A stretch of DNA of 64,000 bases from a virus: positions 26,096-90,095 of the IMG/VR virus record IMGVR_UViG_3300035670_000106. One strand, 5' to 3'. Of the stretch, positions 1 through 64,000 are shown in pieces (position 1 is the stretch's first letter; each line of letters starts with the position of its first letter). Below the pieces are notes generated by a model. That model was not told where the DNA came from and ran no database searches. It saw only the letters and a list, made by a program, of their open reading frames with translations. The position numbers and the translations under genes were made by a program.

Positions 1-3000
1 AGAAGTGCTAAGTTTTTATCTGTAGCTTTAACAGCCTCAGGCATATCGTCAAAGTTAGCAGCTGAGGAACAGCCTGTAGATGCAGTTGTAGCTCTTGGCA
101 TTATTTCTGCAGTAAATTCTGATACCTCTTTTATTTTAGATATATCAGAGGATCAAGCAAACTTTTTAGGTACTTATGGGGCTTCTGGGTCCAACTCTAC
201 TTTAATAAATCAGATTGTATCAACTAATAAAATAGAAACAGTTATAGATGAGCCCGTAGATAGTATAGTAATAGATATTTTATTCCCTCAAGGGTGTAGA
301 AAGATTATAACAGAAGGCAAGGCCGCGGGGAGTATTCGTGAAGCTAATCCTAGTCATATGATTCTATTTAAGAAACTAGATAGGGAAACTGGAGAGGAAA
401 TAGACGATGAATGGTTATCTTCCCCATCCTCAATTTTAAACTATATTAATCTATCCTCTAATTCTTTAACATTATCAACTCCTACTAGTATAGTGAGTAA
501 GTTTTCCATTAATCAATATGACGGATATAGCCCATTTAGTCTTAATCCTTGGGGGAGCGTATATTTAAGACCTTGGTATTATGATACTAGTAATATATTT
601 AATTATGCTGTAGTGTACTTAGAAGAAAATAGTACTACGTATAATGTAGTGTATTCTAGTGTTACAACAGATCCTTTAGGAGAAACTAAACCATTACAGT
701 CGGATAATGTTTTAGGTGCTTGGTACTACATTACTGATACCAGGGGAGACTATACGTATGTTACATACTATGGTGATAATAATGATAATAATTATGCTTA
801 TTACTATAACAGAGAGGAGGTAGGGTATGCTAGAAACTTTAAGTCTCTAACACTTGCTAAAGCAGAGGCAGAGAACTTAGGGAAAATTGTAGCTATATAC
901 AAACTACAAGGTAATAGTGTAATATCGGAAGTATATGATAACTTGTCAGAAAATTATGAAAGTCTAACTTCTGCTACTTATGTACAAAGTAGTGGTATAG
1001 TAACTTTAACTGTAAGTACTAACAAGCCTGTGTTAGAAGGTAGTATATTATATCTAGAATTTAATACATCAGATGCTAATAGGCCTGCTAACGGATACTA
1101 TAGAGTAGATGAGATAACCAGCTACAGTACCTCTGAAGTAGTATGCAAGTTAAAATCTACAAACAATAATACCTCTTCCGGCTCAGTAGATTTAATAAAA
1201 GCCTTAAAGTTATCGCAAAGTATACTTACTGTAGTTGACTCATCTTATTCTCCTCTTCTAACAAAAATATCTGGTACTACAGTTACTTTTGATAAGGGAT
1301 ACAAGGTATACGCACCAAGATTTAGTAGTGAAAAAATAGGGGGTAGTACTTCAGGTTTTTATAGGTATAAGGACGCTTTCAATGTAACATATACGAGAGT
1401 AACTAGCAGACTTTTTAAGTATAAAGTACTAATATTTAGAACTTCTGAACCTACTCATGATTATACATCAACCTATAAGTATCAAAACCTCTCTAAAAGT
1501 ATTATTCAAACTATTACTGGCATAAAAAGTAATGATGCTATTTCTTATGAAAATATAAGAAATAGAGATAATGAAAAAGTGCCGCTAGCATTAACAAGTG
1601 TTAAAGTCCGTGCGACCTCTCAAATTAGTGGCAGTACTGGAGCCCTGACAGGAGTAGCCCATTCTATAGTACCTGACTACGTAGGTATAAATAATATTAC
1701 ACTAACCTCTAATGGTACGACTTTATCTATAAAGTTTACTAATCCTATAATGTTATCTCAAGCTTATAAGTATAAGTATAGTAAGGGCTTCCAGTACTTA
1801 TTATTTAAGAATTTGAGTGCCTCTAGTGGGTATGCAGTACTTAATAATACTCTACTAAAAATAAACAGTTTTAACTATAGTACAAATAGTATTGAACTGT
1901 TAAGTACAGTAAACGCCCCAGACCATGTACTTAGTCAGCCAGAAAGCAACTTAATATTTACCTCATCTACAGAGTACGGAGAGCTTGATGTACCTCAAGC
2001 TAGTTTTGAAGTACTCAGCGATAATGAGAAATATTTAATATTAAAGGCAACAAATAGACTACCCCTTACTTCAGGAGTAACGTATATACTACAAGGAGGT
2101 GGGCTAGTATTTAATGGAGTACCTGCTAGTAACTATAAGTTTATTTACAGATATTCAAGTTTAATACGTCCTTATGCTAAATATAGCGGTATTGACCCAT
2201 CTTTATACAACTATGGGGCGTACTACGCTCATATGTTGGAGCCATTTAATTATACTTTTTTCACAGGGCTGACTAATCCTATATACCATGCTAGTATAAA
2301 TACTACAAGTAACCCTGCTAGATTATTAGGATTACCAACTACAAATTATACAGATATACTAGATACAGGAGCATTATGGGTATATAATACTACAAGTAAC
2401 CCAGCTAGCTTATTTAGAGCAGTATTGCAACATAATGGAAATGCTAAGAAAATACCTACAAGTAGTATTGATCTTGATAACTTAGCTTATTGGCACACTT
2501 TCTGTGAAAAGAACGGATATACATATAACGCGCTTCATGGTGGTAGTGCAAATTCTGTAGATAGCGTACTGAGAGATATAGCTGCAGCAGGTAGAGCAAG
2601 CCCCACACTAGTAAACGGTAAGTGGGGCGTAGTTATTGATGAGCCAAGAGACATAGTTGTACAACATTTTACTCCTTATAACTCTTGGGGCTTTGAGGCT
2701 ACAAAAAGTATATCGAAGATACCTAATGCCTTCAGAGTTCCTTTCTATAATGAAGCTAAAGATTGGGCAGAAGACGAAGTTCTAGTGTATAATACAGGAT
2801 ATACAGAGGGAAGATCAGTATATGAATCAAGTATAAGTGCTAGAGTAGTATCTACTAGTAGTATTGGTACATTATCTGGTCAAAAAACTATAGATGGAGT
2901 TACTGTTAATACAAATGATATAGTACTAGTAGCAGGGCAGTCTAATAGCTTATCAAAAGGGCATCCAGAGAATGGCCTATGGGTAGTTAATACCTCAGGA

Positions 3001-6000
3001 AGCTGGACCAGGCATACCAGCTTTAGTACTGCCTTTACTTTTACAGCAAATCTTGTTATAAAAGTATTAGAAGGTACTGAATATTCAAGTACCAAATGGT
3101 TATCTGAAAAAACTCCTATAGCTTTAGGATATGATAATATATCTTTTGTACCTTATATCGGCCCTGCTACCTTATACGAGACAATAAATCTACCTGGTGT
3201 TACTAACTATGCCCAAGTAAAAAATCTTGCGAAGTTCCACTTAGCACAGCTAAGACTAAGACCAGAAATATACACATTAAACGTAGATATGGAACATATA
3301 GTTTGTACTAGGGGGGATTTAGTAAAGGTAACTCACGATGTACCTCTATGGGGTACAGGGTCAGGTAGAATAACTTCCGTTTCTTATGACGGTACTAGTC
3401 TAACTACTATAAGTATTAGTGACTATATACCTTTAAAAGCTAACACTACTTACAGAATTATTGTACGTAGTAGTGATACCATACTTCAACCCTCGGTAAA
3501 TGACAGTACACAAGTATACACCTGTATAAATAAAGTGTCAGACGGATTCTATAATACTTTAAGTATTGCAGGAGATAAGACGCTAGATACAGTAGTTGGA
3601 GATCCTTTAGCTTTAATACTAAAAGAGGATAATCTTTTTGTGTTAGGAGAAGTGGGGCAGGAATCCGCTGAGTGCCTGGTACAAAGTATAGAGCCTTTAG
3701 ATAATCTTTCAGCAAAAATAACTTTAGTTGACTATTCTCCAGAAATATATGATCTTATAAACTCAGATGAGCCAATATTAGACTATGTATCTAATATTAG
3801 TGATCCGGTAATACTAAAACCTGCCACTGTCAGATTTAAACCTAATGTAGTAAATGTATTTTCCGATGAATCGGTAATGTCAGTAGTTAGTAAAGGTAGG
3901 TATAAGTACGGTATAAAATTAACTTTTAAAAATATTAGTACTAAAGAAAATATGAAGGACCTTAAGTTTATAGAATGCTCACTAAGACCTTCTACAAGTA
4001 AGAATTCAAGAAGCGATAAGTGGTTATATAATAAGATTATTAAAATAGAAGATGCTACAGTTTTATTTGATGAGGATATTGATGAAAATGCCTGGTACGA
4101 CTTTAGAGCAAGGTACATATCTGCTCTTGGAGTAACTGGTGAATGGACAGACGCTAGAAATTATGTGGGCAAAGATAGATTTAACTACTATTACAGCACC
4201 TATAATACTGCAGTAGTTACTGAGTACTCTAATTACATTGATACAGACATAGTTAAGCTATTAAAACCTATGAAATTTCAAATTCAAGGTAGGATTAATC
4301 CTCCAAAAAATATAAGTGGAGCTCAAGCTTCTTACATAGATAGTAGAGTTAATATAGATTGGGCGGATAATGAAGAACCAGACCTAGGCAGGTATGAGGT
4401 ACGATTGGCAGACTCAAATTGGGGTGTGCTAGTTGATCCTAATAACTTAACAAAACGTCACCCAGACCTTGTATACAAGGGGCCTAATAGCGAATGTTTC
4501 TATCCTCTACCAAAACTAGATGTCGGAGTACAGAGTACTACTAATAATTTCTACTTAAAAGCCGTAGATACTGCGGGGCATTTTTCTACGGATCCAATAC
4601 TGCTGTCAGTACCTTACCAAAGGCCGCCAGCCGTAGCTGGAATTGTAACAGATGTTAAGTCTACTACAATTCCTTTAGATGAGGGGAGTACGGTAGAAGT
4701 AAATGCAACGGTATCCTGGAGCCCCGTAGCTCCAGTAAATGGGATGATAATAGCAGGGTATGAAATAAGGACTGCTGCTACAGTACCTACTGAACCTCCT
4801 CCTCTGAGTTCTTTTGGAAGTTCAAGTACTATAGATGGTAGTGCTTTAATCTACAGAGGTAGTGTAACTACTACTACTATTCCAATTGACCCATCCATAA
4901 CTAATACATACTATATTAGAGCGTATGACCTAAAAGGCAACTACTCTTGGACTAACTCTACTATTACAATTGATGCTAGACCAGCTTTAGCTGCGCCTTC
5001 AAGTGTTGCCGGAAAATTAATATTGAGTGCAGGCCAACTAGAGATAGATTGGACTACTACAATGCCAAGAAGGACAAAAGAATTTGAGGTAAGAACTACT
5101 AATTCTAATTGGTGGACAAGTAATACTAATTTAGTGTACCGCGGATCTAATTCTATCTGTAAAACATCAGAGCTACTTAGCCTTACTAGTACTCCTAAGA
5201 CCTACTATCTAAGAGCTAGAGACTCCTTTGGTATAGAGTCTGCAGTAACAACTTATACCCATGCTATGACAGATTTAGTGGCACCATCAGGTGTAATAGG
5301 TACCCCCGATAGTACTACAGGAGAATTGATAATAGACTGGACTACCACAATGCCTGGAAGAACCATCAACTATGAGGTTAGAACGGATCAGAATTGGGGA
5401 GTACAAAGTACTCACTTAATATATAATGGTAGTGCCTCTATTTGCAGAACTTCTAGGCTACTAAAGAATGGTAATCCTACAAAAACCTACTATTTAAGAG
5501 CAACAGACGTTTTCGGGCAAATTTCTAGCGTAACTACATTTAATTACTCCTATGCGTATCCAAGCGTTTTAGATGACGTAGTACATCACTTTAACGATAA
5601 ATCAGACACTCAAGACTCTATTACTGTAGATTGGCCAGAATCAGATCCACCATTTGGACTAAAAGACTATAAGATTAGTTACCCAGCAGAAGTATTAACA
5701 CTTACTAGTATTTCTAGAGATGCTAGCGGTACAATCTATGGTACTTTTGCCTCTACACCCATGAATCTAATCAAAGGTAAAGTAGTAACTATCTCAGGAG
5801 CAGCTAATTCTGCACTTAATGGAGATGCTACAATTATTTCTAGAAATATGACTACTAATACTTTTACTGCATATCAAGGAGGTGGAACTATATCAGTTTT
5901 AACAGGTACTAATGTAGGGCAAGTAGTCTATACTATAACTAAATTTATAGCTACAAGTAGTCACGAATTCCCCTTTAACTGGACAGCTACCAAAACTATT

Positions 6001-6978
6001 AGTGTACAAGTACGCGATAATAACAATGAATTATCTCCTGTGTACAACCATGATATTCCATATATTAAGGTAGGGCAAGTTCCTCAACCTACTCTAACTA
6101 TATTATCTACTACAGGTAGAATATTTGATGGTACTTATACACATGCTAACACTTCTAATCAGATAGTAATATCTACCACTTCTGGCGAAGAGCATAAATT
6201 TAATGTTGGCAATATAGCTATTATAGATTTTCTTACAGGAAATGTATCTACTAATTCGGCATATGATGATAAGTACACCGTAGTATCGAAAACCTCTAGT
6301 ACTTTAACTATTGAGTCTAGTAGTTTTACTGCATTAGGAGCGTCATCCGGGTCTGTAAAAGTCACAGCAGCTAATGCAACTCAGAATCTTATATTAGATT
6401 GGAAGAAGCCTACTAAAGGTAGTCTGCCTATTGCGGGTTATGAGGTTCGTACAGTTAATGCCAATTGGGGCACCATGGATGATACTGTAGCTTGGTATGG
6501 AAGAAATAGCCAAGTAACTCTATCAGACATAAGGGCCGGAACTCCTATGACCTGGTATATTAAAGCATTTGATACAGATTTTGTGTATAGTGATACTGCC
6601 CGAGTTGTAACTCATGATATTGTTAAACCCAATAATATCACTAGTGCTACTATGAAGCGGGTAGGTAATAATCTAGTTATTACTATAAATGCGAATCAGC
6701 CTCCTGATTTTTCTGTGTACAGACTTATTATTGGTAAAACTAATGATGGTGTACCTGTATCAGGAGATTTCTGGGATGACGATCTAGCCGTAGCACAGTG
6801 CCTAAGTCTTGACTCAAAAACAAACATAGTTACAATATCTCTAAATAGATTCAGTAAGCAAAATACAGGAACAAGAATATACTCCACGTATAGATGTGGT
6901 ATAAAAATAGTAGATAAAGGAGGTAATGAATCTCCATTGGCTAAATATTGTAGTTATACCTATAATCAGCCTTCATAA
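1..6978 (+). CDS. Tail tip / central fibre protein (lambda J-like host-specificity protein) with C-terminal fibronectin-III-like repeats; 5' end lies outside the window
   Basis: Frame 1 is open from base 1 (includes DILFPQG). J-like motifs: TSNPASLFRAVL, LDNLAYWHTFC, VLRDIAAAGRASP, RGDLVKVTHDVP. Repeated IDW...YEVR...YYLRA.D FN3-like modules. Confidence 0.8.
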   Translation, partial: RSAKFLSVALTASGISSKLAAEEQPVDAVVALGIISAVNSDTSFILDISEDQANFLGTYGASGSNSTLINQIVSTNKIETVIDEPVDSIVIDILFPQGCRKIITEGKAAGSIREANPSHMILFKKLDRETGEEIDDEWLSSPSSILNYINLSSNSLTLSTPTSIVSKFSINQYDGYSPFSLNPWGSVYLRPWYYDTSNIFNYAVVYLEENSTTYNVVYSSVTTDPLGETKPLQSDNVLGAWYYITDTRGDYTYVTYYGDNNDNNYAYYYNREEVGYARNFKSLTLAKAEAENLGKIVAIYKLQGNSVISEVYDNLSENYESLTSATYVQSSGIVTLTVSTNKPVLEGSILYLEFNTSDANRPANGYYRVDEITSYSTSEVVCKLKSTNNNTSSGSVDLIKALKLSQSILTVVDSSYSPLLTKISGTTVTFDKGYKVYAPRFSSEKIGGSTSGFYRYKDAFNVTYTRVTSRLFKYKVLIFRTSEPTHDYTSTYKYQNLSKSIIQTITGIKSNDAISYENIRNRDNEKVPLALTSVKVRATSQISGSTGALTGVAHSIVPDYVGINNITLTSNGTTLSIKFTNPIMLSQAYKYKYSKGFQYLLFKNLSASSGYAVLNNTLLKINSFNYSTNSIELLSTVNAPDHVLSQPESNLIFTSSTEYGELDVPQASFEVLSDNEKYLILKATNRLPLTSGVTYILQGGGLVFNGVPASNYKFIYRYSSLIRPYAKYSGIDPSLYNYGAYYAHMLEPFNYTFFTGLTNPIYHASINTTSNPARLLGLPTTNYTDILDTGALWVYNTTSNPASLFRAVLQHNGNAKKIPTSSIDLDNLAYWHTFCEKNGYTYNALHGGSANSVDSVLRDIAAAGRASPTLVNGKWGVVIDEPRDIVVQHFTPYNSWGFEATKSISKIPNAFRVPFYNEAKDWAEDEVLVYNTGYTEGRSVYESSISARVVSTSSIGTLSGQKTIDGVTVNTNDIVLVAGQSNSLSKGHPENGLWVVNTSGSWTRHTSFSTAFTFTANLVIKVLEGTEYSSTKWLSEKTPIALGYDNISFVPYIGPATLYETINLPGVTNYAQVKNLAKFHLAQLRLRPEIYTLNVDMEHIVCTRGDLVKVTHDVPLWGTGSGRITSVSYDGTSLTTISISDYIPLKANTTYRIIVRSSDTILQPSVNDSTQVYTCINKVSDGFYNTLSIAGDKTLDTVVGDPLALILKEDNLFVLGEVGQESAECLVQSIEPLDNLSAKITLVDYSPEIYDLINSDEPILDYVSNISDPVILKPATVRFKPNVVNVFSDESVMSVVSKGRYKYGIKLTFKNISTKENMKDLKFIECSLRPSTSKNSRSDKWLYNKIIKIEDATVLFDEDIDENAWYDFRARYISALGVTGEWTDARNYVGKDRFNYYYSTYNTAVVTEYSNYIDTDIVKLLKPMKFQIQGRINPPKNISGAQASYIDSRVNIDWADNEEPDLGRYEVRLADSNWGVLVDPNNLTKRHPDLVYKGPNSECFYPLPKLDVGVQSTTNNFYLKAVDTAGHFSTDPILLSVPYQRPPAVAGIVTDVKSTTIPLDEGSTVEVNATVSWSPVAPVNGMIIAGYEIRTAATVPTEPPPLSSFGSSSTIDGSALIYRGSVTTTTIPIDPSITNTYYIRAYDLKGNYSWTNSTITIDARPALAAPSSVAGKLILSAGQLEIDWTTTMPRRTKEFEVRTTNSNWWTSNTNLVYRGSNSICKTSELLSLTSTPKTYYLRARDSFGIESAVTTYTHAMTDLVAPSGVIGTPDSTTGELIIDWTTTMPGRTINYEVRTDQNWGVQSTHLIYNGSASICRTSRLLKNGNPTKTYYLRATDVFGQISSVTTFNYSYAYPSVLDDVVHHFNDKSDTQDSITVDWPESDPPFGLKDYKISYPAEVLTLTSISRDASGTIYGTFASTPMNLIKGKVVTISGAANSALNGDATIISRNMTTNTFTAYQGGGTISVLTGTNVGQVVYTITKFIATSSHEFPFNWTATKTISVQVRDNNNELSPVYNHDIPYIKVGQVPQPTLTILSTTGRIFDGTYTHANTSNQIVISTTSGEEHKFNVGNIAIIDFLTGNVSTNSAYDDKYTVVSKTSSTLTIESSSFTALGASSGSVKVTAANATQNLILDWKKPTKGSLPIAGYEVRTVNANWGTMDDTVAWYGRNSQVTLSDIRAGTPMTWYIKAFDTDFVYSDTARVVTHDIVKPNNITSATMKRVGNNLVITINANQPPDFSVYRLIIGKTNDGVPVSGDFWDDDLAVAQCLSLDSKTNIVTISLNRFSKQNTGTRIYSTYRCGIKIVDKGGNESPLAKYCSYTYNQPS

Positions 6979-6987
6979 TATTAACAC

Positions 6988-7017
6988 ACCAGGATGCCTT
7001 AGCATCCTGGTATTTTA
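6988..7017 (+). terminator. Hairpin / probable intrinsic terminator
   Basis: ACCAGGATGC-CTTA-GCATCCTGGT followed by ATTTTA. Confidence 0.55.
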
Positions 7018-7029
7018 TAGAGAGAAAAT

Positions 7030-10000
7030 ATGGCAGCAACACTATCAACACTTCCAGGAGGTTTTAGAATTGTAGTAGCTATACCTCAAGAGTCTGGAGA
7101 AGCTCGTGATGATATTTATGGTATAAAGGTATGGTTTGGTACTAATAATACTTTTGATCCTCTTAGTACAGATACACCAGGTCCAACCACTACTGGTATT
7201 TTAGGATATGACGGCACAGATTTTTATTCTGATATATATACTGGTAGCACATATATTGGTACCCCACTGTATGTAAAGTATGTCTTCATAAATAGAGCTG
7301 ACTATGCTTATGAGTCTTCAGATATAATTTTAGCAAGTGGAACAGTAACTCCAGAGCCTTCTAATTTAACAGGGTCCTTAACTACTCCAGCCAGTTTAGT
7401 ACAAACAGATTCTTCTGGTAATGGGGGTGTATATACTAATTCTGGCGGTATTTTCAAGGTGTTTGAAGGTACTGTAGACAAGACAGGAAACGGCCCAGTT
7501 TACAGCGTTCAAAGTACTAGTACTGGATTAACTGTAAGTATAGGTACGGTAACAGGTGCCTATACAATTACAGGTCTTAGTGTAGATAGTGGAGTAGCTA
7601 CACTTCGAGCTGCCTATAGAGGTATTAATATAGATCTTAATTACTCTATAGCCAAAGCTAAAACTGGTATTCAGGGAGCTAGCGGGGCTGGTGGTATTAC
7701 TGTAATTCTAAGTAATGAAAGCCACTCCGTACCTTCTGCTAGTGATGGGAGTTCTCCTGTTTTAACAGGCTCTGGCACTACAGTTAAAGTATTTGAGGGA
7801 GGCACAGAATTAACTTATGTTGGTACCGCCTTTGGTACAGCAAGTACTTCTGGTACCTGGAACTTCAATACAATCGTAGGTACTAATGTAACAGTAGGTT
7901 CTATAACTGATAGTGGTACTCACTGTACTATAGGAGATATTACGGGCTTTACGCAGGATACAGGGTACATAACTTATACTATTAATGGTAAACTAGCAAA
8001 TGGTGTAGCTTTCTCAAATGTGCAGAAAATACAGTCTTTTAGCAAGTCTAAGACCGGAAGCATAGGGCCTCAAGGGTCTTTAGGACCTACAGTTTCCCTA
8101 TCTTACAGTAGGGATCCAGTATTTGCATACACTGATAATACTGCTACAGGCGACACAAGTAATGTTATCTTAACTGCTACTTGTAATGCTATGTCCGGTC
8201 AGACTTACTTATGGTACAAAGATGGCGTTTCTACAGGTACAGCTACTTCAACCTACACTGTAACTTCAGCGGTTTTCTCTACAAGTGTACGTAGCGCTGT
8301 TTATAAATGTGTAGTCACTTATAATGCTCAAACATATACAGATAGTGTAACAGTTTTTAGGTCAGATAGGTCTACAGCTGAAGCTAATGCTACAGTAGGA
8401 GCTACCTGGGGTACTAATATTACCAGCCAGCCAGCTAATAGTGAGTTATATAATAGTCAAATAAACGTAGATTCTGGAGTAATTACTTTCTACTATAATA
8501 CTGCGCAAGGTTCAGCCCCTACTACACCAGTAATAGGTGCAGGAGCGTACAATTTTAGTACAAAAACTATTACAGCACCTGCTAGTTGGAGTATAACACC
8601 ACCAACAACTGGTACAGGAAAAGTATGGACTACTACTACTATTTTTAAAGGAACAGGACATACTGCTACTGCAGATGATGGTACTAACACATTTACAACT
8701 CCTTTATCTGCTTATGATCTTAATGCTACCCTAGGTGCGCCAAGTGGAACCTACGTAGGTTCCACTTTGGCGCAAGATGTAGAAACTTACTCGTCTACAG
8801 CGTATTCAGGAACTACTAATTATAGAACAACCGGATCTCCTACTAACTCAGTAACTTTATCTGGTAGTACTGCAATAACAGCTACTGCAGATGGTAATGC
8901 TCTACTAAGTATTGATTATACGTATTCTCAAGGAGCTAAGACCGCTGATGGTTTATGGATTTATTATTCTTCAGATTCTTCAGTTACAGTAGCAGATCCA
9001 GTTTTAACAGTAAACCCTACTAGCGGCACAGTAAGAGTAGGAGTACTTCCGGGCCAAAGCTATTATGTAGGTGCTCAAGCATTTAGACGTACCGAAAATG
9101 GTAATGAAGCTACTGCTATGGTTACTGCAGGCCCTATAGCCTCTGTATCTAGTAACTATACTGGCAGTTTAAATGGTACTGTAGCTAGTACTGTAGTTAC
9201 TAATGCTTCTAATGGTGCTACAGCTTACTCAGGAACTACTAATTATAGAACTGCAGGTACAGCTACTAACCAGCCTGCTATAACAGGTGTTACCACAAAT
9301 GCTACAGCAGATGGTAATGTTATAGCTAATATTGCATATACATATACTCAAGGAACACTACCAGCAGACAGTATTGATATATACTGGGCAGAAGGAACTG
9401 CATCCCCTACTACTACTAGCCCTAGTATTAGTGTTTCTCCAGTATCTGGTAATCTATCTATACCAGTTAAGCCGTCTACTAATTATAGGTTTGGAGCTAG
9501 AACTAATAGAGTACTAGATTCAGGTATTACTTCTAGCAGCATTACGGTATACACTACTACTGTAACAGCAGCTGCTAGTAACTATACTGGCAGTTTAAAT
9601 GGTAATTTAATTAGCGCACACTTAAACAGTAATATTACAGTTGATACTAACGGAATCCTACAAGGTATTGGAACACCTGGTATATCAGTTAATAACACAA
9701 AAGCTTGGTCTTCAATTGATACAGGTGTACTAACCAATGATAAATCTTTATATGTGGGAAGTACTACTACAGGTGTTTTAATTAGTTCTACTACTAATAA
9801 ACCACGAGTAACAGTCTTAGAAAGTAGTACAGTACGTGCTAATTACGGGCAGCTTGATGCAATAACAGTAGGTGGTGGTACAATACCTGCAGGTTATGGA
9901 CTATCAGCATATGACCCTAGTGGTAATTTAGTATTCGATACCAGGCTAAGTGTAGGAATTAGGGGTAATATTAGCACTAATAATTTTGCTTTTGGTACTT

Positions 10001-13000
10001 CAGATGTTCTTCCTAATTATAATACTACAGACTATGGGTCAAATAGTATTGGGCTTGGTACTAATGTTTTAACAGGAGGTAATGTTGCTCGCATAAATTG
10101 TGTAGGTATAGGTTCAACAGTTTTATCTAATTGGACTTCTCCATATTCAGTAGGTATAGGTACAAATGTACTTTCTGGAAATTTTACTGGAACCGGCAAT
10201 GAGAAAAATGTAGCAATAGGTACTAATATACTATCACTTGCTGGAAATGCTTATAATCCACAAAGATCAGTTTTTATTGGCAATGATATATTGTCAGTAG
10301 AATCTGGAGGCTCCCAATATGATAGTATACTAATAGGTTCCAGCTTAGCTAATAGACTAAATACTATACAATCCTCTGTATTAATAGGTAACGATATAGC
10401 TTCCAGTAATTACTGGTTTGCACAAGGTATTAATGATAGCACTATAAACTCCGTAATACTAGGCAAAGGGGCCGCATATGCTATTAGTAACTATAAAAAT
10501 GTCTATAGTACCAAGGGTAACGTAGTAGTAGGAGATTCCGCAGGGTATAACCTATGCTCTACAGGCACTGGTGTATCTGCTACTTATACTAATTCCGCTG
10601 GCAGTACATCGATAACTATAAACAGTACTGCACATGAGGTACCCTTAAGTGCTATAGTTTATATTGATTTCACTGGTACTAACCCCCCTACTAGTGGCTA
10701 CTATACTGTAAGCGCTGTATCCACAAATAGTTTTTCTGTTACTCATGGTTCATCCTTAGGAACAGCGCATACTACTATAGCATGTAACTACTCTAATGAT
10801 AAAATCATAGGAGGATTTAGTACAGGTAGTTATAATGTTTTATTAGGGTATGGGGCAGGGTCTTTTATTACTACTGGATATGGTAATATAGCTATAGGTG
10901 TAGGTACTCTGGGATCTTATCAAACGCCAGATTCTGCTATAAATACACCAGCCTATAGAACTACAGGTAGGGACAATATTGTTATTGGTAATAATGCTGG
11001 TAGGATAGGGGGCAATGGTGCAAGAAACATATTTATTGGGTATTTTGCAGGAAGTAGTTTTACTGGAACAAATTCAGATGTAGTAATAATAGGTGGACAC
11101 ACAGGAGCCAGTTTAGGTAGTAATGATATTGTTATTGCTGATGGGGCTGGTAATAGTAGACTATTTTGGGACCACTCAGCTTCTAAGTGGTTGACTAATA
11201 ATTTAAGTCTTGATTTAGGTTCTGGGAACTTAATAACTTCAGGTACTGTAGATGGTGTAGATATATCTACATTGGAGTCTGCTGTAGCTAAGACTGCTGA
11301 TAGTGAAACAATAACAAATAATTGGTCATTTACTGGTAGTGGCACAACTATAGGGGGTAGTAACTTCGACAATGGTTGGTTGAAAATAGGAAGTAGTACA
11401 ACAGGATGGGCTTTCGACGGTAATGAGTTTTATACAGCAGGAGATTGTATTATTGGCTCATTAGTTGGCAGTACAATGACTTTTAGTAATAGACCTGCTT
11501 TTAATGGTGGAACAACTGGAACGGATTCGCCGTTTACTGTAGATAGTACTTATGTTGTTGCTAATCTAAATGCTGATTTACTAGACGGTAATGATAGTAG
11601 TTATTTTATTGACACATCTGCTACTTCACAGACTAAATCTGGTAATTTAACTGTAGCGGATTTAACTGTATCTGGTGGAAATGTTATATCCAATACTTCC
11701 TCTAGTAAAGTCAAATACTCCGTATATAGCGATGCTTCAACTTATGGAATGGGATTCCAATCAGCAGTAACTTATGGTGGGTTGAATGATTGGGCAGTTA
11801 CTTTCTCAAATAGTAATATCAATGCTAGAGGATTTTGGTGGGGGGACACTACGCATACATTAGCTCAAGGAGCAATGGCCCTTACTACTAATGGATTGCT
11901 CACTGTAGCTGGTGGTATGAGATTAGGATTTGGGGAATCTGACGCAACAGACCCCACAACCGGAAAGTTAGAAGTTAATGGAGATATAACAACTTCTGGT
12001 AGTATTAGTACTTCGGGGCAGTTTATTTCCTCAATATCTACCGGAACTGCTCCCTTATCAGTTGCTTCAACAACACTCGTATCTGATCTAAATGCCGATA
12101 AAGTAGATAATACTGACTTAATAGATTTTTGGACGTCTAGGGAGTATAACTTTGCTGAAGGTGCTTATGTTGGTTTAAATTCTTATTATAATTCGGGATG
12201 GTACACTAGAACTGCACAAGATGGAGCATTTGCTTGGAGGAATGGAGGCGATGGTGTTGGTTTACAATTATTTGTAAATGATGGTCCTGTTTCAGCAAAT
12301 ACAACATTTACTTATAGCGCATATGCTTGGAGAGATGGGGACTTTTTCTCTAATTCCAATAAATTTTGGCACGCTGGTAATGATGGTTCTGGTTCAGGTT
12401 TAGATGCAGACTTATTAGATGGGTATAATTCCTCGCAAGCAAATACTATAAATACAGTTGCAGTTAGAGATGGTTCTGGAGATATTAATTGTAGATTAAT
12501 TCGTCAAGAATACACTGATCAAAGTACCATTTCAGGTGGAATGGTGTTTAGAGTTAATAATTCAACAGATAATTATTTAAGAGTTTGCAATAGCACTTCT
12601 GCAATAAGAACGTACCTTGGGTTAGGATCTTCAGCAACTGTTAATACTGGAACTTCAGGTAATACCATCCCATTACTCGATGGTACCAATACTTGGTCTA
12701 ATAATCAGTCAATTTCAGTATCTTCAGCAGGGTCAGCATTAACTGTAACAAACTCAAATACAGCAGGAACCTCTTTAGTAACTTCAGGTATAACTTTAAT
12801 AGATTCCACACAGTCTGTAGCTTATGCTAGTGATGTATATCCATCCTTACAGGTAAATGATATAAACCAAAGAGCTATAGGTTTAAGTACATGGTCAAAT
12901 AGTGCTAATGGTCCTGTCATATACTTTGCAAAATCTCGTAGTACAACTATAGGAACATTTAACTCTACTACTAATACTATAGCAGCTGGAGATAACTTTG

Positions 13001-14673
13001 GCTCACTACAGTTTTATGGAGATGATGGTATTAATGCTTCTGCGGGCGATTTTAACAGTAACGCAGGAACCTTTGTATGTGAAGCAGTTAGTCCCGTAAC
13101 AGCTAGAGACAAATTAACCGCTAGATTTAAAATTAGAGTAGCTATGGGCTCTAATTTAACTTCTGATATTGCAACATTTAATGGACATGCTTCTGGACTA
13201 GGTTCTGCACATATTGCATTGTTACCAACTACAGCAAACACACTAGGAACAACCGCTTCAGGAGCATTACAAGTTTCTGGAGGGGCTGGTATTGCTGGAA
13301 ACTTGACTGTAGGCTCTTCGTTAAGAGTAGGAAGTGTTGCACAAATCCCAGCAGGTGCAGTTGGTACACCTTCATTAGCTTTTTCAGATGATACAGACAC
13401 TGGTATATATCGTTCTGGTACTAACACGCTGGCGATTACAACAGGTGGTACTCAAGCAGTCACCGTTAATGCTAATGGTGACATGGAAGTTATAGGGCGG
13501 TTAAGGTCTTCAGGAAATCAATCTGTAATCTCATGGACAACTACAGGAGTATCTTTTGATATTGCAGCAGCAACTTTTACAGATACGTCTAGTGCAGCAA
13601 CAGCCACGGTAGATAGTAGAGCATCTTCTTCAATTAATAGACCTACATTTGCATCCACTAATGCTATTACGGTAACGAATGCAGCAACACTTTATATAAA
13701 TAACAGTCCTTTAGCTGGTAGTAATACTACAATATCTAATGCATACTCTTTATGGGTAGATAATGGTAATTGTTTATTTGATAATGATGTAACCATAAAT
13801 GGAACGCTTAATGTTAGAACAGCTATTGATCTCGCAGACAGTGATATTTTAAGATTTGGCTCTTCAGACGACTGGGAATTATTTCACGACGGTACAAATA
13901 ACTACATGGATTTAAATGTAGGTAATCTCATAATTCGTGACAATACTACTACCAGAGCCACACTAGAAAGGACTACAGGGAATCTAACCTTAACTGGAGA
14001 CATTGCAGTAAATGGTGGCGATTTAACTACTACAGCAGCTACTTTTAATTTAGTAAACACTACAGCAACTACTCTTAATGTTGGTGGAGCAGCATCTACT
14101 GTAAATATTGGTAGTGATACTGAAGGTTCTACTTTAAATATAAATAATGGGTTTATTGTAAATAGATATACTACAGATAATACTTTTACAGCAGGCAAAC
14201 AATCCAGATTACTATCTGCAACAAAAGCAACAGCTACTGCCAGTGATACAGTAACTTTACAAATTAAAAATCTAAAAAACAACGTAGTATTCTGTGCAGG
14301 TAAGATAAAAATATCTTTTAGTAAGGGTACAAACCCACAATGGAGATTTGCATATAAAGAGTATGGTTTTATGTACTCTCACAATAATACCCCGAGTACT
14401 GTTACCAATACAGAAGGTGCTTTAACTTCTGAGATTTTTAATCTTAATAATGGAACTGCTTACTTGACTGTTGGCACTCCTACTGTTACTTTGGATGGTA
14501 ATGCAGGGGAAGTTTTATTTAATTGGCCTGTAACAGCAACTACCGTTTCCGATAGTCTAATTGTGGTAGTAGAAATAGAGTATATTACGCCTAATCCTGT
14601 TCATGGTTTAATGTCTAACGTTGCGTCACCTACTTCTGGTGATAATGGGACAATACATCTATATATTACTTAA
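7030..14673 (+). CDS. Long mosaic tail fibre / receptor-binding protein (2547 aa)
   Basis: Thr/Ser/Gly-rich; LSNESHSVP module, N.AIG/VLIG beta-roll-like repeats, several NADLLDG/DADLLDG fibre motifs; follows tail tip gene. Confidence 0.8.
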   Translation: MAATLSTLPGGFRIVVAIPQESGEARDDIYGIKVWFGTNNTFDPLSTDTPGPTTTGILGYDGTDFYSDIYTGSTYIGTPLYVKYVFINRADYAYESSDIILASGTVTPEPSNLTGSLTTPASLVQTDSSGNGGVYTNSGGIFKVFEGTVDKTGNGPVYSVQSTSTGLTVSIGTVTGAYTITGLSVDSGVATLRAAYRGINIDLNYSIAKAKTGIQGASGAGGITVILSNESHSVPSASDGSSPVLTGSGTTVKVFEGGTELTYVGTAFGTASTSGTWNFNTIVGTNVTVGSITDSGTHCTIGDITGFTQDTGYITYTINGKLANGVAFSNVQKIQSFSKSKTGSIGPQGSLGPTVSLSYSRDPVFAYTDNTATGDTSNVILTATCNAMSGQTYLWYKDGVSTGTATSTYTVTSAVFSTSVRSAVYKCVVTYNAQTYTDSVTVFRSDRSTAEANATVGATWGTNITSQPANSELYNSQINVDSGVITFYYNTAQGSAPTTPVIGAGAYNFSTKTITAPASWSITPPTTGTGKVWTTTTIFKGTGHTATADDGTNTFTTPLSAYDLNATLGAPSGTYVGSTLAQDVETYSSTAYSGTTNYRTTGSPTNSVTLSGSTAITATADGNALLSIDYTYSQGAKTADGLWIYYSSDSSVTVADPVLTVNPTSGTVRVGVLPGQSYYVGAQAFRRTENGNEATAMVTAGPIASVSSNYTGSLNGTVASTVVTNASNGATAYSGTTNYRTAGTATNQPAITGVTTNATADGNVIANIAYTYTQGTLPADSIDIYWAEGTASPTTTSPSISVSPVSGNLSIPVKPSTNYRFGARTNRVLDSGITSSSITVYTTTVTAAASNYTGSLNGNLISAHLNSNITVDTNGILQGIGTPGISVNNTKAWSSIDTGVLTNDKSLYVGSTTTGVLISSTTNKPRVTVLESSTVRANYGQLDAITVGGGTIPAGYGLSAYDPSGNLVFDTRLSVGIRGNISTNNFAFGTSDVLPNYNTTDYGSNSIGLGTNVLTGGNVARINCVGIGSTVLSNWTSPYSVGIGTNVLSGNFTGTGNEKNVAIGTNILSLAGNAYNPQRSVFIGNDILSVESGGSQYDSILIGSSLANRLNTIQSSVLIGNDIASSNYWFAQGINDSTINSVILGKGAAYAISNYKNVYSTKGNVVVGDSAGYNLCSTGTGVSATYTNSAGSTSITINSTAHEVPLSAIVYIDFTGTNPPTSGYYTVSAVSTNSFSVTHGSSLGTAHTTIACNYSNDKIIGGFSTGSYNVLLGYGAGSFITTGYGNIAIGVGTLGSYQTPDSAINTPAYRTTGRDNIVIGNNAGRIGGNGARNIFIGYFAGSSFTGTNSDVVIIGGHTGASLGSNDIVIADGAGNSRLFWDHSASKWLTNNLSLDLGSGNLITSGTVDGVDISTLESAVAKTADSETITNNWSFTGSGTTIGGSNFDNGWLKIGSSTTGWAFDGNEFYTAGDCIIGSLVGSTMTFSNRPAFNGGTTGTDSPFTVDSTYVVANLNADLLDGNDSSYFIDTSATSQTKSGNLTVADLTVSGGNVISNTSSSKVKYSVYSDASTYGMGFQSAVTYGGLNDWAVTFSNSNINARGFWWGDTTHTLAQGAMALTTNGLLTVAGGMRLGFGESDATDPTTGKLEVNGDITTSGSISTSGQFISSISTGTAPLSVASTTLVSDLNADKVDNTDLIDFWTSREYNFAEGAYVGLNSYYNSGWYTRTAQDGAFAWRNGGDGVGLQLFVNDGPVSANTTFTYSAYAWRDGDFFSNSNKFWHAGNDGSGSGLDADLLDGYNSSQANTINTVAVRDGSGDINCRLIRQEYTDQSTISGGMVFRVNNSTDNYLRVCNSTSAIRTYLGLGSSATVNTGTSGNTIPLLDGTNTWSNNQSISVSSAGSALTVTNSNTAGTSLVTSGITLIDSTQSVAYASDVYPSLQVNDINQRAIGLSTWSNSANGPVIYFAKSRSTTIGTFNSTTNTIAAGDNFGSLQFYGDDGINASAGDFNSNAGTFVCEAVSPVTARDKLTARFKIRVAMGSNLTSDIATFNGHASGLGSAHIALLPTTANTLGTTASGALQVSGGAGIAGNLTVGSSLRVGSVAQIPAGAVGTPSLAFSDDTDTGIYRSGTNTLAITTGGTQAVTVNANGDMEVIGRLRSSGNQSVISWTTTGVSFDIAAATFTDTSSAATATVDSRASSSINRPTFASTNAITVTNAATLYINNSPLAGSNTTISNAYSLWVDNGNCLFDNDVTINGTLNVRTAIDLADSDILRFGSSDDWELFHDGTNNYMDLNVGNLIIRDNTTTRATLERTTGNLTLTGDIAVNGGDLTTTAATFNLVNTTATTLNVGGAASTVNIGSDTEGSTLNINNGFIVNRYTTDNTFTAGKQSRLLSATKATATASDTVTLQIKNLKNNVVFCAGKIKISFSKGTNPQWRFAYKEYGFMYSHNNTPSTVTNTEGALTSEIFNLNNGTAYLTVGTPTVTLDGNAGEVLFNWPVTATTVSDSLIVVVEIEYITPNPVHGLMSNVASPTSGDNGTIHLYIT

Positions 14674-14679
14674 TAATCT

Positions 14680-14706
14680 AAATTGGCAGCCGTAGCTGCC
14701 AATTTT
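14680..14706 (+). terminator. Hairpin / probable intrinsic terminator
   Basis: AAATTGGCAGC-CGTA-GCTGCCAATTT then T. Confidence 0.55.
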
Positions 14707-14725
14707 AACAACATAAAGGAATTTT

Positions 14726-15049
14726 ATGAATTACCAACAATCAAATATAACTGGTGAATCTTGGAAAAGATCTTACAGAGTTATTATAAATAATGAGTAT
14801 CAAAGTATTCCAAGAATCGAATTCTTTGAAGAAAAAGTAGTAAATATCGAGGGTAGTATTATCAAACAGAATGATGGTTCAGTAGCAGAACAGTTTACCG
14901 AAGCAAATGCTACTGAAACTTTTGATATTAAAGATGAAGAAGGTAATGTTATAGACACTAAAACATATTTAGAAGTATATTCTTTATTGCAGAGCTTGTA
15001 TATGCACATTGCGGAGAAAAGAGATGTATCAAATACTAATAGCAATTGA
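14726..15049 (+). CDS. Hypothetical protein, possibly tail-fibre associated
   Basis: AAGGA RBS, 107 aa acidic ORF right after fibre gene. Confidence 0.6.
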   Translation: MNYQQSNITGESWKRSYRVIINNEYQSIPRIEFFEEKVVNIEGSIIKQNDGSVAEQFTEANATETFDIKDEEGNVIDTKTYLEVYSLLQSLYMHIAEKRDVSNTNSN

Positions 15050-15257
15050 TCAATTATTTAATACTTTATGTTTTTGGATGCCGGGGGGAAGATGGGCAGA
15101 TGAAACCTTATCTTCTAGATCTTGGAGGATACGACATACACATCCCATTTATCATAAAGTTATTGATAAGATATTTTTCTTTGACAAGAACCACTGTGAA
15201 TACTCTTATATTAGCGAACAGCTAAGACTACAAGCCCCTCCAGAAACCAGAGAATAA
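15024..15257 (+). CDS. Conserved small phage protein (AIDQLFNT...DETLSSR type)
   Basis: GGAG RBS before ATG 15024; motif common next to phage tail-fibre genes. Confidence 0.6.
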   Translation: MYQILIAIDQLFNTLCFWMPGGRWADETLSSRSWRIRHTHPIYHKVIDKIFFFDKNHCEYSYISEQLRLQAPPETRE

Positions 15258-15280
15258 CAGTAGCTACAAAAATTTTATCA

Positions 15281-15309
15281 TTGACATAAGGTAGCTACAG
15301 TGGTATAAT
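15281..15309 (+). promoter_or_regulatory. Perfect-consensus sigma70 promoter
   Basis: TTGACA (15281-15286), 17-bp spacer, TATAAT (15304-15309), AT-rich upstream tract. Confidence 0.85.
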
Positions 15310-15415
15310 AGAGGGAAATAGAAATTGTACATGAAAAAGTAGGGGACATTAACAGGTTCCCTACTGCTTCTTTAAGAGTACTAAGAATGCAATGCTGTTC
15401 TGGAGATAATATATA

Positions 15416-16003
15416 ATGACCCCAGTCAAATTAGGTTTTAAAGTGTATCAAGGTAGTACTTTTAGTGAAGTATTACGCTGGGAATCCAGCAAGAAAGTTT
15501 ATAAGACAATAACAGGAATTACCCAAAGTGCGCCAACTGTCGTAACTGCTGCAAGCCACTCCGTCCCTGACGGATGGAGAGTAAAAATTACGAATGTAGG
15601 CGGAATGACTGAAATTAATTCTACAGAAAACTACCATATTGCTACATATATAGATAGTAGCAATATCGAAATAAACGCCCTCAATAGTTTAGGATTTAAG
15701 GCCTACACTACTGGAGGAGTAATTGAGTACAATGAGCCCGTAGACTTGACAGGATATACGGCAAGAATGCAGATTAGAGAAAAGCTTGATTCTTCTACGG
15801 TCATCCATGAGTTAACAACCGAAAATGGTGGTATAGTAATAGATACAACAAACTATAAAGTTACAGTGGTTATTAGTGCAGCAGATACAGCTTTATTTAC
15901 CTTCAATACTGCAGTATATAGCTTAGAGTTAATCTCTCCTACAAATGAGGTATACCCGTTCGTAAATGGAGTACTAACTTTAGTTAAGGAAGTTACTAGA
16001 TGA
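15416..16003 (+). CDS. Putative virion structural protein (BppU-like frame with inserted small beta-barrel)
   Basis: YQGSTF...VDLTGYTARMQIR...AVYSLEL motifs; inserted ITGITQSAPTVVTAASH..GMTEIN. Confidence 0.55.
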   Translation: MTPVKLGFKVYQGSTFSEVLRWESSKKVYKTITGITQSAPTVVTAASHSVPDGWRVKITNVGGMTEINSTENYHIATYIDSSNIEINALNSLGFKAYTTGGVIEYNEPVDLTGYTARMQIREKLDSSTVIHELTTENGGIVIDTTNYKVTVVISAADTALFTFNTAVYSLELISPTNEVYPFVNGVLTLVKEVTR

Positions 16004-16449
16004 TTATACCTGAAAAAACTGAAACCGTATCTGTAGAACTAGAAAAGATACAAGCAGTAGTTTCAGGCAGTACTAATGATACGGTAACTATTGAAAGAGA
16101 GCAGTCTACCTTAGTACAGCAGACTAATGAAGTAGCTATTACTAATGAGCAAGTTTATAATGTGGTAGTAGAAGTAAATAATTCTTCTACTATAGTTGTT
16201 GGCCAACCAGGACCCCAAGGACCTGTAGGTCTTAGTGAGGACTCTATGGCATATGCAAGACAAACAGATTTTGTAGGCGAAGATGTTATATATAAAGGTG
16301 AAGCAGAAGCAGGGTCCTTAACATCTTCACCTTTATGGAGAATAAGAAAGATTACTATAGTCAATGATGATATATCAGAAACTTGGGCTAATGGTAATAC
16401 TGATTTTGATAAAGTGTGGGATGACAGATACACACTAAACTATATTTGA
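16000..16449 (+). CDS. Putative virion protein with short collagen-like stretch
   Basis: GQPGPQGPVG; C-terminal Y.GEA..G..TS...WRIRKI...WANG...FDKVWDDR motif. Confidence 0.55.
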   Translation: MIIPEKTETVSVELEKIQAVVSGSTNDTVTIEREQSTLVQQTNEVAITNEQVYNVVVEVNNSSTIVVGQPGPQGPVGLSEDSMAYARQTDFVGEDVIYKGEAEAGSLTSSPLWRIRKITIVNDDISETWANGNTDFDKVWDDRYTLNYI

Positions 16450-16459
16450 AAGGCATATA

Positions 16460-16798
16460 ATGGGAATCCAAGTAACACAAGCGGATAGTATGCCCGCAGT
16501 AACATACGATAAAATACATCTAACAAAATTAGAGATAATTCAGCCAATTTTTGAAGATGATACAAAAACTCCTCTGTATCAGGTAATTATTAGTTATAGG
16601 CATTATGGTGTAGTTAATGGTGTAAGATACTATAAAAATGAAGAGTTACAAAGAGTATCTATTGATGACTTTATAACTCTAGCTGCTACAGATGCAGCGC
16701 AAGGTGATATGACACTAGTAAATGCTTTAGGGAGTATTGAAGTTGCCGTTGCCGGTATTATTTCCGATCAAACAGGTAATACGACTACGGTGGTATAA
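16460..16798 (+). CDS. Hypothetical protein
   Basis: 112-aa ORF, RBS, tightly packed in operon. Confidence 0.55.
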   Translation: MGIQVTQADSMPAVTYDKIHLTKLEIIQPIFEDDTKTPLYQVIISYRHYGVVNGVRYYKNEELQRVSIDDFITLAATDAAQGDMTLVNALGSIEVAVAGIISDQTGNTTTVV

Positions 16799-16800
16799 TT

Positions 16801-18354
16801 ATGGCAACATATAGTACTGACCTTAATACTATTACTTTATGCGATTCTGGTTCATTCACAGAATTTACTGGATTCACTACAGGCGGTACACCAGCATTAT
16901 CGACAGAAAACTACATCCACAATGGGTCATCTGTAGACCAAGCTACTGGTCAAGCTGTAGGTCAGCAAGCCTCTATAGCCTTTGATTTTGGTTCTAATAT
17001 TTCTTGGACTACTGGTTGGGTAGTTATGGGTTGGCAGTACTTTGCTGCACCTACCAATATTGAGACTTGGGCTAGTGGTGGTATGCGTATAGGTATTGGC
17101 TCTGCATTAGGTGCAGTTAGCTTCTATAACGCTGTAGGTAATAACTTTGGTACTTATCCGTATGGGGGATGGCAAAATACTGCCATTGATCCAACACTAA
17201 CAGCAGATCAAACTACTGGCGGAGGTAATGGAGGAAGCTACCGTTACTTTGGTTCTATGTGCAATATGCTTGCCAAGATTACCAAAGGTTCTCCACATGC
17301 TATTGATGCTTTTAGGTATGGTAGAGGTCAGATTAAAGCTATTGGTGCTGACTCTACCTTTACTGGATTAGCCTCTGCTAATGATGCTACTACTGCAAGA
17401 TGGGGGTTATTCTCCAATGCTGGCGGTGTGTATAAGTGGAAAGGTTTAATGAGTTTAGGTGATGCTACTAATAGTGTTACCTTCTCTGATAGCAATAAAG
17501 CTATTCTAATTGAAGATACTCCTAGAGTTAGTGCGGGCTTTAATAAGATTGAGATTACTCATGCTTCCTCTTCTGTAACTTGGAACTCTATTTCTATTAC
17601 TGGTGTACAGACTTCTATTACTGGTTCATCTCCTGTAAGTAGGGGTGACTTTGAGGTAGTTACATCGGGAGCTACAGTATCTCTAGCTGGTTGTACTTTT
17701 ACAGATATGGGTACTTTTATACTTAAGTCTAGTGCCTCTATTACAGGTAGTACTTTCCGTAGATGTGGTACAGTAACTCCTTCAGGAGCTACTATTAACT
17801 CTGGTACTCTATTTACAAATAGTTTCAATACTTCTATTGGTGCTTTACTTGTTACATCTCCGACTGATATAGCCTCTATGAGTAATGGTTCTTTTACTAA
17901 TAATGTAAAAGCTATAACTATAACTACTTCTGGTTCCTATAATTTTGTTGGTCATCAATTTTCTAGTAATACTACTGCTGTAGACTTTACAGGTACAGGT
18001 ACGTGTAATATCTATCCTTCAGCAGGGTGTAATTTATCCCAATCTAATTGTACAGCCTCAGGGGGTGGTACAATTATAGTACATGCTGTTTCAACCAATT
18101 TAACACTTACTGGAATAGTTCCAGGATCTGATATTGTTATACTTAACGCTGGTACTACTACTGAGCGTGTAAATATAGATTCCAACGCTACGTCAACTTA
18201 TGTATTCTCCTATACTACCTTAGGAGATGTAGATATATGTGTGTATAAACAAGGTTATAGGCCTTTCGCTTATCGAAATTACAGCCTACCTGCCTCAGAC
18301 GGTTCCTTTCCTGTATCTCAGGTAGCGGACCTAAATTATTTTAATCCAGCCTAA
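16801..18354 (+). CDS. Putative virion protein, beta-rich with beta-helix-like middle region
   Basis: Gly/Thr/Ser-rich; GCTF.D.G / GSTFRRCG repeats. Confidence 0.55.
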   Translation: MATYSTDLNTITLCDSGSFTEFTGFTTGGTPALSTENYIHNGSSVDQATGQAVGQQASIAFDFGSNISWTTGWVVMGWQYFAAPTNIETWASGGMRIGIGSALGAVSFYNAVGNNFGTYPYGGWQNTAIDPTLTADQTTGGGNGGSYRYFGSMCNMLAKITKGSPHAIDAFRYGRGQIKAIGADSTFTGLASANDATTARWGLFSNAGGVYKWKGLMSLGDATNSVTFSDSNKAILIEDTPRVSAGFNKIEITHASSSVTWNSISITGVQTSITGSSPVSRGDFEVVTSGATVSLAGCTFTDMGTFILKSSASITGSTFRRCGTVTPSGATINSGTLFTNSFNTSIGALLVTSPTDIASMSNGSFTNNVKAITITTSGSYNFVGHQFSSNTTAVDFTGTGTCNIYPSAGCNLSQSNCTASGGGTIIVHAVSTNLTLTGIVPGSDIVILNAGTTTERVNIDSNATSTYVFSYTTLGDVDICVYKQGYRPFAYRNYSLPASDGSFPVSQVADLNYFNPA

Positions 18355-18365
18355 GGAAATGAATT

Positions 18366-19781
18366 ATGGCAAAACTGATTGATCCGGATAGCTTAGTAGT
18401 AGGTACTAATATTACCATTGATACTACTGCTAAAACTTTTACTTTACTAGCTTCTGCCGATGGTTCAACTACCAATGGTTTGATCGCTAAAGATGGTGTA
18501 ACGCTACAAGCAATTTATTCTAAGTTTATTTTACTATGGGAAACTTCCGCATATAATAAATATGCCTTCCCTATGTATGTAATTGACGCGAAATCGGGTC
18601 AATTTAACTTTGGTTTTGATGGTGGATCTTATAATGGATGGAAGCCAGCAGACGATACTACTCGTCAAATGTTGCGAGATGGTGGGTGGAATGAGTATTC
18701 TGCAGCCGGTGCACTGAATAGACAATATGTAGGTATCGTATCTCTGGGCGATGTAAATATAGGTGCTCAGCTTTACTACCAACGTGCTGCTATTGATGCT
18801 CCTACAAACTTTACTTTCGATGATGAAGTTAACGAAGGTATTCAAGTTTATGGGGATGCTACAAACGGTAACTTTGATAAGCGTACATTCTTTAAAGCTT
18901 TTGTTCGAGAAGAGCAGAAAAAATACAAGACTTCCACACTAGCAGATACTGGTCAAAGTGCTACAGGTGCTTATACCGTTAATGTGCTACTATCTAATGA
19001 GACAGATCTTGATGTTCTAGTTTCTGATGCGGTACTAGCCCCAGGTAGTACAGAAACCGGAGCAGCTACATACACCAATATTGATGTTAGCTACTATGCT
19101 ACTGCCACCTCTCAGACTATTAATAGCACCTCCTATCCTTTCTCTATTGTTGTAGAAGGCGATAGTAAAAACCTTCAGCAAATTTATACTAAGGTCCAAT
19201 ACTTACTACGTCAAAATAGCGACATTAATACCTCTGGAGATGCCGGTCCTGTTACTGGTAAGACTGCAGATGATTTAATGTACTTCGTAGGTCCTGACTT
19301 GTATTGTCGTCAGGGGGTATTTATTGCTAATATTGACTCTAATTTTATCAATAACGTATACTTTATTGATGATAATGGAGATCCTCGTGCCTACAACTAC
19401 GCCTCGGCTGGTACCTTAAGTTTTAACTCTTATCTATCTCAAGGGGGTACTGGGTACTATCGTATGTATATTACTGATTCAGTAACAGGTACAGATGATT
19501 ATGGTACTGCTACTGCTATTACTCTGAATGATAAAGATGGAGCCGCTATTGCAGGAACTATTGCTTCTAGCAGTATTTCCTTTACTTTTGCATATGACAC
19601 AAATACCCAAGGTGGTAGATCAGTATTTACTTCCCCAGGTGGAGATGTCCCAGTAACTATTGTTGCAGGTAATAAAGGCATAGCTAAGCCAGTGGTTGCT
19701 ACAGGCGTTATTACTAGATCAAAAGGTATCTCTATTTCTCTAGTTGCTGAGCAGGATCGTGCTTATAGTAATCCGGCGTAA
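18366..19781 (+). CDS. Putative virion structural protein
   Basis: 471 aa, AAGGA RBS, beta-rich composition; internally repeated LQ.IY.K motif. Confidence 0.55.
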   Translation: MAKLIDPDSLVVGTNITIDTTAKTFTLLASADGSTTNGLIAKDGVTLQAIYSKFILLWETSAYNKYAFPMYVIDAKSGQFNFGFDGGSYNGWKPADDTTRQMLRDGGWNEYSAAGALNRQYVGIVSLGDVNIGAQLYYQRAAIDAPTNFTFDDEVNEGIQVYGDATNGNFDKRTFFKAFVREEQKKYKTSTLADTGQSATGAYTVNVLLSNETDLDVLVSDAVLAPGSTETGAATYTNIDVSYYATATSQTINSTSYPFSIVVEGDSKNLQQIYTKVQYLLRQNSDINTSGDAGPVTGKTADDLMYFVGPDLYCRQGVFIANIDSNFINNVYFIDDNGDPRAYNYASAGTLSFNSYLSQGGTGYYRMYITDSVTGTDDYGTATAITLNDKDGAAIAGTIASSSISFTFAYDTNTQGGRSVFTSPGGDVPVTIVAGNKGIAKPVVATGVITRSKGISISLVAEQDRAYSNPA

Positions 19782-19791
19782 GGAGTAGTTA

Positions 19792-21162
19792 ATGTCAACT
19801 AATAGTTACGTTAGAGTTCCTCCGGATAGTACTGGTAAGCGTTATTTTACAATACAGCACAGTATTTCAGGAGTAGATACTCAAGTTCAGGTAATGCATG
19901 CTTCTGATCCTGACTATCCTGAGAATATACAAAAAGTTGACGAAAGAGGAGCCGCTTCGGTTAGGTTTTCGGAGGGCTCTCCTCTCTCAGACGCTTTCGG
20001 TAATTTAAAAGTTTCCAATAGAAAATGTATTGGTACTTATGATTTCGTAGCTGATGACGAATCAGACTACTGGAGTTATCAAGAAACAGGTGGAGGTACG
20101 ATTACTTACTTGTCTGATGCCTCTACAATGCAACTTGCTGTAGGTACTGCATCTGGTGATAAGGCAATGATGACAACCAATCATCATCATTACTATTATC
20201 CGGGTACCAGTAACCTATATATGTTTACCATAGCTTTATCAGATACTAGTACAACAGGTTGTAGACGCAGATGGGGAGCTATTGATGACCACAATGGTCT
20301 GTTCTTCAAACTGAGAGAAGATAACGTTCTTGTATTAGGTCAACGATCTTCAGTAACAGGTACACCAGTAACTAACTGGGTAGCTCAGTCCAATTGGAAT
20401 GGTGACAAGTGTGATGGTACTGGCTTATCTGGTTTTACCCTCGACCCAACCAAGATGAATATCTACTGGATTGACTTTCAGTGGTTAGGCGCTGGTAGGG
20501 TTAGGTTTGGTGTTATTGACGAGTTTGGCAATCGTATCGTCGGCCACACAATGCTTAATGCCAATCAAAATCAGTACCCTTATATGCAGATGGGTAGCCT
20601 AACTGTAAGGGCGGAGATTGAGAATGTAGCTGTTACAGGCAATGCTGCTTCTATGAGGTTAACCTGTGTATCTGTGCATTCAGAGGGCGAGATTAACTAT
20701 ACCTACTGGAGAGCAGTACATGAGTTCCCACAAGCTACTATTACAGGAAATAATCATCATCTTATCAGCTTAAAAGCACCTGATCTGTTTAATGGTAAGC
20801 ATAATGCAGTTACTTCTTACCCAGAACACATTGATTGTTTTGTATCAGGTGGTACTGTTAAGCTGGAAATCTATTGGGATTATCTGACACTTACCGGACC
20901 TACATGGGTTGATAATGGTACTGCTGTAGTTGCGAGTACTACAGGCACACTTACTGACCCTTCAGGTATGTATAGGCCTAAGATTTGGTATCTAGATGCT
21001 GGTAGTCATAGCATTGATATAAACGAAATCTTTGACAAACATGACTTCGGTATTGATATCAACGCTGATGAAACAGAGGCTATTTACGTTACCTTAGTAG
21101 CAAGTCTAGTTAGCGGGACTCCTACTATCGTTGGTGGCATTCAGTATGCAGAATTGAGGTAA
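19792..21162 (+). CDS. Putative virion protein with lectin-like beta-sandwich region
   Basis: VRVPPDSTGKR N-terminus; QSNWNGDK.DGTG.SG..LD.TK.NIYWIDFQWLGAGRVRFG motif typical of phage structural proteins. Confidence 0.55.
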   Translation: MSTNSYVRVPPDSTGKRYFTIQHSISGVDTQVQVMHASDPDYPENIQKVDERGAASVRFSEGSPLSDAFGNLKVSNRKCIGTYDFVADDESDYWSYQETGGGTITYLSDASTMQLAVGTASGDKAMMTTNHHHYYYPGTSNLYMFTIALSDTSTTGCRRRWGAIDDHNGLFFKLREDNVLVLGQRSSVTGTPVTNWVAQSNWNGDKCDGTGLSGFTLDPTKMNIYWIDFQWLGAGRVRFGVIDEFGNRIVGHTMLNANQNQYPYMQMGSLTVRAEIENVAVTGNAASMRLTCVSVHSEGEINYTYWRAVHEFPQATITGNNHHLISLKAPDLFNGKHNAVTSYPEHIDCFVSGGTVKLEIYWDYLTLTGPTWVDNGTAVVASTTGTLTDPSGMYRPKIWYLDAGSHSIDINEIFDKHDFGIDINADETEAIYVTLVASLVSGTPTIVGGIQYAELR

Positions 21163-21165
21163 TAT

Positions 21166-21711
21166 ATGTCTCTAATAGTCTGGAGCTCCTTTGGAGACAT
21201 ATGGAATGCAAATGGTAAGGTATCGTTTAATGGGGTTAACAAAACAATTAATGTTAACTCCGACGTTACAACTCTAGACATTAGAAGTGAGGTATACTCT
21301 CTTTGGGTAGACTGGCTAGAATTTGGTACAAATTCTAGCTTTCCTTTAGCTATGAGATACTCTGGAATGGATCCTATCCCTAATGGCGAGTCAGGAGGGA
21401 TCTTCTTCCTTACTAATGGTTGGAGACTTATTATTGACTTCAATAAAGTAGCAGTATTTGGCGTTTTATACTCAGACGACTATCCGACTGCTTATTTTAC
21501 AGAAGAGTTACAACCTTTATACCCTGCTCAAGTTAGTGGCATTGTTAATAATGTAATACAAACTAATACTGTAACAGTAGCAGCCAACCCAACAGAAGTA
21601 GCGCAAGCTATACTAGCTTCCCCTGTAAATACTAGTAGTACTCCCGGTTCTATAGGTGAGTTTATTACTAAAAAACTACTTACTGTAGCTAAGTTCATAG
21701 GATTAAGATAA
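21166..21711 (+). CDS. Hypothetical (putative virion) protein
   Basis: 181-aa ORF; VYS.WVDW and FFLTNGWR motifs. Confidence 0.55.
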   Translation: MSLIVWSSFGDIWNANGKVSFNGVNKTINVNSDVTTLDIRSEVYSLWVDWLEFGTNSSFPLAMRYSGMDPIPNGESGGIFFLTNGWRLIIDFNKVAVFGVLYSDDYPTAYFTEELQPLYPAQVSGIVNNVIQTNTVTVAANPTEVAQAILASPVNTSSTPGSIGEFITKKLLTVAKFIGLR

Positions 21712-22403
21712 TGACAACAAATAGACAACCTAATAACTCTAATAAAGGCAATTCGTACTCCTTCGAGGCCGAAAGTCTATTGATTCAATCTATGAATTTA
21801 CTATCTGATAGAATAGCTAAGGCAGAGACTGACTTTGTTGGGCACTTAAAGAAAGTTGAAGATAGGCTCGATCAAATTGTAGAACTTACTAAATCTGTTG
21901 CGGTTTTACAAACTCAAACTAGCCAACAAACAGATCATATCACAGAAATAAGGGAAGCACAAAGAGAGCAATTCCATAAAGCAGACGCCTCTCTTACTCG
22001 AGTGCACTCTAGAATCGAAGAGGTTCAATCTAACGCTAATATAAAGCTTGAAGCTTTTGGAACTGAAGTTAAAGCAATAGTTAAGGATGTAGAAAATCAC
22101 GCAGATAGCACAGATAGGGAACTAAAAGCTTGGCTTAATAGAGGTTGGGGGGCATGGGCAGTTTTTACCCTTGCTGTTACAATATCCTCAGGATTGTTTT
22201 ATAAGTGGGTAGACTCTATTGAACAGGATAAAGTTGTACTAACAACCTCAGTAAATCAATTGGTAGAGGTATCTACTAAAACTAATAACTCAATCCAGAA
22301 GTTGACTGAGCAAGTACAAAGTAATAAGCAAAGCATAGAAAGGCTTGATATTATGATGGATGACCTGGAAAAACAACTAGAGTATATGAGGATTAAAAGA
22401 TGA
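21711..22403 (+). CDS. Single-pass membrane protein with coiled coils on both sides of the TM helix
   Basis: Heptad-rich residues about 25-140 and 170-225; hydrophobic GWGAWAVFTLAVTISSGLFY segment. Confidence 0.6.
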   Translation: MTTNRQPNNSNKGNSYSFEAESLLIQSMNLLSDRIAKAETDFVGHLKKVEDRLDQIVELTKSVAVLQTQTSQQTDHITEIREAQREQFHKADASLTRVHSRIEEVQSNANIKLEAFGTEVKAIVKDVENHADSTDRELKAWLNRGWGAWAVFTLAVTISSGLFYKWVDSIEQDKVVLTTSVNQLVEVSTKTNNSIQKLTEQVQSNKQSIERLDIMMDDLEKQLEYMRIKR

Positions 22404-31409: not shown

Positions 31410-32663
31410 TTAGCTTCCTGTGCTACCAAATCCGCCTTCTCCACGAGCTGTATCTTCTAGAGAATCTACTTCTACAGTGAATATCGGTTCGTATTTTCTT
31501 AGTATTAACTGGAATCCTTTAAAAGGTAGTGGTAGCTCCTCTTCAGTGTGACTTCTAATAGCTACCATTATTTCTCCTACGTACTGTGAATCTATAATGC
31601 CCACACTATTGGCCAGTGAATGTCCACTTTTAGAAAGACTACTTCTTGGTACAAGATCAAAGTAGTAACCCGCAGGAGGGGATACCTTAAGTCCTGTATG
31701 GTACATATAAACATCTTTATAAAGTAGCTTACCTTTCCGTATAATAGTAAGATCTAGTCCAGCATCCCCTTCTAAAGCTACTTTAGGTATAACAGCATTT
31801 GGATCTACTTTATTAATCTTAACTTTAAATCCATCAAAACTGGTAAAGTTGTACGATAACGAAGGTACCCAGCCCTTTATATCTACGTAAGTATTGAACT
31901 TTCTATGCAGAACATCTGCCCCATCTCCTGAGTAGATATACTCTAAAAATTTAATAGCGTCTAGCCCCTTATTTATCTCAAAGCTATTTGAGTATACATA
32001 GCCTACATTAGTAATGTCTTTAATACTATGAAGCATAGAGGAAGAGTTAGAGTAAATACTTACTCTTGGTATCCCAGATTTTACACCAACATACCCGTCC
32101 CCTTCAAAGTACCCCCTAATAAAGTAAGGTTTCAAATCGTTAGAAATCTCGGGGAATTTTACAAGATCATGCTTCTTTCCAAAAGTATCTAACTGTAAAT
32201 GTTTGAGACAATCTTGCGCAAATTTATGCGAATTAATAGTAATTCCCAATAAATTATTGTCTTTTTCACAAATAGGTAGATCTCTAGAGATTAAGGATTT
32301 TAGGTATACTAAAGTGTCAACATCTATTTCTTTTATAAAGATAGATACTGAGTTTTGCCATATTGAGCCATCTGAAGCTATCCATCCCAACAAATACGCT
32401 TTTTCAGGGGTATCAATATTTTCCAAATAATTATCATTAAAATAATACCTAGTATTAGGGTTATTTCTACCACTAAATTCTTCTCTTTTTTGACAAAACT
32501 TACAAAAGTCTTTACCACCAGTACGTTGTCTTTGTTTATATATTATTCTATATTCTCTATCAATAATGCCTAAACACTTTGGGTGCTTACCGGAGTCACA
32601 GGATACTCTAAATATCTTGTGACTGCCTTCTGCAATATCTTTAGGTAAATTATCTAATATCAT
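31410..32663 (-). CDS. dut: LAGLIDADG endonuclease domain fused N-terminally to a trimeric dUTPase
   Basis: AYLLGWIASDGS and FIRGYFEGDGY helices; C-terminal AGLDL, PRSS, GIIDSQYVGEI, RGEGGFGSTG. Confidence 0.85.
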   Translation of the reverse strand: MILDNLPKDIAEGSHKIFRVSCDSGKHPKCLGIIDREYRIIYKQRQRTGGKDFCKFCQKREEFSGRNNPNTRYYFNDNYLENIDTPEKAYLLGWIASDGSIWQNSVSIFIKEIDVDTLVYLKSLISRDLPICEKDNNLLGITINSHKFAQDCLKHLQLDTFGKKHDLVKFPEISNDLKPYFIRGYFEGDGYVGVKSGIPRVSIYSNSSSMLHSIKDITNVGYVYSNSFEINKGLDAIKFLEYIYSGDGADVLHRKFNTYVDIKGWVPSLSYNFTSFDGFKVKINKVDPNAVIPKVALEGDAGLDLTIIRKGKLLYKDVYMYHTGLKVSPPAGYYFDLVPRSSLSKSGHSLANSVGIIDSQYVGEIMVAIRSHTEEELPLPFKGFQLILRKYEPIFTVEVDSLEDTARGEGGFGSTGS

Positions 32664-32851
32664 TGCCCATTCCTCATTATTTCTTTAACTCTATAAGTAA
32701 TCCAGTCAGCTGTTTTTCCATAGTTCTCGATACCGGACATACTAGCACTAACTTCCAAATTATAGATTTGTTTGAGAATGCCTCTAGCATCCTCAAAATT
32801 AGGAAGGTTATATTCATTTTTAACTAAGTCTAACGCTTCTAACGCTGTCAT
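32660..32851 (-). CDS. Hypothetical protein
   Basis: 63 aa, translationally coupled on both sides, GAGG RBS. Confidence 0.5.
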   Translation of the reverse strand: MTALEALDLVKNEYNLPNFEDARGILKQIYNLEVSASMSGIENYGKTADWITYRVKEIMRNGQ

Positions 32852-33675
32852 AAGTATTCCTCTAATAGGTTATCAATATCTTTAGTATGGAGTCCTATTG
32901 CGTCCTCACAGAAAGATAATAAGTCCATTAATTCATAATTTAACAAAATGGTATCCTTGTGCTTATTAAGACTTTGAATATACTTATACTTGCTATTAAT
33001 AGGTATAGCTGCTGCAATATCCAAGGCTGAACCATATTGTTTAACCAAATCGGAAGCCCTTTTAGGGCCTACGCCTTCTACTCCCTTTACATTATCTCCT
33101 GTATCGCCAGTTAGACACTTAATACTGATGTATTCCTCAATATCACAGTCATAATGTGTATTCCAGTTTTCAAAAGTAACTTCTTTTCTAGTTACATAAG
33201 AAAATCTACTGGTATTCTCATTAACTAATAGATCCCAGTCCCTATCTGAAGAAATAAGCCATTTATTATAGTTTTTTATATTTTTAACAATGTAAGCTGC
33301 AATATCATCAGCCTCTACACCATCAAACCTCAGTACAGGGTAGATTGTGCTAATTTGAAGCATAGTAGCTTCAAATTCTTTAAAAAATGCTTCAAACTGC
33401 TCTCGTTCCTCGTCAGTTTGATTCTCGAAACGTTCCTTACGGTTAGCCTTATATTCAGGGTAAATAGCTTTTCTGTAAGATGAAGAACCTTTATCACAAG
33501 CAATAATAACTTTAGCCGCCTTATATGATTTTTTAAGACTATCTACTACTCTAATATAATCTTCAACGAAAGTAGAAGATTTAGCATGAAGATACCTAAA
33601 AGCTAAATTAAGTCCATCTACAATCATTAAAGTATTGTTATCAACTTCTTTAAGTACGCCAAAACTTTTACTCAT
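32848..33675 (-). CDS. 5'-3' exonuclease / flap endonuclease (T5 D15-like)
   Basis: IVDGLNLAFR, PEYKANR, GVEADD, SSDRDW, GDTGDNVKGVEGVGPKRA. Confidence 0.92.
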   Translation of the reverse strand: MSKSFGVLKEVDNNTLMIVDGLNLAFRYLHAKSSTFVEDYIRVVDSLKKSYKAAKVIIACDKGSSSYRKAIYPEYKANRKERFENQTDEEREQFEAFFKEFEATMLQISTIYPVLRFDGVEADDIAAYIVKNIKNYNKWLISSDRDWDLLVNENTSRFSYVTRKEVTFENWNTHYDCDIEEYISIKCLTGDTGDNVKGVEGVGPKRASDLVKQYGSALDIAAAIPINSKYKYIQSLNKHKDTILLNYELMDLLSFCEDAIGLHTKDIDNLLEEYL

Positions 33676-33910
33676 TTACTTGTTCCCAATATACTATTCC
33701 TTCATCAATAATAGCTTTATATGTAGGCACAACACACCTGTCACTTATTTCATCGAACTGATCACTAATACCATAGTATTCAATACTATTACTCACATAC
33801 ATAACCTCTGCCCTTACTATAATTACATCTTTTAGAATCTTTAATACAGTTCGCGGAGAAGTATTAATTAATTCTAGTGGCAGACTAAACTTTCCTTTTC
33901 GTTTTGTCAT
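33668..33910 (-). CDS. Hypothetical protein
   Basis: 80 aa, overlaps both neighbours. Confidence 0.5.
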   Translation of the reverse strand: MTKRKGKFSLPLELINTSPRTVLKILKDVIIVRAEVMYVSNSIEYYGISDQFDEISDRCVVPTYKAIIDEGIVYWEQVNE

Positions 33911-34359
33911 ACAAACCTCGGGGCCTCATTAAGTATCCAGTCTTCCAATTTAGCAACATAAAATTCATGGCCATCTATATTTAGAAATGCCCATCTATAA
34001 TTTGCATTCTCTGGTAACTCCTTAAATGCAACAAATATTTTACTACGATCGAACTTAAAAATCAAGAGAGGTTTTCTACTTATCTGAGCTGACTCTCTAA
34101 TTGTCTGTTCCCACCATTCAATTAATTGTGGCATTTTATCTGTAAAAATTTTAGAGGTAAAATGATCTGCTTTATAATGTTTAACTTCTATACAGAATAT
34201 ATTAAGAGAGTTAGCAATATACAGGTCCCCCTTTAACCCGTGACTTGCATGTAGTCCACCAGAAAGAGGTACCCTCTTAAAATCTATTCCAGTAAGTCTT
34301 TTAAGTTCTTTAGCTACAGCTGTTTCAGCTCTAGCCCCTTTTTCTCTGCTATCTACCAT
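33907..34359 (-). CDS. D14-like PD-(D/E)xK nuclease / Holliday junction resolvase
   Basis: SREKGARAE, RVPLSG, KGDL, IEVKHY; T5 synteny. Confidence 0.8.
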   Translation of the reverse strand: MVDSREKGARAETAVAKELKRLTGIDFKRVPLSGGLHASHGLKGDLYIANSLNIFCIEVKHYKADHFTSKIFTDKMPQLIEWWEQTIRESAQISRKPLLIFKFDRSKIFVAFKELPENANYRWAFLNIDGHEFYVAKLEDWILNEAPRFV

Positions 34360-34919
34360 TATACTTTTCTTAATATTAGTTCAATGGCACATTCCGGGCC
34401 ATCTTCTGGACCCGTCTGGTCTACTTGCTTGGAAGCAATCCAATCGAATCCGTCTTCAATACGTTTAATACTGATTATCTCAGTATCTTTCCATACTAGC
34501 TTAAGCAAGTCAGTAACATTTAAAGATTTTGGTAGTCTAGAGTTACCTTGGTATATTTTAAAAGACCATTTATGATCTGTATTAAACTTAGAAGGCCACA
34601 TATTATGCTCATAAAGTTCTTCATCTGGAATACTAATTACAATATAACCTCCAGGCTTACAAACTCTAACCCAGTTCTTAATTGCTACTCTAGGGTCCAT
34701 CATATGCTCTAAACAGTGGGAGCTATGGACAAAATCTTGTGAGTTATCAGAAAGAGTTTTCAAATATTGAGCATCGCCATCTTTTAGATCCCAGTCATAT
34801 GCAGTATACCCATGCTTAGATATACAATCCGGACCCGCTCCAATATCCAAGCCACTTCCCTTAAAGAGTACATTATTGTACTCTCCTCGTCTTTTTATTG
34901 CTTTAGTAGCCTCATACAT
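34359..34919 (-). CDS. Class I SAM-dependent methyltransferase
   Basis: GLDIGAG, DFVHSSHCLEH, RVCKPGG. Confidence 0.8.
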   Translation of the reverse strand: MYEATKAIKRRGEYNNVLFKGSGLDIGAGPDCISKHGYTAYDWDLKDGDAQYLKTLSDNSQDFVHSSHCLEHMMDPRVAIKNWVRVCKPGGYIVISIPDEELYEHNMWPSKFNTDHKWSFKIYQGNSRLPKSLNVTDLLKLVWKDTEIISIKRIEDGFDWIASKQVDQTGPEDGPECAIELILRKV

Positions 34920-36715
34920 TATTCTAACCTCGATATGTTATTTTCCTTAATTACTGTAATTTTTTCCAGTAAGGGGTGTGTAAATCCATGGGAAATAAGA
35001 AAAGTATTAAGATGCTCCTCTTTTAACAAAACCTCCACTAGCTTCTCCTTTCCGTCAGTATCTAGACTATCAATAGTTTCATCTAGTACGAGTAAATTTA
35101 TACGTGCATTGGATAAAGATTGCATTAGTTTTCTAATAGCTAGTAGGGTAGCCGTATTAACTCTGGCCTTTTCTCCTCCTGATAGCGCAACAATATCAAT
35201 ATCTACCCCATTATCAGTAATAATAATATTAAGTTTATCACTAGCAGTTACTTTAAAGGTTAACTGAAATCTGCCATCACTTAGTTCAGCTAGGTACTTA
35301 TTAGCAAGATCCTCTAGATCCTTTACTAGACATTCGATTTTATAAGCAATTAAACCACTAGTACTAAAAGTTTTTTGAAGAATCTGTAGATAGCTTAATT
35401 TTTCTCCTACAATTGCAAGAGATTCATTATACTTTACTAAATCTTCTTCCATTGAAGCCATCTGTTCAGAGATAACAGAAATTTTAGAGTTATTAGCACT
35501 TGCGGTCTTATTAAAAGACTCTATCTCTTTAATTTCTTTATATAGAGTATCTAACTTACTCTCTAAATCTTTAATAGTACCAAGAAGATCCTCACTATCA
35601 ATAATCTTTTCAGGTAGGCTATCATCAATTAGACTATGATACTGCTCATATTCCGATTTTAGTCGCTGGGCCTCTTCATACCTAAGTTTTGTTTCTCGAT
35701 GCTCTGCCAACTCCTTATTAATTTTATTAAGAGCTTCCTGAGCAGTAGCTTTAATAACTTCCTGGTCATTAATCAATTCTTCTAGTTTTTGTCTATTAAT
35801 TAATTGTAGACAGGTTGGGCAAGTACCATCGAGATGTGCTATTTTACTAATAAAAGCCGTAGCATCTTTAATAGTTTTGGATAGCTCCCCACTATGTTTT
35901 ACAATATGGGAATTATCGATTGGAGGTACTGCATCTTTTATAGAGCTAACATCGATACTCTTTAGATTGGCTTTATACTGGTTATTTTTTGTAATCTGTT
36001 TATTAGAGTATTCTACACCCTGCAATTGAGCTTTAGTATCTGTTAAATCCTGCTGCACTTTAGGGTCAATAGTAGGAAGCTCTTTTAGTTCTATGTAGCT
36101 AAGAGGTACTTTAGAATTTCTATCAATCCAACTTTGAGTAGTTTTTATAGAAGTTTCAATTGATGATACTTCCTCACTAACTTCCTTAACTGCGGCTTTA
36201 AATACTTCAAATGCTTCAACGTACTTATCTAAGTTTAACAAATCAATAAGAAATTTTTTCCTATTAGAATCTGTTGCAGTAAGGAACTCCAAACTACTAC
36301 TACTAGATTGGTAAATAAGTTGAGAGAAGGCTTTATTGTCTAGCCCAAAAATACTCTCTATCATTTTAAATGTAGCGGTAGCAGTATGAGCACTAATATC
36401 CACACCATCTTTCAGTAGCTTTACTACTTGCGTGCTACCTCTAGTAGTACTAATTTCATACTCATTACCGTCTTTAGTAAAAGTAAGATTTATACTATAG
36501 CTTTTATCTTTAATATACCTATTAAGAATATCGGCTTTTTTAATACCTTTGGAATTTTTATTATAAATAGCTTCTTCTAAAATTAGAGGAATGCTTGTTT
36601 TTCCGTGACCGTTCCTACCTACTAATTGGGTAATCGGGTCTTTATTGAAGCATATATAATTACCTCTTCCATAACTAAATAAATTATCAAAGCTTAATTT
36701 TTTGAGCGTAATCAT
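34919..36715 (-). CDS. SbcC/Rad50-like ATPase (T5 D13-like)
   Basis: GRNGHGKTS, CPTC zinc hook, LSGGE, LDE, ISH. Confidence 0.92.
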   Translation of the reverse strand: MITLKKLSFDNLFSYGRGNYICFNKDPITQLVGRNGHGKTSIPLILEEAIYNKNSKGIKKADILNRYIKDKSYSINLTFTKDGNEYEISTTRGSTQVVKLLKDGVDISAHTATATFKMIESIFGLDNKAFSQLIYQSSSSSLEFLTATDSNRKKFLIDLLNLDKYVEAFEVFKAAVKEVSEEVSSIETSIKTTQSWIDRNSKVPLSYIELKELPTIDPKVQQDLTDTKAQLQGVEYSNKQITKNNQYKANLKSIDVSSIKDAVPPIDNSHIVKHSGELSKTIKDATAFISKIAHLDGTCPTCLQLINRQKLEELINDQEVIKATAQEALNKINKELAEHRETKLRYEEAQRLKSEYEQYHSLIDDSLPEKIIDSEDLLGTIKDLESKLDTLYKEIKEIESFNKTASANNSKISVISEQMASMEEDLVKYNESLAIVGEKLSYLQILQKTFSTSGLIAYKIECLVKDLEDLANKYLAELSDGRFQLTFKVTASDKLNIIITDNGVDIDIVALSGGEKARVNTATLLAIRKLMQSLSNARINLLVLDETIDSLDTDGKEKLVEVLLKEEHLNTFLISHGFTHPLLEKITVIKENNISRLE

Positions 36716-37640
36716 GATAAACACCTAGAACTTTATCAATAGTATTAGGACTTACATTTAGAATGTAGGTCAAATAGTCGGTTATTTCTTCTTCAATAGA
36801 CATTTCTGGAGATAGTATAAGTGTAGTATCTACATTACGTTTAGTTATCTTTTTGTCCATTAGAGCATTGTCAGTTACTGCAGAAAGTTCAGATATATCC
36901 CCTTCCACTTCATATATAGTATGATCGGGATAGGTCGCGAGCATCGGCTCGCCAGCCTGGATAGTTTTTCTTAGTAATTGAGGTAAATCTAAGGCAAAGA
37001 ATTTACTATCTAAGGTAACAGTATCCAACAGAATAACCCCTGTGTCTACCTTATTACGGTGAAATGAGGTAGTAATAGGAGAGCCAGGATACTTGATATT
37101 ACGTTGACAGTTATCATACGAATGAAGATCCCCTGCTAAAACTACTTTCCATCTGTCAAATATTGATAGGTCGATTTCAGGTTTAACATGTGGAGGGATC
37201 TCTCCTCTAACATGAGTTACTAGAATATCGCTATGGAAATCAATATCTGCTGGAGTATACTGTTTTAACTTATTATAGGGTATAAAATCAATACCAAACT
37301 CAGTGTGAAAATCATCAATAATTTGTACTTTACTATTAAGCCTAGAAGTTAATTTTTTCAGATAAGAGAGAAATGTAGTATCTTTCTTTAGTGCCTCATG
37401 ATTACCAGAAATTATTCTAGTTTCACACTTGCACCCAGCTACAAACTCGTAGTACAGTTCAAGCTCCTCTAGCGAAGGGACTTTATCAAAGAAATCACCT
37501 CCTAAAATATGAACATCTACTTCGGCCTCTAGTTTATGTAACTCATTAAATAGCAAGTGAAACCTATTTCTAGCCCATTCTACAGGAATATTTTTAGTAC
37601 CTAACTTTATATGATGATCGGCGCTAAAAAGTATTTTCAT
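36687..37640 (-). CDS. SbcD/Mre11-like metallophosphoesterase nuclease (T5 D12-like)
   Basis: ADHH, GGDFFD, GNHE, GDLH, YPGSP. Confidence 0.92.
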   Translation of the reverse strand: MKILFSADHHIKLGTKNIPVEWARNRFHLLFNELHKLEAEVDVHILGGDFFDKVPSLEELELYYEFVAGCKCETRIISGNHEALKKDTTFLSYLKKLTSRLNSKVQIIDDFHTEFGIDFIPYNKLKQYTPADIDFHSDILVTHVRGEIPPHVKPEIDLSIFDRWKVVLAGDLHSYDNCQRNIKYPGSPITTSFHRNKVDTGVILLDTVTLDSKFFALDLPQLLRKTIQAGEPMLATYPDHTIYEVEGDISELSAVTDNALMDKKITKRNVDTTLILSPEMSIEEEITDYLTYILNVSPNTIDKVLGVYHDYAQKIKL

Positions 37641-38044
37641 CTATTAAAATAGCCTCTAATAAGATTAATAGGGAATAGGGGTAAAGGTAGCATAAAACTA
37701 TATTTGTGCTTCGTTTCTTTGAAAAAATCTTCTTTAGAAAGGGCTTTTTTAGTCCAGTTATCAAACCATAGGTCACCCACTTGAGCTACAATATGATGGC
37801 CTCCGCTCTCGGTACGAACTTTGTGTAACCGATGTTTAAATACTATACAAGTATTCCAGAGGAACTTAAACAAACTTTCATCGTTAATCAACCAAATAGT
37901 AGTTAAAGCAAAGTCATCACAATCGCCAAAATAGGAACCGCTACGCTCTTTTAAAACAGACCAAGAATCTATTACAAAAAACTTCCTATCTGCTCTATAT
38001 TCAAATTTATCACGCATTATATTTAGTGCATGTTCAACCTTCAT
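37637..38044 (-). CDS. Transglutaminase-like cysteine protease-fold protein
   Basis: GDCDDFA catalytic Cys motif, HHIVAQV His, WFDN Asp. Confidence 0.65.
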   Translation of the reverse strand: MKVEHALNIMRDKFEYRADRKFFVIDSWSVLKERSGSYFGDCDDFALTTIWLINDESLFKFLWNTCIVFKHRLHKVRTESGGHHIVAQVGDLWFDNWTKKALSKEDFFKETKHKYSFMLPLPLFPINLIRGYFNR

Positions 38045-38058
38045 ATTGTCTCCTTAGA

Positions 38059-38099
38059 CAAAAAATGCCACATAGTCAAAGACATAGTGGCATTTTTAT
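38059..38099 (-). terminator. Probable intrinsic terminator after D11
   Basis: AAAAAATGCCAC...GTGGCATTTTT inverted repeat. Confidence 0.6.
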
Positions 38100-38104
38100 A
38101 ATTA

Positions 38105-38740
38105 TTAACCTAGCTCGTTAATAGCTTCCTGCTCGTCAGCACTAGCTTCTTCTGGCTCTCCAGAAGTAAGTTTTTCCAATGCGGCTTTAATTTCTGAAGC
38201 AGTAGCCCGTGGATATTTAGAATCAATATCCTCTGCAGCATCTGCTAGAGCACGTTCCTCAGGGCTAAGGCTGCGCTTTTTACAACGAAGAACCTGAAGA
38301 GTGTATTCTACGTTAAAGGGAAGAGGGCCAGTCTTGGCACGTTTAAATACCACGTCCCACCCAGTATCATAATCAGTAGGATCGCCAAGGTCCTCTGCTG
38401 CACTAAGAATCTGTTCAAAAAGCTTCTTTTTCAGATTCAGTACTTTAACTTTACCATCTTTCGGATCAATACAGTTAATACTGTATGCCCAAGAACACTT
38501 CTTCTCAGGGAAGTACTCTGGAACATGGTCAACTTCCAGATTGTTAAATTTTTCAGCATTACGATCAAACGCCAAACATTCAATAGGAATATCCTTATCG
38601 TTTGTACCTTTTAGCCAGTATACATAACGAGGTAGAACCCCGCCAATTAGACGTACTACATTCTCTCCGTCTTTATACTCAAAAGCCTCAATAGATTTCT
38701 TTTGTGCTTTGCCTTTAGTTTCGCCGAATTTAAGAGCCAT
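38105..38740 (-). CDS. ssDNA-binding protein (T5 D11-like)
   Basis: GVLPRYVYW, LNLKKKLFEQI, DPTDYDTGWD, KTGPLPFNVEY; acidic C-tail. Confidence 0.8.
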   Translation of the reverse strand: MALKFGETKGKAQKKSIEAFEYKDGENVVRLIGGVLPRYVYWLKGTNDKDIPIECLAFDRNAEKFNNLEVDHVPEYFPEKKCSWAYSINCIDPKDGKVKVLNLKKKLFEQILSAAEDLGDPTDYDTGWDVVFKRAKTGPLPFNVEYTLQVLRCKKRSLSPEERALADAAEDIDSKYPRATASEIKAALEKLTSGEPEEASADEQEAINELG

Positions 38741-39111
38741 TATATTTCCTCGTATTTAAAATGTATTTCAGTGTTAGTTACATAAAGTAAGGGATTATGT
38801 TTGATACTATCAGGGTTTATTTCTGGATAGTATGCAAGTGGTAAGTTTTTAATTCCGTATAGTGAATATAGAGTATAATCTCGCCTAGACGCTAAAATTA
38901 AGTACTGATACTTATAAAGTACATCTACGGCATTCTCTTGGAAAATCCCTCTTGGGTTAAGAAGGTAAGAATACGCTTTATTAGAAAGTTTAGTTTTTAC
39001 ACCATACTTAAGTATTCTCCCTTCATAAAGATCTTTCAGTAAAGAAATAACCTTGAGTGGGTCATTCTTTCCTAGTTCTTTAGCTTTATCAAAATTAAAA
39101 AAGAATGTCAT
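38740..39111 (-). CDS. Conserved T5-like hypothetical protein
   Basis: Synteny between D10 and D11; QY..LASRR motif. Confidence 0.6.
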   Translation of the reverse strand: MTFFFNFDKAKELGKNDPLKVISLLKDLYEGRILKYGVKTKLSNKAYSYLLNPRGIFQENAVDVLYKYQYLILASRRDYTLYSLYGIKNLPLAYYPEINPDSIKHNPLLYVTNTEIHFKYEEI

Positions 39112-39129
39112 GTCTCACCCACAAATAAT

Positions 39130-39158
39130 ATTATATCACTTTAGGTGATATTTATCAA
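39130..39158 (-). promoter_or_regulatory. sigma70 early promoter
   Basis: TTGATA-17-TATAAT on - strand; spacer contains ATATCAC/GTGATAT inverted repeat. Confidence 0.8.
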
Positions 39159-39168
39159 GTCAAAAATT

Positions 39169-40455
39169 TTAAAGGTATTCTATCTGCCAACCTTTTTCTA
39201 GGTACAACGCTAGACGTGTAGCGTTTTGTGCTTTCTCAGACCTTCCGCTAAAGTTTATATCAATAACTTCCGGGCTTAGCTTTCCTTCTGATAGTCTCAT
39301 AATCCGTCCTATTAACTGCTCTAGGTTGGAGTGATTTACAATTGGAACTGCCAAAATAAGACAACTTAAGCTATTTAGTGATATACCTTCTGAAAAGATA
39401 TTTCTAGAACCACATAAAATATCGCATTCTCCGCTAGACACTTTATCCAGTTCTACATGCCTTTCCTTAGTTTCGCCAACTATGTAGGTAGCCCTACTAC
39501 CTAGGCGTTCGCTAACCTTTTTTAGAAATTCAACTCTATCAGCAATTACAAGTACTTTATGTCCTTTATTTCCTTGAACAGCTGCCATTGCTGCAATTAC
39601 TTCTATATATTCAGGCAACTCCAAAAGAGAAGTTACTCTGTTAGCCCAAGTTTTACCAGACGGTAAGGATATTTTAGATTTTAATATGCTAATTTTAGGG
39701 TTAAGAGTATTATTCTGCTTTGGACGTAGTACATTATGCCCAAAGTAGTCAGGAAACATTATATGCTTACCATCCTTACGTTTCATAGTACCACTAAGTG
39801 CAATCCTATACCTAGCGTGCATTGAATCTATTAGCTGAGTGAATGTGGTGGCAGGGGTATGATGCGCCTCATCTAGTATAATAGTTCCAAACACTTTGGA
39901 GATCTTATCAACAACACGTACAATTGACTGAATATTACCTACTACAATAGGATGGTCATCAACATCAAATTTACCAGAGCCAATAATTCCTGGTTTAATT
40001 CCAAATAGCTTTTCTACTTCTTGTACCCATTGGTCCCGCAAAGCCATAGTATGGGTCACTACTAGTGTCTTCTGCCCTAGCTTGTGTGCTACATGCAAAG
40101 CGGTGAATGTTTTTCCCCAACCAACTAAAGCATTAATAAATACTGTATCTTCTACTTGATCATAAACAACCTTCTGCTCGTCAAATAGATCAAATTTAGG
40201 TTCTGGAAAATCTGCGAATTCAATTACTCGCTTATCAACGATCTCATACCCTTCCGGTATAAGATCAAGTCTACCTTGTGGAATGCTTACAACTTTAGTA
40301 TTAAGCATTCTATAATTACGAATAATCTCTACATTAGCATATTTTACAGAGTTTTCATTAGTAACAATACGATAGGTTAAGGTATTAAATAGTTTCTGCT
40401 TATCTGGAGGTAAGTCCATATAAATTCTATTGGAAATTATAGCTTTAGGCATCAA
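39169..40455 (-). CDS. SF2 helicase (T5 D10 / UvsW-like)
   Basis: GWGKT, DEAHH, LSGT, QLIGRIMR. Confidence 0.9.
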   Translation of the reverse strand: MMPKAIISNRIYMDLPPDKQKLFNTLTYRIVTNENSVKYANVEIIRNYRMLNTKVVSIPQGRLDLIPEGYEIVDKRVIEFADFPEPKFDLFDEQKVVYDQVEDTVFINALVGWGKTFTALHVAHKLGQKTLVVTHTMALRDQWVQEVEKLFGIKPGIIGSGKFDVDDHPIVVGNIQSIVRVVDKISKVFGTIILDEAHHTPATTFTQLIDSMHARYRIALSGTMKRKDGKHIMFPDYFGHNVLRPKQNNTLNPKISILKSKISLPSGKTWANRVTSLLELPEYIEVIAAMAAVQGNKGHKVLVIADRVEFLKKVSERLGSRATYIVGETKERHVELDKVSSGECDILCGSRNIFSEGISLNSLSCLILAVPIVNHSNLEQLIGRIMRLSEGKLSPEVIDINFSGRSEKAQNATRLALYLEKGWQIEYL

Positions 40456-40952
40456 ATCTTCCTTCTTGTATCAGCATGGTACTCCTTAGTAAAACCATAT
40501 AGTATATGGGATTTATTTAATTTTAAAAGACTGACATACTTTTGCTCTACTGTCGGAGGGTATAGTGAGATGAATCTGCTAGGAATCCCTTCTGCTTCTA
40601 TTAATACCCCACCACTAATTCTTATAATATTAAGTATTTTTTTAGATATTAGTGTAGCCATTGTAGATTTAATATATTGAAATATCCTCCCAGCACTATC
40701 AATATACCACAATTTAGGGTCGGAATCTCTAATTAGATCTCCTAGAAAAAAGTAAGCTCTAGTTAGTTTTGCCATTTTAGTACTACTCTGCATAATTAAT
40801 CTTCTTTTTGCTAAAGTAGGTGCTTCTACACTTCTATCGTCCAATACCTCAATGGAATTATCAGCCTTCAGAAAGAAAGCTACTCCTTCCTCCTGCAGGG
40901 GTTTAATATACCCTACTCTATACACGGGAAAGGATATTTCCTTTAAGTTCAT
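40452..40952 (-). CDS. Conserved T5-like hypothetical protein
   Basis: FPVY...LDDRSVEA.TL..RR; between pol and D10; ATG 40952 preferred. Confidence 0.6.
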   Translation of the reverse strand: MNLKEISFPVYRVGYIKPLQEEGVAFFLKADNSIEVLDDRSVEAPTLAKRRLIMQSSTKMAKLTRAYFFLGDLIRDSDPKLWYIDSAGRIFQYIKSTMATLISKKILNIIRISGGVLIEAEGIPSRFISLYPPTVEQKYVSLLKLNKSHILYGFTKEYHADTRRKI

Positions 40953-43900
40953 ACTTTTTCTCAAACTTTCCAAAACTATAATCTGTGCCTATTTCTTGGT
41001 CAACTCCAATTGGAGACCCAGGAATAGAGCAACCTCTATCACGCTGAGTATTACGCTTTAGAATACTACAGTATTCTTCTACTAAATCATTTCTAACAAT
41101 GGAGACAATAGAGTCATGAACAAGCATAAAAATCTTAGCATCAAGATTTTTCTCTTTAATCTCATTGGCAGTTTCAATAGCCCCGAGCAGATTAATATCA
41201 GAGGCTAAAGACTGTACCTCCATATTAATCCCACTACGTACCTCATGTGCTGCAATACCTTTATCACTACTAAATACATTAGGCAACCTACGCTTACGCC
41301 CAAAAAAGGAATAAGTATACCCGTTAGTAGAAATAAATTCTTTTCTATTATCCAGCCATTGACGTAGCTTTTTAAAGGTATTAAAATACTGCTTAATAAC
41401 ATCCTGAGCGTCTTGAAGGGTCATATTCCCTCCTTCTTTGTTTACAGTATCAGCCACTTTCTGTGGCCCAGAACCGTAAAGGATTCCAAATGATCATTAT
41501 ATGTTACGAATGGGTCGTTTTGTATCCCACTCTCTCTATATTTCTATAGAGATCGGACTATATCTTCACTCCATGCTAAGTAAACCAGCAAATTCTTCCA
41601 TTTCTTTCAGTGATCTAATAAAGAAGAAATACTGTCCATTTAGTTCTACTAAACGCTCTTTGTTTTCTATATTTTGAAAATAATTCTTATAATCAACCTT
41701 AAAGTTAGACACTTCTATCCAGAAGTTACCTATTTTAAAGTCACAAATCCACCGCTTATTTGTATTAAACCAGTCAGAGTACTTTATATGAGTCTCTGGA
41801 TCAAATTTTTTAAGTATTTTATAACACTCGTACTCAAATGAAGATCCAAAAGTTATACCTTCTTCAGTAACTCTTTTATCGGAAGACCTACAGTTGGGGC
41901 AACTACCTCTATTCCTAGTATTCGGATGTACCATACCGACTAACTGATTAGTAAACTTAGTACCACATACAATGTGCTGTACTGTTATATAACCAGACTC
42001 AGACTCTGGCACTTCAGATATTAGAGTACATTTAAAGTTTTCTAGCAGCAGCTCTTCTAGCTCTTCCTTACGTTTTTTCCAAGGTAAATTGCCTGCTTTA
42101 CACTTTGGACAACCTAATAGGCTTCCGCTTAAGGAGGTAATGGTAGTACTGTGCAAATATCCACAGTCTAAACATTCCAGAGCTACCTTATCACGATTAC
42201 TCTTTAAAGTGCTTGGATTAGTTATTAGCTTATATCTAAGCCGATCACACTCTACAACCGCCCTTTTTGCTGCTTCTAATGGTTTTTCATACTCTGGGTT
42301 TAATAGTTTTACAAATTCACTGGTTTTTATACCATATCTAGATTGAAGCGTTTGCCTAGACATTCCTTTTGGGAACTTGGCAATATACTCTACTACATTA
42401 ATTGGTATACTTAAATTATTTTCAATATAAAAATCTCTTGCGGATAAAACCGCCTCTTCTAACGTTTGTTCTTTCATGTCATGCCCCCTTTTTCGAGTAA
42501 ACTTTCACCCTACTCCTTTCGGATAGTCTCTGAACCTTTTGCCCATTGTTTAATATTATACACCATTAGCGGCATGCCGTCAATGATAATTTTTATTATG
42601 GCCAACTTGGCTGCTGATTTTCCAATCCCCACACTTTTTAACTATCAAGCTTACTGTTACCAGTTACTTTGTAGTAGTGGGGCTCTAAGGACTTTCCAGC
42701 AATTTAAGGGGTTTATAGGCGGCTATCTATTGGTTAACCGCCTTTGCAGCTTGCCTGTCTAACGGGTATAGCTTCTTTACGTCATCTACCTCGCAGGGAA
42801 GATTGAACACCATCTTTGCAATTGTAGAATGGAAGTCTCCTTTTGACACAAATACTTTCTGAAGATTCTTATCTCCTGAAAGGACTGCAGCATAATACAT
42901 CTCAGCTGTAGTTAAATCCTGCGAAACAATACAGTATCCTTCAGGGGCTTGTATACACCCCTTAATAATAGGGTCATCCCTAGGAATCTGTTGCGCGTTA
43001 AACTTACCACTAGAGCTTAAACGCCCGGAAGACGTGAAAGTTAGATTAAAATTGGTACGAATTCTACTATCCTTATCTAGCTCAGGTAAAATCTTGCTAA
43101 TATAAGAGCTTCTAATTTTTCCCAATTGGCGCACAGCTAAAATTGCTTTAGGTAGTGGATGGTCACTACTAAGTTCTTCAAGAACTTCCGCGTCAGTACT
43201 TAATGCTCCTGTTTTAGTCAGCTTACCTGTAGGAGTCAACTTAAGATAGTCAAAAAGCACTACGCGTAGCTGTTGGACAGAGTTTGGGTTAAATATTTTA
43301 CCTGTATCTTGTTCAAACTTTTTTACTTCCTCGAACTCGTATATCTTCTCCTTAGCAGCAAGAATCTCCTGATCCAGATACTGTTCAGCAGCCCTTAGTC
43401 TCTCTTTAGACATGGGGATACCGACCTCTTCCATGTCAAGAAGAAACTGTACTCCTGGAATTAGAAGTTTAGTGTATACTCCCTCCAATTTGGGGTTTGC
43501 TGCAATTAGAGGTCTAAACTTGTTGTGTAGCTCTAAAGTTACGGCAGTATCAATCGCAGCGTACTCTGCAATAATATCGAATGGAATAAGATCGTAGGTA
43601 AACTCTTCTTTAAGAATGCCGACTGCTCTACAGTATTCTTCTTTAAAGTCGTCCAGTTTTTTATCATAGTCACCGTATGTAGTAAATTTAATAGCCAATT
43701 GTTTAAGACCATGCGTACCCTCTGATTCATCTAATACATAGTGTTCTACCATAGTATCATCACAGTCAGGTTTAAACCTAAGCTGGAAGTGATATTCCAG
43801 CATCTTCTGGTCGAACTTACGGTTATGGAATACTATTTGCTTAGTATCAAGAATGCGCTGTAGTAGCTCTAGGGCTTCTTCTGTGACAGCATCAGAAGCA

Positions 43901-44445
43901 ATATATCTTCCATGGTTTTGCTTATAGCTGATAGATATACCAAGTACGTAGCCATCTCTTGGATAGAGAGCTGTTGTCTCCGTGTCGAGTGCAACAACCT
44001 GCGCTTCGCTATTAAGGACTTCTTGTAGGAAGTTAAGTGCTTCTTTCTCATTTTCTATTCCTTTAAAATCCCCCGTTACGGAGGTGTTAGTAATCTCTTT
44101 TGAAATATACTTTTTAATCTGAGATAGCGCGCGCTCAAATTCTGGCTTTCCTTCCGGTTTAAAACTAAGCATTGCAGGATTAGTGATAGGCAAATACTTA
44201 TCCTGAATTAATAGTCCCGCAGTGTTAGTTACCGATTCTTTTGTAAAATACTTAGTAGCTTCAGAACCAACAAGAATAATAAAATCGTATAGATCAACGT
44301 CAATATCAATGTCCACATCCTTTTTTAGAACCTTCTGTAAGTACACAGAAGATAGATGAAATTTATCGTATTCAAATTCAAAATAGTTAGAGTAATTAAC
44401 TTTTGAGGGACACTTCTCTACAATTGCAATCTTAGCCATTAACAT
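40918..44445 (-). CDS. Family A DNA polymerase, spliced: exon 1 44445-42737, exon 2 41494-40918
   Basis: 3'-5' exo DTET; motif A QDLTTAEM; motif B RQAAKAV|SFGILYG restored by splicing; motif C LVHDSI. Confidence 0.92.
41495..42736 (-). mobile_element. Group I intron in DNA polymerase motif B
   Basis: Exon ends GCGGU, pairing with IGS GCCGCC; core elements AAUUGCUGGAAA, UCAGCAG, CAGAGACUA, AAGAUAUAGUCC; terminal G; splicing gives GT+A = Val in frame. Confidence 0.9.
41566..42477 (-). CDS. Intron-encoded putative homing endonuclease (Zn-ribbon repeats plus PD-(D/E)xK-like C-terminus)
   Basis: CLDC, CPKC, HIVC, CPNC; S.FE...CDFKIGNFWIEV. Confidence 0.75.
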   Translation of the reverse strand: MKEQTLEEAVLSARDFYIENNLSIPINVVEYIAKFPKGMSRQTLQSRYGIKTSEFVKLLNPEYEKPLEAAKRAVVECDRLRYKLITNPSTLKSNRDKVALECLDCGYLHSTTITSLSGSLLGCPKCKAGNLPWKKRKEELEELLLENFKCTLISEVPESESGYITVQHIVCGTKFTNQLVGMVHPNTRNRGSCPNCRSSDKRVTEEGITFGSSFEYECYKILKKFDPETHIKYSDWFNTNKRWICDFKIGNFWIEVSNFKVDYKNYFQNIENKERLVELNGQYFFFIRSLKEMEEFAGLLSME

Positions 44446-45295
44446 ATTCCTTTATACTGTTTATATAATCCTGTGATAATTCCCCCGGATCTTGGTTATC
44501 TTCTAGTGTAATAATTTCACATTCTAGTTCTAATTGTTCTATAGCTGGTTTTAGTTTTTTGGCTGCTTCTCTGCCAGCATCATCCCCATCAAACATTATA
44601 AATACCTTAGTAACACCCTGCATCTTATACTGTTGTAATTTACTTTTTGTATCCTTCTGCATAGAGTTTGTACCAAATACACACACAGTATTATGCAGCC
44701 CCTTATCATAACAATTAAGAAAGTCAAAAATACCTTCAACTAATACTATACTTTGGGTTCCCCTCTCAAGTTTTGCAGGGAATGCCAGCGGATGTGACCC
44801 GCTAGGATAAAACAAATACTTAGGGGTTCCTTGTGATAGGGTTAAACGTCCTTGAAAGCACACAATCTTTCCAGTAATGTCTCTAATAGGGAAGATAATT
44901 CTATCTTCAAAACCTCTTAGCTCCTTAGACTCCCCAGGTAAATAGAACGCTTCAAACTTCTGAAGCGTTCCAGCACTAATATTTCTAAAAGATCTAAGGT
45001 ATGGAATAGCTACGGGAGGAATCTCCAGGCCTGTATTTGCTATTTTTAATGCGGCTAGTTTTTCTTTTAATTTTGCTACTTTAATAAAGGTATGGTTAGA
45101 TAATATACCATAGTACTTAAAAATATCCCCTTTAAAACCACAGGAAAAGCAATGAAATACTCCTGTGGTTTTATCCACTCGCATAGAAGGATTATTATCA
45201 TCATGTTCTGGATTTAGACATTTAATTAAATAGTCTCTACCAGAAGGCATGTAACTAATACTTTTTTCTTTTAATAAATCTGCCACGTAGTCCAT
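44432..45295 (-). CDS. DNA primase (DnaG-type)
   Basis: CLNPEHDD..PS, FHCFSCG, RIIFPI, LVEGIFD, FDGDDAG TOPRIM. Confidence 0.92.
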   Translation of the reverse strand: MDYVADLLKEKSISYMPSGRDYLIKCLNPEHDDNNPSMRVDKTTGVFHCFSCGFKGDIFKYYGILSNHTFIKVAKLKEKLAALKIANTGLEIPPVAIPYLRSFRNISAGTLQKFEAFYLPGESKELRGFEDRIIFPIRDITGKIVCFQGRLTLSQGTPKYLFYPSGSHPLAFPAKLERGTQSIVLVEGIFDFLNCYDKGLHNTVCVFGTNSMQKDTKSKLQQYKMQGVTKVFIMFDGDDAGREAAKKLKPAIEQLELECEIITLEDNQDPGELSQDYINSIKEYVNG

Positions 45296-46678
45296 TTAAG
45301 CATCCCAAGGTAGATCAGTTGCTTCTTCTTCAACTTTTTGAGACTTCTTTCCAGCTTTCTTGATAGTCTCCTTCTCTTTTGGAGGTTCAATAGAGGTTGG
45401 AATAATACGCAAACTATCCCAATCTATAGCGCTGGTAAACTTCATTTCTCTGCCTCCGCGAATCTTAGTTGTATCAAAAGACATTGCTCCTGAATCTTTG
45501 TCATGCGCTTCCATTACCAAAGCAATATCAGCAGCATCAAGAATACCTTTAGCAAACCTAGCTTCCCCAGTTGCGTCAATTTGGTAAGGACTTACCAAGA
45601 CGACGTCATACTTACGAGCTATCTCTTTTAGTTTTTTAGAAACAATTACTTGAGGCTGCCAATCAAACTGGCTGAAGCCTCCTTCAATTACGATCTGGTT
45701 TAGATAATCCACTACAACTGTCGTCAACTTGTCACCAAATCGGGCCTTGGCCTTACCAATGTGCAAATCGACGCTACTTAGGGTCAATGATCTATCATCA
45801 ACAATAATCATTTGATTATCGGGCTTTAGCGTACAATTTCTGACTAAGTTTTGCTCGAATTTAAATCTATCTCTATGCGAAAGAAAATCTTGTACTACCC
45901 CATCACTGTCTTGAAACATACCAGCTCTAGCTTTAACGAGACGTAAAATTTCGTCATCACTAAGCTTATTTTGTTTCAAATTCTGATGACTGATGTTAGC
46001 TAGAATAGACATAGTACGTTGTAGTGTTTCATACCCTGTCATCTCGATAGAGAAATAAATGGCAGAATTACCCATCTCATACTGATTAACCATTAGGTTA
46101 TTACTAGCAATAGATTTTCCTGAGCCGCGCTTGCCGCCGATTAAAATAAGTTCTTGACGTGCGACGCCATTAAGAGTAGCATCAAAAGTATTATTCAGCC
46201 CAAGATACACTCTATTTCTAGAAATTTCATCTTCTGGCTGGAAGAGCATAATGTCACTCATAGAATAGACACCCTCTGTAGTAAGGGTCTTCTCATCTAG
46301 AGTAAGTACAATATTTGCTAAGTTATCCTTTATTTCTTCAGTATCGTATAATGGGAGCTTATCTACAAACTTATCTAGTAGTTTAATAGTTTCTGATTGT
46401 GTGTATTGGTCAATTAGTGCATCAAGAGCTACATCTGCGCTAATCTCGTCTGCTTCTATAAGTTTAATTGCCGCTACTATTTTTGATGTGGCTCCCTCTC
46501 TTAGAGAGAGCTCCAAATCCTCAAAGGTAGGAAGCTCACTATACTTATCATAGTGTCTAGCTATAGCACTATACACAGCACTATATGCGCTATCTAAAAA
46601 TACGAGTTTTAGTTTTGCCCAAATGTCTAAGTTTCGCTCTTTCAGCAGCTTATGCAAAACTACTGCTGAGGTCTCCAT
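45296..46678 (-). CDS. Replicative DnaB-like helicase (T5 D6-like)
   Basis: GKRGSGKS, FSIEM, VVDYLNQI, ARFAKGILDAAD. Confidence 0.9.
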   Translation of the reverse strand: METSAVVLHKLLKERNLDIWAKLKLVFLDSAYSAVYSAIARHYDKYSELPTFEDLELSLREGATSKIVAAIKLIEADEISADVALDALIDQYTQSETIKLLDKFVDKLPLYDTEEIKDNLANIVLTLDEKTLTTEGVYSMSDIMLFQPEDEISRNRVYLGLNNTFDATLNGVARQELILIGGKRGSGKSIASNNLMVNQYEMGNSAIYFSIEMTGYETLQRTMSILANISHQNLKQNKLSDDEILRLVKARAGMFQDSDGVVQDFLSHRDRFKFEQNLVRNCTLKPDNQMIIVDDRSLTLSSVDLHIGKAKARFGDKLTTVVVDYLNQIVIEGGFSQFDWQPQVIVSKKLKEIARKYDVVLVSPYQIDATGEARFAKGILDAADIALVMEAHDKDSGAMSFDTTKIRGGREMKFTSAIDWDSLRIIPTSIEPPKEKETIKKAGKKSQKVEEEATDLPWDA

Positions 46679-46966
46679 TTAAGATCCTAACTTAGCTAAA
46701 ATATCCTGAATAACATCATCTACTACTTCATCAACTTTATATAGGAATTCTCTCTTGACCTTATGTATATCTTCGTGGTCATAATACGCGGAAAGTAAGT
46801 CTCCAGTAAGCATGCGTTGTACTGCAAAGTAAAGATGGTCGATTGGAGTATCAGAGTCTGGAAGCAGGGTAACAGTAGCCCTAGAGCCATAGTTCTGTTC
46901 TGCTTGTCTAATAACTTCTTCTGGCAGGAAGCTAAGGTTATCTCTATATTTAACAATTACCTGCAT
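46679..46966 (-). CDS. Hypothetical protein
   Basis: GGAG RBS, 95 aa. Confidence 0.55.
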   Translation of the reverse strand: MQVIVKYRDNLSFLPEEVIRQAEQNYGSRATVTLLPDSDTPIDHLYFAVQRMLTGDLLSAYYDHEDIHKVKREFLYKVDEVVDDVIQDILAKLGS

Positions 46967-46980
46967 TTCAATTCTCCAAT

Positions 46981-47016
46981 AAAAAGGGCGAGAGTAAACA
47001 ACCTCCCGCCCTTATT
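46981..47016 (-). terminator. Probable terminator after D5
   Basis: AAGGGCG...CGCCCTT hairpin with U-tract on - strand. Confidence 0.6.
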
Positions 47017-47027
47017 CTTATTTTAGG

Positions 47028-47777
47028 TTAAGCAGCAGCTTTTTTACCTTCTGCTTTAGCTTTCTTTTGAGCACCATCATAATCTGCCACTTTAATACCT
47101 CTGCGGGTAAGCAAAGTACGAACGCCACGCTCGGTCTTATCAACAGCTTTAGCAATATCTGCTACTGTCATATTAGCAATACCAGCGCCAAGTGCATCAA
47201 CTGCATCCCCAGTATCTTTAGCATGAGACTCTTTTTGAGCAGGAATGCTGGTAATATGTCCAGCACGAAGTAGGCTAAGAGCTTTACCACGAACTGAAGG
47301 AATAGATTTAGCTAGTGCAGTTGCAATGTCCTCAATAAAGGCACCACTTTGAACTAACTGTACGAACTTAGCTTCTTCAGCTTCTGAGTAACTACGAGCA
47401 ACTTCGACCTTTTCAGCTGCTTTGATAGAACCAGTCAACTCAAGGGCTAGAACTTTACCTTGGATTTGCTTATGATTAAACTTACCACCAGCAAAAAGCT
47501 CTGAGATTTCTTTATAAGTGTAAGCACCTGGATTTGCATTAATAAATTCAGCAAGTGCTTGACCTTCTGCTTCGCTAAAGGCTGAAGTGCGTTCTTTAGC
47601 CATTGAAGCAACTTCTAGATCCAACTGACGCAGTTTAGCTGCAACTGAACGAACAGTGAAACCAAGAACTTCAGCAGCTTTCTCAACTGCGATTACGGAA
47701 ACGGGAGACTCGTTACCGACGATAGACATAAGTTGCTCGACGGTTGCTTCAGACCATTTTTTAGCTTTTTCAGACAT
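47028..47777 (-). CDS. DNA-binding protein (T5 D5-like)
   Basis: Repeated HTH-like units (RSVAAKLR, SVRGKALSL, KTERGVRTLLTRRG). Confidence 0.8.
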   Translation of the reverse strand: MSEKAKKWSEATVEQLMSIVGNESPVSVIAVEKAAEVLGFTVRSVAAKLRQLDLEVASMAKERTSAFSEAEGQALAEFINANPGAYTYKEISELFAGGKFNHKQIQGKVLALELTGSIKAAEKVEVARSYSEAEEAKFVQLVQSGAFIEDIATALAKSIPSVRGKALSLLRAGHITSIPAQKESHAKDTGDAVDALGAGIANMTVADIAKAVDKTERGVRTLLTRRGIKVADYDGAQKKAKAEGKKAAA

Positions 47778-48531
47778 GTGTATTTACCTTTTCTTGAATA
47801 AAATCATTAAGATTTGTGATAATTGGAATAAGATATTCTTCAGCTTTTTTACGCTTAGAACTTTGTTTGTTTTCTTCATCAACAAGATACTGCGTTTGTT
47901 TTGTAACATTGTCAGTAACTTTATAACCTAGGCTATTAAGTATCTCTGCAGCTTCGGCTTTTGTCTTAAAAGATTTAAGTTTACCAGTGATACAGATTGG
48001 AATTGCATCATTAGAAACTGTACTGCTATTTTCAAAAGTAAAAGGAAGAAAGTCCTTTAACTCTTGATACTCGGTTTCTAGCCACTCTAGAATATTGGCA
48101 GTGGCTTTATCCCCAAGACCTGCTTGCTTACAAGTCTCTTGGTTAATTTCATCTAAATTTTTAACTACTTGTGAGAGTTTTGTTCCCGCAGTATTTCCAA
48201 TAAGAGGAATTGAGAACGACGCAATTACTGAAGCTAGTGGGGCTAGTTTTGCACGGCTGATTTCTCCTAAAAGTTTATCTACTACTTTTTCACTACCAAG
48301 TGAGTGAATTGCAGCATCCCTATCGAGATAAAATAGTTCTGCTATAGACTCAAGCTGCAATTTCTCAACTGTCTTCTGCCCCATACCCTTAATACCGAGG
48401 GTCTTACAAAAATGCTCTAGTTTTTTATTTAGCTGGTCTGGGCAAGCTGAGTTCTTGCAGAACAATTGCTCATTAATCAGTACTAATGTAGTAGCGCATG
48501 TAGGACAGTGTGTTGGGATTTGTATTTTCAT
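47770..48531 (-). CDS. ligB: NAD-dependent DNA ligase subunit B (Zn finger, HhH, BRCT)
   Basis: PTHCPTC...FCKNSAC, IKGMGQKT, CITGKL...VTKQTQYLV. Confidence 0.88.
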   Translation of the reverse strand: MKIQIPTHCPTCATTLVLINEQLFCKNSACPDQLNKKLEHFCKTLGIKGMGQKTVEKLQLESIAELFYLDRDAAIHSLGSEKVVDKLLGEISRAKLAPLASVIASFSIPLIGNTAGTKLSQVVKNLDEINQETCKQAGLGDKATANILEWLETEYQELKDFLPFTFENSSTVSNDAIPICITGKLKSFKTKAEAAEILNSLGYKVTDNVTKQTQYLVDEENKQSSKRKKAEEYLIPIITNLNDFIQEKVNTHV

Positions 48532-48557
48532 AGTTAATTCATCAGTTTATAAATAAT

Positions 48558-48586
48558 ATTATACGCTAATCGAATAAAGAAATCAA
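48558..48586 (-). promoter_or_regulatory. sigma70 promoter between ligase subunits
   Basis: TTGATT-17-TATAAT. Confidence 0.8.
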
Positions 48587-48606
48587 GTTCAATTTTTTGA
48601 TGCCCA

Positions 48607-49563
48607 TCACTCTACTTTATGGGTTATACAAGGAATAATTTCGCCTGCACGGATAACATGTACTGTATCCCCGATCTCAATTCCTAACTGTTCAATAAAC
48701 CCAACATTATTAAGTGTTGCTCGTGTAACTGTTGCATCGTTAAGAACTACAGGATCTAGAATAGCTACTGGAGTAACTTTTCCGGATTTACCCACCTGCC
48801 ATACAACATCAAGAATTTTAGTTTCAGCACCCTCTGATCGCTCTTTAAGAGCGTAAGCACCTCGTGGATGTTTAGAAGTATACCCCAGCTCCTCAAATCT
48901 TTTATTAGAGTTGACTCTAAAAACTACTCCATCAGTTGGGTAAATTTTATCTAGCTCTGGGTTATTAACGATAATATTGAAACCTATGCGCTTTAGTAGT
49001 AGCATATCCTCTACATACGTTGCATTAGTGTGTGGCTGCAGACCATACGCAAAGAATTCAATAGCACGCGTTTTAAACTCATCTACACTCTTTAGATTGA
49101 GTGCGCCCGCAGCATAGTTGCGAGCGTTGGGGATATGTTTTGGAGCAGCCACTTCTCCAGTAATCTGCACTACCCCGTCATGATTAAGCTCTTTTGGCAC
49201 TAGATTAGTAGCTAAGAACTTATCAGTAATATCAGTACCCTCAACACCATTACCGCGAGTAAGAACTCTAGTTAGCTTACCCCCTACATACAGCAAAGAA
49301 ATAGCAGCACCGTCTAGCTTATGAGAATGTGAAATATCTTTCTCATTCTCTAATGGGTTTTTCATATCTTCACCCTCATAAAACTTCTGAAGGCTATACA
49401 TCTGAAAACAGTGCTTAAATACATTACTATGCTGTTTACTTCCAACTTTTTTGTATCCGATTGAATCCGCAAGGCTGTCAAAAACCTCGTCCGAAATGAT
49501 AGGTGTTCCCTTGTAGTATGCTTCGGAGCACTTATCAAGGTATCTTTCAATCGTAGAGTCCAT
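48607..49563 (-). CDS. ligA: NAD-dependent DNA ligase subunit A (adenylation and OB domains)
   Basis: YYKG.P.ISD..FD, KLDGAA, TRGNG, RNYAAG, DGVVF, RATLNN, RAGEIIP. Confidence 0.9.
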   Translation of the reverse strand: MDSTIERYLDKCSEAYYKGTPIISDEVFDSLADSIGYKKVGSKQHSNVFKHCFQMYSLQKFYEGEDMKNPLENEKDISHSHKLDGAAISLLYVGGKLTRVLTRGNGVEGTDITDKFLATNLVPKELNHDGVVQITGEVAAPKHIPNARNYAAGALNLKSVDEFKTRAIEFFAYGLQPHTNATYVEDMLLLKRIGFNIIVNNPELDKIYPTDGVVFRVNSNKRFEELGYTSKHPRGAYALKERSEGAETKILDVVWQVGKSGKVTPVAILDPVVLNDATVTRATLNNVGFIEQLGIEIGDTVHVIRAGEIIPCITHKVE

Positions 49564-49777
49564 TAGTAACTGTATCCTCAAAGGTTGCGAAAAGTTTTTC
49601 AAACTTAAAGTTTAGTAGAGTCTTATATCCAATAAGGATATTGAGGCAGTCATCAGTACTAGCTCGATTATCTCCTATGGCTTCAATCAGTGTATCAATA
49701 CCATCTACCATATTCCAGGCACCGAAAATATCCTGCTCTAAATCAAACCTATTTTTGGGGGTCATCTCATTCTCCAT
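49547..49777 (-). CDS. Conserved small phage protein
   Basis: RFDLEQ.I...W...D...KFEKL..TFE motif. Confidence 0.55.
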   Translation of the reverse strand: MENEMTPKNRFDLEQDIFGAWNMVDGIDTLIEAIGDNRASTDDCLNILIGYKTLLNFKFEKLFATFEDTVTNGLYD

Positions 49778-49784
49778 TTTAAAT

Positions 49785-49813
49785 ATTATACACTATACAG
49801 TAAAAGATTTCAA
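49785..49813 (-). promoter_or_regulatory. sigma70 promoter
   Basis: TTGAAA-17-TATAAT. Confidence 0.7.
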
Positions 49814-50092
49814 GTTTGAAATTTTATCACTAAAATGTTTTTCTATACCATCAATACCTTCTGACTTTGCTACTAATTCTAGTAGCCCATCAAGAAGAGC
49901 ATATACATTACTAATCGTGGCTTCCATGGAGGCTCCTTCCTTAGTAGGGATGTAACCATCATCAAATGATAGGAAGTACTTTCTCAGATGAAGATACTGC
50001 TTACCTCTAAACTCATTAAGAACTAGACGTAACTGCATCTCCTTATCTGGATTTTCATGTATAATTTTTTCGTAAAGCACTTCACTATCCAC
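49793..50092 (-). CDS. PC4-like ssDNA-binding / transcription coactivator protein
   Basis: NEFRGKQYLHLRKYF....G..PTKEG. Confidence 0.75.
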   Translation of the reverse strand: MDSEVLYEKIIHENPDKEMQLRLVLNEFRGKQYLHLRKYFLSFDDGYIPTKEGASMEATISNVYALLDGLLELVAKSEGIDGIEKHFSDKISNLKSFTV

Positions 50093-50111
50093 GCACGAAA
50101 CTCCTTATACC

Positions 50112-50966
50112 TTAAAATTTCTGACCTTGGGCGCTGGCATACATTTCTATCTCCCAAAGTTTTCTGAACTGAATCCATCCGCGTAGATTTCCACTAGACT
50201 GAAATGGGGTAATAGCTGGACTAGCTTGGTGTTCCAATGGAGAAGCATGTAGTGGTACACTTCCTGCTAGTCTTTGAAATAGGGCCAAATCATCATCTAT
50301 ATTAGGAGCTGTCCCATCATGCTTTAGATAACTCACTCTACAACATCTAGCTGCAGATATTTTCTTTAACATATTTCGATTAGCTTCAAGTTTAAAGAAG
50401 CTATCTTCTTTTTCATCTTCGGAAATGTAAGGAAGATGCCATTCTCCTATTTCTAGTCTAGTGGGTTTACTAGTGTTAATAGCTTGTCGCATCTTAACCG
50501 CAAGTTCGTGAATTTCCGGCTGTGCATCCGGATGTGCACGGAGTTCAAACCAATTATCCCATTCTGTAGAAGTAACGATTCCGTGGGCCCATAGATAGGG
50601 TTCAATCAGTCTATTAACTATCTGCTTATGCGCTCCTAGAGCACTCAAACTAGAAGCTTGATCAGAAGCTAGTTTAGCTGATCTAAGCCATATAGCTTTA
50701 GCTGCATCAATTTCTTCCGAAGTCATTTCCTCATTGGCCTGCATACCAGGTTGGTTTTTGCCCCAATGAACAGGCATAGCTGGATCTGTGCGAACTTGTT
50801 GAATTAGTTTCGCTGTAGGTATCGCACGAGAGCTAGAAAAGTTCCTACTAAATACTCTATGCGTATTAAACTCTGGAAGAATAAACCTCTGGAATTTTAG
50901 CTGTAGTGTTGTAATGCGTTTGCCAGTATCACTAATTGAATCTGCAATTACTTTAGCTTCAATCAT
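50112..50966 (-). CDS. thyX: FAD-dependent thymidylate synthase (ThyX-like)
   Basis: EFNTHRVFSRN.SSSRAIP, HKQIVNRL.EP, AQPEI, HASPLEHQA. Confidence 0.8.
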   Translation of the reverse strand: MIEAKVIADSISDTGKRITTLQLKFQRFILPEFNTHRVFSRNFSSSRAIPTAKLIQQVRTDPAMPVHWGKNQPGMQANEEMTSEEIDAAKAIWLRSAKLASDQASSLSALGAHKQIVNRLIEPYLWAHGIVTSTEWDNWFELRAHPDAQPEIHELAVKMRQAINTSKPTRLEIGEWHLPYISEDEKEDSFFKLEANRNMLKKISAARCCRVSYLKHDGTAPNIDDDLALFQRLAGSVPLHASPLEHQASPAITPFQSSGNLRGWIQFRKLWEIEMYASAQGQKF

Positions 50967-50983
50967 TGAATATCCTTATAAAT

Positions 50984-51011
50984 TAAAAAAGCCCCAAGAG
51001 GGGCTTCTTTT
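50984..51011 (-). terminator. Probable terminator
   Basis: AAAAAAGCCCC-AAGA-GGGGCTT. Confidence 0.65.
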
Positions 51012-51330
51012 AGTCAAAGTAGACTTGATCTACATAGTCAAAGAAGTCTTCCTCACTAAGGATCTTAGCTGTAGTATCACAAGGAGGGGTAGTACAAGAA
51101 TCTTCGGGACTCCACTCATACATAAACCAGTAGGTATCTTCTAGGAGATCATCATCATCTAGGATGAAATCCAGTAGCATATCATTTGTATACCCAAGAC
51201 TAGCTGCGTAAATATTATCTACAAACATTTCATAAATGTCATCAGGCAATTTAGCCTGCCATTTCCTGCGAGTCTCTGCTTCTGTCTTCAGATTCTTAAT
51301 AAGGTCAAAGTACTCTTCTTTATTAATCAT
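51010..51330 (-). CDS. Hypothetical acidic protein
   Basis: 106-aa ORF coupled to upstream gene. Confidence 0.55.
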   Translation of the reverse strand: MINKEEYFDLIKNLKTEAETRRKWQAKLPDDIYEMFVDNIYAASLGYTNDMLLDFILDDDDLLEDTYWFMYEWSPEDSCTTPPCDTTAKILSEEDFFDYVDQVYFD

Positions 51331-51935
51331 ATTTTAATTCCTGCATCTCTAAGTTTTTGAAGGCTTGCTAATTCAAAAGCCGGTTGGTAAGCGTACTGCA
51401 TCCAGTCTCCGTGTAAGTAGATTCCATACACTTTAGACTTAAAAGGTCCTGGCTTGTCTACCAGAATCCTAATTGTAGCTAGTGTATCGTACTTTACTGA
51501 ATATACTTTTTCGCCAATTTTAAACTCTGACTGAACTGCATCATCAGGAATAAGGCTTGGGCAAAAATAATTGGGAGAAGGTTTACGAATAGGTACAGCA
51601 TAATTATTCAAGATAGTATGAATAAAGGAAGTACCTCTATAAATGGACTCACTGATCTTTGTAAGACTTTCACCTGCCAAATATTCAGTAATTATATAAT
51701 CAATTTCTTCACTCGTGGCAGGTTTGCCTAGCTTATCTGCCCTACGTCTAGCATCATCCTCTTTCTTCTTTAGATGTTGCTCAATAAGTTTATCTAGCCT
51801 AGACGTATTGTATGCAATATTAAGCATTTTACAGGCTACTTTCTTAGTAGCCGATTTGTCTTTCAAATACTCAATTACCTTTTCAATATCTGAAGGAGAT
51901 GTGCGCTCCTCTAGTGCATCTCTACGTTTAGGCAT
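51327..51935 (-). CDS. DNA-binding protein (T5 D2-like)
   Basis: TKK.AC.MLNIAYNT.RL, YLAGES...IS..IYR motifs. Confidence 0.65.
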   Translation of the reverse strand: MPKRRDALEERTSPSDIEKVIEYLKDKSATKKVACKMLNIAYNTSRLDKLIEQHLKKKEDDARRRADKLGKPATSEEIDYIITEYLAGESLTKISESIYRGTSFIHTILNNYAVPIRKPSPNYFCPSLIPDDAVQSEFKIGEKVYSVKYDTLATIRILVDKPGPFKSKVYGIYLHGDWMQYAYQPAFELASLQKLRDAGIKI

Positions 51936-51943
51936 AAATATCC

Positions 51944-52300
51944 TTATTTAATGGAGTTAATAACCTGTACAAAGTAAGCTGCTGCTTTGCCGGTAATCTT
52001 ATCCAAGATTTCCTCGTCTACCTCTCCGCCGCGAGAGGTAATTGCCTCTTTAAGAGCAGCAATTTGAGACTCTTTACTAACCCGTTTAGTACCGCCCTCG
52101 CCAGAGGTCTTGGTAGTAGTGGTAGCTGCTTCTTTCTTAACATATACGCCAGCCTGAACAAGCACCATACGAATGCCGTTGGGAGAAAGCTCCATTTCTT
52201 CAGCAATGTCTTTGATGATTTCAGTAGAGGTCTCCGGAGTAGGAGAAGCCTTAGTGTACATATTGATAACGGTTTCTTTTTGTTGGTCAGTCCAAGCCAT
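51944..52300 (-). CDS. DNA-binding protein (T5 D3/A2-like)
   Basis: MAWTD, SPNGIRMVL..AGVYVKK, RVSKE, KITGKAAAYF. Confidence 0.7.
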   Translation of the reverse strand: MAWTDQQKETVINMYTKASPTPETSTEIIKDIAEEMELSPNGIRMVLVQAGVYVKKEAATTTTKTSGEGGTKRVSKESQIAALKEAITSRGGEVDEEILDKITGKAAAYFVQVINSIK

Positions 52301-52310
52301 TTTATTTCCT

Positions 52311-52544
52311 TTAATGAAGATTAGTGTTAATTTTAACTAAGTTGCGTGAAGGGGTTAATTCAGCTTTAAGTAGCTTTTCGTACAGTTGAATGTATGTAGT
52401 ACAAAGTTTCCAAAGAACTTCTGGTTCAACTAGAACCGGTTGATCCTCCGGCAACTTTGCTTCCTCAAGGGAAGCTACAAGATTAGAAGCTAGCTGCATA
52501 CTAGAGCTGAATTCGTTTACTTCCCAGAGATTTAATCTTTCCAT
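52311..52544 (-). CDS. Hypothetical protein
   Basis: ORF directly after promoter. Confidence 0.5.
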   Translation of the reverse strand: MERLNLWEVNEFSSSMQLASNLVASLEEAKLPEDQPVLVEPEVLWKLCTTYIQLYEKLLKAELTPSRNLVKINTNLH

Positions 52545-52560
52545 ACACTCAATAATAAAT

Positions 52561-52589
52561 ATTATACAGGATTAGCAGATAAGTTTCAA
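52561..52589 (-). promoter_or_regulatory. sigma70 promoter
   Basis: TTGAAA-17-TATAAT. Confidence 0.75.
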
Positions 52590-52599
52590 GTTAGAAATT

Positions 52600-52869
52600 T
52601 TAAAGCTCATGTTCTTTTACTTCTAACATTTGCTCCGGCCTAAAGTACCTATAACTATGCTTAATATCTAGCTCAGCCATAAGGTTAGCAATTTGCTCTT
52701 TTTTATCTAGAAGAATCTTCTCAACTTCAATGCTAAAATAGGCCTGATCTTCCATATCTAGTTCGCTAATATCAATACCAAAGAATAGGTCTGAAGGAGC
52801 GTGGAGAGGTACAAAAACACGATCAGTAATTTTGTCTTCTTTTGAATACTTAAATGTAAGTAGTTTCAT
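52600..52869 (-). CDS. Hypothetical protein
   Basis: 89 aa, coupled ORF. Confidence 0.55.
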   Translation of the reverse strand: MKLLTFKYSKEDKITDRVFVPLHAPSDLFFGIDISELDMEDQAYFSIEVEKILLDKKEQIANLMAELDIKHSYRYFRPEQMLEVKEHEL

Positions 52870-53132
52870 TCGGCTTCTCTGAAAGAATTAAGTAATGACT
52901 GCTTAAAAGTGCTATTGGCTTTGGTAAAAATTGTAGGAAGAATTAGTATAGGAGCAGCTACAATACTGAGTATTATAAATGCTGAATAAGTAGTATACTT
53001 CTTTTCTAACATATAGCTATCTGAACCTTCCTGCTCTAGCTGCCTCAGTACTGGGTTAAGAATAGTAATTACTGCTGTAATTGCAGTAGCTAAAGCAAAT
53101 ACTATATAGTACTGAATTACTTCATAGCCCAT
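52866..53132 (-). CDS. Small two-TM membrane protein
   Basis: Two hydrophobic helices. Confidence 0.55.
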   Translation of the reverse strand: MGYEVIQYYIVFALATAITAVITILNPVLRQLEQEGSDSYMLEKKYTTYSAFIILSIVAAPILILPTIFTKANSTFKQSLLNSFREAE

Positions 53133-53443
53133 AGGTACTCCCCATTACTATGGGCACGGGTACCAAGAGCAAACATATACTTAGAGCTACCTTCTACAAT
53201 TTTAGCTGCTTTAAATTCTTTTTTCAACATTTCAAATCTAATCTTTTGCTTACTCCATACTTTAGTATTAGGGGTTTTCCTACCCCATTTAATGGATTTA
53301 AGGGCATCTGAGATTTGAGTATTGTTAGGATGTTTTTTAAGCAGTTTAAGCAATTTACGACGTTTGTTGGCCTCATAACGATTCTGAGTCTTGTACAATC
53401 CGTGTTGTGTTACATCAGACTTGCTAGACTTTTTAGAGCTCAT
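53117..53443 (-). CDS. Basic hypothetical protein
   Basis: Lys/Arg-rich, NKRRKL..LKKHPN motif. Confidence 0.55.
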   Translation of the reverse strand: MSSKKSSKSDVTQHGLYKTQNRYEANKRRKLLKLLKKHPNNTQISDALKSIKWGRKTPNTKVWSKQKIRFEMLKKEFKAAKIVEGSSKYMFALGTRAHSNGEYLWAMK

Positions 53444-53446
53444 ATA

Positions 53447-53698
53447 TTATTTCCTTAGATAGATACTGTTGTTAGCTTTAATAACTTGAATCAGCCCATA
53501 TTCTGACTCAATCAGAACGAGGATGTAAATAAGATCAAATACAGTCTGCACATAAATGCCAGAGGCTGCAAAGATCTCAGTTAATTCCCCGATTCTTTCC
53601 TCAGTGAGTTCCATAGGATCTTCCGAGCCAATTAAGTCTAATAGAGCCGGAAAAGCGTTAGGGCCAATTTCTTCAGCAAGAGTTATTCCAAATTCCAT
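53447..53698 (-). CDS. Hypothetical protein
   Basis: First ORF after promoter, GAGAG RBS. Confidence 0.55.
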   Translation of the reverse strand: MEFGITLAEEIGPNAFPALLDLIGSEDPMELTEERIGELTEIFAASGIYVQTVFDLIYILVLIESEYGLIQVIKANNSIYLRK

Positions 53699-53728
53699 TT
53701 TTATCTCTCAACTCACTGTATAAATAAT

Positions 53729-53757
53729 ATTATACAGACTTTAACTTTATACTTCAA
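53729..53757 (-). promoter_or_regulatory. sigma70 promoter with palindromic -10 region
   Basis: TTGAAG-17-TATAAT; CTGTATAA/TTATACAG inverted repeat. Confidence 0.75.
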
Positions 53758-53767
53758 GTCTGTAATT

Positions 53768-54037
53768 TTATTGGTGGGCTAGTACGTACCTACCGTAATC
53801 CGCATTACTCAACATTGTGAGAGTATCCGCCCCTGTTGAGCTGGTATATGTGATATTACCATCACTAGTTAAATTGCCTGTAATGCTACCGAGTTTTAAA
53901 CTACCTGTATAATTGTCACTATAATTGACGCTACAGTCAGGAAATAAGACTTTTAGTTGCTTTTCTACTTCTTGCCAGTTTTTATTAGGGTTGCTGGTGT
54001 AACCCTTTAGCCAATAACAAAAATTTTCATGCGTCAT
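53768..54037 (-). CDS. Hypothetical protein (MT.ENFCYWL.G type)
   Basis: AAGGAG RBS before ATG 54037. Confidence 0.6.
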   Translation of the reverse strand: MTHENFCYWLKGYTSNPNKNWQEVEKQLKVLFPDCSVNYSDNYTGSLKLGSITGNLTSDGNITYTSSTGADTLTMLSNADYGRYVLAHQ

Positions 54038-54056
54038 GCTTTCTCCTTTAAATACG

Positions 54057-54130
54057 TGGCCCACCGCGACGGACTCGAACCGCCATCAAGGGTTTTGGAG
54101 ACCCCTATTCTGCCGTTGAACTAGCGGAGG
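54057..54130 (-). tRNA. tRNA-Trp (CCA)
   Basis: Cloverleaf, loop CT-CCA-AA, TTCGA, encoded CCA end. Confidence 0.9.
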
Positions 54131-54135
54131 GTAAA

Positions 54136-54211
54136 TGGTACACCTGGTGGGAATTGAACCCTACGTTTCTGCCTTGAAATGGCAATGTCCTAACCATTAG
54201 ACGACAGGTGC
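54136..54211 (-). tRNA. tRNA-Glu (TTC)
   Basis: Cloverleaf, loop AT-TTC-AA, CCA end. Confidence 0.88.
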
Positions 54212-54217
54212 TTTAAT

Positions 54218-54294
54218 TGGTCTGAGTGGTAGGATTTGAACCTACGACCGCGTCCTTCCAAGGGACCCATGCTACCAAGCTACACCACACTCAG
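54218..54294 (-). tRNA. tRNA-Pro (TGG)
   Basis: Cloverleaf, loop CT-TGG-AA, CCA end. Confidence 0.88.
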
Positions 54295-54301
54295 AGTATT
54301 A

Positions 54302-54376
54302 TGGTACTCTGTGAAGGATTTGAACCTTCGACCCCTTCCTTGTAAGGGAAGCGCTCTACCACTGAGCTAACAAAGT
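54302..54376 (-). tRNA. tRNA-Val (TAC)
   Basis: Cloverleaf, CTTCC-CT-TAC-AA-GGAAG, CCA end. Confidence 0.92.
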
Positions 54377-54540
54377 ATTACCAGTGTCTTATAACACCGG
54401 CTATAATAAATATACAAGTAATAAGTTCTACAGTCCTGACAACCCAAAACATTTTATACTTGTAATAGTGATTTATATGTTTCATTCCTTAACCTACTAA
54501 TAGTAATAAATTAAGGAATGAGGGCATGTGCCCTCACTTT

Positions 54541-55941
54541 TTAGTAATTATACCTAGGAGTCAGTAAAGTCTCTAGCATAATGTTTCTAGGAGAAAATCG
54601 ATCTACTGGAGTACCAAGAATACTTGTCATAATACTTGGTGAGAAGCCAGAAACCAGAGCTACTCCCTGCTCATTTGCAGAGACTGGTACGTTGCCGTAA
54701 GCCTTCAGATTCCAGAACACAATTTGTGGTACTTTATATCCAGCAGTTTCAAAATTCCTACGAATACTTTCTACTGCGGAGTCTCCATATGTTATACACT
54801 CATCAAACTGCATGTCTGAAAAGATCATCAAAACTTCTGGCATTTCTTCTTGAGGTACTTTACCTTGAACTGCAGTATTTAGTACTAGGTTCAAGGCTTT
54901 TACCAGGTTAGTATTAAAACCCCAGGAAGACCCCCTTAGCTGGCTAACCTTCTCATAAATATTACCCCGAAGAATATCAATGGAAGGCTCTTCAGAAAAA
55001 GTAAGGAACATATCCTTAAACTTCCCGGTATTTTTATCAGCGCAATACAGTCCTAAAGAAATAGCTACTTGCATAGCTGTAAGGTTTTTACCTACAGGTG
55101 TCATCATAGAGCCACTAACATCAACCATTGGAAGGATTTTAGCATTTCCAATGTAATTAGGCAGTGCTTCCCACTGAGACTTTATAAAACTAATCTCGGA
55201 GGCACTAGGTTCGATATAGTAACTAAAAAGACTGCGAAGTACCTCGTATGGATAGATAGCACCGGCATTAACCTTGGTTTTCCCCTTAGCCAGTGAATCT
55301 ACATACTTTGTATATAGCTCCGGAGTATGTTTAATAAAAGCAGCACGATAACGAGCAGCAGCAACAGAAGGTACTTTGCTAAACTCTATAGTATCCCAGC
55401 TATGGGCACACATCTGTGTTTCTACAACCTTAGTTAGATTGACTAAGGTTTTGCGATAGACCTTAGGGGACATACCAAGCAGTCCACGAAGCTTGGCCGC
55501 TTCTACCCCCTTACGAGGCATCCATTTAGCACAAAGGCCGTTACCCTCTGCTAGAGCCTGTTTAATTAGGAATGCGGCAAATCTCTTAGCTTCTGCACTT
55601 TTAACAGCAAGCAAGTCATCCCAACGACCCAACTCTGGGATAGCCTTCATTAAGCGTAAAGCATCGTCTAAATTGGCAAATTCAAGCCAATTTAGCATAT
55701 CCCTAAAAAGCTGACGTTCCCCGGCACCTTTTCTAGCGTCTCGTGCCCACAGCATAATACGGTTAGCCAAGTCACGATCTGAAGCATACGCTGCTGCAAA
55801 ATCTGGGACAATATTCTGCCCGCGAGAAGCCCCTACCTTAAAAAAGAGGTCTACGCAAGGATCTGAAGTGCTCTTAAGCGCCCTCATTCCATTCTCGGTA
55901 TAGGTGGTTTGATTGTTTACTGCATTTGCAAAAGTATTCAT
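54541..55941 (-). CDS. DUF2828-family protein: helical N-terminus plus vWA/MIDAS domain (Ro60/TROVE-like architecture)
   Basis: DLFF, ARDARKGAGER, GRWDDLL, AKWMPR, DVSGSM, SDMQFD, FWNL, SGFSP; AAGGA RBS before ATG 55941. Confidence 0.8.
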   Translation of the reverse strand: MNTFANAVNNQTTYTENGMRALKSTSDPCVDLFFKVGASRGQNIVPDFAAAYASDRDLANRIMLWARDARKGAGERQLFRDMLNWLEFANLDDALRLMKAIPELGRWDDLLAVKSAEAKRFAAFLIKQALAEGNGLCAKWMPRKGVEAAKLRGLLGMSPKVYRKTLVNLTKVVETQMCAHSWDTIEFSKVPSVAAARYRAAFIKHTPELYTKYVDSLAKGKTKVNAGAIYPYEVLRSLFSYYIEPSASEISFIKSQWEALPNYIGNAKILPMVDVSGSMMTPVGKNLTAMQVAISLGLYCADKNTGKFKDMFLTFSEEPSIDILRGNIYEKVSQLRGSSWGFNTNLVKALNLVLNTAVQGKVPQEEMPEVLMIFSDMQFDECITYGDSAVESIRRNFETAGYKVPQIVFWNLKAYGNVPVSANEQGVALVSGFSPSIMTSILGTPVDRFSPRNIMLETLLTPRYNY

Positions 55942-55955
55942 TAAATTTTCCTTAA

Positions 55956-56077
55956 CAGATTGAAGAGTATTCACTTTTTCAAGAGTGTATAATAATAATA
56001 TTGCTGAATTCAATCTTATATTCAGAATGGGTTATTTTCGCCAGTGAAATTAATTTTATTTGCTGTAACCATTCTTA
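55956..56077 (-). ncRNA. Tandem pair of CAGCAA stem-loop RNA elements in the DUF2828 gene leader
   Basis: TAAGAATGG-TTACAGCAA...CCATTCTG and TAAGATTGAA-TTCAGCAA...TTCAATCTG, each enclosing a small inner hairpin. Confidence 0.65.
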
Positions 56078-56227
56078 TTAATTTGTTCTTTGAAGTAATT
56101 GTACACGTACTGTACAGGTAGATCTGCTGGTCTAAGATGCCCGAATAAAGGGTTTTTACTATACCACCAAGCCTGCACCAATTTAGGGTCATGAAGTATA
56201 GTACTGAGATACTTATCTACTAAGATC

Positions 56228-56695
56228 TTATAGACTTCCATTAAACATCCAATCCGGAGTTTTTGATTTCCAAGTCGCAAAAACTTTTGTGCGATAGTAG
56301 GCTCTATAAGAGTCTACAGTATCAGGTAGTTTCTTAAATTCTTCTGGCATAGCTCTAGCAAACTTTGTAAGTCCTTTACTAGGGAGTTTAGGCACTTCCA
56401 TTTCTGATACTAAATCCCAGGACTTATGATTAGTCTTTTTATTATACCTATCTTTACTAGCCTCATTAAGCCAAAATGCTAAATCTAACAAGTAGATATA
56501 ATTGTCTAAAGATTCTCTAACCCATTTAGTACAGGGGTGATTAGCATGTGTTGGTTTGTAAGGTACTTTGATATTATACTCAGAGGCTACGGTACAAATC
56601 ATCTGAGCAGACTCCAGTATCATTTTATTTACATGCTGGTCACAGTGGTAGAAGGCATTGGTTTTTACATCATAATCTAGTATAAATATATTCAT
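56228..56695 (-). CDS. Pyrimidine-dimer DNA glycosylase-like protein (DenV / endonuclease V-related family)
   Basis: MNIF.LD......A..HCD.HV.KMILESAQM, YKPTH.NHPC..W, AMP....YR.YY. Confidence 0.75.
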   Translation of the reverse strand: MNIFILDYDVKTNAFYHCDQHVNKMILESAQMICTVASEYNIKVPYKPTHANHPCTKWVRESLDNYIYLLDLAFWLNEASKDRYNKKTNHKSWDLVSEMEVPKLPSKGLTKFARAMPEEFKKLPDTVDSYRAYYRTKVFATWKSKTPDWMFNGSL

Positions 56696-56857
56696 ACTTT
56701 TTTGTACATAAAAAAATGTCTTTTGCCTTTTGGAAAGTAAAATTTTGGAGTAAGTCCAATGGCTTTAGTAATAACATGCGTATCATTAAAGCCAATGACA
56801 GTAAAGATAAATGGTACATCCATCTTTTTATACTTTCCGCCTAGCTCCCAAAAAGGA

Positions 56858-57046
56858 TCACAGGAACTGTTTATATGTTCTGATTGCTTCTGCGTCGAGG
56901 CTTGCATACTTTCTAAACTCATCCTTTCCTACACGATCGTAAAGTTTAATAGCCATTTGCTCAAGATTCTCAAGCCGTTCAATAGTTAAGCATTGAAAGT
57001 ACCTAGAAAGAAAAGCATCAATAAGAAACTCTTTTGTGTATCCCAT
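56858..57046 (-). CDS. Small hypothetical protein
   Basis: GAGGG RBS, first ORF after promoter. Confidence 0.55.
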   Translation of the reverse strand: MGYTKEFLIDAFLSRYFQCLTIERLENLEQMAIKLYDRVGKDEFRKYASLDAEAIRTYKQFL

Positions 57047-57070
57047 GTTGTTCCCTCACTCAATAATAAT

Positions 57071-57099
57071 ATTATACTCTCATTGATGAGAAAAATCAA
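57071..57099 (-). promoter_or_regulatory. sigma70 promoter
   Basis: TTGATT-17-TATAAT. Confidence 0.75.
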
Positions 57100-57110
57100 C
57101 ACAAAAATTT

Positions 57111-57632
57111 TTAAAGTCTTTTTATCTTATAGTATGCGGATAACACTTTTTTGTCATACCCAGGTGTTTGGCCGGAATAACATAGTAAAGCTTTACTAGT
57201 AACTCTTTTAGTACGCTTCATACATTCGTGCAGTACCAGGGTTCCCAGAAATATATTAGTATTAATATTAAATATTTCTGGGTTCCCTAGCTCTTTCTTA
57301 GCTCGTATGATCTTATCTTTATGCCATACTGGAATTACCTGCATCAACCCATATGCCCCAGATTCAGAAATAGCGTGAGGGCGATACATAGATTCTACTT
57401 GTTGAATAGCAAGAATTAGCTTCTTATCCAGGTTAAACTCTCTAGCCCACCTGCTGCTTGCCTCTACTATTTCTGTAGCTTTACTCTCTGGCAGTTTTGG
57501 GTTTTTGTTTTGTATATACTTTATATACGGAAATAAGTAACTGGTATCAATGGTTAGTCTACCATGATGAACTTCTTTTATATGCCCAATAGATAGCACT
57601 ATAAAAATTATAAGTATGAATGATTTTATCAT
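57111..57632 (-). CDS. SLT-domain lytic transglycosylase with N-terminal signal/anchor
   Basis: AIQQVES, A.S..GAYGLMQV, NI..G...L. Confidence 0.88.
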   Translation of the reverse strand: MIKSFILIIFIVLSIGHIKEVHHGRLTIDTSYLFPYIKYIQNKNPKLPESKATEIVEASSRWAREFNLDKKLILAIQQVESMYRPHAISESGAYGLMQVIPVWHKDKIIRAKKELGNPEIFNINTNIFLGTLVLHECMKRTKRVTSKALLCYSGQTPGYDKKVLSAYYKIKRL

Positions 57633-57951
57633 TTTTAGTTCCTTTGAATACTAATTTCTATAATACGCAAAGGGACTAAAGCCCCCATAAAGTAATAAAC
57701 AATATGAGGGCTTCTACCTTTGTTACAGCTAAGGTCTGGCTGGCTTTTATTGTACCTGCAGTCAGGGTATAGTAGCATCTGTTTAAGAGGTTGAGCTACT
57801 ATCAGTACCTTGCGTATTTACTTTTGTGCCTAAATCATAATCTATAGCTTATGATATGAAGCTGCGAACTTTTAACTTGAAGCTAAGTAAACTTTGCTAA
57901 AGAACTTCAAGGTTCGGGATGGCCAGTCCTACCGTCAAGTACGGGTGACTA

Positions 57952-58317
57952 TTATTTTAGTAGAATGGGAATCTTTTTACGTTGTGACACATTCACAAGT
58001 CTAATAGTAAGAAGACCATTTTCTAAGTGCGCTGTATCAATCTCGTATGACCCTCTGATATTGAAACTTCGTGTAAAGTCCCTAGAGGCGATTCCCTTGA
58101 GTAGATAGGCACGATCTTCTTTTTCGTTACGCTTCCCTGATACTACTAAAACTGAATTCTCAAACGCGACATCTAGCTCATCTTGCTTGAATCCTGCAAC
58201 AGCTAACTCTATAATAAGAGACTCATCTGTTTCTTGGTAGGCATTCGCAGGAGGATACCCTGCATTACGATGATGTAGATTCATGTTAAATAGAACGTCG
58301 TCAAATAGACCTGTCAT
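57952..58317 (-). CDS. Small heat shock protein (Hsp20/IbpA-like)
   Basis: YPP.N, IELAVAGF, KGIASRDFTRSF, LENGLL.I. Confidence 0.9.
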   Translation of the reverse strand: MTGLFDDVLFNMNLHHRNAGYPPANAYQETDESLIIELAVAGFKQDELDVAFENSVLVVSGKRNEKEDRAYLLKGIASRDFTRSFNIRGSYEIDTAHLENGLLTIRLVNVSQRKKIPILLK

Positions 58318-58383
58318 TTTTTATCTCCTTAAAGGCAGAAAGTTAATTATATATATGAGCCGGAGAATCCGCACTCATGTATA

Positions 58384-58412
58384 ATTATAACACTTCTGCA
58401 CTTTAGGGTCAA
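58384..58412 (-). promoter_or_regulatory. sigma70 promoter for Hsp20
   Basis: TTGACC-17-TATAAT. Confidence 0.75.
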
Positions 58413-58423
58413 GTCTAAATTTT

Positions 58424-58780
58424 TTATGCCTGAGAGTCTCCAGGAGCTACTCTATAGTTATCTTCTACACTGTCTGGGGTGGAAACCTCTAATATGCTAC
58501 CTTTGGTTAAACAGACTAACTGATGGGGTAGTAGTGGCTGGTTATGCCACGTGTTGCCGGGCTGGAGTATTCGTCTTAGACGTTTGGCGCAAGATGTATC
58601 AATATACCATACCTCAAAAATACCTGATAAAACATACCAAGTCTCCTCCTTTTCAGCATGAAAGTGCATAGAGAACTTAGCGCCTTCATTAAAGTGAAGG
58701 AACTTACCACAATACTTGTCATTTGTTACAAATATCTCTTCCTTGCCCCAACCTTTATTTACTATACCTTCTTGTCTCAT
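58424..58780 (-). CDS. Cupin-domain protein (sugar isomerase-like)
   Basis: KGWG.E, FSMHFHAEKEETWYV, PHQL, EVST.DSVEDNYRV. Confidence 0.8.
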   Translation of the reverse strand: MRQEGIVNKGWGKEEIFVTNDKYCGKFLHFNEGAKFSMHFHAEKEETWYVLSGIFEVWYIDTSCAKRLRRILQPGNTWHNQPLLPHQLVCLTKGSILEVSTPDSVEDNYRVAPGDSQA

Positions 58781-58845
58781 AGTAGAATAATTGTAATAAG
58801 AAATATAACAATAGCAGTAGTCATCTATACCTCATTAATTAGTTG

Positions 58846-58919
58846 TGGAGCAGATAGTGGGAATCGAACCCACGTCCTCAGCTTGGAAGGCTGTGATTCT
58901 ACCATTGAACTACATCTGC
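58846..58919 (-). tRNA. tRNA-Gly (TCC)
   Basis: Cloverleaf, CT-TCC-AA, CCA end. Confidence 0.92.
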
Positions 58920-58924
58920 GTGTG

Positions 58925-58999
58925 TGGCTCCGAAGGCTGGGATCGAACCAGCGACACAAGGATTAACAGTCCTTCGTTCTACCTCTGAACTACTTCGGA
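58925..58999 (-). tRNA. tRNA-Asn (GTT)
   Basis: Cloverleaf, CT-GTT-AA, CCA end. Confidence 0.92.
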
Positions 59000-59005
59000 A
59001 TAATT

Positions 59006-59098
59006 TGGTGGGTGTGGCTGGAGTCGAACCAGCAGTGTTTACCACGAGGGAGTGGATTTACAGTCCACCGATGCACACGCCTTAGCATCAACACACCC
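59006..59098 (-). tRNA. tRNA-Tyr (GTA)
   Basis: GTGGA-CT-GTA-AA-TCCAC, long variable arm, CCA end. Confidence 0.88.
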
Positions 59099-59222
59099 AA
59101 TATTTTTTATACCTCCTAGCTGTCCACTAGGCTGAGAATTCAGGCCCTCGATAAACTTGATAGTCAGTTAGCTAAACTTCTATGCTTGTTATCTACTTGC
59201 TACTCATCTGAAAGGTATAACT

Positions 59223-59317
59223 TGGCGGAAGTGATGGGATTTGAACCCATGAGCCGGGTTTTTGCCCGACTGCTCCCTTAGCAGGGGAGTGCCTTAGACC
59301 AGCTCGGCCACACTTCC
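59223..59317 (-). tRNA. tRNA-Ser (GCT)
   Basis: CTCCC-CT-GCT-AA-GGGAG, long variable arm, CCA end. Confidence 0.92.
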
Positions 59318-59794
59318 AGAATAACTCATAATTCTTTTGAGTTGGTCCGCCGCGTTGGACGCGGCGAAGCCTACTGGTTTAATCTTTGGTTCTACATTAC
59401 ATACACCTTTTATATAACCTATTGCTTGGTGTACTACGCAGTATGAACCATTATCTTCATTTGGGTTAATATCCATATGAACTTCAATGGGAATATCTAC
59501 AACTTGTGCAAGTTGTAGGAATACCTCAGCGGTTTTGTATACCTCGTTCATAAGACGGTATGAAGGTTTATTTTGTTTTTTATCGTAGTCTAGCTCTCTA
59601 GTAATAGCACCAAATATTTTTCCACCATGTTTACCATTAATATGGATAATTACTACTGTAGCATAGTCTACATACCATTTCTTTTTGTGTCTAATGCGTT
59701 CTGAGTCAGTACCAATATAGATCTTAGAACCAGGACCTACAGTATCTACAAAAGATACAACTTTAGCAATATCAATCTTGTTTGGTACTTTCAT
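59294..59794 (-). CDS. RNase H-like YkuK (DUF458)-family protein
   Basis: IYIGTDS, RLMNEV, EVHMDIN, IKP..FAAS..AD. Confidence 0.75.
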   Translation of the reverse strand: MKVPNKIDIAKVVSFVDTVGPGSKIYIGTDSERIRHKKKWYVDYATVVIIHINGKHGGKIFGAITRELDYDKKQNKPSYRLMNEVYKTAEVFLQLAQVVDIPIEVHMDINPNEDNGSYCVVHQAIGYIKGVCNVEPKIKPVGFAASNAADQLKRIMSYSGSVAELV

Positions 59795-60100
59795 TTATTT
59801 TCTCTTTTAACTTTATAGCCCATAGTAAGGCCTCATCTTCCGTAGCAAATACTGGGCTTACTACTTTCTCTACTTCTGAAAATTTGTACGTCCAAAAATA
59901 CGTGTAACTAGAAGAATGCTGATCCATGTATTTTATTAGTTGCATGATATTGATACCCACTCAATAAATGATTATTAATATCATGCAACTTACGCAAAGA
60001 AACTTTTTCTTTCCTGCGTTTAGCTTTATTAGTCTTTATATGAGCACCTTGTTTTTTCTTTAGCATTGCTAAAAGAATGTGATTCCTCGGTTTCATCATT

Positions 60101-60307
60101 TTAATACCTTTCACAAACTTGAATAAATCTGAAGTCGTTTTCGTGTACCCACTGTTTTTTAAGCCCTTTAAAGAAAAAAGTAGTGCTATCCAAGTATTCT
60201 ACTTCCATATAGAGAGTGTCTTTAGCGGTTACATACCATTTACCTGACAGTATACAGGTAGTAAGCTCACCTGTTATACTTTTAACGAACCAAAGCTCTT
60301 GTCTCAT
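60101..60307 (-). CDS. Hypothetical protein
   Basis: Coupled ORF in small-gene cluster. Confidence 0.45.
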   Translation of the reverse strand: MRQELWFVKSITGELTTCILSGKWYVTAKDTLYMEVEYLDSTTFFFKGLKKQWVHENDFRFIQVCERY

Positions 60308-60477
60308 TCTAGTTCCAGTACGATTCCATTATCATCATGAGATACTTTAATTACTCGCTTACCTTCAACAAAAATAGGTACTTTTGGTACTCTATCTAGA
60401 ACACCTGAAGTATTACGACCTCTTACAAGGTCTCTCCATAGAAATTCTATTTCAGTTGCAATATCATAAGCATCCAT
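60304..60477 (-). CDS. Hypothetical protein
   Basis: AGGA RBS before ATG 60477; the ORF-track extension runs into the tRNA. Confidence 0.5.
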   Translation of the reverse strand: MDAYDIATEIEFLWRDLVRGRNTSGVLDRVPKVPIFVEGKRVIKVSHDDNGIVLELE

Positions 60478-60495
60478 ACTATTTCCTATTAAATT

Positions 60496-60786
<291 letters not shown>

Positions 60787-60801
60787 TTATACTCCTAAAT
60801 T

Positions 60802-60893
60802 TGGTACTCCTGCCCGGACTCGAACCGAGATTAACCAATTATCTGTTGCATACGGGATATAAATCCGCTGTTTTACCATTAAACTACAGGAGC
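60802..60893 (-). tRNA. tRNA-Ile (TAT) with long variable region
   Basis: GCTCCTG/CAGGAGT acceptor, GCGGA-TT-TAT-AT-CCCGT, about 22-nt variable region, TTCGA, CCA end. Confidence 0.75.
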
Positions 60894-60900
60894 AATTATT

Positions 60901-60983
60901 TGGTACCCCGGGCCAGAGTCGAACTGGCACGCCATAAGCGGGAGATTTTAAGTCTCCTGTGTCTACCATTCCACCACCGGGGC
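60901..60983 (-). tRNA. tRNA-Leu (TAA)
   Basis: GGAGA-CT-TAA-AA-TCTCC, variable arm, CCA end. Confidence 0.92.
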
Positions 60984-61011
60984 ATTACGCTTATTACTAC
61001 TTAAATTGAAT

Positions 61012-61089
61012 TGGTACCCTCGGTCGGAGTCGAACCGACACTGTACGGCTTCTAAGACCGTCATCTCTACCAGATTGGATTACGAGGGC
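61012..61089 (-). tRNA. tRNA-Leu (TAG), short variable loop
   Basis: ACGGT-CT-TAG-AA-GCCGT, CCA end. Confidence 0.85.
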
Positions 61090-61298
61090 ATTTACAGTAA
61101 TGTTATCTATTTATGGGTAGTAATAACCCTACTACCGTTTGCTAAATGAAGTCGCTTATTGAAGATTGTAGTATGCGCGCTCTACAATCAGTTTCGCCGT
61201 CACTTCGTCCTTATTTACGCATCTTCCTAGGTATGGTAACATCGAACAGCATTAGGCTGGTGGACACAGCCTTTTTCATAAATAACATTACTGTAAAT
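61090..61298 (-). ncRNA. Structured ncRNA domain closed by a 17-bp perfect stem
   Basis: ATTTACAGTAATGTTAT/ATAACATTACTGTAAAT plus internal hairpins AGGCTG/CAGCCT, GATTGTAG/CTACAATC, GGTAGTA/TACTACC. Confidence 0.55.
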
Positions 61299-61369
61299 TC
61301 GGTTCCGAGAACTTTGTTCCTGCTAGCAGGCATCTCTCCTATATCGGGACATACACCGAAAGGTCTGTC

Positions 61370-61472
61370 ATGGTTTACAGTTGAGCATAGTATCTACAAA
61401 GATTATTTGATAGTTATTTAGACCTATTCGCTCAACCGTTTCGTCGGATTTTCATCGACTCATCAGAACCAT
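61370..61472 (-). ncRNA. Type I hammerhead ribozyme
   Basis: Stem I AUGGUU/AACCAU, CUGAUGA, stem II GUCG/CGAC, GAAA, stem III CGGUUGAGC/GCUCAACUG, GUA cleavage triplet. Confidence 0.88.
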
Positions 61473-61491
61473 TCCTCACTGTATAAATAAT

Positions 61492-61520
61492 ATTATACAG
61501 GGTTTCACTAACATAATCAA
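61492..61520 (-). promoter_or_regulatory. sigma70 promoter driving hammerhead / ncRNA / tRNA transcript
   Basis: TTGATT-17-TATAAT with palindromic -10 region. Confidence 0.8.
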
Positions 61521-61537
61521 GTCAGTAATTTTAAATC

Positions 61538-61628
61538 TGGCGGAAGCAGTAGGATTCGAACCTACGGGACCATTTCTGGCCCGACGGTTTTCAAGACCGT
61601 TGCAATAAACCAACTCTGCCATACTTCC
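61538..61628 (-). tRNA. tRNA-Ser (TGA)
   Basis: ACGGT-CT-TGA-AA-ACCGT, long variable arm, CCA end. Confidence 0.92.
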
Positions 61629-61629
61629 G

Positions 61630-61706
61630 TGGTGGGCCTGGAGGGACTTGAACCCCCGACCTGCCGATTATGAGTCGGACGCTCTAACCAATTGAGCTAC
61701 AGGCCC
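61630..61706 (-). tRNA. tRNA with CAT anticodon, Ile2-like (or elongator Met)
   Basis: GGGCCTG acceptor, CT-CAT-AA, CCA end. Confidence 0.88.
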
Positions 61707-61969
61707 TTGTGTTTCATAGCTTTATCTAGGGCTTTTAATACAGAGATACTAATAAGATTAGCATCTCTTTCTTTCCTTACTTTACTAATTTCTAATTCTA
61801 ATTGTTCTTTTTTGTATTCTAGAATATCTAGCTGGGAAATTAGAAATTGCTGCCTATCTTCAATACTCTTTATTTCATCTTCTGGCGTAGTATCCTGCAT
61901 CTGCTTCTTCTTCATCCAATTCCAATTCGGGGAGTGGGTTTTAGGTATACTTATTCGATTAGCTCTCAT
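61697..61969 (-). CDS. Coiled-coil hypothetical protein whose stop lies inside tRNA(CAT)
   Basis: Heptad pattern; start uncertain. Confidence 0.45.
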   Translation of the reverse strand: MRANRISIPKTHSPNWNWMKKKQMQDTTPEDEIKSIEDRQQFLISQLDILEYKKEQLELEISKVRKERDANLISISVLKALDKAMKHKGL

Positions 61970-62527
61970 AAAAACATAAGTACCTGCATTAAGTTAGTCT
62001 TTTTAATCCTAAAAGAGGGTTGCTGCAGCCTCTCTCTGTTCACTAATTTATCTCTAATAGAGATATGGGAAGCTTTTCGACAACGTCCTTTTAGATGTTT
62101 TCGTAAAAACTTTCTACTAGCTAGGGCTTTTAAAGGGTTTTTAGAGTACATTATAGAGAAGCTACCAGAAGGATAGTTAGAAGGGCTTGAATTAAGAACA
62201 TCAGTATAATAGTAGAGGCTATGTCTCTAATAGTCATGATATCTAATTTCTGTAAGAAATTTTTCCATATCTTCATATGAATGAAACTCCAAGGTTTGGA
62301 AGTCATCAGACTTCCAACTAATATATTCTTCTAAGCTTTCATCTTCTGGAAAGCATACCGTATTATCGTCCCAATAATGAATCTTTATCATATTTTACAA
62401 TATCCAAGTAGTGTTTCCCAGCATGATCGACTCTCTTTTTAGTCTTACTATGTTTAGTAGTACTATCGCTTTCTGGTTTAAACTTCTTAACTTTTTTCTG
62501 AGTTCCCATATCTTTTGGCAGAATAAA

Positions 62528-62603
62528 TGGTGGAGGATAACGGTCTCGAACCGTTCACCTACGGCTTGCAAAGCCGTCGCTCTCCCAGATGAGCTAATCC
62601 CCC
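62528..62603 (-). tRNA. tRNA-Ala (TGC)
   Basis: G3:U70 acceptor GGGGGAT/ATCCTCC, TT-TGC-AA, CCA end. Confidence 0.92.
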
Positions 62604-62616
62604 TTGTTGGTAATTT

Positions 62617-62692
<76 letters not shown>

Positions 62693-62694
62693 AT

Positions 62695-62769
62695 TGGTTG
62701 CGGGACCAGGACTCGAACCTGGAATCTCGGCTTATGAGACCGAACGGATGCCAATTTCCACATCCCGCA
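62695..62769 (-). tRNA. tRNA-Met (CAT), initiator-like acceptor stem
   Basis: TGCGGGA/TCCCGCA, CT-CAT-AA, CCA end. Confidence 0.85.
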
Positions 62770-62801
62770 ACCAATACTCCCATAAGAAGTATTGGAAATA
62801 A

Positions 62802-63071
62802 CAGACACATATTAGTACAAGCTTGTCAGGAAGGTATATACTATCAGGTGTATAAGCCTAGATATAATTTCTGTTCTTAACATCATAGAACCTTGGTATG
62901 CGAAGTCCAAGAAAATGCACTATGTCAGTAAAATAGTTGCTGTAATGTGTCTTAATGACATGTAGGACGGCATTGCACCGAACACGAGAATCTGAGTAAG
63001 AAAGGTCAGGGGCCTCTTGTATGCGAGATCATATCTGAATTGGCGGTTAAGGCTGCCTTGTCTCACTCAGA
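62802..63071 (-). ncRNA. Promoter-proximal non-coding transcript: 80-nt bulged hairpin plus third CAGCAA element
   Basis: Stem 63071-62991; TAAGACACAT-TACAGCAA...ATGTGTCTG (62954-62802); no credible ORF. Confidence 0.55.
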
Positions 63072-63077
63072 AATAAT

Positions 63078-63106
63078 ATTATAACACGATGGCTGAAGAA
63101 AATCAA
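63078..63106 (-). promoter_or_regulatory. sigma70 promoter
   Basis: TTGATT-17-TATAAT. Confidence 0.8.
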
Positions 63107-63370
63107 GTGAAAAATTTAGATCCCTATTTCTGGGTAGGAAATACTTAGCTAAACTTTTTGAATAGTGCAAAAGCGTCGTGTGAAACTTACCTTATAACAA
63201 AGGTTCCCATCCTGTCGTCAAGATAAGTATCCTTCCTAGCAGTCACTTTTTCTATTTCACATTGAACAACTTCATAACTGCAATAACTTCGTCGTACCAA
63301 AAAGCTATAACATCTTCTATTTTAGAAATATTATAGTAGTTCATTACGAAGTCAATTGCCTCGGCCTCGG

Positions 63371-63880
63371 TCATACAAACTCCCTTTTCTTTCCAGTAAA
63401 AGAAATATGTCCACCACACTTGCACACATATCCCCCTTTACTAGAGATTTTAGTATGTGTAGGAGTTGCTACCTCCATATGCTTTCCACATTCGCGGCAC
63501 ACATACTCATACCGAATTTTAATTCGTTTACTAGCAACAGAGCTAATATCATAAGTATGATACGTTGAAGGACTGTATCCAAGGGTTTGCATTACGGAAC
63601 GGAACTCCGGCCCATGATTTTGTTTACGATCAGGGTAGATCTGAAAAGTTACTAGGTGAGCAAGCTCATGAGCAATGGTATTTTTGAATACTGAGCCATT
63701 TTCTAAAGCTAGAATCTCATTGAAAGACACATAGTTACCACAGTCATACCATGCTTTACCAGCTACCTGTGACTTCTGAAACCACTCCACTTTAGGGTAA
63801 GTAGGGTCTTTAAGATTATAGGTCATCTTAATCGAGTCCCACATACGGTAAACAAATTCAAGAATGTCATCTCGGTTCAT
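63371..63880 (-). CDS. SprT-like zinc metalloprotease
   Basis: AGKA, TIAHELAHL, HGPEFRSVM, Y.CREC...Y.CKCG. Confidence 0.85.
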   Translation of the reverse strand: MNRDDILEFVYRMWDSIKMTYNLKDPTYPKVEWFQKSQVAGKAWYDCGNYVSFNEILALENGSVFKNTIAHELAHLVTFQIYPDRKQNHGPEFRSVMQTLGYSPSTYHTYDISSVASKRIKIRYEYVCRECGKHMEVATPTHTKISSKGGYVCKCGGHISFTGKKREFV

Positions 63881-63907
63881 ATTCGCTTCCCTCACTGTAT
63901 AAATAAT

Positions 63908-63936
63908 ATTATACAGTAAAAGGCTACATGAATCAA
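63908..63936 (-). promoter_or_regulatory. sigma70 promoter with palindromic -10 region
   Basis: TTGATT-17-TATAAT. Confidence 0.8.
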
Positions 63937-64000
63937 GATCAAAATTTCAATCCCAAACGTCTACATCAGAGCTAGAAATTTCGGAGGTGGGCGCGGTAAA

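What the first reader, a model, noticed from the sequence alone, without database searches (positions are those of the whole stretch)
61370..61520. Complete hammerhead ribozyme at the 5' end of a ncRNA/tRNA transcript
Seen on the - strand: AUGGUU-CUGAUGA-GUCG(AUGAAAAUC)CGAC-GAAA-CGGUUGAGC-(43 nt)-GCUCAACUG-UA/AACCAU. All conserved core nucleotides and all three stems are present; predicted cleavage is between 61376 and 61375. It starts about 13 nt after the predicted start of a consensus promoter (-10 at 61497-61492). Known: hammerhead cleavage yields a 2',3'-cyclic phosphate and a 5'-OH. Inference: self-cleavage removes the triphosphate leader, releases an RNA of about 110 nt, and gives the downstream structured RNA and Leu/Leu/Ile tRNA precursor a 5'-OH end. 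This could be host-independent processing or stabilisation.
Basis: partly seen in the sequence, partly recalled or inferred. Interest (0 to 1): 0.82.

Follow-up and report, generated by a model that had tools for sequence, protein, structure and literature searches.

The report
Promoter-proximal hammerhead ribozyme in phage tRNA cluster
A complete self-cutting hammerhead RNA motif sits right behind an early promoter in the tRNA gene cluster of an uncultured T5-like phage, where it would cut the standard leader off a long folded RNA and three tRNAs; it is a new example of a known ribozyme class, with cutting itself untested.

Summary
On the - strand at 61472-61370 there is a complete type I hammerhead: all core bases, G10.1-C11.1, stems of 6, 4 and 11 bp, and a predicted cut between 61376 and 61375.

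It is not chance. None of 600 shuffled strands gave an equal hit. My estimate is 5e-7 chance hits per window.

The promoter in front of it is real. TTGATT-N17-TATAAT occurs 6 times, always on the - strand, against 0.22 expected. It carries a shared leader that three related phages also use.

Loop II (UGAAAAU) is the modal loop of natural phage hammerheads (18 of 39). The four other viral hammerheads with this 7-nt loop are all type I. Three have an extended stem III, and one also follows a promoter directly.

Against it:
- No Rfam model reaches threshold.
- No homologue of this element was found.
- The three nearest relatives lack it.
- Our loop-closing pair is A.C.
- A competing downstream helix is predicted.

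Most likely it is an active ribozyme that removes the promoter leader from a 286-nt folded RNA plus tRNA precursor. Activity is untested. This scan has noted hammerheads in phage tRNA arrays before, on other DNA.

The parts
61492..61520 (-). Early promoter TTGATT-N17-TATAAT (-35 box at 61520-61515, -10 box at 61497-61492)
   Evidence: A 10 of 12 consensus match. The exact pattern occurs 6 times in the window, all on the - strand, against 0.22 expected, and 0 of 100 shuffles reach 6. Related phage records G003-G005 use the same TATAATATTATT cassette.
61473..61491 (-). Conserved initial transcribed leader of the promoter cassette (ATTATTTATACAGTGAGGA). GUGAGGR is the ribosome-binding site at the protein-coding copies. 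The predicted start is at about 61484.
   Evidence: the copies at 63936 and 57099 carry the same leader, followed by ATG 7-9 nt after GAGGG; the first 17 nt recur elsewhere in the genome. The start position is inferred from spacing only.
61370..61472 (-). Type I hammerhead ribozyme motif, 103 nt
61467..61472 (-). Stem I, 5' strand AUGGUU
   Evidence: Pairs with 61375-61370.
61460..61466 (-). Core C3-A9, CUGAUGA
61443..61459 (-). Stem II GUCG/CGAC with loop II AUGAAAAUC. Read in the register of its closest class, this is a 5-bp stem whose loop-closing pair is A.C, with a 7-nt loop UGAAAAU.
61439..61442 (-). Core G12 A13 A14 A15.1 (GAAA)
61377..61439 (-). Stem III: 11 bp from A15.1-U16.1, closing a 41-nt imperfect extension (span 63 nt)
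61375..61376 (-). Predicted cleavage site: after A17 (61376) and before A1.1 (61375), triplet GUA
   Evidence: Follows from the motif geometry. Not tested.
61370..61375 (-). Stem I, 3' strand AACCAU
61301..61307 (-). CGGAACC, predicted to compete with stem I and the core by pairing with GGUUCUG (61470-61464)
   Evidence: Once the transcript reaches about 61300, the minimum-energy fold loses 7 of the 21 hammerhead pairs, by about 5-6 kcal/mol. This is a thermodynamic prediction only, and a 7-bp match of this kind is expected by chance.
61090..61375 (-). Predicted 3' cleavage product up to the RNase P site of tRNA-Leu(UAG): a 16-nt tail, a 61-nt three-way domain, and a 209-nt domain closed by a stem of about 21 bp
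   Evidence: -78.2 kcal/mol, z -3.48, 0 of 200 shuffles as stable. No Rfam family up to E 10 apart from chance-level rows.
61012..61089 (-). tRNA-Leu(UAG), the first of three tRNAs downstream (Leu-UAA 60901-60983, Ile-UAU 60802-60893)
61538..61628 (-). tRNA-Ser(UGA) upstream. Its 3' end lies 17 nt before the -35 box, so read-through transcripts would also meet the ribozyme.
   Evidence: No terminator-like site lies on the - strand between them.

Best explanation
This is a genuine type I hammerhead ribozyme of the phage lineage marked by a UGAAAAU loop II. It is placed directly behind one copy of the phage's standard early promoter-and-leader cassette.

Proposed course of events:
- Transcription starts at about 61484.
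- The 103-nt ribozyme folds as soon as it is made and cuts between 61376 and 61375.
- This severs a fragment of about 109 nt that ends in a 2',3'-cyclic phosphate. The fragment holds the triphosphate end, the cassette's Shine-Dalgarno-bearing leader and the ribozyme itself.
- The rest of the transcript then starts with a 5'-OH. It consists of a 286-nt folded non-coding RNA followed by tRNA-Leu, tRNA-Leu and tRNA-Ile.
- RNase P then cuts at 61090/61089. The ribozyme and RNase P together therefore bound a discrete 286-nt RNA.

The ribozyme would work as a natural insulator. It makes the downstream non-coding transcript independent of the promoter's translation-type leader, and it gives that transcript a 5'-OH end. 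From established knowledge of RNase E and RppH, such an end is a poor entry point for 5'-end-dependent decay.

Shown here: the motif, its significance, the promoter, the kinship of loop II, and the existence of one other promoter-proximal member of the same class. Inferred: cleavage, the start site, the fate of the ends, and the benefit.
For: - Complete core and three stems.
- 0 of 600 shuffled strands give an equal hit.
- It is the only hammerhead in the 90-kb record.
- It is the minimum-energy fold of the nascent transcript. 20 of 21 pairs are present for transcripts ending at 61370, 61365 and 61320, and 14 of 21 at 61340.
- It lies on the same strand as all 17 tRNAs.
- The promoter class is found 6 times against 0.22 expected. 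It has a shared leader and is conserved in relatives.
- Loop II carries UGAAAAU, a feature that neither the minimal motif nor my search pattern demands. It is found in 18 of 39 natural hammerhead matches, while a random 9-nt loop has it with p about 5e-4.
- A scan for core + N4 + UGAAAAU + N4 + CGAAAC gave 7 viral loci, which are 4 distinct sequences. All 4 fold as type I hammerheads with free-varying, paired stems. Stem II pairs in 24 of 25 cells, with 3 pairs changed on both sides.
- In that class, stem III spans 97, 37, 36 and 16 nt, so our 63-nt stem III is not odd.
- L177 has its stem I 9 nt after a TTGACA-17-CATAAT promoter, which is the same layout as here.
- Published precedent: in haloviruses HF1/HF2 the mapped 5' end of an early transcript lies within 3 nt of a hammerhead cut site (PMC3088659, passages read).
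Against: - No Rfam hammerhead model reaches its gathering score. There is nothing at gathering. RF00008 gives 23 bits against 48.5, covering the core only and misaligned. RF00163 gives 10.8 bits against 34. However, the four clear class members also fail.
- No homologue of this element was found anywhere, so there is no covariation for this locus itself.
- The three nearest relatives found (polymerase 53-63% identical) lack it. In one of them the same promoter runs straight into tRNA-Ile(UAU).
- The pair closing loop II is A.C here, but G-C in 4 of 4 class members.
- The 5' flank is the cassette leader ending in GA. By my count by eye's table, 16 of 17 natural type I relatives have a flank ending in AA, as do 3 of 4 class members. 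The usual stem I/loop II contact may therefore be weak.
- A competing helix is predicted to displace stem I about 70 nt later.
- Over the size of the whole scan, my chance estimate is about 0.13, not zero.
Confidence: 0.6

Rival explanations
1. It is a real hammerhead by descent but is slow or inactive in the cell. On this view it is a decaying or hitch-hiking copy brought in with an inserted block (the non-coding RNA plus two tRNA-Leu genes), and it has no role of its own.
For: - It is absent from the three nearest relatives. In G003 the homologous promoter abuts tRNA-Ile(UAU) directly, so the block looks like an insertion or a loss.
- There is an A.C mismatch at the pair that closes loop II.
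- The 5' flank is atypical.
- A downstream competitor helix is favoured by 5-6 kcal/mol.
Against: - All 11 invariant core bases, A15.1-U16.1, G10.1-C11.1 and H17 are intact, and all three stems pair without a mismatch over 6, 4 and 11 bp. A decaying copy would be expected to lose some of these.
- The nascent transcript folds into the ribozyme before the competitor is made.
Confidence: 0.17
2. The ribozyme serves a small protein gene, as in most members of its lineage. It would trim the 5' untranslated region of a 40-codon frame (61333-61211), which is preceded by AGGAGAG, or of a 10-codon frame that starts 4 nt after the cut.
For: - Most natural relatives fetched are followed within 20-70 nt by a ribosome-binding site and an ORF.
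- In L177 the cut is followed by AUAUAGGAAAGACAAUG. Here AUAUAGGAGAGAUG lies 30-43 nt after the cut.
Against: - Only 2 nt separate GGAG(AG) from the AUG.
- The frame has no homologue among 5.8 billion proteins, not even itself as a called gene, and no PHROG family.
- It runs into a stem of about 21 bp in an RNA domain that folds well beyond shuffles.
Confidence: 0.08
3. The hammerhead is the front module of a larger conserved structured RNA. Earlier notes of this scan describe hammerheads in phage tRNA clusters as parts of a 130-170-nt 'doubly knotted' RNA. On this view the ribozyme's job is to mature that RNA rather than to insulate the transcript.
For: - The 77 nt after the cut form a small three-way domain, and a 209-nt closed domain follows.
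- Earlier notes report such composite RNAs on other DNA. These are leads only.
Against: - The 5' flank here is the promoter cassette's own leader, so the ribozyme cannot be an insert in a loop of a larger RNA.
- I found no look-alike of the downstream RNA in any fetched locus or in cultured phages.
- The one look-alike I noticed (L052) did not survive a pattern scan.
- Look-ups by sequence among earlier findings found nothing outside this genome.
Confidence: 0.1
4. It is a chance match to the hammerhead consensus.
For: - It is a singleton locus.
- Rfam models reject it.
- Scan-wide expectation is about 0.13.
Against: - 0 of 600 shuffles give an equal hit.
- Loop II matches the modal natural loop, which is independent of the motif definition.
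- It sits on the transcribed strand, directly behind a verified promoter.
Confidence: 0.05

Closest known systems
Type I hammerhead ribozymes of phages and prophages (Perreault et al. 2011, PMC3088659, passages read; Rfam RF00163 and clan CL00010)
   Same: The core, the three-stem junction open at stem I, the G10.1-C11.1 pair, a GUH cut site and a phage genome. Loop II carries UGAAAAU, as in 18 of 39 natural matches and as in the four viral members of the 7-nt-loop class.
   Different: - It scores below every Rfam hammerhead threshold.
- Stem III spans 63 nt.
- An A.C pair closes loop II.
- The 5' flank is a promoter leader rather than the usual A-rich run.
- It lies in a tRNA cluster. Of the 42 hammerhead loci I fetched without regard to tRNAs, 0 have a tRNA within 500 nt.
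- The paper describes hammerheads flanking genes in prophages. In its text 'tRNA' occurs once, in the title of a cited paper.
Hammerhead at the start of an early transcript in haloviruses HF1/HF2 ('HHphage', PMC3088659, discussion passage read), and the promoter-proximal member L177 found here
   Same: A hammerhead placed so that its cut makes the working 5' end of a phage early transcript. In L177, stem I begins 9 nt after the -10 box, and stem III carries an even larger insert (97 nt).
   Different: Both of those precede a protein gene. Here the cut is followed by 286 nt of folded non-coding RNA and three tRNAs.
Theta (minimal HDV-like) ribozymes next to tRNA genes of gut phages (Kienbeck et al. 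2024, PMC10879173; passages read)
   Same: A small self-cleaving ribozyme built into a phage tRNA transcript and proposed to reduce dependence on host RNases.
   Different: - It is a different ribozyme class.
- Theta ribozymes abut the tRNA 3' end and are proposed to trim the trailer. This hammerhead lies 66 nt after one tRNA, with a promoter in between, and 286 nt before the next, so it makes no tRNA end.
- The word 'hammerhead' does not occur in that paper.
RiboJ-type synthetic insulators: a hammerhead placed between promoter and gene in engineered circuits. This is recalled. I saw it only as a term in search listings.
   Same: A hammerhead right after the transcription start removes the promoter-specific leader and leaves a defined 5'-OH end.
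   Different: That is a designed part from a plant satellite RNA, used in front of mRNAs. This would be a natural case in front of non-coding RNA.

Membership tests
Hammerhead ribozyme (any type) | Invariant core: C3 U4 G5 A6 N7 G8 A9, G12 A13 A14, the A15.1-U16.1 pair, and H17 (not G) before the cut | tested here: met
   CUGAUGA at 61466-61460, GAAA at 61442-61439, U16.1 at 61377, A17 at 61376.
Hammerhead ribozyme (any type) | Three helices radiating from the core, with G10.1-C11.1 opening stem II | tested here: met
   Stems of 6, 4 and 11 uninterrupted pairs. The junction is the minimum-energy fold of the 116-nt stretch and of the nascent transcripts.
Hammerhead ribozyme (any type) | Score at or above the gathering threshold of an Rfam hammerhead covariance model | tested here: not met
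   There is no hammerhead hit at gathering. RF00008 scores 23.0 against 48.5 bits and RF00163 scores 10.8 against 34 bits. The four clear relatives L177, L178, L179 and L182 also fail: their best scores are 34 against 48.5 and 33.7 against 56.3, and L178 is not listed at all. The failure therefore says little.
Hammerhead ribozyme (any type) | Tertiary contact between stem I (or its flank) and loop II, needed for fast cutting at cellular Mg2+ | tested here: inconclusive
   Loop II has the lineage's UGAAAAU. But its closing pair is A.C, and the 5' flank ends in GA rather than the usual AA. A single sequence gives no way to test the contact.
Hammerhead ribozyme (any type) | Conservation with compensatory changes in homologues of the same locus | tested here: inconclusive
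   No homologue of the locus was found. Near-identical strains showed no listed difference in 61293-61540, though 14 rows of that table were not shown. Across the non-orthologous class of five, stem II covaries and stems I and III all differ yet pair.
Hammerhead ribozyme (any type) | Site-specific self-cleavage giving 2',3'-cyclic phosphate and 5'-OH ends | not testable with these tools
   No RNA run holds the stretch.
Type I topology | Stem I open, stems II and III capped by loops | tested here: met
   The order along the strand is stem I 5' strand, core, stem-loop II, GAAA, stem-loop III, UA, stem I 3' strand.
Phage hammerhead class with a 5-bp stem II and 7-nt loop UGAAAAU (defined here) | Matches CUGAUGAG-N4-UGAAAAU-N4-CGAAAC, type I, and all stem II pairs formed | tested here: inconclusive
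   It matches the pattern and the topology. Four of its 5 stem II pairs form. The fifth is A.C, where 4 of 4 other members have G-C.
tRNA-fused ribozymes (theta ribozymes, and hammerheads cutting at a tRNA's first base as noted earlier in this scan) | The cut site coincides with, or directly abuts, a tRNA end | tested here: not met
   The cut is at 61376/61375. The nearest tRNA ends are at 61538 (163 nt upstream) and 61089 (286 nt downstream).

The most novel reading that the evidence does not exclude
The hammerhead is a natural 'insulator' that the phage uses to turn a standard promoter-plus-ribosome-binding-site cassette into a driver of non-coding RNA. It strips off the translatable, triphosphorylated leader. 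Together with RNase P it carves out a discrete 286-nt RNA with a 5'-OH end. That RNA belongs to no known family and may work with the phage's own RNA-handling proteins, namely the Ro60-like DUF2828 protein 5 kb downstream. If so, this would be a ribozyme-defined end used for small-RNA biogenesis in a bacterial virus.
Probability: 0.2. Interest if true: 0.65.

Novelty: new member of a known kind. Interest (0 to 1): 0.42.

Why it matters
What bacterial and phage hammerheads are for is still largely open. The 2011 survey could only suggest that they cut long phage transcripts into gene-sized pieces (PMC3088659).

This locus gives an unusually clean test case:
- one promoter of a verified class;
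- a ribozyme 12 nt after the start;
- no coding sequence to confound the read-out;
- a second, independent processing site (RNase P) that fixes the other end of the product.

It should run from its own sigma-70-type promoter in a laboratory strain. The effect of a 5'-OH end on the fate of a non-coding RNA could then be measured directly against a core mutant.

It also shows that Rfam's hammerhead models miss this sub-class. All five members examined fall below threshold. Surveys based on those models therefore undercount phage hammerheads.

Tried and rejected
**Homologues of the locus**
- blastn (distant mode) of 61090-61540 against 50,697 phage records gave no match.
- Relatives sought through neighbouring proteins:
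  - SprT-like: none.
  - RNaseH-like: 2 loci, neither with a hammerhead.
  - Ro60-like DUF2828: 41 loci, no hammerhead. The one descriptor hit, in L029, is spurious: an A/U-rich 188-nt 'stem III' inside coding-looking sequence.
  - The 90-aa frame upstream has only one cluster, at 97% identity.
- nhmmer and blastn against all fetched loci matched only the cores I had fetched by pattern.
- The metagenome scan with the core, stem II and CGG of stem III gave 37 loci. All are unrelated hammerheads.
- Whole records of T5, Vibrio phages KIT04 and Thalassa, and the records behind L007 and L008: core-pattern matches were at the rate of the reversed-pattern control, and none was hammerhead-like.

**The 'knotted RNA' lead from earlier notes**
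- I noticed that L052 shares GUGAGGR, then a hairpin, then ACCyUU..UCGG..GUA..CCGAUAUAGG with our flanks.
- A viral scan for TCGG-N0-1-GTA-N3-4-CCGATATAGG gave 5 hits. All look coding and none has a hammerhead.
- GUGAGGR then turned out to be the ribosome-binding site of the promoter cassette. I reject the likeness as chance.
- blastn of the L052 stretch against phages gave no match.

**Sequencing runs**
- No RNA holder is listed. The 14 runs are all marked 'DNA?'.
- Laying 4 runs showed contigs of near-identical strains from 2 studies across the site. No difference was listed between 61220 and 61567, but 14 rows were not shown, so this says nothing about variation.

**End-healing enzymes**
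- RtcB and the Rnl2-type RNA ligase are not found in the 90-kb record, which is 86% complete.
- The Rnl1 family search rang in no control genome, so it is uninformative.

**Other frames and families**
- The + strand frame 61146-61421 and the small - strand frames have no PHROG family.
- Rfam at E up to 10 over 61060-61560 gave only chance-level rows.

**Alignment**
- MAFFT could not align the 3' halves of the five class members because their stem III lengths differ. I therefore counted pairs formally for stem II only and read stems I and III from the descriptor table.

**Literature**
- 'hammerhead' + 'phage' + 'tRNA array' returned 6 papers, all CRISPR or engineering texts by their titles and abstracts.
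- I found no paper describing a hammerhead in a phage tRNA cluster.
- Supplements were not opened. Perreault's supplementary lists of hammerhead loci might hold such cases.

Full report
**What is there**

- AUGGUU (61472-61467)
- CUGAUGA (61466-61460)
- GUCG-AUGAAAAUC-CGAC (61459-43)
- GAAA (61442-39)
- CGGUUGAGC, then 43 nt, then GCUCAACUG
- UA (61377-76)
- AACCAU (61375-70)

In hammerhead numbering this is C3-A9, G10.1-C11.1, G12-A14, A15.1-U16.1 and A17. The scissile bond lies between 61376 and 61375. Stem I is open, so the topology is type I. A descriptor I wrote finds it with uninterrupted stems of 6, 4 and 11 pairs. The 116-nt stretch folds into the three-way junction as its minimum-energy structure.

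**Is it more than chance?**

- The descriptor finds one site in the window and one in the whole 90,095-bp viral record, for any of the three topologies.
- Of 600 dinucleotide-shuffled strands, one had a loose hit and none had a hit of this quality.
- From base composition I estimate 5e-7 such hits per window. Over a scan of 250,000 windows that comes to about 0.13, which is small but not zero.

Two features outside the motif definition tip the balance.

First, loop II contains UGAAAAU. My metagenome pattern left the loop free, yet 18 of its 39 matches carry the same heptamer. A random 9-nt loop would carry it with probability about 5e-4.

Second, the motif lies on the strand of all 17 tRNA genes, directly behind a promoter that I could verify.

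**The promoter**

The generic scan alone is not evidence: it gave 8 sites against 6.6 expected. But the exact string TTGATT-N17-TATAAT occurs six times in the window, always on the - strand, against 0.22 expected and 0 of 100 shuffles with six.

Five of the six copies continue with ATTATT. The copies at 61520 and 63936 share ATTATTTATACAGTGAGG. The copy at 57099 also has GUGAGGG, and the copy at 63106 has GAGUGAGA. At 63936 and 57099 this GUGAGGG is followed after 7-9 nt by the ATG of a gene, so it is the cassette's ribosome-binding site.

The same TATAATATTATT cassette, with a TTGATT or TTGTTT -35 box, drives genes, tRNAs and apparently non-coding stretches in three related viral records.

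The usual spacing puts the start at about 61484, so the ribozyme begins 12 nt into the transcript. It follows the cassette's leader without a gap.

**Relatives**

The phage is a distant T5-like virus.
- Its polymerase is 50% identical to those of Vibrio Demerecviridae.
- It is 63, 58 and 53-57% identical to those of three uncultured records (G004, G003, G005) that I found through the promoter cassette.

None of these three has a hammerhead-like site (descriptor on the fetched parts). None has a BLAST match to the ribozyme or to the RNA behind it. In G003 the homologous promoter runs straight into tRNA-Ile(UAU).

The block of ribozyme, 286-nt RNA and two tRNA-Leu genes is thus present in this lineage only, among what I could reach. 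No other search found a homologue. I therefore have no covariation for the locus itself.

**The ribozyme's own kin**

A viral scan for CUGAUGAG-N4-UGAAAAU-N4-CGAAAC left all stems free. It returned 7 loci holding 4 distinct sequences. All four are type I hammerheads with 5-bp stems I and II.

| Member | Stem III span (nt) | Note |
|---|---|---|
| L177 | 97 | stem I starts 9 nt after the -10 box of TTGACA-17-CATAAT; a ribosome-binding site and ORF follow the cut |
| L179 | 37 | |
| L182 | 36 | |
| L178 | 16 | |
| this locus | 63 | |

Our 63-nt stem III is therefore ordinary for this class. L177 has the same promoter-proximal layout as here.

Across the five sequences, stem II pairs in 24 of 25 cells, with three pairs changed on both sides. 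The one unpaired cell is ours, an A.C at the pair that closes the loop.

None of the four reaches an Rfam hammerhead threshold either. This explains why our site fails and makes that failure weak evidence.

**Points against activity**

- The A.C pair noted above.
- The 5' flank ends in GA because it is the cassette leader. Among natural type I relatives with this kind of loop, 16 of 17 end in AA (my count by eye's table), and so do 3 of the 4 class members. If that flank makes the stem I/loop II contact, ours may be weaker.
- A competing fold. For transcripts ending at 61370, 61365 and 61320, the minimum-energy fold has 20 of the 21 hammerhead pairs. At 61340 it has 14 of 21. Once CGGAACC (61307-61301) is made, it is predicted to pair with GGUUCUG (61470-64) and displace stem I, by 5-6 kcal/mol. 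This may be an off-switch, a post-cleavage contact or nothing: a 7-bp match of this kind is expected by chance.

**What it would do**

Cutting gives two products.
- A 5' fragment of about 109 nt: the triphosphate end, the leader with the ribosome-binding site, and the ribozyme, ending in a cyclic phosphate.
- A 3' RNA with a 5'-OH end.

Up to the RNase P site of tRNA-Leu(UAG), the 3' RNA is 286 nt long. It folds far better than shuffles (z -3.48). It consists of a 16-nt tail, a 61-nt three-way domain, and a 209-nt domain closed by a stem of about 21 bp that abuts the tRNA. No Rfam family matches it.

The tRNA 5' ends are still RNase P's work, so the ribozyme does not mature the tRNAs. My best reading is a natural insulator. 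It detaches a translation-type leader from a non-coding transcript and gives that transcript a 5'-OH end. Together with RNase P it bounds a discrete RNA.

Read-through from tRNA-Ser, 17 nt before the -35 box with no terminator-like site between, would be cut at the same place.

The record encodes no RtcB or Rnl2-type ligase, so nothing here suggests that the ends are rejoined.

**Comparison with what is known**

- Hammerheads in phages and prophages are well known. They are proposed to cut long transcripts into gene-sized pieces. In haloviruses HF1/HF2 a mapped early 5' end lies within 3 nt of a hammerhead cut (PMC3088659, passages).
- Ribozymes tied to phage tRNAs are published for the HDV-like theta class, at tRNA 3' ends (PMC10879173, passages).
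- In my searches I found no paper on hammerheads in phage tRNA clusters.
- Among the 42 hammerhead loci I fetched without regard to tRNAs, none has a tRNA within 500 nt.
- Earlier agents of this scan have reported hammerheads in phage tRNA arrays many times on other DNA, often as part of a larger 'knotted' RNA. I treated that as a lead and found no support for it at this locus.

**Verdict**

This is a new member of a known kind: a type I hammerhead of a phage sub-class that Rfam misses, in an unusual and experimentally convenient position. Cleavage and function remain to be tested.

Noticed in passing
window 48558-48586, 57071-57099, 60715-60743, 61492-61520, 63078-63106, 63908-63936 (- strand): A phage-specific promoter cassette, TTGATT-N17-TATAAT. 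In five of six copies it continues with ATTATT, and in several with a shared leader ending in GUGAGGR, which serves as the ribosome-binding site. It is found 6 times against 0.22 expected. The same cassette appears in related viral records G003-G005. The copy at 60743 lies inside a 78-codon frame and lacks the leader.
   Followed up: partly
window 61090-61375 (- strand): The 286-nt RNA between the ribozyme cut and tRNA-Leu folds well beyond shuffles (z -3.48) and matches no Rfam family. A stem of about 21 bp closes 209 nt and ends exactly at the tRNA's first base.
   Followed up: partly
L165 (G003:C1:58619-61649), - strand, between the promoter and tRNA-Leu(UAG): In the related phage G003, about 730 nt between a cassette promoter and tRNA-Leu(UAG) have stops in all three frames and no Rfam match. 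So a long non-coding stretch before tRNA-Leu(UAG) recurs in this clade, although the sequences are unrelated.
   Followed up: partly
L168 (G003:C1:57520-60573): The related phage G003 carries, inside its tRNA cluster, a permuted tmRNA of the betaproteobacterial type (144 bits) and a group I intron (59.6 bits).
   Followed up: no
L007 6190-6386: A phage contig that shares the RNaseH-like gene (48% identity) has 26 tRNA genes and a manA RNA (RF01745, 56.4 bits, just over threshold) inside the array.
   Followed up: no
L051-L087 and L177-L183: Natural type I phage hammerheads with a YUGRRAAUUR or UGAAAAU loop II almost always have an A-rich 5' flank ending in AA directly before a 5-6-bp stem I. 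This is probably the partner of loop II. The four clear members with the 7-nt loop all score below Rfam's hammerhead thresholds.
   Followed up: partly
window 54541-56013 (- strand): The 490-aa protein has DUF7788 and DUF2828 domains. It has relatives in 711 cultured-phage records, some annotated 'RNA-binding protein'.
   Followed up: no
window 61331-61375 (- strand): Two small frames follow the cut. A 10-codon frame starts 4 nt after it (AUG at 61371-61369). A 40-codon frame starts at 61333, 2 nt after AGGAGAG. Neither has a homologue.
   Followed up: partly
L052 6323-6512: Behind a type III hammerhead in a 169-kb metagenome contig lies a folded stretch sharing CCGAUAUAGG and other short runs with our flank. 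A pattern scan found only coding-looking hits, so I take the likeness as chance.
   Followed up: yes
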